Assembly: GCA_024704765.1 (NCBI GenBank)
Contig: JAKMXF010000066.1
Location: forward strand, 500,495 to 564,494
Length of the DNA: 64,000 bases
Direction: 5' to 3'
From: Oopsacas minuta
Taxonomy: Eukaryota > Animalia > Porifera
Position 1 is the first letter of the stretch, and every line of letters begins with the position of its first letter. Shown piece by piece: positions 1 to 64,000 of the stretch. A program made the translations under genes and the position numbers. Under the pieces are notes generated by a model. It saw only the letters and a list, made by a program, of their open reading frames with translations. It made no database searches and had not been told where the DNA came from.

Positions 1-15
1 AAACAAGAAATACAT

Positions 16-2577
16 ATGAAATTCTCAGATACGAAAATTACCGCGGATAATTCATATATACAGGCAGATCAATCCGAAACAAAACCAATTTGTAGTGATA
101 TCCATATCCAATCGTCAGAGCATGTTATACAGGAAAATACACCTTTGTTGCTAATAGATACGTCAGTTTCAGAAATTACACAAGATAATCCAATTATCAA
201 CGCTGATGAACTAGAAATTCAAGAAACAATACAATCAATGGCAGTGATAGATGATCAACTTGTTAAAGCGACTGAATTACGAGATACATTCAAATCCTTG
301 GAAGAGATATTGAATTCTCCTCATATAGAAATAACACAAGCAAGAGATATACTGCTTCTCTACAGTAGTCTCAGCAAATTACATCTTTATGACGTCATCA
401 AACAGCATCTTTGCAAGTCAATCGATACAATTGAGATTCCAACAATAGCTCAGTATCTTGACTGTATTTCTAATTGGGAGTTGTGGACATTCCTTCCACT
501 GTCAGTATCCAGTCAGCTGTCTAATCAGCTGTTTAAGTTATCTCTTAATCTTGACACTATACATACACCGGATCCTGAACATTTTGATGAAAAAGCTCCG
601 AGTATTCAGGATTTGTGTATGAAAAGTGGAGTACCTTCATTTGATCAAAACATACTGAATTATTACAGATGTTATTTCTCTCATTTAATACTAAACTCTC
701 TTCTAAACGAGTCTATTGTAGAAGAAATGATTGAGAATTCTGATACTACATTGTGTATGTGGAGGATGGTTTATTGTCAAGAAGAAGAACGCCTGGATGA
801 TGATGCTACTGCTAATCCATGTGAAATTAAGAAAAAATGTAAGGCATGCTTCTCTCCAACAAGCAAGATTATGACAGATAAATTCACATTAGGTTCTTAT
901 GTCAAAATCAGCTTTGTAGCTAGATCTACATCTTCTAACTCGAGTATGCCAATTGCACTAGGCTACATATCAACAGTATCAAATATTCTAGGTCGTATTA
1001 CAGTAGAAATATTGGATCCTGTCCCTGATTGCCTAAAGAGAGCAGGTCGACTTGAGGTAGGCATATGGACTCTCACCTTGCTAGACAACATTACTACATT
1101 CAAGAATTGTACCAAAGCTCTACATAGCTTACACGAGAGTAAGATTATTTCTATATTAATACATCCTAAAGGGTTCCCTCCTCTTCTAGAGATAGCACAA
1201 GAACACAATTTAGACTATACATCTAAACAATCTCTACCTCCAGAAGAGATAGAAAATGTTTCGCATCCTTATGATGTATTCCCTAACTGTCAGGGTTGTA
1301 ATAATAGGATTAGCTTCAATGAGAGACAGGAAAATGCCATCATCTCCGCTCTCGGAGACTCCCTTACTCTGATACAGGGTCTGCCTGGTACTGGTAAGAC
1401 TGTAGTAGCAGCAGAGATTGTACATCAGTTACGTCATCTGATTAGACTTAAAGATAGATGTGATACTGCTAAAATGCTAGTTACAGGTGTTACTAATATC
1501 ACTGTGGATAATCTCACATATAAACTGTTGGATTTAGGGATGCTAGTGTTGCGTATTGGGGAGACTACCAAAGACCTACGTGAATACTCCTTAGAATATC
1601 AGCTGCAAATGAAAGGGATAGAACTACAAGAAAATGGAGAGTTTAAAGAAGAAGAAATAATCAATAAAATATTAAAATCAGCTGATATAATCGCTACAAC
1701 ATGTTCAAGAACAGGAGATAATATTCTGAAGAATATAACATTCCCTTATATACTAATCGACGATGCTACTCAAGTGATAGAACCTATATCATTAATTCCT
1801 ATAGTCAAATCTTGTGAGAGGCTTATTCTCATAGGAGACCCACAACAACTAGTACCCAAGTTACCATATGAACCAGAGGGTGTGATTCCTCTAAATGCAC
1901 TTCGTGTTACTCTATTCCACAGGTTACATGCTCAAATGGAGCCTCTTTCGCTAGTTGAACAGTATCGTATGCATCCTGCTATAGCTGAATTTCCTTCTAG
2001 ATTATTCTATTCTGGGAGATTGAGAACAGCAGTCAGCTGTTTGAATAGAACACCGCCTAATGTTAGGTTCCTCACTAAAGACAGACCTGTTACATTCTGT
2101 AATGTAGAATCAAGAGAAGAGGAAGCTGGAAGTTCTTGGAAGAATACAGGAGAAGCTAATAAAGTTGTAGAGATTATTAAAGAACTGATAGCTACTACAG
2201 AATACAAAGTATCTGATATTGGAGTAATTACACTGTATGTCGGACAAGTTAAATGCATTAAAGATACGCTAGGTAGGATACAAGTAGATGTAGATACTAT
2301 AGACAGCTATAGAGGCAGGGAGAAGGAAGTAATTGTATTCAGCACTGTTCGGAACACAAAACACGGAGATATTAGTCTTATAGAAGATTTAAATACAATA
2401 AATGTGTTGTTAACAAGAGGAAGGCGAGCAATAATCGGAGTTGGTAACCCTATGACTCTGTCTAGATCTCATATCTGGAATGAATGGTACTATTTCTATT
2501 TTGAAGGAGACAATGAAGACGATAAACCGCCGCATGATGACGTCACTGAGGCTTCAGATTGGGCATGGGATGCTTGA
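16..2577 (+). CDS. UPF1/NAM7-like superfamily 1B helicase (intronless, no UPF1 CH domain seen)
   Basis: 853-aa ORF with SF1B motifs in order: GLPGTGKT, TNITVDNL, LIDDATQ, LIGDPQQL, QYRMHP, DTIDSYRGREK, NVLLTRGRR. The acidic N-terminal half is unrecognised. Confidence 0.85.
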   Translation: MKFSDTKITADNSYIQADQSETKPICSDIHIQSSEHVIQENTPLLLIDTSVSEITQDNPIINADELEIQETIQSMAVIDDQLVKATELRDTFKSLEEILNSPHIEITQARDILLLYSSLSKLHLYDVIKQHLCKSIDTIEIPTIAQYLDCISNWELWTFLPLSVSSQLSNQLFKLSLNLDTIHTPDPEHFDEKAPSIQDLCMKSGVPSFDQNILNYYRCYFSHLILNSLLNESIVEEMIENSDTTLCMWRMVYCQEEERLDDDATANPCEIKKKCKACFSPTSKIMTDKFTLGSYVKISFVARSTSSNSSMPIALGYISTVSNILGRITVEILDPVPDCLKRAGRLEVGIWTLTLLDNITTFKNCTKALHSLHESKIISILIHPKGFPPLLEIAQEHNLDYTSKQSLPPEEIENVSHPYDVFPNCQGCNNRISFNERQENAIISALGDSLTLIQGLPGTGKTVVAAEIVHQLRHLIRLKDRCDTAKMLVTGVTNITVDNLTYKLLDLGMLVLRIGETTKDLREYSLEYQLQMKGIELQENGEFKEEEIINKILKSADIIATTCSRTGDNILKNITFPYILIDDATQVIEPISLIPIVKSCERLILIGDPQQLVPKLPYEPEGVIPLNALRVTLFHRLHAQMEPLSLVEQYRMHPAIAEFPSRLFYSGRLRTAVSCLNRTPPNVRFLTKDRPVTFCNVESREEEAGSSWKNTGEANKVVEIIKELIATTEYKVSDIGVITLYVGQVKCIKDTLGRIQVDVDTIDSYRGREKEVIVFSTVRNTKHGDISLIEDLNTINVLLTRGRRAIIGVGNPMTLSRSHIWNEWYYFYFEGDNEDDKPPHDDVTEASDWAWDA

Positions 2578-2808
2578 AAGGTTAATTTATTGATACCATG
2601 TATAAATATTTTAATATTTATTAGGTTTGAAAAGTACTTTTTAAATGACAAATAGCTACAGAATTCCATAATAATAATATTCAATTAGTAATTGAATAAA
2701 TCTTATTTATATTTTCTTATAAATAGTCACAGATATTATATGCTAAATAATTATACAAATATTTACAAATTGGGGGAGTTTGTAATCCAAATTAGACAAT
2801 TATGAGAG

Positions 2809-3933
2809 CTACATTTGTTCTTCCTTCGCCATTCCCTTCATGAATGGCTCTCTGTTTTTATTTTGAAATTTCCTGACCATTTCATTGACAATTCCATCCT
2901 GACTTTCTGTGAAGTCTGATCTCGTTCTCATCTTTGGATTTTTAATCACGGTTTGTTGTCGCATGTAACAAGGAATATGTTGTAAAGAAGAGGCAATATC
3001 TTTGCTTTCATTTTCCATCAATAGGATATCCCTTTCTCTTGGATCACAGAATTTTATCGAGGACATATTGACATAATTATGATTCATTGCGCTGTTACCC
3101 ATGATAGGAGAATGTGGTGCACTCCTACTAAGCCGTATATTATCTGCTGCTGTATATGAGCTAGGCATATTCAGCCTGCAATATTCATTGGAGTCAAAAG
3201 CAATTCTATAATCAATATCATTATCCGTTGCCTGATGTTCGTTATCATAAGTATATGCTCTATCCAGTTTATTTAATCTCCTAGAAGTGAATTGTCCAGT
3301 AGATGGGCTACTTGTATTGATCTTGGTATTATATTGGTGTATACGTTCATAATCTTGTGATTGTGAATAGAAATTCGTGCTTCGTGACTTTTTAAGTTTG
3401 CCAGGTTCGAAATCAAAAGCTTGTTCACATAATGGAGTTACATCTGTGTCGATATAGTTCATAGAACTAGCTACACTCGGATTTGCATTTGTCAAGAGGT
3501 CTAAGTAGAAAGGCATAGTTCTCTCTGTTTGGTTACTAGTAACACAAATCTCCTCTGAATTCTGGATACACCACGTCATGTTTGCAATTTTACTGTGTTT
3601 ATTGATCTCGAATAATTTTACTGTTCTATCCCAGTGTATTTCAATGATAGGTTTTCTTGCTTGATTATACTGAATCTCAGATTCTATATTAGCCATTAAT
3701 CTTTTCTTCGAGGAATACAAAGAGCTGTACTCTGATATTTCCTGATCCACATCGTGTTTGACCTTCTGTAATTTCGCGATATCTCTTTTCCACTCCCTCT
3801 CTAATTTATCTATTTCATCGTATAATTGGTTTTGTATATTATTTAGAAGTCTACTAAACTCGATAAACTTATTCTTTACTACATCTCTAGCATTGTCAAA
3901 AGGACAATACTCTGAATCTGTTCTATACTGCAT
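2809..3933 (-). CDS. Uncharacterised protein with N-terminal coiled coil and low-complexity Ser/Thr-rich C-terminus
   Basis: 374-aa ATG-initiated ORF; heptad-like segment LQKVKHDVDQEISEY...; no other recognisable domain. Confidence 0.6.
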   Translation of the reverse strand: MQYRTDSEYCPFDNARDVVKNKFIEFSRLLNNIQNQLYDEIDKLEREWKRDIAKLQKVKHDVDQEISEYSSLYSSKKRLMANIESEIQYNQARKPIIEIHWDRTVKLFEINKHSKIANMTWCIQNSEEICVTSNQTERTMPFYLDLLTNANPSVASSMNYIDTDVTPLCEQAFDFEPGKLKKSRSTNFYSQSQDYERIHQYNTKINTSSPSTGQFTSRRLNKLDRAYTYDNEHQATDNDIDYRIAFDSNEYCRLNMPSSYTAADNIRLSRSAPHSPIMGNSAMNHNYVNMSSIKFCDPRERDILLMENESKDIASSLQHIPCYMRQQTVIKNPKMRTRSDFTESQDGIVNEMVRKFQNKNREPFMKGMAKEEQM

Positions 3934-5085
3934 TGAATCTGTTGATATTTCATTTTATACTTTATAAACGAGCATATATATATATCACCAAATACACGAG
4001 CACGATGTCTCCAATTACATATCTTATCTTGATATATCAGGAATTGCTCTACAAATAGGACTTTAGGAGAAATATTACTAAATATTTGTAAGTACAAAAA
4101 ATATCTAATTTTGAAATCTGCTAGCACTACGTATGATATTTCAACACAATCATTTTTACTATATACTTTGTTATATTCATTTATTAGAGGACATATCTTG
4201 TCCGTGATCAGTATTAGTTATATACTCTTGGATCTACCGTGTTAACACAACTGTAGATTCTGCATCAGTTTAATCAACTGTTCTTTACGACACATAACTT
4301 CACCCTCTCTTCTTAACTACATCTAATCTCTACTATATTTATTTTGTGGTAAGTTTAACGATACAATCCAGAGGTTTCATACTTCAGTAGGTTAATTATT
4401 GCAATATTATCCTTGAAGAGGTTACTTTATGCTTTCTGCATTAATAATCATTATCTTTGCATTTCTATTTCAAATATTGATATATGTGTATAGTAGTTCT
4501 AAATATATACCAGTTCTAAATATATACCAGTTCTATTTTGGTATATATTGGTGTATTCAATGTACTTAAGTTACAAGTAGTGGAACCATTAGTCCTGCGT
4601 GAATCTTTACATAACTATTTACTAGTAGGCTAATTAATCAACTCAGAGTAGTGACTAACTATCCATTTTACCAGCAATTTGCAACCGTTTCATCCGTGGA
4701 CCAACAAGGGGTCATTTGCCCCCAGGTTTGGGATCGCTACATAATGCAATAATTCATGAGATTATTCGTTGTTCCACTTTCGTTTATCCAAATTTCTGAG
4801 TCTGTAAATAGTTCTGTGATGTATCATCCTGTTATGCAACGAATTCTCTAATATTATATGTACAACTGTCTCTACAAAAATATTTATAGACCTAATATTT
4901 ACACAAGTTGCTTATAATCATAAAAATTATTTTCCTACAGATATATTCGCTCAGTATGGCATTTTAAACCAATCAATGTTCCTTTTCAATTCAATGCCCA
5001 ATTATATTCAAATCGTGTTTATAACAAATTACTCAACTGATCACATCTCACACACAAGAGAAAAACTTTTACGCAAATACGCGAA

Positions 5086-7062
5086 ATGTCGCAAGCGGCT
5101 AAAAATAAGGTGACCATTGGCTTTGATGGCAGTGAAGAGCTGCTGGCTAAGTGTCACATGACCGGACAGAAGGGACGACGTGTTAAACTCGACGCTACAC
5201 ACCTACTTAACTTCACCACAGACACTCATAAATATCATGGACAGCATGGAGCTCCATCGAGTGCTCAAAACAGAGCTAGACGGAGTGCTGCTTATACGAG
5301 GGGCTATACTAAGGAGCATTATCTTCTCAGTAATGCCCGATTTGTTGTGCAGCAAGGACTAGACTGTGAAGGTATGTTGCAGTACGCTAGCCTGTGTTTG
5401 TAAACTAAATAATTGATGGTGCTTTATTCAAAATATCGCTTGTTATAATTGTCCCAACACTAGAGATTACAGTCAACTCCCTTTATATCGAAGCCCAAAG
5501 GACCGTGATAATTACTTCTATATAAGCGGAGTTCGATATAACCGATGAGAATTATGTTACTTCGATATAACTGGAGTTGACTGTATTGTTGTTTGTTCTT
5601 ATATATAGGATATCTGTTTAATCCAGACCAGATGTTCCCCTGGGAGGTTATTCTACAGATCTACTTGATAACAACCTCTCTTTCCTCCTGTCCCATCTGC
5701 TTATCTCGTCCTGAAGCAGCTCGTGTTACCAAATGCGGACACACCTACTGTCTCCCTTGTATCATGCATTTCTTCTCATCAGCTGAGGGGAAATGGGAGC
5801 CTTGTCCAGTCTGTGGTGAAATTATAAAACTGTCAGACTCTAAGCCAGTAGTTATCCTCCAAAAGAGAGAATTCAAAAGAGGAGATATGGTTAACTTCGT
5901 GCAAGTATGTCGACCTGTTGATCTTAACTATCCGCTACCTTGCTATCTAGACAGAGGAACGAGTAGAGAACTGTTGACCTGTTCAGATAAAGGAGTACAA
6001 TTTGCTAAAATATTAACAGCTGATAATCAATTCAAAAAACAAACACTGATTAGAGATAGAAATGAAATGTATAGAATTCTTAAGGATAAACTATGTGATG
6101 TAACGTTTGTACAGAATGCATTGAAAATGATAAACAGTGAGTTAAGAGAATATGATAATCCTGAAATTATAGATTCAGCTACTAATGTATTCGCTGACGA
6201 GTTTGTATGTCCAGAAGGAAGTGAGATTTTGACGGAAATCGACTCAGAAATGAGTTCTAAATACAATCAGGAAGATTGGGTATTCACGTATCAATCAGCT
6301 GATGGACAATACATATTCTTAGACCCGTTAAATGCCGCGATGTTAAGAGAGGAGTATGGAATGCTGTGTAAGTCTCCTGATAGGATAAGAGCTCAAATAC
6401 TCAATATTACACATCATGTTGTAACTGAACAGCTACGGTCTCGGTTTAAATGGTTATCTCATTTGCCGTTAATGTGTGAATTACAGTTCTTTGAGGTTAG
6501 TTTTAAACCTCCGCTAATATCACGCTATGTATTGGATAACTTTAGAGATACTGTTGAAAAGCGCAGAATAAACCGACAGATTAAACAGAAGCAAGAGGAA
6601 GTATCCGATAAGAAGGCAGCTGCTTACTGGAATAAGACATATCCCTCTCTCTTGGTATCAGACCCAGGAGATCAATTACCTGACTTCTCAATAGAGAACT
6701 TTACTCCTCTACCTTCTACTATCACTAATATTGTTACAGAACCTACTCAGTTATCTTCTAGCTTTGCACAAGCTCTATCACACCAACACACTCTCAGTAA
6801 AGATATTACGAGCAATCCACATGAAAATACTCCAATTGATAGTAAACAGGACCATTCCTCTGAATCAGATGACGAATTCGCTCCTCCTATCAATCGAGAA
6901 AGTCTCAGTAACGTCATAGCTACTAAGCTAGATGCCTATCTTCTACAGAAAGATTTAGAAGGAGTACATAAATCTAAAGTACAATCTGGGCCTACTCGTA
7001 GCAAGAGGGGAAAGGGGAAGAAGATTGTTCTATTCTCTACTTCTTCAGGGAGGCCGAGCTAG
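5086..7062 (+). CDS. RNF10: RING finger protein 10 (E3 ligase), 2 exons: 5086-5371, 5609-7062
   Basis: THLLNF and YLLSNARFVV N-terminal motifs; RING CPICL..ARVTKCGHTYCLPCIMH..CPVC; YQSADGQYIFLDPLN block; KKIVLFSTS tail; phase-consistent GT-AG intron 5372-5608. Confidence 0.9.
5470..5583. mobile_element. MITE family A (Tc1/mariner-pogo-like; CAGTCAACTCC..TTATATCGAAG TIR, TA TSD)
   Basis: 24-bp TIRs with 2 mismatches and TA on both sides; lies in the RNF10 intron. Confidence 0.85.
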
Positions 7063-7484
7063 TAATACTTTATATTAGGTCAATATAACACCTGATTTGC
7101 TATTTAGCTATAGTAGACCCAATTTATCAATAATAATAATTTCCAGCTTACTAATATATTCAATTGTGTTTAGATTATTAGCAAATATATATAAGATTAT
7201 GTGTAATTAGTGCTGATTTATACTTTTTATATTATTTCAATAATAAGATTTTGTCTCAATTTATACGAGTTATACTTTAGTAAATTAGGATTACATTGAA
7301 TTGCAGTGAACCGCCACTAGCATTTCTCGGCGTCCCTGGTACCCCGTTTTCTCATACTGACATTCCGTAAGTATACTATCTCCTTGGATGTAATAGAATT
7401 CGTAATATATGAATACGTCATTGTAATATAAGAGTGAATCAGCTGGGTAATAGAATATAGAATATAATGTCTGATTATTCTCTC

Positions 7485-9294
7485 TCAAACTACGTTTAGT
7501 TTGGTTACAATACACACTCTTACTGACTGATCAAACGAGGGACACACGAACAATCCTTCCTATAGAATACAGAATAGAAATGCAAAATAATTTTGTTTGT
7601 AGCACAACTTATAAATGTTGTTTACCTTGTCATTATTCCAGTCCAATGTCGATATAGGTTGATCTGACAGATGTATATTCTGTAGAGCAGTCACACTACC
7701 CATTACACCTTCCTCTGTTTCATCCTCGTTCTTCTTAAACCGTTTAGGTGGATAGTTGCTACAATTTGTAATAATTCATTAGGTATTTAAGAGAGTGCTA
7801 TCAATTAACTCACTATTTCCAAATGTTAACTGTCCCATTTCCGCCAGTGGTAGCGAATATATCTCTGTTCTGAGGGAGATGTTTCACGCTCCAGATTGTA
7901 GACTCATGTGCCTAGATTAAATTGCTCATAATCACTGTAAAATTTTACTGCAAAATAACTGTACAATCAACTTCCGTTATATCGAAGCTTAGTGGACCGC
8001 GATAAATACTTCGATATATCCGTGTTAGATATAACGTGAGTTAACTGTATTTCCTTACCTTTTCAACAAGAGATGCGAATCCTTTGGCCTCGTTAAAAGT
8101 GCGTAAATCATAAATATGATATTTCCCCTCTAGTGTGACTGCTACTAACTTATTCTTAATAATATCTGTTCTATCGAATTGTAAGCCACAAACCTAATTC
8201 ATTAAATGAAATAAAATCAGCTATTTCTAAACGGAAATTTGTTACGTCACTCACTCCATTTTTAAGATTATTCTCCCAGAATAAACTCAAATTTCTCAAA
8301 TCAAACATCTTAACATCTCCGTTATCATATCCAGAACACACAAACCTTTCTTCATTGTTATGAGAATTCCCTACGAACATTTGAATTTAGTTTCATGAAT
8401 ACATAGTAATTATAATTATATTACCCATTGCAACAGCCCAGCAATCTCTTCTAGCCTCTCCTTTAGCAGGTTCCATGCAAGCTACCGGGTTATTCTTCTG
8501 TCTTACGTCCCACACTTTCACTGATCCTATAAACACACGTTATTAACACAGTCTATTTCCATTATATCGAACACGGATATATGGAAATACCCGCTTATAC
8601 CGAAGTCAAGTCTTAAATTGTACAAATATTATCCCAAACCTTCAAAGTAACATAATTTCATTGTTTATATCCCAATAATTATCGCGATCCCTTGAGCTTC
8701 GATGTAACGGGAGTTGACTGACACAACTGCAGTGTTTATATTGTAAGCTAATTGGTACTCAAAATTATTCTTGAAATCAACATAGGTAGTATTTATTTAT
8801 AACAAACCGTCTCTACTCCCAGTCACTATCTCAGGTGCTCCATTCCCTATTCCCACTCCACCACATCCATCAATAGCATTGATTATCCCTTCATGAGCTT
8901 TCACACTGTATACCGGATAATCTAACCTCTCTAGATCCCATGTAGCTAGTCTTCCATCAAAGTCTCCAGTAGCTAGATGTCTCTGGTGTAGAGAGCTAGC
9001 TCCAAATGTCCCGCACTTGAATGAAGATTTCTTCTCTGTCTAGAAATAATATAAAAACACGAATCGTGACGTAATTCACGCTTAATAAATACATTATTAT
9101 TGTATACTTACTTGTACAATTAATTTTAACTCTCCCTTATTGACTTCATATATTTGAATTGCTCCCGTGCCTCGGGGATGAGAGCCCAATACAACACACT
9201 TAGCACTTGATGGTATCCATTTGGTATCGTAGACAGTGAAGTTTAGACTCTTGTGGATGTGTACTATTATTTGCGGCTTTTCCCAGGTGGACAT
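7485..9294 (-). CDS. WDR92: WD repeat protein 92 / dynein axonemal assembly factor 10, 8 exons
   Basis: [28 protein letters not shown] start; [11 protein letters not shown]; [21 protein letters not shown]; RDCWAV; [14 protein letters not shown]; C-terminal [15 protein letters not shown]; all exon phases join with GT-AG introns. Confidence 0.92.
7964..8047. mobile_element. MITE family A, internally deleted copy
   Basis: CAATCAACTTCCGTTATATCGAAG ... GATATAACGTGAGTTAACTG with TA flanks; in WDR92 intron 7912-8058. Confidence 0.8.
8549..8720. mobile_element. MITE family A
   Basis: Degenerate TIRs plus shared internal motifs (ACACGGATAT, TACAAATAT, ATCGCGATCCCTTGAGCTTCGAT); in WDR92 intron 2. Confidence 0.8.
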
Positions 9295-9571
9295 TTTGTA
9301 GATTTTCAATTCAAATTGCAGTTTATTTCTACAATACTTGTGTAAATATATAATCAATTAAGGGAGACTTAGATCTTCCACGATTTATGAGATATTATTT
9401 GAATTGTTAAGATCGTGTAAACAATTAAATATGTATACACAGTCGTGGAAAACACCCAACAAACTGTATACCCCCAGAGATCTCTAGAATTATTGATAGT
9501 TCAAACTATACTAAGAAACAAAGATGCAATGGTTTGTAGGTTAAATATTGTCTGTCACATTTGAACTTAGC

Positions 9572-10336
9572 ATGGCAAGTTTAAAGAAAGTTCTTAATTA
9601 TTCTCAATTATTTGACGAATGGAGGCACAATTCAGATAGAGACATATTTGACTCGACTGTCACTCCAACTGATTCTCCTTCTTCTAATAATCCTTTCCGT
9701 GTCGGAATGAAACTAGAAGCTGTAGATAGAAAGTTTCCAGGTCTTTTCTGTGTAGCTTCCGTTATAAGAGTTATAGATGATGAATTGCTTATATTCTTCG
9801 ATGGATGGCCACATTATTATAACTATTGGTGTCACTTTAAAAGTCCAGAGGTTAGACCGATTCATAGTTGTGAAAATTCAAAATTATCCCTACAGATTCC
9901 TAATACAGGAGACAGAGCACGTGAATTGTGGAGAGATACAGGAGAAGGTCATGGATGGGATGTTTACCTACGTAACACCAGGGCTACTATATTACCAGAT
10001 GAAAAATTCTTTCCCCTTTACTTATCACAAACAAATGAAAATATGCTGAGCTTATTCGAGTTAACTGTACGTATCATTTTAGCAACTGATCAAATTAATA
10101 TTTATACTCTACCAGTTAAAATACAGGAACATTTAAAAGAGGCCATAATGTGCTGTATTTGTGGTACAAAGTTCTTGTTGGGATGGAGATGTGTACGTAT
10201 GTTTACCTGTCAGCGAATGCTCGATCCATCTGATAAAGCTTTTAATGAGCGAGCTAGAATTGTTTGCTCAGAAACTTGTGCAAATATTTTCACCAAAACT
10301 ATTCCACCAAATTCTGGTTCATGGAGGTGGGAGTAA
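9572..10336 (+). CDS. Single-MBT methyl-lysine reader fused to a BC-box/Cullin-box and Cys-rich C-terminal module
   Basis: FRVGMKLEAVD..FCVASV..FFDGWPHYYNYW..PEVRPI MBT core; then SLFELTVRII..LPVKIQEHL, MCCICG and CSETC. The ATG at 9572 is in frame with the track ORF (9548, TTG start). Confidence 0.8.
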   Translation: MASLKKVLNYSQLFDEWRHNSDRDIFDSTVTPTDSPSSNNPFRVGMKLEAVDRKFPGLFCVASVIRVIDDELLIFFDGWPHYYNYWCHFKSPEVRPIHSCENSKLSLQIPNTGDRARELWRDTGEGHGWDVYLRNTRATILPDEKFFPLYLSQTNENMLSLFELTVRIILATDQINIYTLPVKIQEHLKEAIMCCICGTKFLLGWRCVRMFTCQRMLDPSDKAFNERARIVCSETCANIFTKTIPPNSGSWRWE

Positions 10337-10784
10337 TTGATGTATGTATCTTTCTATAGTAACTTTTGAGTCTATCTTTTATAACTATTAATTATTTATA
10401 ATTATTATTTCGATATACATAGGCCTGCCCTTACGTTGGTAGGGTGAGTGATTCAGGAATGTCTTTAGATCTATTATAGATTTTAATTTTAGAGCTAGAG
10501 GCTAACTTTTTTCGATTATATTTGGCCTTGTATTTATTCGTCAAATCGTCCTTATTCCTGCTTGTAAATTCGAGTCAATTCGTATTTTTCTTACAATCTC
10601 GTTCTCCCGTAATGGATATGCTACGCTGAGCTGATATATATATATTCACGAGCTCGATTACAAATGCAGTCATGTCTTTAGTAATATCACACTAATAGCT
10701 AGACTATAAAAGTATAGGCCAAGCCTTACAATAGTATTATATTAACTAATTAATTCGAAATCTCTAAATTTTCAATTATTCGAC

Positions 10785-12953
10785 ATGGTAAAGACATGTC
10801 TACGAATATTTCTTATACTAATCCTGTTTAGTTGTTGTCGATCTTCTTTCATTCAATATAACGGGTTTCAGAATCTATTTTCTACCTCGCAACTTGAGAT
10901 TCCATCCAACAAAACAAAAGAATTTCTCGAAACTGCGGATTGCTCAGTTGTGAGTAGCTTAAACATTTCCATCCATAATTTGACAAAATGTTATTTTGTC
11001 CGTAATGCAGATGATTGTTCTATTGACGACGGATTCGTGAACTATCTCCAATTTCCTTACTGTGTCTTGCCCAACATTTATTGGTTGGCTATGGTAATCC
11101 TGTTTATTTGGTTAGGCTATCTTTTCATTTCGCTGGGAGCTGCAGCTGAAGAGTTCTTCTGTCCTAATCTGAATACAATTGCTAATACATTACGTCTTAG
11201 TCAGAATGTAGCTGGAGTAACATTTCTAGCATTTGGTAATGGAGCCCCTGATATATTCAGTGTTATTTCTGCAGTACGTGCTTCTCGTGATGGGGAAGCA
11301 GGTCTTGCCATGGGCGAGTTGTTCGGTGCAGGGATGTTCATAACAACAGTAATAGTCGGCGCTATTTCAATGATAAAACCATGTGAACTGCCTAAACGCC
11401 CGTTCCTCCGCGACTCAATCATCTATCTATTCTCTGTATACTGCACCTTTGTACTGCTTTGGTTCAATTTCATTGATATATACCAGTCAGCTGCTTTCAT
11501 ACTCGTGTATGTGGTCTACGTCATAATAGTAGTTGCAGGCAGAGAAGTTAGGATGTGGTATATTAGACGTCAGAAACGTAAGAAAAAGGCTGGACAGTTA
11601 GACATAAACTCTCCAAGTTTACATGTAAATGACGTCACAAATGAACCAACATCTGTACATAACGTAATAATAACTAAAGTAACAGATGATCAAGATAGTG
11701 AGGAGGTCAGTGTGAATAGGCTGACGTCACACACTAATAGTTACGGAGCTGTTAATGATAGCATAACAGAACCGTTACTGAAGGTAACAAGAGGTGCCCG
11801 CCGGGGTAATGATAGTGATAGAGAGGATAGCTTTCAAAGGAGCAAGAGTCCAATGCGGATGTTCCCCGGGGGCGGATTAAGACGTACACAATCTGGGGGG
11901 ATTGATATTAGTAGAACAGCTGGTGTAGCTTTCTTAGGGAAAGACGAGCAGGAAGATGAACGGAAGAGGAGAGCTGAAAATGCTATGCCTGATGAATCTC
12001 TGCCTGTCATTGGAAGAGGGCGGAAAGCGTCACGTCGAATTAGTGATTACATGACAGATTTCAGGCGAGATGACTTGTTATCCAGCTTCAAGGAATTCTT
12101 ATGGGCTATTTCGCCAGTGAATGAAGATTATAAGAAATTGAATTATTTTTGGAAAGTTTTCCAACTTATAAAATATCCTATTTGGTTACTTCTCACTATA
12201 ACGATACCAGTTGTAGACCTAGACGCTGAAAAGCAGAATTGGAAGAAATGGTTATTTGTACTGCAATCATTTCTATGGCCAACATTCTCATTACTAGCTA
12301 CACAGCTTAGACACATCTGGATTAGTGATACATTCCCTCTATGGGGGGTAACATTAATATTTGGATTCTTCTTAGCTATATTCGTGATTATGTCCAGTAA
12401 CTATCGCCAGCAGCCATTCTATCATATGTTATTCTCGTTTATTGGATTCGGTGTGAGTGTCATATGGATATACAGCTTGGCTAATGAGGTTGTTAATTTG
12501 TTACAAGCATTTGGTGTAGTGCTCTCGCTTACTAAGGCTATATTAGGATTGACCTTTCTCGCATGGGGTAATAGTGTAGGTGATTTCGTAGCTGATACAA
12601 CTCTGGCCAGACAGGGGTTCCCTAGAACAGGACTATCTGCTTGTTATGGTGGGCCTCTGCTAAATACTTTATTAGGAATTGGATTCGCATGGACTATAAA
12701 AGGCATAACTTCTGGAGTAACAACTTTCGAGTTGAAATTCTCTCCGTTAGAACTCGTCTCTGCAGCATTCCTTACATTCAATTTAGTTGTTACTCTAATC
12801 GTACTCACTTTAACGGGTTACAAACTCCACTGGGTATTCGGGATATATCTTTTGTTATACTATGTCGTGTTTCTGATTGTTGGAATTCTGCTAGAAGTTG
12901 GAGTTATTAATATTTGTCTACCCAACTTAACTCCTACAGATGGCAATTGCTGA
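10785..12953 (+). CDS. SLC8B1: Na+/Li+/Ca2+ exchanger NCLX (CCX family), intronless
   Basis: Signal peptide; FVNYLQFPYC; alpha-1 GVTFLAFGNGAPDIFS; alpha-2 GLTFLAWGNSVGD; ACYGGPLLNTLLGIG; long charged cytosolic loop. Confidence 0.9.
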   Translation: MVKTCLRIFLILILFSCCRSSFIQYNGFQNLFSTSQLEIPSNKTKEFLETADCSVVSSLNISIHNLTKCYFVRNADDCSIDDGFVNYLQFPYCVLPNIYWLAMVILFIWLGYLFISLGAAAEEFFCPNLNTIANTLRLSQNVAGVTFLAFGNGAPDIFSVISAVRASRDGEAGLAMGELFGAGMFITTVIVGAISMIKPCELPKRPFLRDSIIYLFSVYCTFVLLWFNFIDIYQSAAFILVYVVYVIIVVAGREVRMWYIRRQKRKKKAGQLDINSPSLHVNDVTNEPTSVHNVIITKVTDDQDSEEVSVNRLTSHTNSYGAVNDSITEPLLKVTRGARRGNDSDREDSFQRSKSPMRMFPGGGLRRTQSGGIDISRTAGVAFLGKDEQEDERKRRAENAMPDESLPVIGRGRKASRRISDYMTDFRRDDLLSSFKEFLWAISPVNEDYKKLNYFWKVFQLIKYPIWLLLTITIPVVDLDAEKQNWKKWLFVLQSFLWPTFSLLATQLRHIWISDTFPLWGVTLIFGFFLAIFVIMSSNYRQQPFYHMLFSFIGFGVSVIWIYSLANEVVNLLQAFGVVLSLTKAILGLTFLAWGNSVGDFVADTTLARQGFPRTGLSACYGGPLLNTLLGIGFAWTIKGITSGVTTFELKFSPLELVSAAFLTFNLVVTLIVLTLTGYKLHWVFGIYLLLYYVVFLIVGILLEVGVINICLPNLTPTDGNC

Positions 12954-13125
12954 ATATATAAGTATACGAAACTTTTATTTGATAGCATTTTTAATATTAT
13001 TTTTACGTTTTAAGCTTGTATTTAACATGTCCCTTTTTTATTGCATTGTCAATATCTTATATTTGCTTCTATATTTTTGTAGTTAATATTTTAGCAATAC
13101 TTTGTGGTTGTTTATGTAGCTGGTA

Positions 13126-13252
13126 CAGTAAACTCCTGTTATAACGAATGATTCTTTACCCCCTATAACTTAAAAATAGTAATTGATTTTACTCCGCTCA
13201 CAACGAACTGAAATCGGGGTCCCAAGCACATTGTTATAACGAGAGTTTACTG
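13126..13252. mobile_element. MITE family A' (CAGTAAACTCC..GTTATAACGA TIR, TA TSD)
   Basis: Matching inverted ends and TA flanks; a related copy is at 52600-52738 and a left-end fragment at 24213. Confidence 0.75.
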
Positions 13253-13623
13253 TACATTCTTTACTATAAAAATCAAGCTATACGTATTAATTTACCCACT
13301 GAAGTTCTATATTGTCCCACGTGTACCCACTTCTTCGCATATACTCTGAACTATAGCTGAGATAAATATATTTATACAGAATGTGACCTGTAATGTGACT
13401 GTTGAGCAATACTAGTGGGTTTAATTTAATCTCCATACCCCTGACCTAATACTCTACAATATAATGTGTGTACTATGATACAACTGCACATGATTATTTA
13501 TCACTATAATAGTTACAAATATACATCACATGAACATTATACACACGAATTTATATGTCGAAACGTTTTGTTATATTTGCTGTTATTGAATTAAAATTGT
13601 TTACTAACAATTAGTGTTATAAT

Positions 13624-14457
13624 ATGGCTTATAACAAGCTAATAACAATTCTACATGTGACAGACATACATGATTCATTCGATAATATCAAAGCCCTTGA
13701 ATTACAACTTAATACAGACGGAATAGCTGTTGACATTATCCTCGTGTCAGGAGATATCTCTACCATGCCAATGGGCATTAATCCCAATGATTTAGACCTG
13801 ATTGCAACATTTGAGAAATCAGTCATCAAGGTATTGACAGAGCTATTTAAAATATGCCCAAAGGTTGTATATATACCTGGAAATCATGATCCCATCAATT
13901 TCTTTAATAAATTTGAATATCCGCTTATAAACGACAATATTATAAATTTACATAAGGACATGTTCCGTATAGCTGACGGGCTAGTAGTAGTTGGGTTTGG
14001 AGGTTCGCTCCCTGGTTACAAATCTGGTGTTATGGAATGGGATGGATTTCCACATCACCAAACAGATACCTATGAAGCTGAACTGGAACCTTTTCTAGCC
14101 CGCATTTTGTCGAATAATCCAGAAATCACAGAATATATTGCTGAGGATGACGTCATTATTTTAATGACTCATGTTGGTCCTGATGGCTTCCCAACTGCAA
14201 TCGACTACACAGAACCAAATACCCCTATTACATGTGGATCTACCAGTTTACGTAAATGTTTGCTCTCCAATGCTCAAAATAAAGTTATACTAAATATCCA
14301 TGGACATACTCATGTAGGTATAGGACATAATCTGATCGGTAAAATTACAGTTTCTAATCCAGGACCCCTTAAATCAGGGAAATATGGTTTGTATACCTTT
14401 AGCAGGTTAGAGAAGCTTTGGAAGATCACATCTATCCACTTGAATGCTATAAAATAA
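13624..14457 (+). CDS. Calcineurin-like metallophosphoesterase (Icc-related)
   Basis: All five motifs present: DIH, SGDIS, PGNHD, MTH, HGHTH; terminal NPGPL. Confidence 0.85.
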   Translation: MAYNKLITILHVTDIHDSFDNIKALELQLNTDGIAVDIILVSGDISTMPMGINPNDLDLIATFEKSVIKVLTELFKICPKVVYIPGNHDPINFFNKFEYPLINDNIINLHKDMFRIADGLVVVGFGGSLPGYKSGVMEWDGFPHHQTDTYEAELEPFLARILSNNPEITEYIAEDDVIILMTHVGPDGFPTAIDYTEPNTPITCGSTSLRKCLLSNAQNKVILNIHGHTHVGIGHNLIGKITVSNPGPLKSGKYGLYTFSRLEKLWKITSIHLNAIK

Positions 14458-14855
14458 TATATTATTATTCTATTTCGATATTTCAGTAGAACCTCTCATT
14501 AGTTCGAACACAGTTAATACGAATAAATATTTACACAAAGTAGGTCCCTACAATGGGTAACTGAATACTGCCGGGAATATGTGTGATTTTATGACCTCAA
14601 AAAGGTGCTAAAATTTCGTTCTTGGTGCGGGAATTGGTTGAAACGAACTGGTAAAATTTTAGTATTCCATTTCATGACGAACGTAACACTGACCGTACGT
14701 AATCGCTTAATTAACGTTAGCGCCAGTAGCCTACCAAGGCTGGCAGCCCGCTGGTTACGTTACTGTGGAGGTTACACTGTATTCTAAAGCGTAAATTAAA
14801 ATTTGATGAACGCTTTTACCTAACATTAGCTATTGTATATTGATAATCTGAATAT

Positions 14856-15416
14856 ATGGCTACTTCTCTCAGACTATTTTCGATACAAAGTCCTCTCTAC
14901 GTTATATTATTCACTCTAGCTTGTTTCTGTATTTGGGAAGCTTTTGGATTCATAATTGTCACAAAACGTGAAACCGCTAGCATAGCCTCACAGATCATAG
15001 AAGATAACATAATCTCACAGAGTAGCGAGAAAACCTATAGCTCTCCTGATAATTCCCCTCTTGCTGTTAGTTCATCACAATTATACTGTGTAGACGGAGA
15101 TTGTACTTGTAAATCTCTGGGCTGTTTTGAATGCTCAAAAGCTGAAATAGAAATTCCTGAATTGAAAGAATTTTGTGAGTCAGAACATTCTTTTCAGAAA
15201 TTTGAATGTGAGCGAGGAAATCTCTTGAAATATGCAAGTTGTCAAAGTGAAAATTTCTCACCTTTCAGACCAGTTGAAGAAATGAGATTCCTCAAATTTG
15301 AGGTATTTTGTTTTATACTATCTATTATTTCCTATGTTGTCGTGTGGAAGAGAAAGAGGGTAGGAGAGAGAGTTATTGTGAAGAGAATACAGAAACTTAT
15401 TGAAGACCCAATATAA
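14856..15416 (+). CDS. JTB: Jumping translocation breakpoint protein homolog
   Basis: N-terminal hydrophobic segment, Cys-rich lumenal domain, EEMRFLKFEVFCFILSIISYVVVWKRKR TM and basic tail ending KRIQKLIE, as in JTB. Confidence 0.75.
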   Translation: MATSLRLFSIQSPLYVILFTLACFCIWEAFGFIIVTKRETASIASQIIEDNIISQSSEKTYSSPDNSPLAVSSSQLYCVDGDCTCKSLGCFECSKAEIEIPELKEFCESEHSFQKFECERGNLLKYASCQSENFSPFRPVEEMRFLKFEVFCFILSIISYVVVWKRKRVGERVIVKRIQKLIEDPI

Positions 15417-15820
15417 TTTAAGAGCTCTGTCATATACATTTACCATTCATTAATGACTCAACAATTTATACTTTTATAGTTGATAAATAATTACACTGAT
15501 TTGTTGTTGCAATCCAGAAACGCTCGTCTATGATTTGGCTCTTGACGTCCCCAATAAGCAATGAGGGATGATTTGTGGGCCTATTGTCTTGGTTCACTAA
15601 AAATGCAAATGCGTTAAATATATGTATATCTATTGTACCAGGGATATTGCGTATAATAACAACTTGGTTAACACTTTTATGCTATGCTATTAAGTAACGT
15701 ATAACTTATTACATCAGTTTAATTCGTGTAATTTGTGATTTGTATTAATTAGAAATATCTACATAAACGATTTAATTCATTTTACTTTCTAGTTGTAATA
15801 GTTAAACTGATATAATAATA

Positions 15821-18623
15821 ATGCAAACAGAACTGCCTCGTACAGAGCCCTGCTATATATCTCGATTGCCTTGTGAAGTTTGGTTAAATATTCTCAGTTC
15901 TCATGGACTATCCAGTAGAGATCTAGTAGCAGTCGAGAATACTTCTATTTTCTTCAGAATACCTCAAAAACTATTCAATGGTGAGATAATGGAATTAAAA
16001 TCAAGATAATTAAGAGTAAAACAACTTGTATATCATCTGTTATATTTATATGTTCTCTATCAGGAGCTTCTATAACAGAGGAATCTGCTAGAGTAGCTAT
16101 TACATTGGATTTTAAGAGATTTGGACAGTTTTGTTCTAAAAGAGAAGGTATTGAATTATGCATTATTTATTAAATTAGATGTATTATATTTCCAAGTGGT
16201 TTTCTACCTAGATATTTGTTTGTTTGTCTAATTAGCACTGATATTCCTTCATCTTTCATACTCAGTATTCGAGTCTATGCTATTTGTAGGATTTGAATCT
16301 TGGAAACACGTATTGAATCTGGTAGAACAACTCAATCATACATCAAGGAAATTAGCTTCTGGAGCGTTCCAGAACCTGTTTGTCACTCCCAACAGGTAAC
16401 CGTCATTATATACTAATATACAATCACAATCTTATGAATAATACTGGTGAATTTATATAGTCAGCTGTTATCCTGGGGAGCTGGTAAGCTGGGACAGCTG
16501 GGTAATGGTAAGAGAGAGGATAACAATAATGTTAGTGACATCACTAGAAGTTTTCTACCCCCAGCTGAGAGAATAGTGCATGTGAGTTAGTACAGTGGAG
16601 TTCGCCTATTTGCAAGTTGTATTTTGCACGAATTTCCCTTGCTACAACGTAAAACGCAAACTACGTATTAGGGGAGTTATTTCCAATGCAAAATCGACGC
16701 TTAAGTTCTTGAAAAAACTTGCTAATAAGCGATTATTCCTAATAGGCTAAACCATTGTAGATCTTGTTGTTATTGTATTGTATATTAGGTATCAGCGGGA
16801 CTAGCTCATGGTATGGTAGTGACTGATTCAGGATCTGTATATGCCATTGGAGATGGTAGATACTATCAAACAGGTAAATACACTCTTCCAATTACTACTG
16901 TAAATTTATATTTGTTATTATTTGCTATTAGGCATGGGTAACAAGGCAGTGCTATTGAATCCACTAATAGTTACTCCTATTCATCAGCATCATGTCATAC
17001 AGACATCTTGTGGAGGTTCTCATAGCTTATTTCTAACAGACATGGTATGTAATATACAGTTAACTTCCGTAATATCGAATTACCCGCTTATATCTAAGTC
17101 TGAAATTGTACAAATATGGTCCCGAACTGTCAAAGTAACAAATATTCCATCGGTTATATCGAATTCAACAGGGAGATGTATATTCAGTTGGTTATGGAGA
17201 ACAAGGACAACTTGGGCTGGGATTGGGGGCTAATACAGGTTCTACTTCTATTCCTAAGAAGATAGAGTTGATGGATAACTCAGTAATTATCTCTATTAGC
17301 TCTACAGTTACACACAATAGTATGTAAGCTATCATAATTAGAATACACGATAAATGAATTAATATTCTTTAATGAATACTTTTGTAGTATTACTAACGTT
17401 ACAAGGCTCTGTGTATGCATTTGGTTTGAGGGTAGAAGGAATGCTGGGTATAGAGACTAGTATGTCTACTGCAGGACCTCATATTACTGATTCTGTTGCG
17501 TTTAAGGTTAGCTTAATATTGTTAATAAATACCTGCAGTATAGATCAGCGGTTTCCACGGGGTCCACGAGTTAAAATGTTGGGAGCCGTTATATGTTTAA
17601 GACGTGTATTTAGCCAGTAAAGATTCCTAATCTGGAGAATATTCGGGAAGTTACAGCTTGTCCTGGTCGTTCTATTTGTATTGATAAACGAGGTTTGTTT
17701 ATACATATAACTAATCCTAGCATTACTTCCATAAAAGTACATGTTATTATTATGTAGGTAGAGTGTACACATTTGGAACCTGTAGGAAAGGTTCACTTGG
17801 TCATGGTGATACAAGACCTCAGAAAACTCCAAAAATTGTAGAAGCATTATTGGTTAGTAAATAGAAATACAATTCTTACAATTTGAATGAATTATGAGTA
17901 CGTATTTGTATATAGGAATATAAGATAGCTCATGCGTTTGGAGGTGCGTTAGTATCAATCTTCCTAACTGATGAGGGTCATCCTTTCTGGTGTGGTTATG
18001 GTATGGGAGAGATGTATGAGGTAATTACATCATTTATTTTGTATATTTACTTCTAAATATGTAAGCTAATTTATCCCTTTTTTGTGTTTAGTTTCCAACT
18101 TGTCTTCCTACATGTATTCGAGTACCTGAGAAGATTATAGGAGCTTCTATTGGAGATTCTCATATATTACTTCTGTCTCAGTATGTATACTACAGTCAAC
18201 TCTCGTTATATCGAACACGGATATTTCGAAATACTTGCTTATATCAAAGTTCTCAATTATACAAATATGGCCCTAAACCGTCTGAGTAGCATAATTTCTT
18301 TGGTTATACCGAAGTAATTATCGCGGTCCCATGAGCTTCGATATAATAGGAGTTGACTGTACAGTAAAAAATATTTCGGAACACAGTAACAAATGTCAAA
18401 CAAAAGTAACTTTCATCTGTCTAGAAAATAGCAAGCGTTGTAGAATTTTATTAAACGAAGCTACAAAGCAAACTTTCCTAGGAAATACGGTTCAAAACTT
18501 GTAATCAAACTCTTCTTTAGGAACAACAATATCTATAGTGTTGGTATGAATACTCGTGGACAGACAGGACACGATATATCTATACAGAAAATTGACAAAT
18601 TCACACGATTCCATTACTCATAG
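15821..18623 (+). CDS. F-box + RCC1-repeat protein (SCF-type adaptor), about 12 exons
   Basis: Exon 1 has F-box LPCEVWLNILS; spliced exons give GASITEESAR..GFESWKHVL and RCC1 repeats (WGAGKLGQLGNG, SCGGSHSLFL, GYGEQGQLGLG, TFGTCRKGSLGHG, GMNTRGQTG); phases consistent up to the stop at 18621-18623. Confidence 0.82.
16593..16757. mobile_element. MITE family B (CAGTGGAGTTCGCCTATTAGCAAG TIR, TA TSD)
   Basis: Shared with 35610-35763, 37834-37977, 58772-58889 and a fragment near 51338; internal GAATTTCCCTTGCT and TTCCAATACAAAAT motifs. Confidence 0.8.
17057..17165. mobile_element. MITE family A (truncated), filling most of a 127-bp intron
   Basis: TA-CAGTTAACTTCCGTAATATCGAA start and family A internal motifs; intron 17045-17171. 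Confidence 0.75.
18193..18359. mobile_element. MITE family A, near full length
   Basis: TA-CAGTCAACTCTCGTTATATCGAA ... TTCGATATAATAGGAGTTGACTG-TA; last intron of the F-box/RCC1 gene. Confidence 0.88.
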
Positions 18624-18981
18624 AATTATTATATATCACCAAAATAACTTGTAATATCTGCTGTATGTTAGAATTGTATATTTATATATTTTGTTGTTAT
18701 TTTGATTCGCTATTATTTCTCGTGCTTTTATACTTCTGTTATAAATTATTTTGATTAAAGTTGCTATGAATATTTGAGTCTCCCTAAATCTGTCATATTT
18801 CTAATGTGAGGGAAGTTAACCAAAGGAATTAATAGATTTCGCTTGGGAAGAACATTCGAAATTTGACAGTACAGTTTTTGCAAATTGTTGCGGACAATAA
18901 GAATCGAGTGATAATAATAAATAACGAGCCTTTGGCTCGTTATTTCTTGTATTTTAGCTGATCATCTCCACAAATCTGATA

Positions 18982-19115
18982 CAGTAGAACTCGGATAAGA
19001 CTTACCTACAGGAACTAAATTTTAGTTTGAATGAAGGAGTACGTATTGACCGAGTCATCTGACCTCCGTTCTTATCCGAGAACGGAGGTCAGGTCTTCTT
19101 ATCCGAGTTGTACAG
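18982..19115. mobile_element. MITE family D (CAGTAGAACTCGGATAAGAC TIR, TA TSD)
   Basis: Inverted ends and TA flanks; relatives at 33096-33180, 55291-55414, near 56899 and a right end at 49623. Confidence 0.75.
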
Positions 19116-19354
19116 TATTAGAACCCAATTCATCATAGATGTAGTTGTATTGTATGATGTCACTAAGTAAATTTTCTGCCAATCAATTTCTGCTTACAAC
19201 TAAGGAAACAATCTGATTGGCTGAGAGAGACAGAAGGATATAGGCATTATGTACTTATAATTGTATTTGTAATAAAGAGGTTGCAGAAAGGAGCTCTCCT
19301 GGAATGATACCGTATTAGTGGGTGATATTTTGAGTCCCATCTGACCTCCGGAAT

Positions 19355-19901
19355 ATGTCTCCATACTTTTTATGCAAAAAATTAGAATATTTGAATACTT
19401 ACAGTCGAAGAAAGCGAATTGGCAGTTTAGTTGTTACTTTAATCTTCTCACTTTTACTCTTTTTATTATTTCTATACGATCTTTGTATTATTTTGGCTAC
19501 TGGAAATCCTGACTACTCAACACACGTGGCTACAGATTATATCCCGGTAAGTATCAGATGTTTATTTGAATTTGAAGAGTTGATTTTTTCAGAAACTTTG
19601 TATTTATACTGGATCTGATTAAATTAACAACTAATACTCCTGGAGTGTAGGTTTACATATCTATTTACTTCCTGTTAGGACATCTCATACTCTTAAAGAT
19701 TAAAATTTTGACGAAATATAACATTACATTGCATTGCAAATATTGCTTTCTACGCGTTCTTGACAACTAACCGTACGTATTATAACTATTCACTTTAGCT
19801 ATTTCAGATGCTTTCCTGTTACACATTACTCTACTCACTAATCTCATCATGGTCTATCTCTAATCGTCTCATGCTCACTTTATCCCTTATTGCTGGAGGT
19901 T

Positions 19902-19967
<66 letters not shown>

Positions 19968-20518
19968 TCCTCTCCTTAATGTCCTGAATTTCGTACTTAT
20001 TAAACATATTAATAGAGACTATTTTGACTGAGTGTCTTCTCTAAATAGGGATTGTATTCAAATGAATGGAGATATTATTTGTTGAAAGAAGTTGTACATC
20101 TTATCCGAACGAGAATTAACGAGAAACCATTACACTTTAATGTACAAAATTAATTTGCATTTTTTGTTCTTAGGACTTGTCGCTCTAACTCTGATGGCAC
20201 GGATATCTCTCAATTTAGCATTCATCAGCTTCTACTCAGAAAAGTATGTGGATACTCCTTGAACAATGTCAGTTTGTTAGCATCTCTGTGTATAATATCA
20301 AAAAGTAATTATCGCGGTCCATTGAGTTTCGATATAATAGGAGTTTGCTGTATGTATCAATTATAAATTTATGGACATTCAAAAGATGATAGTTTGAGTT
20401 TTATATCGGATATTTTGGTGATAGCCAAGTACATCACTGCTCCAAATTAGTGAGAAGTACACTGAAGCCCCACATGATGAATGATAGCGAATATATTCCT
20501 CCAAACAGACAGGCTTGA
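19355..20518 (+). CDS. Predicted small multi-pass membrane protein, 4 exons (19355-19546, 19808-19898, 20174-20243, 20425-20518), about 148 aa
   Basis: Canonical donors (GTAAGT, GTTAGT, GTATGT) and acceptors join in phase 0/1/2 into an uninterrupted frame with about 3 hydrophobic segments. Confidence 0.55.
19905..19963. repeat. (AC)n microsatellite, about 29 units
   Basis: Pure AC run starting just after a predicted donor site. Confidence 0.97.
20300..20350. mobile_element. MITE family A right-end fragment
   Basis: AAGTAATTATCGCGGTCCATTGAGTTTCGATATAATAGGAGTTTGCTG-TA matches the family A end. Confidence 0.7.
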
Positions 20519-20870
20519 TAACATTGAAATACTTTCTAATTCTAAATTATTGAATGCCTTACGCTCTAGACTGCTTCTTATAATTACTACGTTAGCATTG
20601 TAACCATGAAATAATAATAACCTCTATGCGTATATGTATATATTCAGTTAAATTACTAAAATCTCTATTTAATTACAATTTCAGTCCTTCAAATACAATG
20701 CGATTCAATTTACATATGTCATCCTATCCTTGCCATGAATGTAAACAGTCAACACAAAATACACAATATAAAGAGCTTAATAGTATTCAACAACTGTACT
20801 TCTATAACATGCAGCTTATCAATGTTATAAAAACTATAGCAAATACTAATCCAGAAAGATACGTAGAACT

Positions 20871-22532
20871 CTAGTAGTCTGAAAGGTTCATGTAGTGAGA
20901 TTCATAATGTTCGCTCTTCTTAGCTGTCTCAGAACCGTGTTTAAGAGTAATATTTTTAACTACTGCTGGATACGTAGCTGGTTTTAGAACATCCCTGATT
21001 TTTTCTTCATCGATATAAGTGTAATATCCTGGTTGTGATTTCTGTTCAGTTGTTGGTTCTGGTACCTGTAGTGTAGTATATTCCCTGTTATCTTTGGCCT
21101 CGGTTGTTTTCTCAATGCTTTTATTCCTTCCCTTCCAACAGCACGTAATTATTAATGCGATAACCAAGGCAATTACTATAATCGTTAGAAATATGGTGGT
21201 AACAATAAATACTAGAGTTATAGAAGGTACAGGATTACTTTGGTTTAGGTAGCATCCACACGTATAGCTCCCATCTGTGTTAATACAAATGTCATCACAA
21301 CCTCCATTCCCATCTATACACTCATCTATATCTACACATCCATCAGCTGTTAACTTATAACCTGATTGACACTGACATGTGTGCCTGTCATTGCTAAGAA
21401 TGAAATGCTCATAACAAGAACACAAGTAGGATCCCATAGTGTTAGTACAATTATGCTCACAAGGATTGTTACTACACTCATTCACATCAGAACATGTATT
21501 CCCATCATTACTCACTAAGAATCCCTCACTACAATAGCACTGATAAGATCCTAGAGTATTCCTACAATTCTGTTCCTGACAGATAGTTACATTCTGTACA
21601 CACTCATCAATGTCATGACATGCTTGTTCAGCTTCTATCAGTGTCAGTCCGTAACCTTCTGTACAAGCACATATGTAGCTATCTGCTGTATTAATACAAA
21701 CGTTATCACAGCTAACTGACTTGTTGAAACATTGATAAGACTCAGTACTATGACACTGTGAATATGTGGAAGGAGAATCTATGCTCAAACCAGATCCCTC
21801 ACAACTTCCTATAATATCAATCCAACCATTAGCATCTACTATAGACATCCATTGTAGTTGACAAGTACAGTTTAATTGACCTCCATAAACAATTAATTCC
21901 CTAAGAGATGGTAAGTGCTGGAATGTTTCACTAGACAGATACGATATGGAATTATAACTTATGTCTATGAAGGATAAAGAAGACAGACCTCTGAAAGCAT
22001 CTACTGATATATTTACTAGCGAGCTAAACCTCCATGTTAGAGAGGATAGGAACATAAGATCACTCAACAGATTGCTATCTATTATATTGATGGAACGTCC
22101 ATCCTCTATTCTAATTATTTGTAAGTTGGGAAAATATGTAGATAATTTATTGTCTCGTGTTTCCCAATTATATCGATGATATCCCAGTTGTAACTCTGTT
22201 ATATTTGTATGTTGTCTTAGTGGATTGATATAAATTTCTGACCAATACATATCGATCGTTAAAGTAGTGATATTATCACTCAGATTCAATCGCAACTCAA
22301 AGTTTTCTGTGAAGTAAATTTCAAGATACAGCTCATGATAATGTTCTCCTACTGTACAAGATGTCAACACATTCCCAAAAACAGTAGAGTTTATAGGGTG
22401 CCCATGGCAATAAAGCACACCAGAGGAATATTCATAGCAGTAATTATTATCCTCACAAGATGATAATACTGTTGATGTTTCTAACAACACAAACACCACT
22501 AAAAGATGAAGAAAGATACAAATATTCGTCAT
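20871..22532 (-). CDS. Single-pass receptor: signal peptide, LRR, LRRCT, Ca-binding EGF repeats, TM, Tyr-rich tail
   Basis: LRR patterns (AFRGLSSLSFIDISYNSISYL), LNCTCQLQW cap, DIDEC/DVNEC EGF-Ca repeats, 25+ residue TM; intronless 553 aa. Confidence 0.88.
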   Translation of the reverse strand: MTNICIFLHLLVVFVLLETSTVLSSCEDNNYCYEYSSGVLYCHGHPINSTVFGNVLTSCTVGEHYHELYLEIYFTENFELRLNLSDNITTLTIDMYWSEIYINPLRQHTNITELQLGYHRYNWETRDNKLSTYFPNLQIIRIEDGRSINIIDSNLLSDLMFLSSLTWRFSSLVNISVDAFRGLSSLSFIDISYNSISYLSSETFQHLPSLRELIVYGGQLNCTCQLQWMSIVDANGWIDIIGSCEGSGLSIDSPSTYSQCHSTESYQCFNKSVSCDNVCINTADSYICACTEGYGLTLIEAEQACHDIDECVQNVTICQEQNCRNTLGSYQCYCSEGFLVSNDGNTCSDVNECSNNPCEHNCTNTMGSYLCSCYEHFILSNDRHTCQCQSGYKLTADGCVDIDECIDGNGGCDDICINTDGSYTCGCYLNQSNPVPSITLVFIVTTIFLTIIVIALVIALIITCCWKGRNKSIEKTTEAKDNREYTTLQVPEPTTEQKSQPGYYTYIDEEKIRDVLKPATYPAVVKNITLKHGSETAKKSEHYESHYMNLSDY

Positions 22533-22944
22533 TTATTTGTAGATAGCAACTAGTCTGTATATGTTAAGAAAATTATAACTGTTAGTAGCACAAACTGAAA
22601 GTTACTATGCATAATTATTTGTAAATTGAGAGTTTAATATAATGAGTAATGTCTACGAATTCATCCCATAATAAATCAGATGATAATAAACTTTCCTACA
22701 AGACTTACGTGTTTAAATACAATATTTTAGCTAATCTTCTATTGTAAAGCTAGAGTATTTTTTCCTTATTCCCGGGTAATATATATAGCTAAGTTTTCAT
22801 ATATTGCTGAATGTCTGAGGTAATATCTTTTGTATTTTGGTTACCGTTTTGTAAGCATAATATAATAACATAAGCAAAGCAAAGTATAGTGGATAGCATA
22901 TATATAAATACATATATTTTATATCAGATAGATATACTCATATT

Positions 22945-24081
22945 ATGATGAATTTTACCATTTTATTGGAGAGTTTTACAATTCAACAAGTTGGTATTGC
23001 GGTTATTTACGGATTTTTCATTTCGTTTAACGTAGTTTTGTTAATCTATGTTGTAAGGCGGTTTTACCTTGAATACAGGAAATATTCTCTCTGCAAACGA
23101 ACACATGAGCTAAATTCTAATGTGAGAACTATCTCCAACCAGTACCAATTGTACAACTTTACAACACAGCTTAGAAAATATTTTATAACAATATTGTGTT
23201 GTGTGACAGAAATAATGACACATTTAATAACGTTTCTTTTATGGGTGATTTATGTGAATTTAAGTGACCCTTCTGAGAGTGAAATATTCCGTGAGAGTAA
23301 TATATCGCATGATAATTGCCATTTTCCACTTTACATCTTAAAATTCTATCATTATCAATATCTCTTAATTTTACTGAACACGATTGTCTTCCTATACTTT
23401 CTCCTCTTTTCTTTACTTTCCATTCTCAGTCGTTATCTTGCTGCAAGGTATTTGAATCATGAATTTAAGCGAACGCTCATTAAATATTGTATTTGGATTC
23501 TGTTACAGCTTTTCATCGTTGCATTATGCTCTTCTAAATACACCATCGCCCTTTCATTTATCCTAGTTCCTATGTTATCTGTTATAAATTGGTTAGTATG
23601 TTTACGAGATGTCAGAATCCTCTCTCAAGTGCTCAAATCAAGTCTAATCCAAATGCATACGCATTTAGAGAGTATAGAATTGTATAATGAACAGTTGATT
23701 GGCTATAAATTATTCAGAATATTCGGTACAATTTTGCTAACTTCGTCATTCTTTCTAACGGTTGCTGTTGTCTCATCAAATATTGGAGAAATAGTTAGAG
23801 TTAATTCTGAGGGTTACTGCTTAATAAATTTGATTTATCATACACACATACATCCTCTTATTCCCGTTTCTAATGCAGTTCATGTTGTTAGAGAAATAAT
23901 AGCTCTCGTTACAGAATTGTCGTTTTCCTTATACGTTCTATCAATGAGTATACCAGTATTCGCTATGATAATAATATCAATAGTACACAGATGTGTTAAG
24001 AGGTGGAAGGATAAAGCAGATAATTACAGATTTAACTACGATAAGATGGAGCCTCTGATTGGGAAGTATAGGGCATACTAG
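22945..24081 (+). CDS. Orphan multi-pass (about 7TM, GPCR-like) membrane protein
   Basis: 378-aa ORF with about seven hydrophobic segments and no classic rhodopsin motifs. Confidence 0.65.
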   Translation: MMNFTILLESFTIQQVGIAVIYGFFISFNVVLLIYVVRRFYLEYRKYSLCKRTHELNSNVRTISNQYQLYNFTTQLRKYFITILCCVTEIMTHLITFLLWVIYVNLSDPSESEIFRESNISHDNCHFPLYILKFYHYQYLLILLNTIVFLYFLLFSLLSILSRYLAARYLNHEFKRTLIKYCIWILLQLFIVALCSSKYTIALSFILVPMLSVINWLVCLRDVRILSQVLKSSLIQMHTHLESIELYNEQLIGYKLFRIFGTILLTSSFFLTVAVVSSNIGEIVRVNSEGYCLINLIYHTHIHPLIPVSNAVHVVREIIALVTELSFSLYVLSMSIPVFAMIIISIVHRCVKRWKDKADNYRFNYDKMEPLIGKYRAY

Positions 24082-24262
24082 CCATCAGTCTTATATTTTA
24101 TATAAGATATTTCTCATATGTATTATTATTATTATTATTATTGGTCTACTTTGTATACTATCAGTTGTTCTTTAAGTATATTACAATATACAATAAAATT
24201 AAATATTTTCAACAGTAACCTCTTGTTATAACGAAGTGTTTAGTTCTGTTCAGAAGTATAAT

Positions 24263-25108
24263 ATGTTAAACAAACACTCAGAACCAATAATCACATTGGG
24301 TCATCAATGCAAGAGTCCTGGTAAGCTATTCAAACCGCACGGAATAGCTATTAATGAACAGAATACTCTCTTGTATGTTGCTGAAGGTATTGGCGTATCT
24401 CGAATTTCTACATTTACCTGTGAAGGGGATTTTGTGACTTGTTTCACAGATAAGAGAATGCTAAGTAGTACGTGGGGTATTGCTGTTATTAAGGATAATA
24501 TTTATGTAACAGATATGGACGAGGATTTATTAATCAATTTCCAACAAGAAGGTCTCTTGTGCCGTGTTACTGTTGTAGGTGGCTATGGGTCAGGGGATGA
24601 TGAGTTCAAAGGTCCCAATCAGCTGGCTGTTTCTAATAAAGGAGACATATATGTAGCTGATGTTTGGAATAACCGAATTAAAGTATTAGATAGTAATCTC
24701 ATATTTCTATATAGCATCATACATGCTTTATTAACATTCCCTGTTGATGTTCAATTGCTACCAAATGAACTGTATGTTCTCAGTTGCGAGGATTCGCCAT
24801 GTGTACACGTGTTCTCTTATAAAGGAGAAATGTTACGGTCGATGATTACCCAGGGAGACGGGATGCAAGTCCATGGAGCGAGTTTTTTCTGTCTTGACTC
24901 TGCTAATAATATATTTATTAGTGATTGGGGTTGTCATCAGGTGAAAATATTCTCAGATAGAGCACTAGTACAGGTAATTGGAGAGGAGGGTCATGAAAAA
25001 GGAATGTTCTGGTATCCTTATGGAGCTACTATTACAATTGATTCAATAATTATTATTGTATCACTGAACAGGAATTATACATTACAGATATTTGATGTGC
25101 AAATTTGA
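24263..25108 (+). CDS. NHL-repeat beta-propeller protein
   Basis: FKPHGIAI, FKGPNQLAVS..IYVADVWNNRIKV, IFISDWGCHQVKIF, FWYPYG repeats; first ATG at 24263. Confidence 0.85.
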   Translation: MLNKHSEPIITLGHQCKSPGKLFKPHGIAINEQNTLLYVAEGIGVSRISTFTCEGDFVTCFTDKRMLSSTWGIAVIKDNIYVTDMDEDLLINFQQEGLLCRVTVVGGYGSGDDEFKGPNQLAVSNKGDIYVADVWNNRIKVLDSNLIFLYSIIHALLTFPVDVQLLPNELYVLSCEDSPCVHVFSYKGEMLRSMITQGDGMQVHGASFFCLDSANNIFISDWGCHQVKIFSDRALVQVIGEEGHEKGMFWYPYGATITIDSIIIIVSLNRNYTLQIFDVQI

Positions 25109-25332
25109 TATAGTTTTTACAGATTATAGTATTCTGTATATTTGTAAATGAACGGGAAATGTTTACTTTGTAATTATTTTTAGCCAATTTACGGTTTTAA
25201 TCTGGGTATTTTTAATTCTTGACTGTTTTACTTACGTATTATTATGTTATTTTAGAACAACAAATAAACAAACAAACAAACAACAAATTTGGTATCGCTC
25301 CTCCTATTATGGTTATTCGTCGACTGGGAAAT

Positions 25333-25497
25333 ATTTCAAAATATATGGAAAGATAGTTTGAATAGAGATTTTCTAATTTTGCTGATTCCTGTGATTTAAT
25401 AAATTTTCCCTACAACAGGTGTACCATATAATCTCCCTTCTTTGAAATAAGAGTATTAGGCCGAGTCTTATGAACTCTAAAGATAAGAATATGGATA
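25333..25497. repeat. 165-bp direct repeat, copy 1
   Basis: Appears identical to 26405-26569 by eye (ATTTCAAAATATATGG...AAGAATATGGATA). Confidence 0.95.
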
Positions 25498-26404
25498 GAA
25501 AAATCAAGCAAAAATATAGAAAAATCAAGCAAAAATATAGAAAAATCAAGCAAAAATATAGAAAAATCAAGCAAAAATATAGAAAAATTAAGCAAAAATA
25601 TAGAAAAATCAAGCAAAAATATAGAAAAATCAAGCAAAAATATAGAAAAATTAAGCAAAAATATAGAAAAATTAAGCAAAAATATAGAAAAATCAAGCAA
25701 AAATATAGAAAAATCAAGCAAAAATATAGAAAAATCAAGCAAAAATATAGAAAAATCAAGCAAAAATATAGAAAAATCAAGCAAAAATATAGAAAAATCA
25801 AGCAAAAATATAGAAAAATTAAGCAAAAATATAGAAAAATCAAGCAAAAATATAGAAAAATTAAGCAAAAATATAGAAAAATTAAGCAAAAATATAGAAA
25901 AATCAAGCAAAAATATAGAAAAATCAAGCAAAAATATAGAAAAATTAAGCAAAAATATAGAAAAATCAAGCAAAAATATAGAAAAATTAAGCAAAAATAT
26001 AGAAAAATTAAGCAAAAATATAGAAAAATCAAGCAAAAATATAGAAAAATCAAGCAAAAATATAGAAAAATCAAGCAAAAATATAGAAAAATTAAGCAAA
26101 AATATAGAAAAATCAAGCAAAAATATAGAAAAATCAAGCAAAAATATAGAAAAATCAAGCAAAAATATAGAAAAATCAAGCAAAAATATAGAAAAATCAA
26201 GCAAAAATATAGAAAAATCAAGCAAAAATATAGAAAAATTAAGCAAAAATATAGAAAAATCAAGCAAAAATATAGAAAAATCAAGCAAAAATATAGAAAA
26301 ATTAAGCAAAAATATAGAAAAATCAAGCAAAAATATAGAAAAATTAAGCAAAAATATAGAAAAATCAAGCAAAAATATAGAAAAATCAAGCAAAAATATA
26401 GAAA
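25498..26404. repeat. 21-bp minisatellite (GAAAAATYAAGCAAAAATATA), about 43 copies
   Basis: 907 bp; units differ only at one C/T position. Confidence 0.98.
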
Positions 26405-26569
26405 ATTTCAAAATATATGGAAAGATAGTTTGAATAGAGATTTTCTAATTTTGCTGATTCCTGTGATTTAATAAATTTTCCCTACAACAGGTGTACCATA
26501 TAATCTCCCTTCTTTGAAATAAGAGTATTAGGCCGAGTCTTATGAACTCTAAAGATAAGAATATGGATA
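26405..26569. repeat. 165-bp direct repeat, copy 2
   Basis: Matches 25333-25497. Confidence 0.95.
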
Positions 26570-26799
26570 CAGATTTGTTTTATTGGTTATTAAGTTTTCT
26601 TACAGATTTTAACGTGTTATTTAACGAATATTCATTCCATTAAAATACATCAGAGGTAATTTCTAGATAAAATTCAATTGTAATTAGCTTCGTATTTTAG
26701 TAAAATTTAATAATTCAAATTTCAAAGATTGTATATTTGAATATTCAGGACATATAAGATTGGAGTTGTGAGAATAGAGCAAGTAAGTAAATATTATAA

Positions 26800-27105
26800 T
26801 CACAAATATATTTCTAATTCTTGTTTTTCTAGCTGTATGAATTCTTCAATATCCTTCAAGTAGGTTCTTATATCTTCCTCCAATTCTTGTTTTTGTCTGT
26901 TAAGTGCAATTTTGGATTCCTTCAACCTGAAATATCTCGTTCCCTGTCGCAACTGCTCACGTCGTCTTTCTTTTCGCATTTCTTTAACCTTATCAGGGAA
27001 TAAGTCTTTTATTTTCTTGGTAGTAAGTTTAACCAGATCTCTCCTCGTAATGGAACTGTCATTCCCTGAAAGATTTGAGTTTTGATAAAAATAAATATTA
27101 TTCAT
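26800..27105 (-). CDS. Small atypical Maf/CNC-like bZIP protein 1
   Basis: ITRRDLVKLTTKKIK (Maf extended-homology-like), RKERRREQLRQGTRYFR basic region, L-x6-L zipper; TATAAATA at 27137-27144. Confidence 0.65.
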   Translation of the reverse strand: MNNIYFYQNSNLSGNDSSITRRDLVKLTTKKIKDLFPDKVKEMRKERRREQLRQGTRYFRLKESKIALNRQKQELEEDIRTYLKDIEEFIQLEKQELEIYL

Positions 27106-28074
27106 TTCGTATTTGAGAAATTCCGATCTACAGTTCTATTTATACGTATACATTAGTATCATAGGGCGTATACATCTATTAATATAATATTAAGGATATG
27201 TTACGTTTTAAGGTTCCAATTACTGCTGCATAATTTTAGTTTACAGCACCTGTGCATCCTTTTATTAACTAAGATACCATTAAACATTTTAGCATCTATA
27301 TTATATTGACAAAAATTAAATTAACTAAACTGATACTGAAGTGTTTAGTTCGTGGAAATAGCTGAATTAATTAGTTTGTTTTAGGGGAAACTCAATGGGA
27401 ATTTTCCTGTTCACACTTTTTATAATCTCTTTAATATCTTATTTGTAAGATAATGCAATCTTGACACTGAATAATTTCTTCACAATTCTCATGATATCTA
27501 GAAATGGATTCTGGATTACAGGTGTATAAATTCGCCATTTGTATATTTTCATATACACTATACCATAGGCTGTATCCACAAGTAGGGTTGATTATTGCTC
27601 AATCTTAACACTCATCTTTTATTTTTATTATAATTTCAATTTTTCATTGCTGTAAAACAATATTTATGTTTGCCTGTTTTATTGATAGAACCGTTTGGAG
27701 CATGTTCTCAATATGATTGTTGAATACATCTGGTCCTTCATAATAACTAGACTAGTACTCTGATGCATTTGTTTGAGTACAGTGGAGGTAAAGGGCTACT
27801 ATTCAGGGTAATGTTATATTGTCTATAACACTACTTGTATGTTCTGTCCTTACGTAATTTAATTTTGTAAAATAATGCAATATAGTAAATACCTTTAATG
27901 ATATAATTATAATAGATGTTTACTAACAAGATCTGCGCGCAAAAGTTGTTTTCTTAATTGTGTGTGCTGAATGCATTGTCATTAGCGCGGGATTATGAGT
28001 AAATACACATGTATATTATTATTATTCACATTATACGAAGATACGTGAATTTATAACTGATCTTAACGTATTGC

Positions 28075-28359
28075 TTATTGCACTTTAACAGAACGAACAA
28101 CTCTGCTATTTTCCTTTGTATTTGAGTTATTCAAATCATCTATTTGGCTCTTCAAGCTAAGTATTTCATTTTCTAGATTATTTCTTTCATTCAAAAGTTC
28201 TCGTTTTTGTTTTCTTAGTCTCATATTTTGAACATTAAACTTGACTTGTTCTCTACGTCTCTCTTTTAACAGCACTTCTTTATGCTTGTCATTAATAGCT
28301 AAACGAGACAGCTCAGTAGTTGAGTAGCATACCAGATATTCCTGTAATTGTGAACACAT
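28075..28359 (-). CDS. Small atypical Maf/CNC-like bZIP protein 2
   Basis: YSTTELSRL..LKERRREQVKFNVQNMRLRK followed by four Leu heptads; ATG at 28359. Confidence 0.65.
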   Translation of the reverse strand: MCSQLQEYLVCYSTTELSRLAINDKHKEVLLKERRREQVKFNVQNMRLRKQKRELLNERNNLENEILSLKSQIDDLNNSNTKENSRVVRSVKVQ

Positions 28360-29480
28360 GAATATGTAATCGAGAACCTTCAAAAATTGTTATTATTTGT
28401 AAATTGTTTCCATCTGCACACACATGCATTTGGTTTATATATTTTCTGATTTATCTTAAACTCATTTATTACTCAACAAGTTATTACATTTTTTGAGGGA
28501 ATAATCTATTAAATCACACTAAATACAACTGTAAGCAGCTAACTCTATTCAAGGTGATGGGATATACTAAATTTATCCTCACCTAATACTCTCAGGATCA
28601 CATAGGGTCAATTCATATTGGAAAATAATTCCTTTAATAGCAGGTTAGCGTGTTAGCAAAGGAAATCTGTGCTAATTTCGACTTGCTATTTCATAGACCA
28701 ACATTACTGTATAAGTAAAAAGCAATTATTCAACTAATTCTGAAAAGGAGTGCTGGAGTGTATATAAATTTTGTCTCAATGGGTTAGAATCTATAATATT
28801 AAATCTCAATGATTGTTTGTCGGTTGTCAAGGAAAGGATTTACGGTATGCAATTTTGAAATTGTTGCATAACTATGTATTTATCGTGTTTATCAAGGAAG
28901 TAAATAGAATTCAATAAGACTTCACTAAATATATGAAACATGCTGAATCCTATTTTCACACTTTTGGATTAATCATATGTAAATTTATTGCTGTTTTTAT
29001 GAATATAAAGTAAACAAATTTCAAAATTGAGGTAGAATCATACTTTCAATGGTTATACTGAGGTAATCGAGTATGCTGAGTCTGAATATTGTAAACAACA
29101 TCAATATTATTAAATCTTAATTGTTGTTTGTCTGTTTGTTTGTCCGTTGAATACTTCGAGGCGCAATGCGCCGAGTTCATCGCGAAGCGACGAGTCAAAG
29201 GCTCGTATCAAATATATCCATTCGTGCATCAGTTATACGTAAATTTGAATGTAATATTATTTCCGATACTATGTTATTAAGATGGCGCAATACGTATTTC
29301 CATATTAATTACATTTTGTAATGCCATAGGTAAACTGGATTGTGTAATTCAGTCAGAAATTCCCGGCTTTACCTACACGCCTACAACTAGCAGGAGGGTG
29401 TTATGCCAGGAATAGTATCATTCACTGATGTAATCTTTATTATTGAAAGAAACATTTTCAAAGAACTGAAAATTTGCATA

Positions 29481-29522
29481 TATTTAAAAGTGAGTAGCGC
29501 ATGCGCTACTCACTTTTAAATA
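29481..29522. repeat. Perfect 42-bp palindrome with no spacer
   Basis: TATTTAAAAGTGAGTAGCGCA|TGCGCTACTCACTTTTAAATA. Confidence 0.95.
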
Positions 29523-29827
29523 CGTCAAAATTTGATCCCCTACTTATTACTGAACTATCAGGAAACTAATTTATTATATTTTACTTTTGTTTAGAAATGC
29601 ATACTCACCAAAAGTAAGTGTTATGTGCAGATCCTCGCTCACCGGCTGATTGTGATAGAAGATTGTATATGTATAGCGCCATAACGGCCTGTATTCATTA
29701 CATTTATAGCTAGAACGTTTGCTATCATGATATCATTGTACTTCCTTGAAATATTTAGATAATACTAGCTATAATTAATTATCAAATACACTGATTATTC
29801 AGATAATTATCAAATGTTATAGTTTTA

Positions 29828-31273
29828 ATGGCAGGCAAAGAACAAAATGACAAAGACGAAGAGCTAACAGGCCCCCTAGAGAAGATAAAGATGGAAATTC
29901 AGAAAGTCTCCGGCTGGAAATCCGAGATGGAGAAGGAGGAAGAAGAATCAATAGCTCATATAGCGAAGAGGTATGCTGTTCTCTTGTCAACTCTAGAGAA
30001 GAGAAGAGATAAATTAATCGGGAATACTAAGAAGAAATATGCTCTAGCGTTCTATGAGGCAGATCAGCAAATCTCTGAGTTGGAAACTTGTCTATCTTCA
30101 CATTTAGAACTGGTTGAACAACAAATGGTAGATGTTAAAGATGTTTCAGCGGTTTCACTTCAGTCCCTTGAGGGGAAACTTAAAGATTGGAAGTTAAAAC
30201 TTAAAGATTCTGAACAGAAACTTGATTCCTGTTCTCAAGAATTCAGTTTCAATTATAATCTGAGTAGAATTATGCTAGATCGACACGAGGTTAATTGTTT
30301 ATTAGAAAACGTAGGTACTTCTAACGTAGATATTGGCTGTACAGTGGAAGAGCATGTGTTATCTGGTATACACGGTCATTCAATACTACTTGATATGTGT
30401 ATTGATGTGAATACAGGGACTTACTACTTCCTGAAGCAAGACACAGGACAATGTGCAGAGATAGCTGTATGTACTTTTGATAGGCAAAAACTCAATGCTC
30501 TGAATGTAATACAGATTGATAGAGCATTCTCTGGCTCATTCTGGTCGTTAGGGAAGAAGAAACCTATTCCACACAGCATAACAATTAACTCACGTCATCT
30601 GTTCGTTAGTTTCCAGCATGAGAGCGCTGTAGTAATAATGACTAGAGCAGGAGAGTATATAGACACTATGAGTATTGATAAATGTAAGAATCCTCTTAAC
30701 TTGTCTATGGTAAAAGGCTTAGCTTCTGATTTAGAAGATTACGTATTGATATGTGATAGCGGGAATGATCGTGTATTAATCTTACAGCCAGATCTAAAGG
30801 CTACTTTTCCTATCTCACACAATCGTAACTCTATTCCTTATCTCTGTGCTCCAGAGAAAGTTTCTTCTGCTGGACATCAGAAATTGGTTGTTCTACACAA
30901 AGGTTATCCTCCGCTTCATATTTATAATTTCCACGGTGAAGTCATTGCTCTATTCGGAGCTCTCGGTAGCGGTATGAATCGGTTTGTACCACAGAATTTA
31001 TGCTGGATTCCTCAGCGTAAAAATATACCCGAGTTGTTCCTATGTGTTGGTGATTATGGACCTCTTCCTGATTACGTCATTGGTTTTGATTTGAGTGAGG
31101 GGATTGTCTATCATTTTGGGAGTGTAGATCCAGATCGTATTGAGGGTACAGTAACACCTCCAGCTATTTTAGCTGATCCTAATGGTATCGTGCTACTGAC
31201 TATTTCAGATAGAAATATTCTGTTTGTCATTCGTAATAATTCTGAGTTCTTTAGCTGCAATAAGGAGAACTAA
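29828..31273 (+). CDS. Coiled-coil + NHL-like beta-propeller protein (TRIM-like, no RING/B-box seen)
   Basis: N-terminal approx. 140-aa coiled coil; C-terminal PHSITINS, VKGLASD..VLICDSGNDRVLIL, PEKVS repeats. Confidence 0.75.
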   Translation: MAGKEQNDKDEELTGPLEKIKMEIQKVSGWKSEMEKEEEESIAHIAKRYAVLLSTLEKRRDKLIGNTKKKYALAFYEADQQISELETCLSSHLELVEQQMVDVKDVSAVSLQSLEGKLKDWKLKLKDSEQKLDSCSQEFSFNYNLSRIMLDRHEVNCLLENVGTSNVDIGCTVEEHVLSGIHGHSILLDMCIDVNTGTYYFLKQDTGQCAEIAVCTFDRQKLNALNVIQIDRAFSGSFWSLGKKKPIPHSITINSRHLFVSFQHESAVVIMTRAGEYIDTMSIDKCKNPLNLSMVKGLASDLEDYVLICDSGNDRVLILQPDLKATFPISHNRNSIPYLCAPEKVSSAGHQKLVVLHKGYPPLHIYNFHGEVIALFGALGSGMNRFVPQNLCWIPQRKNIPELFLCVGDYGPLPDYVIGFDLSEGIVYHFGSVDPDRIEGTVTPPAILADPNGIVLLTISDRNILFVIRNNSEFFSCNKEN

Positions 31274-31550
31274 TTAGCATGTTTGAGAGTTTATCCTTCG
31301 GAATTATGTAAATTTGTATATCAATTAATCTATTTCTGAACATTTCAATATTTGTAGAAAATATTCCATATGCATAAGAATATTTGAATATTTCATTTGT
31401 TTTGAATGAAGTCTTTACTTATACATAAGCGGTTCCCAACCTTTTTCACCTGCTGGACCCTCTATTCTAATTTTAACACATTCTGTGGACTCCTCCGTAG
31501 ACTGCAATACAAATTTTGAGAATTAATTAGTAGATTTTAATTGAGTTATC

Positions 31551-34318
31551 ATGGCACACACAAAGTCAAGCAACACTAATTTCCGTGCTATGAAGAGGAT
31601 TGGATATTTATTGAACTTTATTTACAGTCTTGGATACATAGTAAGGTTCTTCCACCAATTATTCTACATTCTAAAATGTCAACTAAACAAGCTAAGAGGG
31701 TTAGAAACAGTAACAAAGATAGTCTGGAGTGATAATGAGATATTAAACTGCTCGGCTGTGCGTCTTTCTAGAATGATAAGAAGTAGGAGTGTAACTTCTG
31801 AGTTAGTTGTACAAACATTCATTGATAGAATTAATGAAGTTAATCCTGTTATCAATGCTGTAGTATGTGATAACTTTGTTCAAGCACTCAAGAGAGCTAG
31901 AGAGGTAATTTCTATGTAAATCTATCCATATTCGTCAGGATTGGGGAAATTGTACTATTTTTCACTTTTTTGAAGTAGAAAACTCCCGAAATTCTTTATT
32001 AAAACTTACAGTCAACTCCTGTTATATCGAAGCTCAAGGGACCGCGATAATTTTGACGGTTTGGGACCATATTTGTGTAATTAGACTTCTATATAAGCGG
32101 GTAGTTCGATACATCCGTGTTCGATCTAAAGGGAGTTAACTGTATTTACAAATAATATTTCAATTAGATTGATGCATATCTGGATGGACCTACTGAATCC
32201 TTCCCCTCTGACCTATCCCCAGAAAATGCTCCTCTTGTTGGTGTTCCCTGTTCCATCAAGATGAGTATATTCGTTACAGACATGGTGAATGATGTTGGTG
32301 TATGGTGTCGTAGAGGTCGAGTAGCTAGTAGAGATGCTGATGTTGTAGTGAGGCTGAGGAAAGCTGGAGCTATTCCTCTCGCGGTTACTAACACATCTGA
32401 GTTCTGTTTCTTTTGGGATAGTTGTAATAAAGTGCATGGAGCTACCAAGTAAGTAACTTTTATAATATACGTAGAATCGCGTTAATACGAACAAATATTT
32501 GCACAATGTCAAGTCTCTACAATTGTTATTCAATTGGTACTAACGAGGTTTCTTTGTATGTACGCGATTTATACGAAAATCCATACGATACGTTTATGAG
32601 TGCTAATGCTATTTCAATGAATATACAATTCATACTACATGTATGTATATAGCAACCCTTACAATACTCAACATACGAGTGGAGGTAGTTCTAGTGGTGA
32701 GGGAGCTCTTGTAGCTGCTCAAGGATCCCCGTTTGGTATCGGAACAGATGGAGGAGGTAGTATTAGGATGCCTGCTTACTTCACAGGGGTATACGGTCAC
32801 AAGTGTAGTCCTGATATGGTATCAAATGACGGACAGTTTCCTCATATTGAGGATACACGTATCTCTATAACTACAGGGCCTCTATGTAGATATCCGGAAG
32901 ATATAGGACCTGTTATGCGAGTTATCTCATATAGTCCTTTCCCTGAGTGGAGTGAGGTTATATATGTTATTAATAATACAGTCAACTACCGTTACATCGA
33001 TTCTGAAAGGACTGTAATATTTACTTCGATATAACCGATGAAACTTATGTTTTGTAACGGAAATTGACTCTAAGATCTAATTTTAATGAGCTACACATTA
33101 GAACTCAGATAAGACATACTCCCTCGGGAAACTCAGCATAGTACGTTTTAACTGAAGTATGTCTTATCCGAGTTCTACCGTATATTATAATATTTTCATT
33201 AGATAGATGCATCCAAGCTTAAGATCTACTACTTGCTGGAGCCTAACATATCCTTATCTTCCTCAATAGATCCTGTTATCACAGAACGTACTAGATCTCT
33301 CATAGACACCCTAACAACCAAGTGTAGTATGCACGTAGAGCCGTATGATAATAAGTTATTCCAATGGAGTCTTCCTATATGGACAGGGACTAATCTCATG
33401 CATGGAGATCCTTCAATTGATAAACAGCTGTTAATTAATGATCCAACTTCTAAACGTGTGAGTTATGTCGCAATTTCTATTGTAAATAAAGTTAACTTCC
33501 GTTATATCGAAGCTCAAAGCAAAAAGATCGCGATAATTACTTCCATATAACCGTAAAATGATATAACAGGAGATGATTGTATCTATTTTAACAAACTTTT
33601 GATCCACATTACTAATTCAGTAATTTTCACAAAAACTAGAATTTTATTAGTTCCTGCCTATACATATATTATTGTTATTTATGACTGACTGTATGTGTGT
33701 GTAGATTAACTTTGGCTGGGAGCTATTAAAGAGCTTTGTCTGTGCAGCTAACTTTAACATGTTCACAAACATCCTCGCTCTATCTCAAAGGAGAACTAAA
33801 TTTAATTCTAATGCTGGGTTTAACCATAAAATGTATAATGTCGGACAGAAGCTGAAGCAACAATTAGAAGATTTACTGGGGGATAATGGAGTGCTATTGT
33901 TTCCTTCTCACCCTACTACAGCCCCTAGACATAATATGCCTCAGGTAATGTAGTGATAGCTATATAGCTATTAGTATATTTCAAATGCTAACTAATATAA
34001 TGAGAGTTTGATGGGGAAATTTGGAACTTCTTATCTGTAAACTTGTTATGATAAATCTGTGAATATTTCGGTTTGAAATATTACATTTCATTATATATTT
34101 TCTCTAAGGTAATGCCTACGAACTTCTCATTCACTGCAGTATTCAATGCTATACTAATGCCTGTAACTCAAATACCGCTTGGACTTTCACCAGACGGTCT
34201 ACCATTAGGAGTACAACTTGTAGCTAAACAAGGGAATGATCATTTAACTATTGCACTAGCTGAATATATCTCAGAAGTGACCAAGGTAGGATGTACTCTT
34301 CCTACAGGTTGTACATGA
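31551..34318 (+). CDS. FAAH2: Fatty-acid amide hydrolase 2-like amidase, 6 exons
   Basis: RINEVNPVINAVV; GVPCSIK (catalytic Lys); amidase signature GGSSSGEGALVAAQGSPFGIGTDGGGSIRMPA; GLPLGVQLVA; exon phases consistent. Confidence 0.88.
32009..32142. mobile_element. MITE family A
   Basis: TA-CAGTCAACTCCTGTTATATCGAAG ... GGGAGTTAACTG-TA; amidase intron 1. Confidence 0.85.
32979..33070. mobile_element. MITE family A, short copy
   Basis: TA-CAGTCAACTACCGTTACATCGA ... GTAACGGAAATTGACTC-TA; amidase intron 3. Confidence 0.75.
33096..33180. mobile_element. MITE family D
   Basis: TAGAACTCAGATAAGACATAC ... GTATGTCTTATCCGAGTTCTACCG-TA; same intron as the family A copy. Confidence 0.8.
33489..33579. 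mobile_element. MITE family A, short copy
   Basis: GTTAACTTCCGTTATATCGAAGCTCAA ... GATATAACAGGAGATGATTG-TA; amidase intron 4. Confidence 0.75.
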
Positions 34319-34460
34319 ATTTATATAAAATTATTAGTTGGAAATTGTAGAGTTTAGTTTGAGTTACTTGCATATTCTTGTATTATTTATTATTATTTAT
34401 TATTAATATATTATTTGATATTTTGAGTGATTATCTTATAATTTATCAAAAATTAAGACG

Positions 34461-34577
34461 CAGTGTTTCCCAACCTTTTCACTAGGGATCCTCTAATTTT
34501 ACAATTTTAATACATTCTGTGGACCCCTGCTGTCGTCAGTGTACCACCAAAGGGTCATGGACAGGTTGGGAACACTG
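34461..34577. mobile_element. hAT-like MITE (CAGTGTTTCCCAACC TIR)
   Basis: Terminal CAGTGTTTCCCAACC / GGTTGGGAACACTG; related fragments near 4690-4740, 17546, 31428, 36121 and 53626. TSD not preserved. Confidence 0.65.
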
Positions 34578-34620
34578 AAATACGGTACTGAAAGATTTAA
34601 TATCATTTGTAGCTTTCTGT

Positions 34621-36043
34621 ATGGTTCTAGTCAAAATGAAGAAATTTTCCAAAAAGCATAAAATTAGAATTTTACTTCTATCATCACTCATAATTATTGT
34701 TCTTATTCTAATTGGATTGAGTATTGCACATGAATACCCAAAACAGACAGCTCATTTCAAAAGGCTGGTATATTTACTTTACAGCAAAGTTATCGGAGAT
34801 ATTGCTAAAAGACCTATTACGACTAATCTCTCTGCCTCAGATAGGTAATTTGCTAGTGAACAAATACTGATTTTACTTGCAAATATGCAAAATTTGTAGG
34901 TTGATATTTGAGAGTTGTGCTCCATTTTACAAAGAGGATCATAAAGTAGTGAAGAGGGTTTGTCCTCGAAATATGAGGTTTCGACCTGCTAATAAAGCTA
35001 ATGACGTCACGGCTTTGATAAGTTTTCCTGGATCAGGAAACACATGGATGAGACAGATTATGGAAGAAGCTACTGGTATATATACTGGAGCTATATATTG
35101 TGATGAGGATCTGAAGAGAGCAGGGTTTCTTGGTGAGTTGATAACTACCATACATCCCATCTGGCTTGTTAATAGGTGAACTCAAGTGTATTTGCAAAGT
35201 GTTAAAAACTTTAACACTATTTTATTATTTAGGAGAATATCTTACTTCTAACGCAGTTATAGCTATTAAAACACATTTAACGGACAATAGATTAATTAAT
35301 GGAAAATCTGGAAAATCATTTGATTCTGTTATATTTCTAACACGCAATCCTTATGATGCTATAATAGCTGAGGCTAACAGGGAATGGACTGAAGACCATA
35401 CTAAAGTAGCACAGATAGAAAAATTCAAAGATTTGAAAAACTGGAGTGAATTCGTATCTAAGATGTCAAAGATATGGGAAATGACAGTCAGAACTTGGTT
35501 GCAAGAGGATAAACCGTTGCTGATTGTAAGGTAAGATCCTTTATTCAATTTTACGTTCATACGCGCATATACGTACTTGACAAAAGTTTGAATGGTAGAA
35601 TTTTGAGTACAGTGGAGTTCACCTATTAGCAAGTCATATAGTGTGCGAATTTCCCTTGCTGCTATTTAGAGGAATTATTTCCAATACAAAATGGACTCTA
35701 AGTCCCTGAAAATATATGCTATTAGGCGAATAATGGTAACAGACTAACCTAAACACACAACTGTATATTATTGAGAAATTATATTTTAAGATATGAAGAT
35801 TTGAAATCAGACCTACTTAACCAATTAAAGCGTATACTAACATTCCTGAAGGTTCCATATACTGAAGATCAGCTCCATTGTGTTCTCAAGGCAAACTTAG
35901 ATACATTTAAACGGAAGAATGGTAGCGAAAATGAAGAAAAATACAAGAAATATTATTATACAGATGAACTTGTACAGTATGTTAATTCTACAATTGAAAA
36001 TGTTAGACCGATTTTGAATAAATTTAGCATATTCTATCTATAA
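34621..36043 (+). CDS. WSCD-like type II membrane sulfotransferase (no WSC domain seen), 4 exons
   Basis: N-terminal signal-anchor; 5'-PSB ALISFPGSGNTWMR..EEATGIYTG; IAIKTH; 3'-PB LTRNPYDAIIAE; RYEDL; introns in consistent phase. Confidence 0.85.
35610..35763. mobile_element. MITE family B
   Basis: TA-CAGTGGAGTTCACCTATTAGCAAGT start; ends CTG-TA; last intron of the sulfotransferase. Confidence 0.8.
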
Positions 36044-36794
36044 ATTCAATATTTATTGATTATACCGAAAAGATGAATATGTTTGCATAATATGATAATC
36101 AAGAGAAATGACTTTGAGAACTGGTTCCCAAACTTTTCACCAGTGGATCTCTTTACAAATATTATATTTTAACACAACCATTTCCTACAGATGTCATTCT
36201 CATATCACCCTTCCATATACATTACTGGAACAATAATTACAAAGCTTCTATCAAACACTAAATTGAATAAATTATAGGGGATCTCCCTATCTCACGAATA
36301 TTGCAAATACTGAAACTATACTAATTTGAATATCAATAGCATATGCATATACAACACCCAATTGCATGTAACTCAATATTATATCTGAGCATTATTCCCT
36401 AATGTGTCCCTTCTTCAGGTATTATTCTGTCAGCAAACATTGCTATTTTAATTATCTTAACTTATCTAATTTTAAACACATTTGTTACCCTAGATCAAAT
36501 TTATAGTTCATAAACCTACACACTCTACTGGTATAATCGGGTATTATGCTAATGGGGTATTATACCCAAATTAGTTTTCTAATTAAGTGGCACTTACCAC
36601 TTACAGAAAGTGGACAATAAATAGTTTTAAATATCGATGATTTGAGGGTTTATTAAAATCCAAAGAGTATGTCATAATTCCCTAAAAATTACGAATTAAG
36701 CTATTGTATGGAACTTATTTGAAATTTCTTGAAAAATTACAAAATTTAAAACAGGAAATTATATCCATTTTTGACATATTAGTTACATCACCTA

Positions 36795-37700
36795 ATGGCA
36801 TCCAACGATTTAACTATTACAGATAGTCATCACCATTTATGGACACCTGAAACTCACTCATGGTTGAAATCAGCTGATGACCCAGATAATCCCCTTGCTA
36901 TTTTCAGATCTGTGCAGAAATATTTGCTACCTGATTTTATAACAGATATAGAACCATACAACCTAACAAAGTCTGTTTACGTTCAATCTAATAGAGATGG
37001 TGATCCTGTAGATGAAACAAAATGGGTACAAACTATATCTGATACAAATCCTAAGGGATTTCCCCATGGGATAGTAGGTAGTTGTGACCTAACATCAAAA
37101 GACCTACCTCTGATTTTAAGTAAGCATATAGAGTTCGCGAATTTTAGAGGCATACGACAGGGATTAATGTTCCACCCAGCGAAACCGCAACTACGCTTCG
37201 CTTCACACGATAATTATCTTACTGATATAAATTGGCAGCAGGGATATTCTCTTCTCTCTACTCACAACTTATCATTCGATATGTTAGTGTTACCTCATCA
37301 ATACACACGAGTATATGACGTCATAAAGGCTAATCCAGCTGTTCCTGTCGTGATCAATCATTGTGGTGCAATGTTTGACAGAAATGAAGATACTATGAAA
37401 TTATGGAGAGATGGAATTGCAATGTTAGCTTCATTACCTAACTGTTATATGAAGTTATCTGGCCTTCAATCGGCACAAATTAATCCTGATGATTTCGCCC
37501 TTATCAAGAGTATAATCCAACAGTTAATTACACTGTTTGGTACTGATAGGTGTATGTATGCTTCTAACTACCCTGTTGACAAGATATATGCTACTTATAA
37601 GCAAGTAATGAATGCATTTGAGTTCTCCATTGCTGATTATACACTGGAGGAGAAGAAAAATATATTCGCGAAAAACGCGAATATATTCTACAGATTGTAG
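36795..37700 (+). CDS. Amidohydrolase-2 family TIM-barrel hydrolase (L-fucono/L-rhamnono-lactonase-like), intronless
   Basis: ITDSHHHLW, SVYVQ, FRGIRQ, LSFDM, VINHCG, YMKLSG, DRCMYASNYPVD, NANIFYRL. Confidence 0.85.
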   Translation: MASNDLTITDSHHHLWTPETHSWLKSADDPDNPLAIFRSVQKYLLPDFITDIEPYNLTKSVYVQSNRDGDPVDETKWVQTISDTNPKGFPHGIVGSCDLTSKDLPLILSKHIEFANFRGIRQGLMFHPAKPQLRFASHDNYLTDINWQQGYSLLSTHNLSFDMLVLPHQYTRVYDVIKANPAVPVVINHCGAMFDRNEDTMKLWRDGIAMLASLPNCYMKLSGLQSAQINPDDFALIKSIIQQLITLFGTDRCMYASNYPVDKIYATYKQVMNAFEFSIADYTLEEKKNIFAKNANIFYRL

Positions 37701-37833
37701 ATTGACTTTTGAATACCCTTTAGATCGTTTAGATCGAATAATATACACATTTTAGTAATTATGTATCTTGGAAAATTATTGTATTTTTATACACATTTTG
37801 AGGATAACGATAGATGTATGGTGTTTCCAATTA

Positions 37834-37977
37834 CAGTGATGTTTGACTATTAGCAATATTCGCTAAATAGCAATGAGACTTCCATTTTGTATTGCAAATA
37901 ATTCCTCTAATCGCAAGTTCGCGTATTAGTAAGGGAAGTTCATACAAGAGTCTACTTGCTAATAGCGAACTCCGCTG
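37834..37977. mobile_element. MITE family B (reverse orientation), intergenic
   Basis: TA-CAGTGATGTTTGACTATTAGCAA ... CTTGCTAATAGCGAACTCCGCTG-TA. Confidence 0.8.
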
Positions 37978-38920
37978 TAATATACAAGATTATCTAAGAT
38001 GGTTTAAAATAATTACTTACGAGTAATGACACTAGTTAATTATCCTTTTCATCCCCTTTCATGGTAATTATTTTGAAGGTGTGTTTAGGCAAGATGTATT
38101 GAATGTTTGGGATTATTTTATTATTCATAAACCTAGGCTATGTCTTCTGTCAATGATTACAAGTGTTTCTAATGGGACGAATAATTAATAATGGATTCAC
38201 CCACCTCATTTCGATATTGTATGGAAGAATTATACCTAATGGTTATTTGGTTAAGCAATGTAATAAATAATTTGAGTGTTTATTCTTTGAAGATAATTGC
38301 TAATGACACAATTCATTTGGGATAGTCATTTTATATTGACCTATGCTTACAACCATTATTCTACTAACCAAATAGTTCTTGTGGAAGCGAAAAATACATC
38401 TACCGTATGTATTATCTTGTGGCCGCCATTAAACAAATTTGTCTTTGTAGAACTCAAGCTAATAAGTTTAATTCTTTGAATTGTCTCATATATATTGTAT
38501 TAGTCATTTGTAATATTATATTCTAAGAAAATATTATACGAATCTCTATACTGATCTAATATAATAATAGCTGTTGTATCTCTGTGGAAATCGAAAGTGA
38601 AATTCAAACCAGTTTCAAGATCAGTAAGTGCTTATCCAATAGAAATTACCAAGTAAATTAATTGAGATAGCACAAAATGCTTCTCAAACAATATCTATGT
38701 TATTCTATATGGAACTGGTACTAAATGTGTTGCAAACTATGATATAATTAACTCAACTACTTTCAAGTAATACACAGAGGAATGAGTATTAAGGTATACT
38801 GAGTATAGATCATTATACCGGTACATGAGTATATACAAATGAGGTAAAGGACTGAAAACTATATAATGGAAGAAATCATACATTAATTAACTTCATCTCT
38901 AAACAAAAATATAAACAAAT

Positions 38921-39157
38921 ATGCCCAAATTTGCCCTTTCAGGAGAAGATCTGTTATTGGTATCCCCATCAATGTTAATACATTTTGCCCGAGATGATCA
39001 ACATTACAATAAGATGTTGAAAGATAGACGTAGGCTACAAGTTAAGTATAATGTACAAAAACTGAGACTTAAGAGACAGAAGACAAATCTCATAAATGAA
39101 GCTATCAAATTGAGGAAGGAGATACATTTTCTGAAACAACAAATGGATCTAATATGA
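38921..39157 (+). CDS. Small atypical Maf/CNC-like bZIP protein 3
   Basis: LSGEDLLLVSPSML..LKDRRRLQVKYNVQKLRLKR plus three Leu heptads; closely similar to 28075-28359. Confidence 0.65.
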   Translation: MPKFALSGEDLLLVSPSMLIHFARDDQHYNKMLKDRRRLQVKYNVQKLRLKRQKTNLINEAIKLRKEIHFLKQQMDLI

Positions 39158-40293
39158 TTTATTCTACATCACATCTCATAGAATCTTGTCTCCAGCAGTA
39201 ATTGAATACAAATAAGTATTTTTAAGCATTGGAAAATTAGCTCACTGTCTACATATGTATATCTTATTCATTCATTATATTTACTAAGTTTTGTTATTCC
39301 ATAGATATTAATATATGATTCATAATTTATAAATGAAGTATTATTTTAATTCAAGTTGTTTTATATTATTTTGTCATAAGAATTGTTAAAATGGTATGTC
39401 AATAGTTCTTGGATATCCAGCTAGTACTTCGGAATGACTATTCCACATTTCAATGGAAAAAGAGGTGTTGTAAAGTTCCTCTAGGGAGAATACGCCCAAC
39501 GTATGTGCGCTCGAAATAAAGGACTAAACCCTCTGCCATAGGTATAGATAGATTCTATTATTTGCGTACTCCTATAGCAAAAAATATTGATTGGGAGTAC
39601 AACTAATAAGATCTAGTGAATAGAATTTGAGTCTAATTATCGCTGTCTAAAGATGGTTCCATTTCGGAATTTATTCTCTCGTCACCTACCGCGCAATCGC
39701 GTATCGAAATGTCGGTATCCCACCCAGCGGCTCAGCCAGTCTTGGCATACTACAGGTGTGGGAGGGGGCAGGTGGCATGAAATTGGGAAAGCGACATTGC
39801 CTAGCGCAATCTACAAAAGGTGGCTACTTATCTACTCCACCCTATTCACTTTAGACGTCTTATGAGGCGCAAGGAGTTGAGTAAACCCAGTTTGTCATTA
39901 ATCTTTGCTGTAAGACGCGAATTCTGGGTAATCCCTATCATGTAAACATGTAAACAAATCATGTAACATTAGTCAAATTTTAAACTCATCATAGGTAATA
40001 TTTCTATTTATAAGAAAATTTATAGAGTTTCACTTTCACTTTGTGTTGTACATATTCTAACACTACAATTGTTTACAAATATTATTGTAGGGTTTGTTTA
40101 CATAATCTCAGGTGTTTTTGTTGTTTTGTAATTTTATAGTAATCTATATTTATGATGTTTCAATTTATAACCGTCCTCTTGAAATCACTTATAGAGCTAG
40201 GGACACAAGATATGTACACGTAATGTCGAACAACTCTGCACTTATAAATAGAGACCTAAATCAAATAATTTGAGAGAAGCTAAAATAAACACA

Positions 40294-40698
40294 ATGAACT
40301 CGCCATACAATCATTACTATCCTACTTACCAACTTGTTCATGATTCATTCATTCCACAGTCAAATTCAGGAATATCTACAAATTATAATATCAATAACAG
40401 AACGTATATGAACCAACCCAGAAGGAACATACAATATCAATACAATTCCCATAATTATTCTCATTCATTCACAATAGAAGATTTAGTTAATCTTAAGCTA
40501 AGTGAAATTAGGAAATTATACACTGACCCTGTAGAGAGGGCTGAAGTGATTAAGATTAGACGTAAGGAGCAGATTAGACAAGCTGTAACTCTGTGGAGGA
40601 TTAGGAATATAAAGAAATCTTTGATTGAAGAGAAACTGGAATTAGAAAAGGAGATTGAAATGATGAAGAATGAAATGTATGGAGGATTTACAGAATAA
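40294..40698 (+). CDS. Small atypical Maf/CNC-like bZIP protein 4 (N/Y/H-rich N-terminus)
   Basis: FTIEDLVNLKLSEIRKL (Maf FSDEQLVTMSVRELN-like), IKIRRKEQIRQAVTLWR, zipper; TATAAATA at 40243-40250; ATG at 40294. Confidence 0.7.
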   Translation: MNSPYNHYYPTYQLVHDSFIPQSNSGISTNYNINNRTYMNQPRRNIQYQYNSHNYSHSFTIEDLVNLKLSEIRKLYTDPVERAEVIKIRRKEQIRQAVTLWRIRNIKKSLIEEKLELEKEIEMMKNEMYGGFTE

Positions 40699-40786
40699 AT
40701 ATTTAAATACTTAAAGCACTATACTTCCTACAGATAATCAATAATTAAGTAATCTACATTAATCTAATCTACAATAATATAATAAA

Positions 40787-40824
<38 letters not shown>
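40787..40824. repeat. (AAT)n microsatellite
   Basis: About 12 AAT units. Confidence 0.9.
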
Positions 40825-40826
<2 letters not shown>

Positions 40827-41686
40827 TGCTCTTGTAATTACACAAATTCCTGTTTATTTCACCTAACATATCTACACATTTTGAGTAAATATTGATAAAT
40901 ATATTCTACTTATATTCCATAAATATTGATAATTCTATAAAATCTTATTAAAGCAATTGTTATGTTAATTAAGTGTCAGTGGGTGCTACTAATGTTAAAA
41001 TGTGCAAGCTAGGAAGTAGACTGGATAATGTGAGAATTGAGATTAGAGAAGACAGTAATAGTAAAAAATATATTAAATTATATTGCTGCCTGGAAACAAA
41101 CACGTTACGCATACTTAAGAGTTCTTAATATACAAGGGAGATTTTGTCATTTTGTTCAATATTTATGAATCACAGGAATTTGCAAAGAATTAACATTTGG
41201 GAATAGCCCCAACTCACAGATTTAGGTTTTCATGGGTGTACATATTAGAAACGTAATTATTATGATGTATTGTGATAATCAAGTCAGTACAGAAATAGAT
41301 TTATGTCCGTGTGTAGGGACAGAAATGGAATAACATTAGAATTATATTAAAGTTATTTTGAACATTTTATTGCTAATAATTAATCATGAGGTTTACAAGT
41401 AAGTGATATAGAGACAATAATATGCGGCAATTTTTTCCAAATATTATTAATTTGTAATTATTGTTGTTCCCAAATATAAATATTGTTCTATTTGTATTCA
41501 GCTCAACTACTCGCTGATGCCCGGCCTTTACCAATAATAATGAAGTAAATAATATGATAAACTTCCAGAAATAAATAAATATAACACCAATAGGTAACAA
41601 AAGAAACATCATTTACATTAAACACATTATTAAACAAATACTTCGGTATATATATAAACTTGAGTAAATGTTTTTATCGAGGTTTA

Positions 41687-44188
41687 TCACACATCTGATA
41701 TTACTGGAGGTTTCCTAGGCTTAGGAAGTGACTTTGGAAGCGTAGTATACTCCTTATCCTTAGAATGAGAAAAATTTGAGATTGCCTGTTGAGAGGTGAA
41801 AATGGTGAATTTCGAATCTTTCGAGAACAGATCTTTAACTTGAGCATTTCTGATGGTAAAAACAAAAAAGAATACAACACCAATTGGCCCATTTAGAAAT
41901 ATAAATATCCATTCCATAAGTATAGTGAATGTTGCTTCTCCGATAGCATATCCGCTGATTATATTCACGACAGCAAAGAACCAAGGTAATCCTAATATCG
42001 AGATTAGTATTAGGAATTGGAAGTATATAGCTCTGTACTGGAGATAGAAGGTTTTGGTTGACGATTTCATATTGATTTTGTCTGGTTTAAGTTTCAAACA
42101 TATCCTTATAGTCAGGAATATTAGAGCACTGGAATTAACCACTAAGAGCATCATAATGGGGCCTAACAATCCCCATACCGTGTATGTAGGACTTCTGTTA
42201 GAGAGATAGCAAGTTAAATTCAATAACTGTGAATTGTATGTGATGTAATCTTCAATAATACCATTCGGTATTGTAATACCTAATGTTATTATGCACGGTA
42301 TAACAGGTGTCCCCCACCCTATCAAGAAATATATTATAAAATACTTCACCTCACCGTATACAAGTTCTTCCTTGAAGAATTGTATTAGCACAATGCTAAT
42401 ACAAACACTCCAAGTAAATACTGATATCCAAATATACTGTGTGAAAAGAGATGATATAACACAATAGCGATTATTCAAGACGCTAGTTGGTAGAATGAAA
42501 ATGAAAGTTCCACAAGCAAATGTTAAAGCGACTGCGTAATTGAAGTAAATTAAATTTGGCAGACTACGGAAAAATGGTTTTCCAGCCAGACAGAAGAGGA
42601 GCAGAGAGATGATCAGAGCTAAAAATGAAGCTGATAATAATAGGAAACTAACTATCCTAGAAGCAAGATCTTCTCCTCGATCAGTTTGACGACCAAATCG
42701 TACAATAGCCGCGAAAGATGTTAAATGATTTGTAGCACATACAATCACTTGCTCATTGAAACTTACCAATTCTACTCCTGTTGTATCAATTACAGCTAAA
42801 TCGTTTATGAAGACGCATTGTGGATTTGAAACTAATCCAGGATTTTGGAAATTATGTGGAAAAGTTAGACTAATTCTTTCTATGAAAATGCTTAGGAATG
42901 GTAAATGGAAATTAAGCGATAGGAACTGAGTAGTTTGTGCATTGTTCTGGATAGTTATACTCAAGTCAAATATGATAGAAGAGGCGTAGAATGAAGATAC
43001 ATTGTTTAGTTGTGCAAGTTGATTTAATACTGTAATTGGCACATTAGTTGATGGAGATTGGCTAAATATTATATTTGGTTCTGGTATTGTAATATCAGAT
43101 TGCACAGATAGATTAACATTTGCAATATTTACCTGCACTCTTCCAAAACTTTGGCTTACTTGTCCTGATAAAGAATTTGGTGGTATTATCTGTACGAATT
43201 TATCTATGAAATTTTCTAAGATTAGAATCACAGAGAAAAGCTCTGTAGAAATCTCTTGGTTGGAGTTATCTACTGCTATAAAGTGATCTACCATATTAGA
43301 TGTTAATTCTATCACACTCTTAATTACTTCCTGATTTTGTATTGTGGTAGCGTTAATACCATTTACAATTCTTGCATATTCGTTAACGAGGGTTTGTGTA
43401 GATGAAGTATTCAGTGAAATCATTGCAATCACAGAATCTATATCATCAATTACCTCGCTTGTCTCATTTTCAGAAGTTTCACTTATATCTGTAACTGTTG
43501 GAGTAAATGCAAAACTTGTAGTAGTATTTGAAGCTGTTGGGGTAGATATCGCTGTTGATATTGTATTGGTGAACTGTGTGCTATTAGTAGTATTTGAAGC
43601 TGTTGGGGTAGATATCGCTGTTGATATTGTATTGGTGAACTGTGTGCTATTAGTAGTATTTGAAGCTGTTGGGGTAGATATCGTTGTTGATATTGTATTG
43701 GTGAACTGTGTGCTATTAGTTACATTATCATCTCCATTTATTGATATGATTACTCCTTTTAAATAGCAACATCATAAACAATTCATTCAATAATTTGGTT
43801 TATATTTTCTTAAGAGGATAATGAATTATTGCAGAATGTTGCTACGTACTAGTATTTGGGGCTGGAATTGATTGGTTGTAAATTAACAAATATTGCTATT
43901 AATAAGCTGGAACATTTGTGTGTATTGGTGTTTGTGAGCTTTCATGAAAATATAAATTTACAAATACGTGTTGTCCTTGCCAACAAATATTCTGTATTTA
44001 TTGTATAGTATTCAAATTTAATTATTCATATGGGACCATTCAACGTGACGCTACAAGGGTACGGGGTCAAGTTCAATCTACATTTTCGTTACGTGACGTT
44101 TGAACGGCTCCCTATTACGAATATTCTCACCTGATAGTTGGAGAATTACTCCAATAACAACTGATAGTAGAACAATATTGTACTTCAT
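41687..44188 (-). CDS. Adhesion GPCR (signal peptide, mucin-like stalk, GAIN/GPS, 7TM), 2 exons: 44188-44131 and 43755-41687
   Basis: Exon 1 MKYNIVLLSVVIGVILQLS with phase-1 GTGAGA donor. The frame of the 581-aa track ORF stays open upstream to the acceptor at 43756. GPS CATNHL|TSF; family-B TM motifs (GWGTP, GLPWFF, NGPIGVVFFFVF). Confidence 0.85.
43520..43720 (-). repeat. 66-bp x3 coding tandem repeat (22-aa Ser/Thr-rich units) in the aGPCR stalk
   Basis: Units at 43520, 43586 and 43652 with one visible substitution; encode NSTQFTNTISTAISTPTASNTT. Confidence 0.92.
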
Positions 44189-44799
44189 TTTAGTATTTTG
44201 CAGTAAGTCTCTTCGTATTTATCCTATTTAAAGGAACTCTAACTAACCACTAAAATAGTTAGGTAAGGAATTGCTAGCCAAATTCTCATTATGATTTGCT
44301 GTTTATCTTACATTTTCAACATTTTGACTACCAGCTTCCTTTTATACCATTGATAATAATTATTGGTTAGTTATAATCACTTCCTTCTTTGTGAAAACCC
44401 ACGCTTACAAATTTGTAAGTTCTGTGTAGACATAAATTGTGATGTATCTTGTTGTTTACTAGAGCTAACGACACTCGCTAATTATACTTTACAACAACAG
44501 AAAGTGATATATCTATTTACTCCTTCTTGTTGAGTGCAATACTCACTGGACATGAGTAATATATGTGTGTCCTTGTGATTGTTTGCAGGAGATAACGGGA
44601 CTCTAAATAGCCTAATTATTTTATCAACAGCTTGTTTTCAAAGATTATTCTGTCACTTATTGTCTGAGTCACGAATCCTCTCAATACGTAATTCTAATAT
44701 CCACAGTTCTATTTGCAATGCTTCTATGTAGATTCAATCTATTGGTATAGTTATTGTATAGAACTTCTATTTTGTTATTAGAATTGTAAACTAGCTGTA

Positions 44800-45333
44800 A
44801 TGCCTGCTTATCATTCCAAATTCAATGACACTTCTTCTCGATGTATCGGGAACATGGCTCTACTCCCCCTCAACACCACGATGAAGGGACCAGCCCCAAA
44901 GGGTAACGGAGAGGAAGATATCATTGATGAAGCTATATACTTCTTCAAAGCTAATATATTCTTCAAAACCTATGAAATCAAGGGATCCAGTGATCGTGTC
45001 CTGATCTACCTAACTCTATACATAACTGAGTGTATAAAGAAGCTAGCTAAATCGACTGATAAAAACGATGGTAATAAACAGATGTACCAGCTCGCTATTT
45101 CTACATTTGACATACCAGGAGATCCGAAATTCCCTCTAAATGCTATGTATAGGAAACCGCAGGATAGAGCAGAGGCCGATCTGATGAAGAACTACTTCAT
45201 CCAGCTGAGACAGGAAACAGGTAATAGGGTGCTCGAGAAGGTGTTTGAAGGGAGTGAGAAGCCTAGCAAGTGGTGGACATGTTTCGCTAAGCGTAAATTC
45301 ATGGACAAGAGCTTGTCTTCTCCCGGACAGTAA
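44800..45333 (+). CDS. ARPC3: Arp2/3 complex subunit 3 (p21-Arc), intronless
   Basis: MPAYHS start; [32 protein letters not shown]; LRQETG.R; [22 protein letters not shown]. Confidence 0.97.
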
Positions 45334-45656
45334 CGAGTGTGTGTGTTTGATAGCTATAATTGGTATTGTCTCATTTGTGTATAGAGAATCTATTTGGTGT
45401 GTATTTATACTGTATTTGTTTGATTGAGTTAGTTATTTCCTAATACTTAAAATCATGAATTAAGATGTTAGTAGGGTCCCTATGTCAGCATGCTACACCG
45501 TTTTCCCGTTACTACCTTTTGTGGAAGTTCATTTGTATGGGATTAGGAATTCGCTCTGTTCTTTACTACTTTTCCAGAATTTCCTCCCATTGGTGGAGGT
45601 TTCACTGTAGTGTGTACATCTATTGATTACGTAATTGCTAACACGTTATTAGCACT

Positions 45657-46112
45657 ATGACTTCAAATTCCAATGCACTGACTACGTTACCACCGCAACC
45701 CGACACCTCAACAGAACCTACACTAAATAATGCTAACATGTTCTTCAATCTAACTCAACTGGGACTACTTGACCCTATAAAATCCGTGATAAAGCCAGAT
45801 TCACAGACACAACCCTCATGTCTCGCCCACACCCTCTCTCCCAAACCTCTACCTGATCATAACGGTTCCTATAGGAAATATGTAGATATCATGAGGAAAC
45901 ATCAACGTAATGCTAAAGGTCCTAACGAGCTATATTCCCACACTATAACCAGCTCACAGGCATACGGTAGATGGATACTAGAATATCCTAAAAGTTCCTC
46001 TCCTGACGATTCGTGGATTATCAACCCGAGGAGATTTCATCATAGAAACAGCGAGATGACACGGTATGTGGATGATATGGCTCTCACTAATAAGGAATTC
46101 AGGCTATATTAA
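45657..46112 (+). CDS. SPMIP11: SPMIP11/TEX49-like ciliary microtubule inner protein
   Basis: FFNLTQLG, HNGSY.KY, ITSSQAYGRW, WI..PR and SEMTRYVD...L.NKEF.LY resemble TEX49 as I recall it (FFNLYLLG ... SAMTRFMD ... FSLY). Confidence 0.65.
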   Translation: MTSNSNALTTLPPQPDTSTEPTLNNANMFFNLTQLGLLDPIKSVIKPDSQTQPSCLAHTLSPKPLPDHNGSYRKYVDIMRKHQRNAKGPNELYSHTITSSQAYGRWILEYPKSSSPDDSWIINPRRFHHRNSEMTRYVDDMALTNKEFRLY

Positions 46113-46668
46113 TTCTCATATCTGTGTAATTGTATTCTTAATATGTACAGTGTGTACTCGTCTTGAACATCTTATATCTAACATTATGTATTGAAGGTTT
46201 CATTTAACGACTGTATAGATACGGGAGGGAGATATGTTATGTTAGTAACGATAATGTGGCTTATCTGTAATGTTATACCCCCGGCAACATTTGTGTAATT
46301 CTAACCAGCTGTTTGACATTCCTATTCCGTTACTTGCTGCTTATAGTTCTGGTTACAGGAATACTATGTGAAACATTGTGATTACCCCATTCTAGATATG
46401 TCTTATGTGCTTAATACATTTGATCTTCGTTATCTTGAACCCATAGTGGACATCTATAGTGTTCGAGATAGCGAATGTTAGAGATAACGGATGGTCCCAA
46501 TCATATCTGAGTATGTATGTCTTGTTTAGAAGCGTCTAAAATATCCCGAATCATGTCCAACTCGGATAATTATTAATTTATAACTATCAAATAATTATAT
46601 TCAACTTTTATTATATTGTTTTGCATTGAAAAGTATAGTACACATAACCGATCAATAAGTATATATAA

Positions 46669-47919
46669 ATGTCACTTACAGATACTTCTAATCACTACCA
46701 CAAGAGATTCCTCCCACCCAAGAATCTAAACACAACATTTGACTATTCTCACACAAGTTTGCCACAAGATAATGACCTAATCGAGAGAAGTGAGATTCCT
46801 TTAGACGAATTATCATTTGGTAAATTTTTATTCAGATCATCAGAAGGTTATAACATATCACTTCGCTATAGTCAATGTATTGGACTATGTATCTGGGTAG
46901 ATATTAATAAATCCATGATTTGCTATATATCTGTCCCTAACACAGGAATAAAAGCAGTCAATTTACAAATTAGTAGTAATGTCCCTGGTTCCCTTACATC
47001 AATGCATACATCACTCTTATTAGAAGCATGTCAGCCTCTTAATATAACAGCATTTCCACATATGTCTTCCAGAGCACGTACTAGTCATAAACTATTACCA
47101 AATAAGAATTTCTATATCCTTAAGATTCGATCTGATCTCAAATACGCTGGTGATATACATAAAATTTTAGTTGGGCTAAAAGGCCCTGATAATGTAGAGC
47201 AAAAGAAGAGTTCTTTGTTCCAAGAAGGCCTTCCTTATTGGGCTGCTTATATCCCATCGTATGCTTACTCTTTCCAACTCAGGACCTTGTTACAACTTAT
47301 CATAGCTATATACACATATTTTAATATAATACTAGCTGTATGGCAGTTATACAGGCATGTAGATCTTATACACGATAGTATACGTCCATTTGTTGAACTG
47401 TTTGATTATTACCTACAGCATACTGCAGTGCGTATTAAATACGTGTTCAATTTGTTTGCTCAATTCTGGTGGGATGTTTTGAAGCCAATTCTATTGCTGT
47501 ATTATAATTATGAAGTATTTATCAGGATTTTTGCCATATTTAAGCCTTTATTTCTACATTTTGATATCGCTATATCTTGCTTTTATTGTATTGGGAAGAT
47601 TCTATTTGAAATACTCAACCCTATTTGGTATGTATTCACTCCGGTATTAAGATTATTACTGGTCATTGGTGGTCAATTTTGGAATCTAAAAATTATACTT
47701 TTCCCATTCAAAAGTATACTGTCTTTTATATGGCAGACACTACGTGTATTTAACACATATTCACCGACTATTGAGATTGTTGTACGTAACTCAATGCGTT
47801 CTCTATTCATGAATTCTATTAAAACTATATTTCTGGGGATTTTCTATGCGTTTCAGAGAGTATGGTATTCGTTCAGGGAGAAATTTGATCAGAGAGAGAA
47901 TGCGAAGAAACAATTATAG
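46669..47919 (+). CDS. Uncharacterised protein with hydrophobic/amphipathic C-terminal half
   Basis: 416-aa intronless ORF; several aromatic-rich hydrophobic helices punctuated by Pro; family not recognised. Confidence 0.65.
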   Translation: MSLTDTSNHYHKRFLPPKNLNTTFDYSHTSLPQDNDLIERSEIPLDELSFGKFLFRSSEGYNISLRYSQCIGLCIWVDINKSMICYISVPNTGIKAVNLQISSNVPGSLTSMHTSLLLEACQPLNITAFPHMSSRARTSHKLLPNKNFYILKIRSDLKYAGDIHKILVGLKGPDNVEQKKSSLFQEGLPYWAAYIPSYAYSFQLRTLLQLIIAIYTYFNIILAVWQLYRHVDLIHDSIRPFVELFDYYLQHTAVRIKYVFNLFAQFWWDVLKPILLLYYNYEVFIRIFAIFKPLFLHFDIAISCFYCIGKILFEILNPIWYVFTPVLRLLLVIGGQFWNLKIILFPFKSILSFIWQTLRVFNTYSPTIEIVVRNSMRSLFMNSIKTIFLGIFYAFQRVWYSFREKFDQRENAKKQL

Positions 47920-48701
47920 TACAAGAACTAAGAACTTTATGACAACTGCAAACTTTTGGTTATAATCATATTTGTATTTTTTCGGATTATCTGCTTGCTG
48001 TGTAACTTATTTGTATCAATTAGTATTGATTTTATTTTTATTTTGGAAATAATTGGAGTTCCCCTATTTATTTGAATGGTATTATTTGCTTAGTATTAGC
48101 CATGTATAGTATTTTCAAAACAGCTCTCTTATACGTATGTATGTCAGTGCAATGATCCCATTCCTGCTAGCAAGAATTTGAAATCAAATCCTATTCCAAG
48201 AATAAAAGTGAATTTTCTATAATCCGAATAATAACCTTTCTTCCCTTGTATGACATTACATGGTACAAAGCTCTCCGCTAGAAACGACCACAGATATATG
48301 AAATATATTTTTTATATAGTGTTATATATCAATTATTTATACATATATCAATAGATGGAATGTACCCAACACAGATCTAACAACTGGTTCAATATTCAGC
48401 TGTGCTTACTGTGTGGTTATTAAGTCTACAATATATAGCCAGTCATAATTAGACTAATTACCTTATTAACACACACTATACTATGGAACTAAACTATTTT
48501 GTATTTTCATTTTCTCTATTTTGTAAATACAGTGGACTCTTAATTCACAGGAAATTCCAATAGGGGATGATATGATATTTAAGTTTTGGGGTATAATTCC
48601 CGTGAAAGTAAATATTAAAATTATTGACACCTTTTTAATGTGTATAAAACAGTGAACAAACAAATAGAATGAGCTTTTTGACAGAATAATTCAGTTCGTA
48701 C

Positions 48702-49169
48702 TTAAAAACTGCTGATTTCTTTTTTGGTTACATATTGAGTTGAATTGATAGTGAAAAGTGTGATGTCATCTTCGACTGAGAGGATCTTCACGAATTCAAA
48801 GAAGTCGATTTGATTGTCTCCGTTCATATCGGCCTCATCAATCATTTCGTCAATGACTTCATCTGATAAATTCTCCCCCAGACTCAGCATCACTGACCTT
48901 AATTCTTCCGGTGTAATATAACCGTTACCATCTTTATCAAACAGTTGGAACATGTCATATATTGCTTTACCTTCATTCACTTTTCGTACTTTTTCAATCA
49001 TTATCTGTATGAGCTCGTTGAATTCCATCTCTGTATACCCTTCTACTTCGTATTCTTCTATTATAGCCATTATTTCGAATTCACTCGTCTCTATTCCCAT
49101 TCCTATAAGAAAGTTAGCTATCTCTTCTATTTGTTCGAATTTAACATCTGCAAATGCTATGTTAGACAT
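48702..49169 (-). CDS. Calmodulin-like EF-hand protein (degenerate N-lobe, canonical C-lobe)
   Basis: FDKDGNGYITPEEL and ADMNGDNQIDFFEF loops; N-lobe loops non-canonical. Confidence 0.85.
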   Translation of the reverse strand: MSNIAFADVKFEQIEEIANFLIGMGIETSEFEIMAIIEEYEVEGYTEMEFNELIQIMIEKVRKVNEGKAIYDMFQLFDKDGNGYITPEELRSVMLSLGENLSDEVIDEMIDEADMNGDNQIDFFEFVKILSVEDDITLFTINSTQYVTKKEISSF

Positions 49170-50546
49170 TTTCGTGTGTGTTGAAGAATAGTGCCGCGTT
49201 AGAATACAGCCTTTCGATTTTGAAGCCTTTTATACTTTTCTTACTTTGCTTTCGCCAACTGGCCTTTGTTACTACTGAGTAGTTAGTTAAAATAGACAAA
49301 TTGTTGAAAGTTTCATAAATACTTTACGTTGCACTCACACCAATGTATTTTCAGTTTTGTATTTTTCTACTTACAATAAATGCATCGTCAATTTTATCAA
49401 GTTTCAACATATGAAACAATCACAAACAACTTACTCAGTACCATACTGGATTAATTTGTAATTGGAAGGGAAGTTATATGAATGAAGTTTTCTCGTATTA
49501 TGGCCAAGCAGTAGAATTCAAATATGACATACCTCTTCAGGAATACATTGAATGGTAACTAATTTTTTGAGATTCAAGAAATAGTACGTCTTATCCCGAG
49601 CATGTCTTATCCGAGTTCTACTGTATTTTTTCTATTTCGTTTGTATTAGTAGTTCAGGTGATGTGCTGTACAAACATCTTACTACAATTTGATAGCTATA
49701 CACGGCTATTTTCTGGATATACGATTATTGTTGGGGTCGAATTGTATATATTTTGTTCAATATATACTCTGAATTCATATGACACTATTTATTATCCAAT
49801 TTATTAGGAATACCGTGATAACCTAATTCAACATAAGCTATGCTGTTATAGATTATCTTTAACGGACAATGTCTATGAATAACAAAGATATTAAGCTATT
49901 CATCATTCATCCTTATTTGTAGTCACAACGGTCAAAATTCGAATTTGATCCTTCTAAAACTTAACTACTTAATCATTGATTAATTTGGCCTATTGTCTGT
50001 AAATTCCCTTAGAATGGTTATCTGTGTGTGGTGTATTATGTATGGCTTAACTTGGCTTATTGTCATTTGTGAGCCTTGAATCTCACAAACAAATTGTAAA
50101 ATTTGTCCAATACAATTTTTCTTTGGAAGCTATACCAGTTCTCTAGGACCTTTCCAGATGACTTAAAAGTTAGATACAGTTCTGCATTATAATTATTGAA
50201 CATCATCAGTTCCATATTACACCAACATGGTCTAGTAATAAATATTATCACTGAACTACATATTATGTATCGAATAGAACTCATGCAAATTGTCATATTA
50301 TATGGAACTAATATTATACTTGAAACTTTATATGTTTATTGCCTCCTTCGGAACTTCAGAATTTGCTATATTTCTAGAAAATGTGTGATATTATGTCCAT
50401 AATAGTTGTATTCATATTTATGTCTTCAAACCACTACAGGCAAATCTTAGTTTATTATCTTATGATAGCTTATTTTATTCAACGCAATCTAGTTGACTCC
50501 TATTTTGGGAAGTTTATGGCATTGCAATTAGTCCTAGCTATTTGAT

Positions 50547-53001
50547 ATGGTAGAAGATACAGAGGAAGATATTTATGGATTTCTACATACAAAGTGGAGT
50601 TACACAAAAATCGAGAAAGCTAAATTAGATATTTCTCTAAGAAAAACAAAAAAATTCTCTTTACAAGAAACAGTGAGATTGACTTCTAATATTAAGCATT
50701 ATTTGGATTTGAATAACCTAAGTTACCCTGAAGATATAAAGCACTTCATAGATCCTCGTAAAAGACTGAGAAATGCCAATTTCTATAGAAGTATATCAAA
50801 TGGTAAGAAGGCATTTATAGCTTGCTCTAATATATACAGACAACTTCCGTTATATTGAAGCTCAAGGGACAGTGATAATTGCTTCGATAAAAGCGGAGTT
50901 CGATATAACCAATGAATTATATACTATTTTCAAGGTTTGGAACATATTTGTACAATTTAGCACTTCGATATATCCGTATTCTATCGGAGGGAGTTGACTG
51001 TACTTATATTATCAGTTTATCGTACCATTTCATTAGGTATATGTCGTACTCTATACAGTATTTACAGACATGTACACAGACACTACAGCTATTTACTGTA
51101 TCAGCGAGGCAGTTGGGATAGAGAGGAAGAGATTAAACTGCTGGAACTTCTCAAGGCGCATAAAGGAAATTGGAATGCTATAGGAGAGAGCTTAGGACGT
51201 AGTAGAATAGATTGTATTGATAAGGTTTCTTCTTCTTCCCTTGGATGTGGTACTGTTGGAAAGTGGGGACCTGTAGAGACCGGGAGACTCATGGAATCTG
51301 TGTGTTATCAGTTAAGAGAGAAAGGTATGTTACACTATAGTGGAGTTCGCCTATCACCAAGTTGTATTTGCACGAATTTCCTTTACTAATACAGTAGGTC
51401 CTCTCTAATTGTCCGCTTCGGAGTTCGGGAACACTACTGTACACATTATGTACAGAGAAATATTAAAATAATCCTCCAGTGAGCGCAATGCTTTGAGTCA
51501 GCGAAAACTGATTTCTACTGCAATATCCTTTCATATGATCACTACGTACACTATTTAAGCTATAGAATATGGAAGTAAACATTTTTCTATAATAATAAGT
51601 AATACAGAGATTACATGAATAATGTAATGCCATTGTATTCGCTGTATTTCTAATTGACAACTCTAAATAAGATATTTCATTGAAATTAGTCACAGTTTGT
51701 GAGTTGAAACCCTTATTCAGCTGATATGAACTGATATTTGTGTCTAAGAACTGAACTAGCCTGACTTACCTGATCCAGTGATTTAGCCATCCAACGCGAT
51801 TTTCCTATTTTTCCTAAGATTATTAGAAATACACTTATCTATGCAGTACACATAAGGATGTGTGTAAAATGCTTATACAGTGTATCTTGTCTATCATGTG
51901 GGCTAACTGATAATAAAATTCCTAGTATTATTGTTAATTTCAAATAAATTAAGTAAGATCTACTCCAGTTATATCAAACATCAAGGGACCGCGATAAATT
52001 ACCGATATAACCAATGAAACTTATGTTACCCTGAAGGTTTGGGTCATATTTATACAATATAAGTCGAGATATCCGTGTTTGATATAACAGGAGTTGTATC
52101 TGGCAATCGTATAGGGATTGAGGGTAAGCTAGAAGAACCAGTACTAATAGAAAACAAAGAAAAAGAGGTAACTATTTCTTCTCAGATCAACTGGAACCTA
52201 ACTTCCACACACGTGGGTACTCGTACCAGACACCAATGCCTCTCTAAATGGGCTAATTCTCTCTCCACTGATGTTGATAACCCCACTAAAATATGGGTAA
52301 CTACTGATGATATTACACTGATAGAGATTATATTGAGTATGAAAATTAGAGATGAATATAATGTTAACTGGTTAGAAGTGTTAAAACAAGGGAAATGGAA
52401 AGGTTAGTTATAATTTATTTTGCTTGAATTTGCTACGAATTAGCATACTCAGCTGTTTTATATTTATTTGCTTACTAACTTGAAAGTATCATTGATTTTC
52501 TAATTATCACATTGTAAACTTTAATTCCCTATTCCAATATTGTTTTTGTCTCGTATGTGTGCAAATTGGACATTATTCTGGTAAATTTACATTCACATAC
52601 AGTGAGATCTCGGGACTCCCGGCTTCATTTAGTCATAAGCGGAATTTTGCTTGAACTTTCAAGCTCTAGGGAGTAAAAAATCACTTCGTTATGATGGGAG
52701 TTTGTTATTTCCGACTTCGTTATGACAGAAGTTTACGGTATTTCCCACAGGTCGCACATCTTCCTGGATACAATCAAAATGGAGTAGACTAGTTCACTGT
52801 ATCCCTGGTTATAAAGTGAAATATTTCTATCAGAAATGTGCATTCCTGAGACAATACACTCTACCAGCTCTCAAGAAATCTCTGGAGAGGTTTCAACACA
52901 ATGATATTACAGATACTATATGTACTCAGGAAGATTTACTCAGTAGTAATAGAGGCTCACAAGATATTAATTGTACAGATTCTATTAATGATCCTACTTG
53001 A
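50547..53001 (+). CDS. TTF1/DMTF1 (Reb1-like) Myb-repeat protein, 4 exons (50547-50803, 51037-51325, about 52115-52402, 52751-53001)
   Basis: KFSLQET..L..NI; GSWDREEEIKLL..HKGNW.AIG..LGRS; GKWGPVET; INW..TS.HVGTRT..QCLSKW; spliced phases consistent. Confidence 0.8.
50837..51000. mobile_element. MITE family A
   Basis: TA-CAGACAACTTCCGTTATATTGAAG ... GGGAGTTGACTG-TA; intron 1 of the Myb gene. Confidence 0.85.
51956..52102. mobile_element. MITE family A (degenerate ends)
   Basis: ACTCCAGTTATATC..AAGGGACCGCGATAA ... GATATAACAGGAGTTG; intron 2 of the Myb gene. Confidence 0.75.
52600..52738. mobile_element. MITE family A'-like
   Basis: TA-CAGTGAGATCTCG ... TTCGTTATGACAGAAGTTTACGG-TA; intronic. 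Confidence 0.55.
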
Positions 53002-53132
53002 AATACATTTCTTTATATGTTTAAACCAGGGATTGTTTTATAAATTTATAAACTTATCACATTAGAAATTAATGGAACTTTTAACATCACAAATCAGTTT
53101 ATATTAGAATATAATCATTACACAGTGAGTGA

Positions 53133-55591
53133 ATGGCAGGATTGGATAAAGTGAGTATTACTAATATCTAAACGAGGACTTTCCTTCTCTGCAAAATTGT
53201 TTTTTCTAGAATTCTGAATTGGATTTGACAGATCAATCATTGAAAGTTGAGATTTCTGATGCATTGAGTGAACAAGAAAAAGTCAAATTCACAATACACA
53301 CTAAGGTTATTTAATGTAATAAACAGCTGATGAGTTATTCTTATCTATAACTATACATCTAGACAACATTAAAGGAATTTAAAAAGCCAGATTTTACAGT
53401 AATTCGAGATCATGATGAGTTTATCTGGTTACACGAGGCATTCCTGGAGGACCAAACTCTACAAGGATTTCTTGTAAGGACTATTTAGTATACAAATCCT
53501 GTATCAATTATATTATATAATTATTTAACAGATACCTCCCCCTCCTCCTATTCCTGACTTTGAAGAACCAAGATACAAACTACAAAGATTAAGCGAGAGT
53601 AAGGATAATATATGTTACGTTAGTTCAGCGGTTACCTAACTTTTTAGGTTGGGAACCGCTGAGATAGTTGTTGACATCTGTAATTTATATAGAATTTTGA
53701 TAATTTAATTGTAGATGAGGCTACATACACCAAAGAGGAGAAGCATACATTTAAAGCAGAAATTGAAGCGTGAGTTCATTATTTATTTAAAATACTTGTA
53801 TTTTACTTAACAAATCTTAATCTCTGCAGGGAATATTTGGCTCTTTTCAAACGGACAGTGTCCCTACATGAAATGTTCCTTCAGAGGTTAGCAGCTCACC
53901 CTAAACTCAGGAATGATCATAACTTCCATGTATTTCTTGAATTTGATAAAGAGGTGAAGTACAGCTATTTTATTTGATATTTCCAAACTTTGAAACATTA
54001 TTTTCATTACGTATTTCCCTGATTATAAGTAAATTACAGATTCTTTGTTTGAGTATAGTTATCATTACGGAATAAGAACACTAGAGAGAGGATTAATACT
54101 ATCGTAAAAGGATTTTCGAAGTCATTTGATGAGAATGTTAAATTCAGAGATCACAAGGTTAGTTCATTTCTTATCACAGAGAACTAACAATATTTGTTTG
54201 TATTAGCTAATATGGGAGTTCATTCCTTTTATTAGGATGTTGATTCTGATTTTGAACAAGAGAAGACATTCTACAGTAAATATCATAACAAGTCAGTTAT
54301 TATCATTTACTTATATTAATATTATAGAGTATTATAATTTTTACTGTGCTCTCTCTCTAGTTTGGTTATATCTTCACGCAGTGCAAGAAAACTATCCAAT
54401 TCCCATTGTTCTGTAGCCATTGCTATTCTGCACGTGGCTAATAATCTCAAAGCACTGAGCACTATGGAATACACAGACTGTAACAGGTATTTCTTATACG
54501 TATACGTATATTACTAACTTCACGTGTTTGTTATATACGCTATTTAGAACTTTCCAGAAAGCAGGAGAAACACTAGAGAAAATAAGAGTAAGTATATGGA
54601 ATTAATTAGAGAATGTATACAGGTTACATTCATGCATTCATAACGTTACACTATTCTCTCATAATTATGGGAAAAAAATTCAGCAATTCTGGTTGTTGCT
54701 AATTATATAACGTTATTACCAAGACTAATACAGTATAAGCATTTCTCGCTTATAGAAACTAGAACATAGAGCTGGATCAGATGAGGAATTGAAACTCGCC
54801 GATTTTCTCTCCTACTATGCTGCAGAATGTCAAGCAGCTCTTGACCTGTTACTCAGGAGAACAAGAGCATTTGCTTATGTTGAGAAGTCTAGCAAAGCTC
54901 TAGAAGGAGCTAGAGCTAAGAACAAAGCTATTGAAGCGGTATTGCTAATCTTGTTTGTAAATGTTATTGTTTGACAGATTGTGATTATATTTTTCTTTAT
55001 AGTCTGAAGCGATTAGATTGAAATCAGCTGAGGTATTCGAGACTATATCAGAAAATGCAAAAAAAGGTACAGTCAACTCGCATTATATCGAAGTCTGATT
55101 AATTATACAAATATAGTTCCAAACTGTCAAAGTAACCTAAATTCCGCGATAATATCGAAGTAAATATTGATGATTGTTAAAATGATAAATTTATATTCTT
55201 AGAATTGGCGGAATCAACTGACAGAAGAATTGAAGCTTATAGAAAATATTTGGTAAAGTTGATATTATCCATTGTTTATTATTATTATTATAGTAGAACT
55301 CGGATTAAACATACGCATACCCCCTCTAGAAACAAAAATAGTACGTATTAACTAATTAACCGAATTTCTTCCTATACAATTAGTATGAGAATAGAAACTA
55401 ACAGAGTTCTATCATAGAATTTATGTATATATGTTTACCAATGTAGGGAGAGTTAGCAGAACTACAAATCAAACATGCAAAGGTGTGAAGATTATTTTCA
55501 ACATGCAATCACATTCTATCTGACAAATTTGTTTATTTAGGCTGAAGTTAAAATTCTAAAAGAGTGTTTACAAACATGTGAAGATTTATAA
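53133..55591 (+). CDS. SNX6: Sorting nexin 5/6 family (PX-BAR), about 13 exons
   Basis: [20 protein letters not shown]; [10 protein letters not shown]; [22 protein letters not shown]; [12 protein letters not shown]; [11 protein letters not shown]. Confidence 0.9.
53626..53661. mobile_element. Minimal 36-bp hAT-like element (two TIRs only)
   Basis: CAGCGGTTACCTAAC-TTTTTAG-GTTGGGAACCGCTG; 8-bp flanks cgtTAgtt / agaTAgtt. Confidence 0.55.
55070..55160. mobile_element. MITE family A (right end lost), inserted at the TA of the splice donor
   Basis: AAG|G-TA-CAGTCAACTCGCATTATATCGAAG; intron 55067-55202. Confidence 0.75.
55291..55414. mobile_element. MITE family D
   Basis: TAGTAGAACTCGGATT ... 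GAGTTCTATCA-TA; SNX intron. Confidence 0.6.
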
Positions 55592-56448
55592 TATGAGATT
55601 ATCAGAATGTGATTAAAGAGATGGAGAAGAGACGTTATGTATATTAATGTAGTATTATTAATTTGTAGTATATCAGTATACGATAAGTAATAATAGAATG
55701 AATTATCTATTGTTTGTTAGATTATGTATCTCTTGAGAAAAATCTAATATATATTATACATAATTATAGTGTATGCGTTAAAACGGAACATTGTGTTACC
55801 TTATTTGACGATTAGATTTCAGTATTGGAGTGATTCTTCAATTATTGAAAGGAATCCTACTATACAATATCCATAGTCTTAACATTCCATGTAGACTAAA
55901 CAAATCACCGAACTTATAAATTCAGAAGCTTTATTCTCAAAGTTATGATATAGATATTTCATGAATACTAATTGTCTAATTTACATATTCTATGATTGAG
56001 AGAGAGACAAGAGAATAATAAAGGTAATCATATTTGAATTCAAAGCTATTTGTTGTTAGATTTACAGACATTACGGTTGATTGCAACATTGAATATTTTC
56101 AAAATTAATTATGGACACCTCACGAATTTGGACAAATTTATTTGCCAACTTGACAGAACTTTATATCAAAGTCAACACTTCCTAAGCAGATTTATATTCC
56201 AGCTCTAATATCTAATTTTACCTACGAATTGATCAGTGATTTCTTGGTATCCATTTTCATTTCTATACTTATCTATGCTACAAACAAATTTACTCGTATA
56301 TATATATATATATACATAGAGGTAAATAGTGCATATATTTGTATTGAAAATCATTGCTCGCTTCGCCGATTTATTAATAATAAAAATCTTTTTCCTCAAA
56401 AACAATTTACAAATCTCATAATTTATAGAAATAAAGTTTAGAAGTAGA

Positions 56449-59400
56449 ATGGGTAATACAAATGGTACTTGTAATCTGCAAGAAGATATTGAAAGAATTA
56501 CAGATGGATCACTACAAGCACATCTAAGGGAGATGTGCAGATGCCCTCAGGGGGGTACTTTCCTCCGAGATTATGCACAAACCCTGTTTACATTTAATTA
56601 CACACAGCCCTGTGGAGGTGGAGTATGCAACCAAACGGATATCGATAACATAATGGGAATTAACGATCAAGTTTTGAGCTATGAAGTTACAACTGACAAC
56701 TCTTCTCTATTGTATACTGCTAGCAATTTGTTTCCAATATGCTACGAGACATTTACTGGAAAACCTAATCAGGGGGTGGAAGCTCCGTTCTTGATATTTG
56801 TAGCTGCTCTCGTATATCTACTAGTCCTGCTGTACATGTTCGTAGGTGTAGCACTGATTGCTGACAGATTCATGGCATCAATTGAGGTAAGTACATACAG
56901 TATAACTGGAAAACAGGTAGCCTCTCGGGAAACGAAAATTATGACGTACTATCCAAGTTTGTCTTATCCGAATACTGATGTTATAAATGCACCGGAAATT
57001 TGGTTTGAAAGAAGTACAGTGAAATAATTCCTCTATTGCAAGTGGAATATTGCAAAACACGACTTGCAAAAATAGGCAAAACGTATCAACCAAGTGTTCC
57101 GAGTTCTACAGTGCAGTAATTATTACTAATATATTATTGAAACCTTCCTAAAAGGAAACATCTGCAAATCTGCAAATTGTTATTCTAATTCTAATTTATT
57201 GTAATTTTGGAAGTTAGCAGAAGTTTGCTAGATATGAATCATCCAGTCAATCACCAATTACTTCCCTAATTTAGCAACTATTTTACAGTACAACACATTC
57301 GTATTTGTACTTCTAGCAATAATTGCTTCTTCCACTGTTTCAGTACTGCTAAATAATATTGCTATATCTGGAGAGAATTGTATGGTCGATTTAAAATTAG
57401 AATATGAGTGAATAGATTTGAACAAAAGATAATTCATGTGATTTCATTATGAAATAATCAGGCTCCATAGAAATTAACTAGGTGATTTGACGTCATATTC
57501 GTGTGATTAATAGAGCGGAATTATATACCTTTGTTTAATAGGTTATAACCTCAGTAACACGAAAGGTTGAACTACCAAAAACTAAGCAAGTGATAGAAGT
57601 ACGTGTTTGGAATGATACTGTTTCAAATTTGACACTGATGGCTCTCGGAAGCTCAGCTCCGGAAATTCTCCTCTCCCTGATTGAGCTTGTTAGCACAGCT
57701 CCTGATTTCCTCGCTGGTTCCCTTGGTCCCAGCACTATAGTTGGATCAGCTGCTTTCAATCTATTGATAATATCAGCTGTTATCGTCTCGTGTATCCCTA
57801 AAGGGGAAGTAAGGAAGATACGAGGATTACTGGTGTTTGCTATTACTGCATTCTTCTCAATATTTGCATACCTTTGGTTGCTCATTATTCTGCTGGTAAG
57901 CACGTAATAGAACTACAATTTGACAAACAATAAAATTAGTGAAGAGTACTCGCTTTTATGGATTTGCAACAGTATTTCATTCAAGAATGTATTTTCACGA
58001 TTTCTTTTCTATTATATTAGGGATTCTCTCCCAATGTGATAGAAATATGGGAGGCATTAGTTACATTAATGTTCTTCCCTCTCCTGGTGGTAATTGCTTA
58101 CTTAATGGACAAGAAATTCTTCCTTTATCACTGCGTTAAGAGCATCAAGAAAGATAACCTTATCCTTAAGCTACAGTCTGGTATTATGGGTAGAGGAGAT
58201 GTGTCTCATGGTGTTGTACGGGCTACTAAGGCTGCCATTCTTGAAGAGGTTAGTTGAGACTGAATAGAATTAACATTAATTATATTAATACAGTCAACTT
58301 CGGTTATATCGAAGCTCAAGGGACCGCTGTAATTACGTCGATGTAACCGGTGAAATATATTACTTTGACGGTTTGGGAACATATTTGTACAACGTCAGAC
58401 TATATGACGGTAGTTGACTGTAATGACACTATTCTATTTGAATTTTAAAACTTGCTTAATCATTCTGAAATTTCCCAGTCATCCTCTCGTGTGAGAGGAT
58501 GACTATAACAAATGTTAATTCATTAGCAAATAATCATATTAACTTTATCAATATTATACATCTCTTAGAACTTTTCAGAATCTGATGTTGTTTTGAAGAA
58601 AATCAATAAACCTGTAAGTTATTTCTAATAATCCAACAAAATTCAATTTCTCTATTCAGAGTAAGGTATTCATGCGCAGGGACATATTTTGTATACAAAT
58701 GTCTCAATACAGAATTGCCTATTACATAGCATCGGTTGTGTAATTATTTCAGTAATCTCTCAAAATGTAAACAGTGGTGTTTACCTATTAGCAAGTTTTT
58801 CAGAGTCCATTTTGTATTGGAAATAATTCCTTCGCTTATTAGCAAGGAAATTCATGCAAATACGACTTGCTAATAGGCGAACTCCACTGTATCTACATAT
58901 TGCTATAATACATTATTTTGTTTCTAGATACAGTCTACAGATATTGTAAAGGATGACGAGGTTCCTCCTGAAACTCAGAGACTTGTATCTCAGGATGATA
59001 CTCATCTTGAGCAACAGTTAGAGAAGTTATTATTACATCGTGTAAAGATGGAGTTAAAACATAATGCTCCTGATAACGATAGTGATGAGATGGATCCTGA
59101 TGCTCAACAGGTTTGCATATTTCATACTTACCAATTTTCACTGCCAAACCCCTGTATTTCACATGATTCCACGTATTCAAAGTTATTAAGAAATACAGCG
59201 AAAATAGAAAGATTTTCCTGAGATTTTCAAAATATTGGCTTGGATAAGAAATGAATCCCGAATAATACATACATACTTTATTATATTTATTCATAATAGC
59301 GGATTGCAGAAACTCTCTCTCACAAGCTATACGGAACATCTCGTGCTGCTTACAGAGTAAATGCTACTAGATTCTTAACTGGAGGAAAGCGTGTTATTAG

Positions 59401-62400
59401 AACTAATCCATCTACAGATACTGGAGGAATTAAAATGAAGAATCTTGACACTAAATTTAGTCTTACTGAAGGACATACTGGCATAGGATTCTCTCTTGTT
59501 GAGGTCAGCTGTCTGGAGAATTGTGGACATATTGAATTGATTGTAGAGAGACAAGGTTAGTGTATTACAAAATCCAGTCAAATCCCGTCAATCTAACACG
59601 GATATATTGAAATATTTTTATTGAAGTAATTATCGTGTTCTCTTGAGCTTCGATATCACGAGAGCTGACTGTAATAAAACAAATTATTATTCAATTCATC
59701 TATTTCTAACTATTCATTACATGTAGGTGATGATAAGACCCGATTAGAGGTAGACTACGCAACAAAAGACATGGAAGCTAAAGCTGGAGATGACTATGAA
59801 GCTTGTTCTGGTACTCTTCTATTTGAATCTGGACAAATGGAGAATATTATTTCTGTTAAGATTGTAGATGATGATGAGTTTGAACCACTGAAAGATTCTC
59901 TGTTATTCTATCTAATCTAAGGCTTAGTGAGGTTAATAATGAAACAACATCTGCTAAGGTAAACATAGATGTAATTAATACGTATATACAGCAATAAGTC
60001 ATTGACCACGGTTATACATGCAATCTACAGATTCAATTCTTATATGTAACATTATTTCCAAACTGAAGTTTGCAATGTATATTATGATCGGTGAATGGAT
60101 CAACAGTATCCATCCCCAAATTTTGGCAAATATGAACATTTTCATCTCATGGTATTTTTGATAACACAATTCTACACTGAAACTTCCACAAACGGGACTT
60201 CGGCAGAATCTGGGGAACGTGGTAGCATTTTCGGCACCCTGTTTGTGGAGGTTTTACTGTAGTGTATTCCAATAAATGTTTACTATAAACCTCTATTAAT
60301 ACAATGTTATTTCTAGGATGAAATGCTCCCAGAGGATGATAGCAAAAACGAAGTATTACTGCTAGAGAACAAGTCTGAATGCATTGTATCTATACTAGAC
60401 GATGATCATCATGGAAAGTTTGAATGGCATAAGAAAGTATATGAATGCCAGGAATCTGATGGAGTAGTGTTTGCTAGAATTCAGAGGACAGAGGGAGCTA
60501 GAGGGCGGGTAAGCATGAGAGTTGTTACCATTAGGGGGACAGCTAAACCGGTATCTGATTACATACATGTTGATGAAATAATTACATTTGAAGATGAGGA
60601 GACATTGTGAGTTATCTAAATTATACAAAGATATATCTAAACTTTTGTCATAAAATTTTACAGTCAACTGCCGTTGTATCGAATCTCATGGGACCGCGAC
60701 AATTACTTTGACATAAGCGGAGTTTGGTATAATCGATGAAATATGTTACTTTGACTGTTTTGGACTTCGTTATATCTTGTGTGAGATATAATGAGAAGTG
60801 ATTGTGCTAAGTATTTTTCTGTTGTTTAAACGTTCTACAAGCCAAATCAAGACATTGCATTGTTCAATAATATAATTTGTTCATTGTAAACTTGATTATT
60901 TAGAACAAATTGGCTTTCTTCGTATCCTAGATATCAATTAATTATATTTCATGTCACTGTGTGTATTAAATAATTGTATTACAATTCTAACTCTTTGATT
61001 CTTTAATCTTCCTCCTTATAGCCGAGACATCGAGGTTAAAATAATAGATGATGATGAATACGAGAAGCAAGAAGAGTTTTATATCCGTTTGTCTAACTTA
61101 AAGGATTTGAATGAGACTTCTACTGGAGATGGAGCAGCTTTCTTAGGAGATCTTTTCAAGTGTACCGTAGAGATATCTGAAGACCATATATTCAAAAGTA
61201 GGACTGATAAGGTAGCTGATCAATTTATGGGACAGTGTAACCTCCACAAATGGGGCATGGGGTCTTTAGAAATGGGATCTCCTGGAAACTGAGTGAAAAT
61301 AAATAGAGCAAATTCATAGTTCCATATAAATAAGCCATTACAAACGGCGTAGAATTTATCTGTGTCTCTTTGTGGAGGTTTTTCTGTAAATACAAATCTC
61401 AAGGATAATTACTTAATAATTTTCATAACAATCTTAGACTGTATCTTGTAATGCACCAATTTAATCCCATGCTCATTTAGTCAAATTAGCGTAACATAGT
61501 TTGAAAAGCATCTAATGACACAATTAGCAACTTTTCGACACCAGAATGATGCTTATCATACCATTTTATTGCGTGCTCTATAATTGGATATATCGTTATT
61601 AATACTTACCCTTGTGATACTTACACAATTCTTAATTAGAATTTTAGTTCCATTTCATTTATAAGGACATGCAATATACTGAAACTATAGGGTTTAGTTC
61701 CATAATGATCTTTTTACTTTCAGTAATATGCTTCATTGATTACATATACCAACTTTGTGTCTTCCACAAATTCTTATATTATTAGAACATACATAGTAGC
61801 TGTATTGTTCTTTATGGTGGTTTGGTTGGAACATGACTTCACCAGGAATACCAGCAAATCAATGAATTATGAATTGTTTTACTGTTTCGATGTTAAAACG
61901 GATGACATTTGTGACCTACACACCATGGCATATATACATGTAGTACATAGATATTTGGTTCTGCAATTTCTTGATTGGGAAGTTTATTGCAGATCTTTAC
62001 TTACTGACTTCCATTTATCTTGATAATTTGCTTATAGATTTAATAATTATCCTTATGATGTATCTTTGTATAGATTCTGTCTAACATCAAACTCGGAACA
62101 AAGCTAGGCACACGCACATGGAGACACCAGTTTAAAGACGCTCTATATCCCAATGGAGTACCAGATCCTGAAGATATCACCATGGGTAATCCACCTAAAC
62201 CTACCATCCTTGATTGGATCCTGCATATACTTAGTTTCCCATTCAAGGTATTTTCATGGCAACCCCCCCAATTCTTCGATATTAATTTTTATTTACTTCT
62301 TTTAGATATTATTCGCATTGGTTCCTCCTCCCTCGTATTTATGGGGCTGGCCTTGTTTTGTCATATCAATAACAGTTATTGGTTTATTAACAGCTGTTAT

Positions 62401-63248
62401 AGGAGATATGGCAGGTACATTTGGTTGTAGTATCGGTCTCAGGAACGAGGTTACTGCTATAACTCTTGTAGCTATAGGTACAAGTCTTCCCGGTGAGTAG
62501 ATACTTAAAATGATTTCCTGTTTTATCGAGAGTTTACTGTACTTCAAGCAACATACGTATCTGCTTACACACAATTATTCAATCTGTAACCATGGATATA
62601 TGACCTAATCTCTTCTCTATTCTCCAGATACATTCGCTAGCATGATAGCAGCTACTAATGACGATACAGCAGATAACTCTATAGGGAACATAACGGGTAG
62701 TAATTCTGTGAATGTATTCCTTGGAGTTGGATTAGCATGGTGTTTAGGTGCTCTCGTGCATGCTATAAAAGGAACTCCTTGTGGGTTCGTAGTACCAGCT
62801 GGGTCTCTTGCGTTCTCAGTGCTTCTCTTCTGTATTTGTGCTGTGATCTATATTGGAATTATTGTCTTTAGAAGGTTAGTTTATTATTGCATTATTATCA
62901 GAAATTATGCTAAAGTGAAACCTCCCTTCCACAAACGCCTTTATAGATTAAGACACCAAATTTGACATGTATACTCCTAGTGACATCTAGTTGTGCACCT
63001 GACAAATTTCCTATATGTATATTTTCACACCTTTTGATAACTCTGTATTTTTTACTCTTGTACGTATTTTGATATATAATCTCTTCTCTCTATCTAATTA
63101 CAGAGTAGTGAAGCCAGTAGCAGGAGCAGAGCTAGGAGGACCTCTAATAACACGTATTCCTACCAGCATAATCCTAGTATGTCTATGGCTGTTCTACATC
63201 GTGTTATCATCTCTACAGACTTATGAAATCATTAATCCTCCTTTCTAA
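56449..63248 (+). CDS. Na+/Ca2+ exchanger (SLC8A/NCX family) with two Calx-beta domains; about 13 exons; apparent 1-nt frameshift near 59886
   Basis: ADRFMASIE|VIT..VWNDTVSNLTLMALGSSAPEILLS (alpha-1); SRAAYRVNATR; two Calx-beta domains; AIGTSLP|DTFAS..NITGSNSVNVFLGVG.AW (alpha-2); GAELGGP..LWLFYIVLSSL. Confidence 0.93.
58291..58420. mobile_element. MITE family A
   Basis: TA-CAGTCAACTTCGGTTATATCGAAG ... GGTAGTTGACTG-TA; NCX intron. Confidence 0.85.
58772..58889. mobile_element. MITE family B (reverse orientation)
   Basis: CAGTGGTGTTTACCTATTAGCAAGT ... ACTTGCTAATAGGCGAACTCCACTG-TA; NCX intron. Confidence 0.85.
59575..59671. mobile_element. MITE family A
   Basis: CAGTCAAATCCCG ... TTGAGCTTCGATATCACGAGAGCTGACTG-TA; NCX intron. 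Confidence 0.75.
60175..60259. mobile_element. MITE family E (CAGTGAAACCTCCACAAAC-type TIR, TA TSD)
   Basis: TA-CACTGAAACTTCCACAAAC ... GTTTGTGGAGGTTTTACTG-TA; relatives at 61233-61386 and right ends at 14781 and 45607. Confidence 0.75.
60661..60775. mobile_element. MITE family A (right end degraded)
   Basis: TA-CAGTCAACTGCCGTTGTATCGAA..GGGACCGCGA..TAAGCGGAGTT; NCX intron. Confidence 0.75.
61233..61386. mobile_element. MITE family E
   Basis: CAGTGTAACCTCCACAAA ... TTTGTGGAGGTTTTTCTG-TA; NCX intron. Confidence 0.7.
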
Positions 63249-64000
63249 CTCGTGCACACACACGCATATACTACTGATAATATCTTCTCACTGTTTAGCC
63301 GGACTATATTTACCCATATATTCACTAGTCTATAATTCTCTAGGTAGCTTATTGTGTGCATTTTATCTCTGTATGATATTAGCTAATCCTCTAGTGCTAA
63401 TGAGTAATTCACATTTTGTTATACGCATTATGATTTTAGTTAGGAACAACTTTATGTTTATGTTTGGGATTAATTGAATTTAACCTTTAGAATCAACAAA
63501 TAGAAGATGTAGTAATTTACACTATTTCTGTATATGGTATTCGTATTAACTCATAATATTCTTATAGCATTAAAGGGACTAGAATTTACGAAGTACGGTT
63601 TTCTGCTCTACAAATTAATATTCAATCAACTGAATAATAGCCACACTATTGTCTTGTTGGACAGTGGATAGATAATTCTATGAATGCATTGCTACTAAGT
63701 AGTTTGTATATCAAAGATTTGTATGCTATATGCATTGAAATTTATCTGTAAATACAAGTCTCTCCGGGATCCCCGTCAATTCATATACAATGAATATTAT
63801 CTGAGTTAATACGTAACGGATACTGCAATATGGTATTACATTTCCTTGATATACTAGTAGTTTAACCAGAATTAGCTGCAAATATACTTATATTCATCTC
63901 TCCATTCAATCCTACAAAGGGTATTCATTTAATTCGTAACTCTTAGAATATTTGTATTATATAAGTGAGATAAGCCTCAAATGCTACTATAAATGTTCAA

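Follow-up and report, generated by a model that had tools for sequence, protein, structure and literature searches.

Whether a methyl-lysine reader and a cullin-recruiting module can be carried by one and the same polypeptide is the question raised by a small gene of the glass sponge Oopsacas minuta. Methylation-dependent degradation of proteins is known mainly from L3MBTL3/CRL4-DCAF5 and WSB1/2, and in the vertebrate methyl-degron route L3MBTL3 hands methylated substrates to a separate CRL4-DCAF5. The original prediction for the sponge gene, made from the letters of the DNA, was that of an adaptor in which a single MBT core is fused to a cullin-recruiting module of the LRRC28/LRRC58 type. The locus is part of contig JAKMXF010000066.1 (assembly GCA_024704765.1), within an AT-rich stretch of 64,000 nucleotides (the window; GC about 0.27-0.37). 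The open reading frame begins with the ATG at 9572 and ends with the stop codon at 10334-10336 of the + strand, and its start methionine is shared by the orthologues. On one side it has a spliced, minus-strand WD40 gene as its neighbour, and downstream an intronless gene for a Na/Ca exchanger of 722 aa (10785-12953), which is also found downstream at two orthologue loci that were examined.

9572..10336, + strand: complete intronless coding sequence, 254 aa plus stop codon (P0001), from the ORF list, the sequence and the gene call of GCA_024704765.1
10337..10571, + strand: probable 3' untranslated region, from an X4 contig reaching 10571, with depth falling to 7.5 in the bin 10560-10743

The locus is covered by four runs from one study and one sample, of which one (X4) is cDNA-like and carries no RNA label. 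In this run, joints with CT..AC ends (GT..AG on the minus strand) take out five short introns of the WD40 gene, the depth collapses in the intergenic stretches, and two contigs (9576-10224 and 10195-10571), which give neither the strand nor the true transcript ends, span the gene of interest without any joint. Taken together, these three features imply that the gene is transcribed and unspliced. The gene is real, intronless, transcribed in the RNA-like run X4 and conserved in sponges.

The N-terminal half of the product comprises an MBT domain with its arms.

9599..9706, + strand: N-terminal arm-like segment, residues 10-45, with a helix at 10-17, from structural alignments and AF2
9707..9904, + strand: MBT beta-core, residues 46-111, from Pfam PF02820, PDB profile search, Foldseek and VIA
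9725-9727, 9797-9799, 9806-9808 and 9818-9820, + strand: cage residues D52, F76, W79 and Y83, respectively, from the alignment to L3MBTL1 repeat 2
9905..10018, + strand: trailing MBT arm, residues 112-149, WDVYLRNTRATILPDEKFF, with no second core after it, from the PDB profile alignment and AF2

The MBT motifs that had been picked out by eye are all present, namely AVD (with D52), CVA (60-62), FDGW..YNYW (76-86) and WDVYL..LP..FF (129-147). A single MBT stretch is recognised by Pfam (PF02820, residues 46-111, E 9.7e-21, 74.2 bits with a cut-off of 22, spanning positions 1-66 of the 69 in the profile), and a Pfam search of the whole protein gives no second MBT repeat, the arm leading straight into the tail module. 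The best PDB match of the orthologue profile is repeat 2 of L3MBTL1 (97 bits), which is its methyl-lysine-binding repeat, and in this alignment D52, F76, W79 and Y83 fall at the cage positions, which we take to be D355, F379, W382 and Y386 of L3MBTL1; F55 occupies the position equivalent to the pocket/gating residue N358. The fold of the core is predicted with high confidence (AF2 pLDDT >95) and superimposes on L3MBTL1/3 (Foldseek E 5e-10, VIA Z 15.3, rmsd 2.2 A), to whose repeats it is 36-40% identical in structural alignments; the PDB entries matched include complexes with H4K20me2 and H1.5K27me2. Ahead of the core, SCM and SCMH1, proteins with two MBTs each, align structurally with the model from residues 14-15, and the pLDDT exceeds 90 from residue 11 onward. 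Behind it, the trailing arm aligns to the L3MBTL1 arm that precedes repeat 3 and is modelled with helices at 113-120 and 129-136. The predicted single core with an intact pocket, followed by an arm rather than by a second repeat, is therefore borne out.

MBT domains bind mono- and di-methyl-lysine by means of an Asp and an aromatic cage, and they usually occur as two to four interlocked repeats; since an isolated repeat is atypical, the ligand specificity of the sponge protein is uncertain. The likeness to L3MBTL1 repeat 2 lies in the Asp, the Phe/Trp/Tyr cage and the arm after the core, whereas that repeat is one of three that form a propeller, in a protein that also has a C2HC finger and a SAM domain, and its pocket has Asn358 where Phe55 is found here. 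On the sequence comparison, the MBT domain is genuine and its cage of an Asp and three aromatic residues is intact, and binding of methyl-lysine would be expected of it.

Six orthologues of 236-248 aa, with 50-59% identity to the window protein, retain the MBT and tail features, and the cage residues are invariant in all seven proteins. Among the orthologues, the MBT core is the best-conserved part (mean pairwise identity 0.71, with 31 of its 66 columns invariant); the identity is 0.51-0.54 for the tail and drops to 0.12 over the final twelve residues. One assembly with a 236-aa orthologue also carries a 329-aa paralogue, and the longer relatives have an additional C-terminal aromatic motif in common (FxYPRxFxVP), which is missing from the window protein.

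The C-terminal half is the part on which any connection to a cullin depends.

10019..10297, + strand: LRRC69/LRRC58-type C-terminal module, residues 150-242, from the tail profile search, hhalign and Atlas neighbours
10049..10078, + strand: BC-box-like helix SLFELTVRII, residues 160-169, from conservation and an AF2 helix at 161-171
10109..10135, + strand: Cul2-box-like LPVKIQEHL, residues 180-188, from the consensus match and an AF2 helix at 182-189
10151..10162, + strand: first putative zinc knuckle C194-x2-C197, from Cys invariant in 30 sequences and a predicted hairpin at 192-201
10265..10279, + strand: second putative zinc-ligand pair C232-S-x2-C236, from Cys invariant in 30 sequences and its place at the start of the helix 234-242

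The tail motifs of the original prediction were likewise recovered, in the order SLFELTVRII (160-169), nine residues, LPVKIQEHL (180-188), MCCICG (193-198) and CSETC..F (232-240). The published consensus reads (S,T,P)Lxxx(C,S,A)xxx-phi for the BC-box and phi-P-x-x-phi-x-x-x-phi for the Cul2-box (PMC4878042). The strict BC-box consensus is missed by the window protein, as T165 of SLFELTVRII sits where only C, S or A is allowed; the orthologues P0002 and P0003 have the canonical SLFELCARAL, and 11 of the 18 MBT-family units satisfy the strict form. The Cul2-box consensus is satisfied by LPVKIQEHL, 10 residues past the BC-box, and the aligned site fits in 12 of the 18 family units, with a canonical LPPKVLKLL found in orthologues. 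A loosened pattern of both boxes appears in 4.5% of shuffles of the window protein, and hence the motifs alone are weak evidence, the weight being carried by conservation and homology.

Domain libraries contributed little to the tail. Pfam, with the SOCS box included, gave no match for residues 150-254, for 17 family tails or for 14 LRRC69 tails at E up to 1-5, and PDB sequence searches with the tail sequences and profiles, as well as with the BC/Cul-box stretch, returned no SOCS- or VHL-box protein and no LRRC58. The weak PDB matches that did appear (the Pelle death domain, CLIC2 and the flagellar docking proteins DC6 and TbDC13) were dismissed as chance. Whole-model searches (Foldseek against PDB, VIA-align wide and Atlas) were taken up by MBT/Tudor matches and were uninformative on the tail. 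A second copy of the tail is absent from the 64-kb window on an HMM scan of its six-frame translation.

A tail-only profile was searched against 1.84 billion protein representatives and gave 13 matches: nine MBT+tail proteins, three low-complexity sequences and one LRRC69. In all nine MBT+tail matches, which include the orthologue P0003 and eight others, the MBT stands immediately upstream of the tail, and two of them (752 and 494 aa) hold two MBT+tail units each. The low-complexity or Cys-rich matches (P0016, P0018 and P0019), with 6-8 short stretches each, were set aside as spurious. The remaining match, a protein with leucine-rich repeats (LRR) at E 9.3e-4, was identified as lamprey LRRC69. 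Word-based searches with the LRRC69 tail and the P0015 tail found close relatives only, and Atlas feature searches yielded no match. When 17 MBT-type tails were aligned with 14 LRRC69 tails by hhalign, the match covered 100 columns at 97.1% probability and E 7.2e-11. Across 30 aligned sequences drawn from both types, L161, C194, C197, C232 and C236 do not vary; R167 is invariant in an alignment of 26 such tails and nearly so in that of 30, and E163, F201, L202 and S233 are nearly invariant in the joint alignments. Structural searching points the same way, as six of the ten nearest Atlas clusters to residues 145-254 of the Atlas model are C-terminal parts of LRR proteins, including LRRC69 and LRC58 (TM 0.52-0.57 by query; 0.55 for LRC58).

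At the level of profile comparison, homology of the tail to the C-terminal module of LRRC69 can be regarded as established. The proposal of an LRRC28/LRRC58-type tail thus holds insofar as the module belongs to an LRR family, while the relative demonstrated by hhalign is LRRC69; LRRC58 is reached only through the Atlas neighbour and published descriptions. The suggested profile check was similarly divided, with no SOCS-box or other Pfam match on the one hand and the hhalign link to LRRC69 tails on the other. Both tails share an [S/A/T]L-x-E-x3-R helix, a Pro-containing second helix, the C-x2-C-G-x2-F-L-x2-W and LCSxxC motifs and the four invariant cysteines. They differ in that the module follows leucine-rich repeats in LRRC69 and an MBT here, and in that the linker of LRRC69 is longer and its box is of a YP type that does not suit the strict Cul2-box. 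The window protein has no LRR match in Pfam, an MBT standing in place of the LRR substrate domain; for this reason it is not filed as a member of the LRRC58/69 family, with which it shares the cassette only.

The outcome of structure prediction was decided by the input alignment: the seven orthologues alone gave a pLDDT of 37.5, while an alignment of 30 sequences, including relatives and LRRC69 tails, gave a usable model (pLDDT 91.6, pTM 0.86). In this model the tail consists of a strand (150-152), two helices (161-171 and 182-189), the Cys hairpin, two further strands (205-208 and 228-231) and a final helix (234-242), with pLDDT of about 90 or more in the two box helices. The secondary-structure context of the four cysteines is treble-clef-like, and according to the prediction the MBT and the tail make up a single rigid unit.

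The roles of the BC-box, CUL2-box and zinc loop of such a cassette have been established by experiment in LRRC58, a substrate receptor of CRL2/CRL5 ligases for the cysteine dioxygenase CDO1. In LRRC58, nine LRRs are followed by a BC-box, a canonical CUL2-box and a zinc-bound loop around a two-stranded sheet, and the protein binds Elongin BC with CUL2 or CUL5; the substitutions A267D, L282D or L290D, or deletion of 256-291, abolish its function or its EloBC/CUL5 binding (10.1101/2025.09.23.678073; PMC13156300; PMC12589099). A cryo-EM structure is available (9T7V; PMC13156300). By description and predicted structure, the sponge tail resembles it in the succession that comes after the substrate-binding domain: a strand, a BC-box (BC-box-like in the sponge protein), a CUL2-box, a Cys-held loop (zinc-bound in LRRC58, putatively so in the sponge protein), a second strand and a C-terminal end (PMC13156300). 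The Cul-box hydrophobics are eight apart in both proteins (L282/L290 in LRRC58, L180/L188 in the window protein). At the corresponding places LRRC58 presumably reads TLLELAARTI ... LPGNLLRYL ... YLCSPEC, which fits all residue numbers quoted in the papers. The two differ in the substrate domain (LRR in LRRC58, MBT here), and two features of LRRC58, its cysteine-sensing residues and its C-terminal -VLLG motif, are without an equivalent in the window protein.

Based on these comparisons, the gene product probably hands methylated proteins straight to a ubiquitin ligase of the cullin type. That it does so as the substrate receptor of an Elongin BC-CUL2/5 ligase, with the single MBT cage as its substrate domain, is put at an even balance of probability. 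In such a receptor, the cullin-docking cassette of the LRRC69/LRRC58 type would have been kept and the LRR substrate domain swapped for a single MBT. The BC-box helix would bind Elongin C, LPVKIQEHL would touch the cullin, and the four cysteines would hold a zinc ion bracing the cassette, as in LRRC58. The MBT pocket would capture mono- or di-methyl-lysine on a substrate or a histone tail, and the bound or a neighbouring protein would then be ubiquitylated. Several observations count against the receptor: T165 is off consensus, the tail has no Pfam match and a Phe stands at the equivalent of L3MBTL1 N358. The case of LRRC69 also counts against it, since nothing was found in the searched literature on the function of LRRC69, a link to Elongin BC included, and its Cul-box is off the strict consensus.

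Three other readings of the same protein have to be weighed. In one, which is unlikely, the tail recruits Elongin BC and a cullin as above, while the MBT serves to dock the protein on methylated histones (for example, H4K20me1/2), so that the target is a neighbouring histone or chromatin protein. The ubiquitylation may then be non-degradative mono-ubiquitylation, like that by BAF250 on H2B, a BC-box protein that acts on chromatin (PMC4878042). The tail evidence is identical to that for the receptor, and the nearest MBT, L3MBTL1 repeat 2, reads lower methylation states of histone lysines, in keeping with the H4K20me2 and H1.5K27me2 complexes among the matched PDB entries. Nevertheless, the sequence does not separate histone from non-histone targets, neither a nuclear localisation signal nor a DNA-binding element was recognised in the protein, and the methylated proteins that vertebrate L3MBTL3 reads for degradation include non-histone ones. 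A very unlikely variant regards the protein as a decoy or regulator, which would bind Elongin BC with a pocket that is non-functional or occupied in cis, and would either titrate Elongin BC or be controlled mainly by its own turnover. Such behaviour has a parallel in LRRC58, which is controlled by auto-ubiquitylation through its BC- and CUL2-boxes (10.1101/2025.09.23.678073), and the two-unit relatives P0009 and P0010 include units with a decayed MBT cage or Cul-box. However, the invariance of the cage in the window protein and its six orthologues, within the best-conserved part of the protein, argues for a working pocket.

The last reading, rather improbable in our assessment, dispenses with the ligase altogether and takes the protein for a Polycomb-style reader, whose tail would be made up of a helical linker and then a diverged zinc finger of the FCS/treble-clef kind found beside the MBT repeats of L3MBTL2, MBTD1 and Polyhomeotic, mediating contacts with nucleic acid or protein; the resemblance to a BC-box and Cul2-box would then be incidental. 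The chance rate of the motif pair in shuffles (4.5%) and the silence of the SOCS-box model are consistent with this. Furthermore, C-x2-C ... (V/L)CSxxCA resembles the FCS signature of Polycomb-group MBT proteins, zf-FCS is the commonest weak Pfam match (two of 17 tails, best E 0.03), and Atlas MBT clusters often carry zf-FCS_1 or zf-C2HC. These matches are, however, far under the Pfam threshold, and the window tail itself has none (PF06467 / PF21319). FCS fingers have a shorter spacing, with far fewer residues between their Cys pairs (about 15) than the 34 in the window protein, and they have no BC-box helix ahead. Homology at E 7e-11 spans the whole LRRC69 tail, BC-box helix included, and involves no FCS protein; in both architectures the BC-box Leu and Arg vary no more than the zinc ligands do.

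Returning to the receptor reading, its novelty must be stated with care. The searched literature contains no paper combining an MBT with a BC, SOCS or VHL box, and no Atlas cluster of at least 50 members has the combined MBT and tail architecture; to that extent, the view that it is absent from characterised proteins stands, and the search across proteins added nine MBT+tail proteins among the 1.84 billion representatives. Compared with L3MBTL3/CRL4-DCAF5, the likeness is a methyl-lysine MBT pocket coupled to a cullin-RING ligase (here by inference), whereas the vertebrate route involves separate proteins, CUL4 and a triple MBT, against one repeat and an Elongin-BC-type cassette on one chain. 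WSB1/WSB2 (WD40 and SOCS box) act on lysine-methylated RelA and hold the reader and the Elongin BC/cullin box on one polypeptide (PMC11109945). The difference lies in a WD40 propeller with a SOCS box as against an MBT cage with a zinc-braced cassette of the LRRC69/58 type; given this precedent, only the MBT version would be new and not the one-polypeptide principle.

The family appears to be confined to sponges, on two taxon-labelled members: Oopsacas and the homoscleromorph Oscarella lobularis, in which the relative is annotated as an "uncharacterized protein"; the further relatives come from ENA and Logan assemblies. The fuller proposal, advanced tentatively and with a probability somewhat short of even, is that sponges have a one-chain methyl-degron receptor, in which an MBT cage is rigidly fused to a zinc-braced BC-/Cul2-box cassette, the latter being a mobile module that elsewhere in animals sits on LRRs (LRRC69 and LRRC58). 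Should Elongin BC not be a partner of the tail, what is left is a new family of sponge proteins that join a single MBT to a putative zinc domain for which Pfam has no model. If the proposal is true, the protein would be the simplest conceivable methyl-degron receptor, with a methyl-lysine cage fused to a cullin-docking cassette in 254 residues, and thus a small, tractable model for the structure and biochemistry of methyl-degrons. The LRRC58/LRRC69-type cassette would then be a transferable module rather than an appendage of LRR proteins, and a first functional hint would be available for LRRC69. It would also mean that methylation-dependent proteolysis was wired directly to Elongin BC cullins already in early animals, which bears on the connection between chromatin and ubiquitin signalling in early-branching animals.

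Within the window, the MBT gene (a single MBT repeat followed by an LRRC69-related tail) lies between a WD40-repeat gene upstream and a Na/Ca-exchanger gene immediately downstream, and its longer relatives carry a further C-terminal feature; these are listed here.

Window 7800-9357, minus strand: gene for a WD40-repeat protein, interrupted by five short introns (54-281 nt).
Window 10785-12953, plus strand: Na/Ca-exchanger gene (PF01699), intronless, encoding 722 aa, immediately 3' of the MBT gene.
C-termini of P0011-P0015, P0017 and P0009, and locus L004 at 5001-5990: C-terminal motif of the longer family members.

The introns of the WD40-repeat gene are confirmed by CT..AC joints at 7910/8058, 8191/8253, 8369/8424, 8525/8807 and 9039/9112, and since these joints occur in sequencing run X4 only, this run is cDNA-like, though unlabelled. 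The X4 contig across the MBT gene fits only from 9576, where it is preceded by two unmatched letters, and an AG dinucleotide stands one base 5' of the start codon (window 9569-9576). In the DNA-like runs X1-X3, word depth reaches ~2,800-4,900 at window 8536-8719 as against ~75-190 on the flanks, and numerous contig ends or branch points fall in the same stretch, which looks like a high-copy repeat within an intron of the WD40-repeat gene on the minus strand, the one of 281 nt at 8526-8806. On the other side, the pairing of the MBT gene with the Na/Ca-exchanger gene is conserved in two related assemblies (loci L001 and L002), and position 10855 reads G in place of A in runs X1 and X2.

Among the longer members of the MBT-plus-tail family, P0009, P0011-P0015 and P0017 share a conserved run of aromatic residues at the C-terminus, such as FFVYPRFFYVP; this motif is absent from the glass-sponge orthologues of 236-254 aa. 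The 329-aa paralogue P0014 and the orthologue P0005 are both present in one assembly. Two tandem MBT-plus-tail units are found in each of P0009 (752 aa) and P0010 (494 aa); the first unit of P0009 has lost the cage Asp, the cage aromatics and the Cul-box Pro, while the Cul2-box is unmatched in both units of P0010.

The BC-box-like helix and four-Cys tail are also conserved in LRRC69 of Lottia, sea urchin, lamprey and other vertebrates (P0020-P0038). No Pfam model covers these segments of LRRC69, and no paper linking the protein to Elongin BC or cullins was found. LRRC69 may be an unrecognised cullin-RING receptor.
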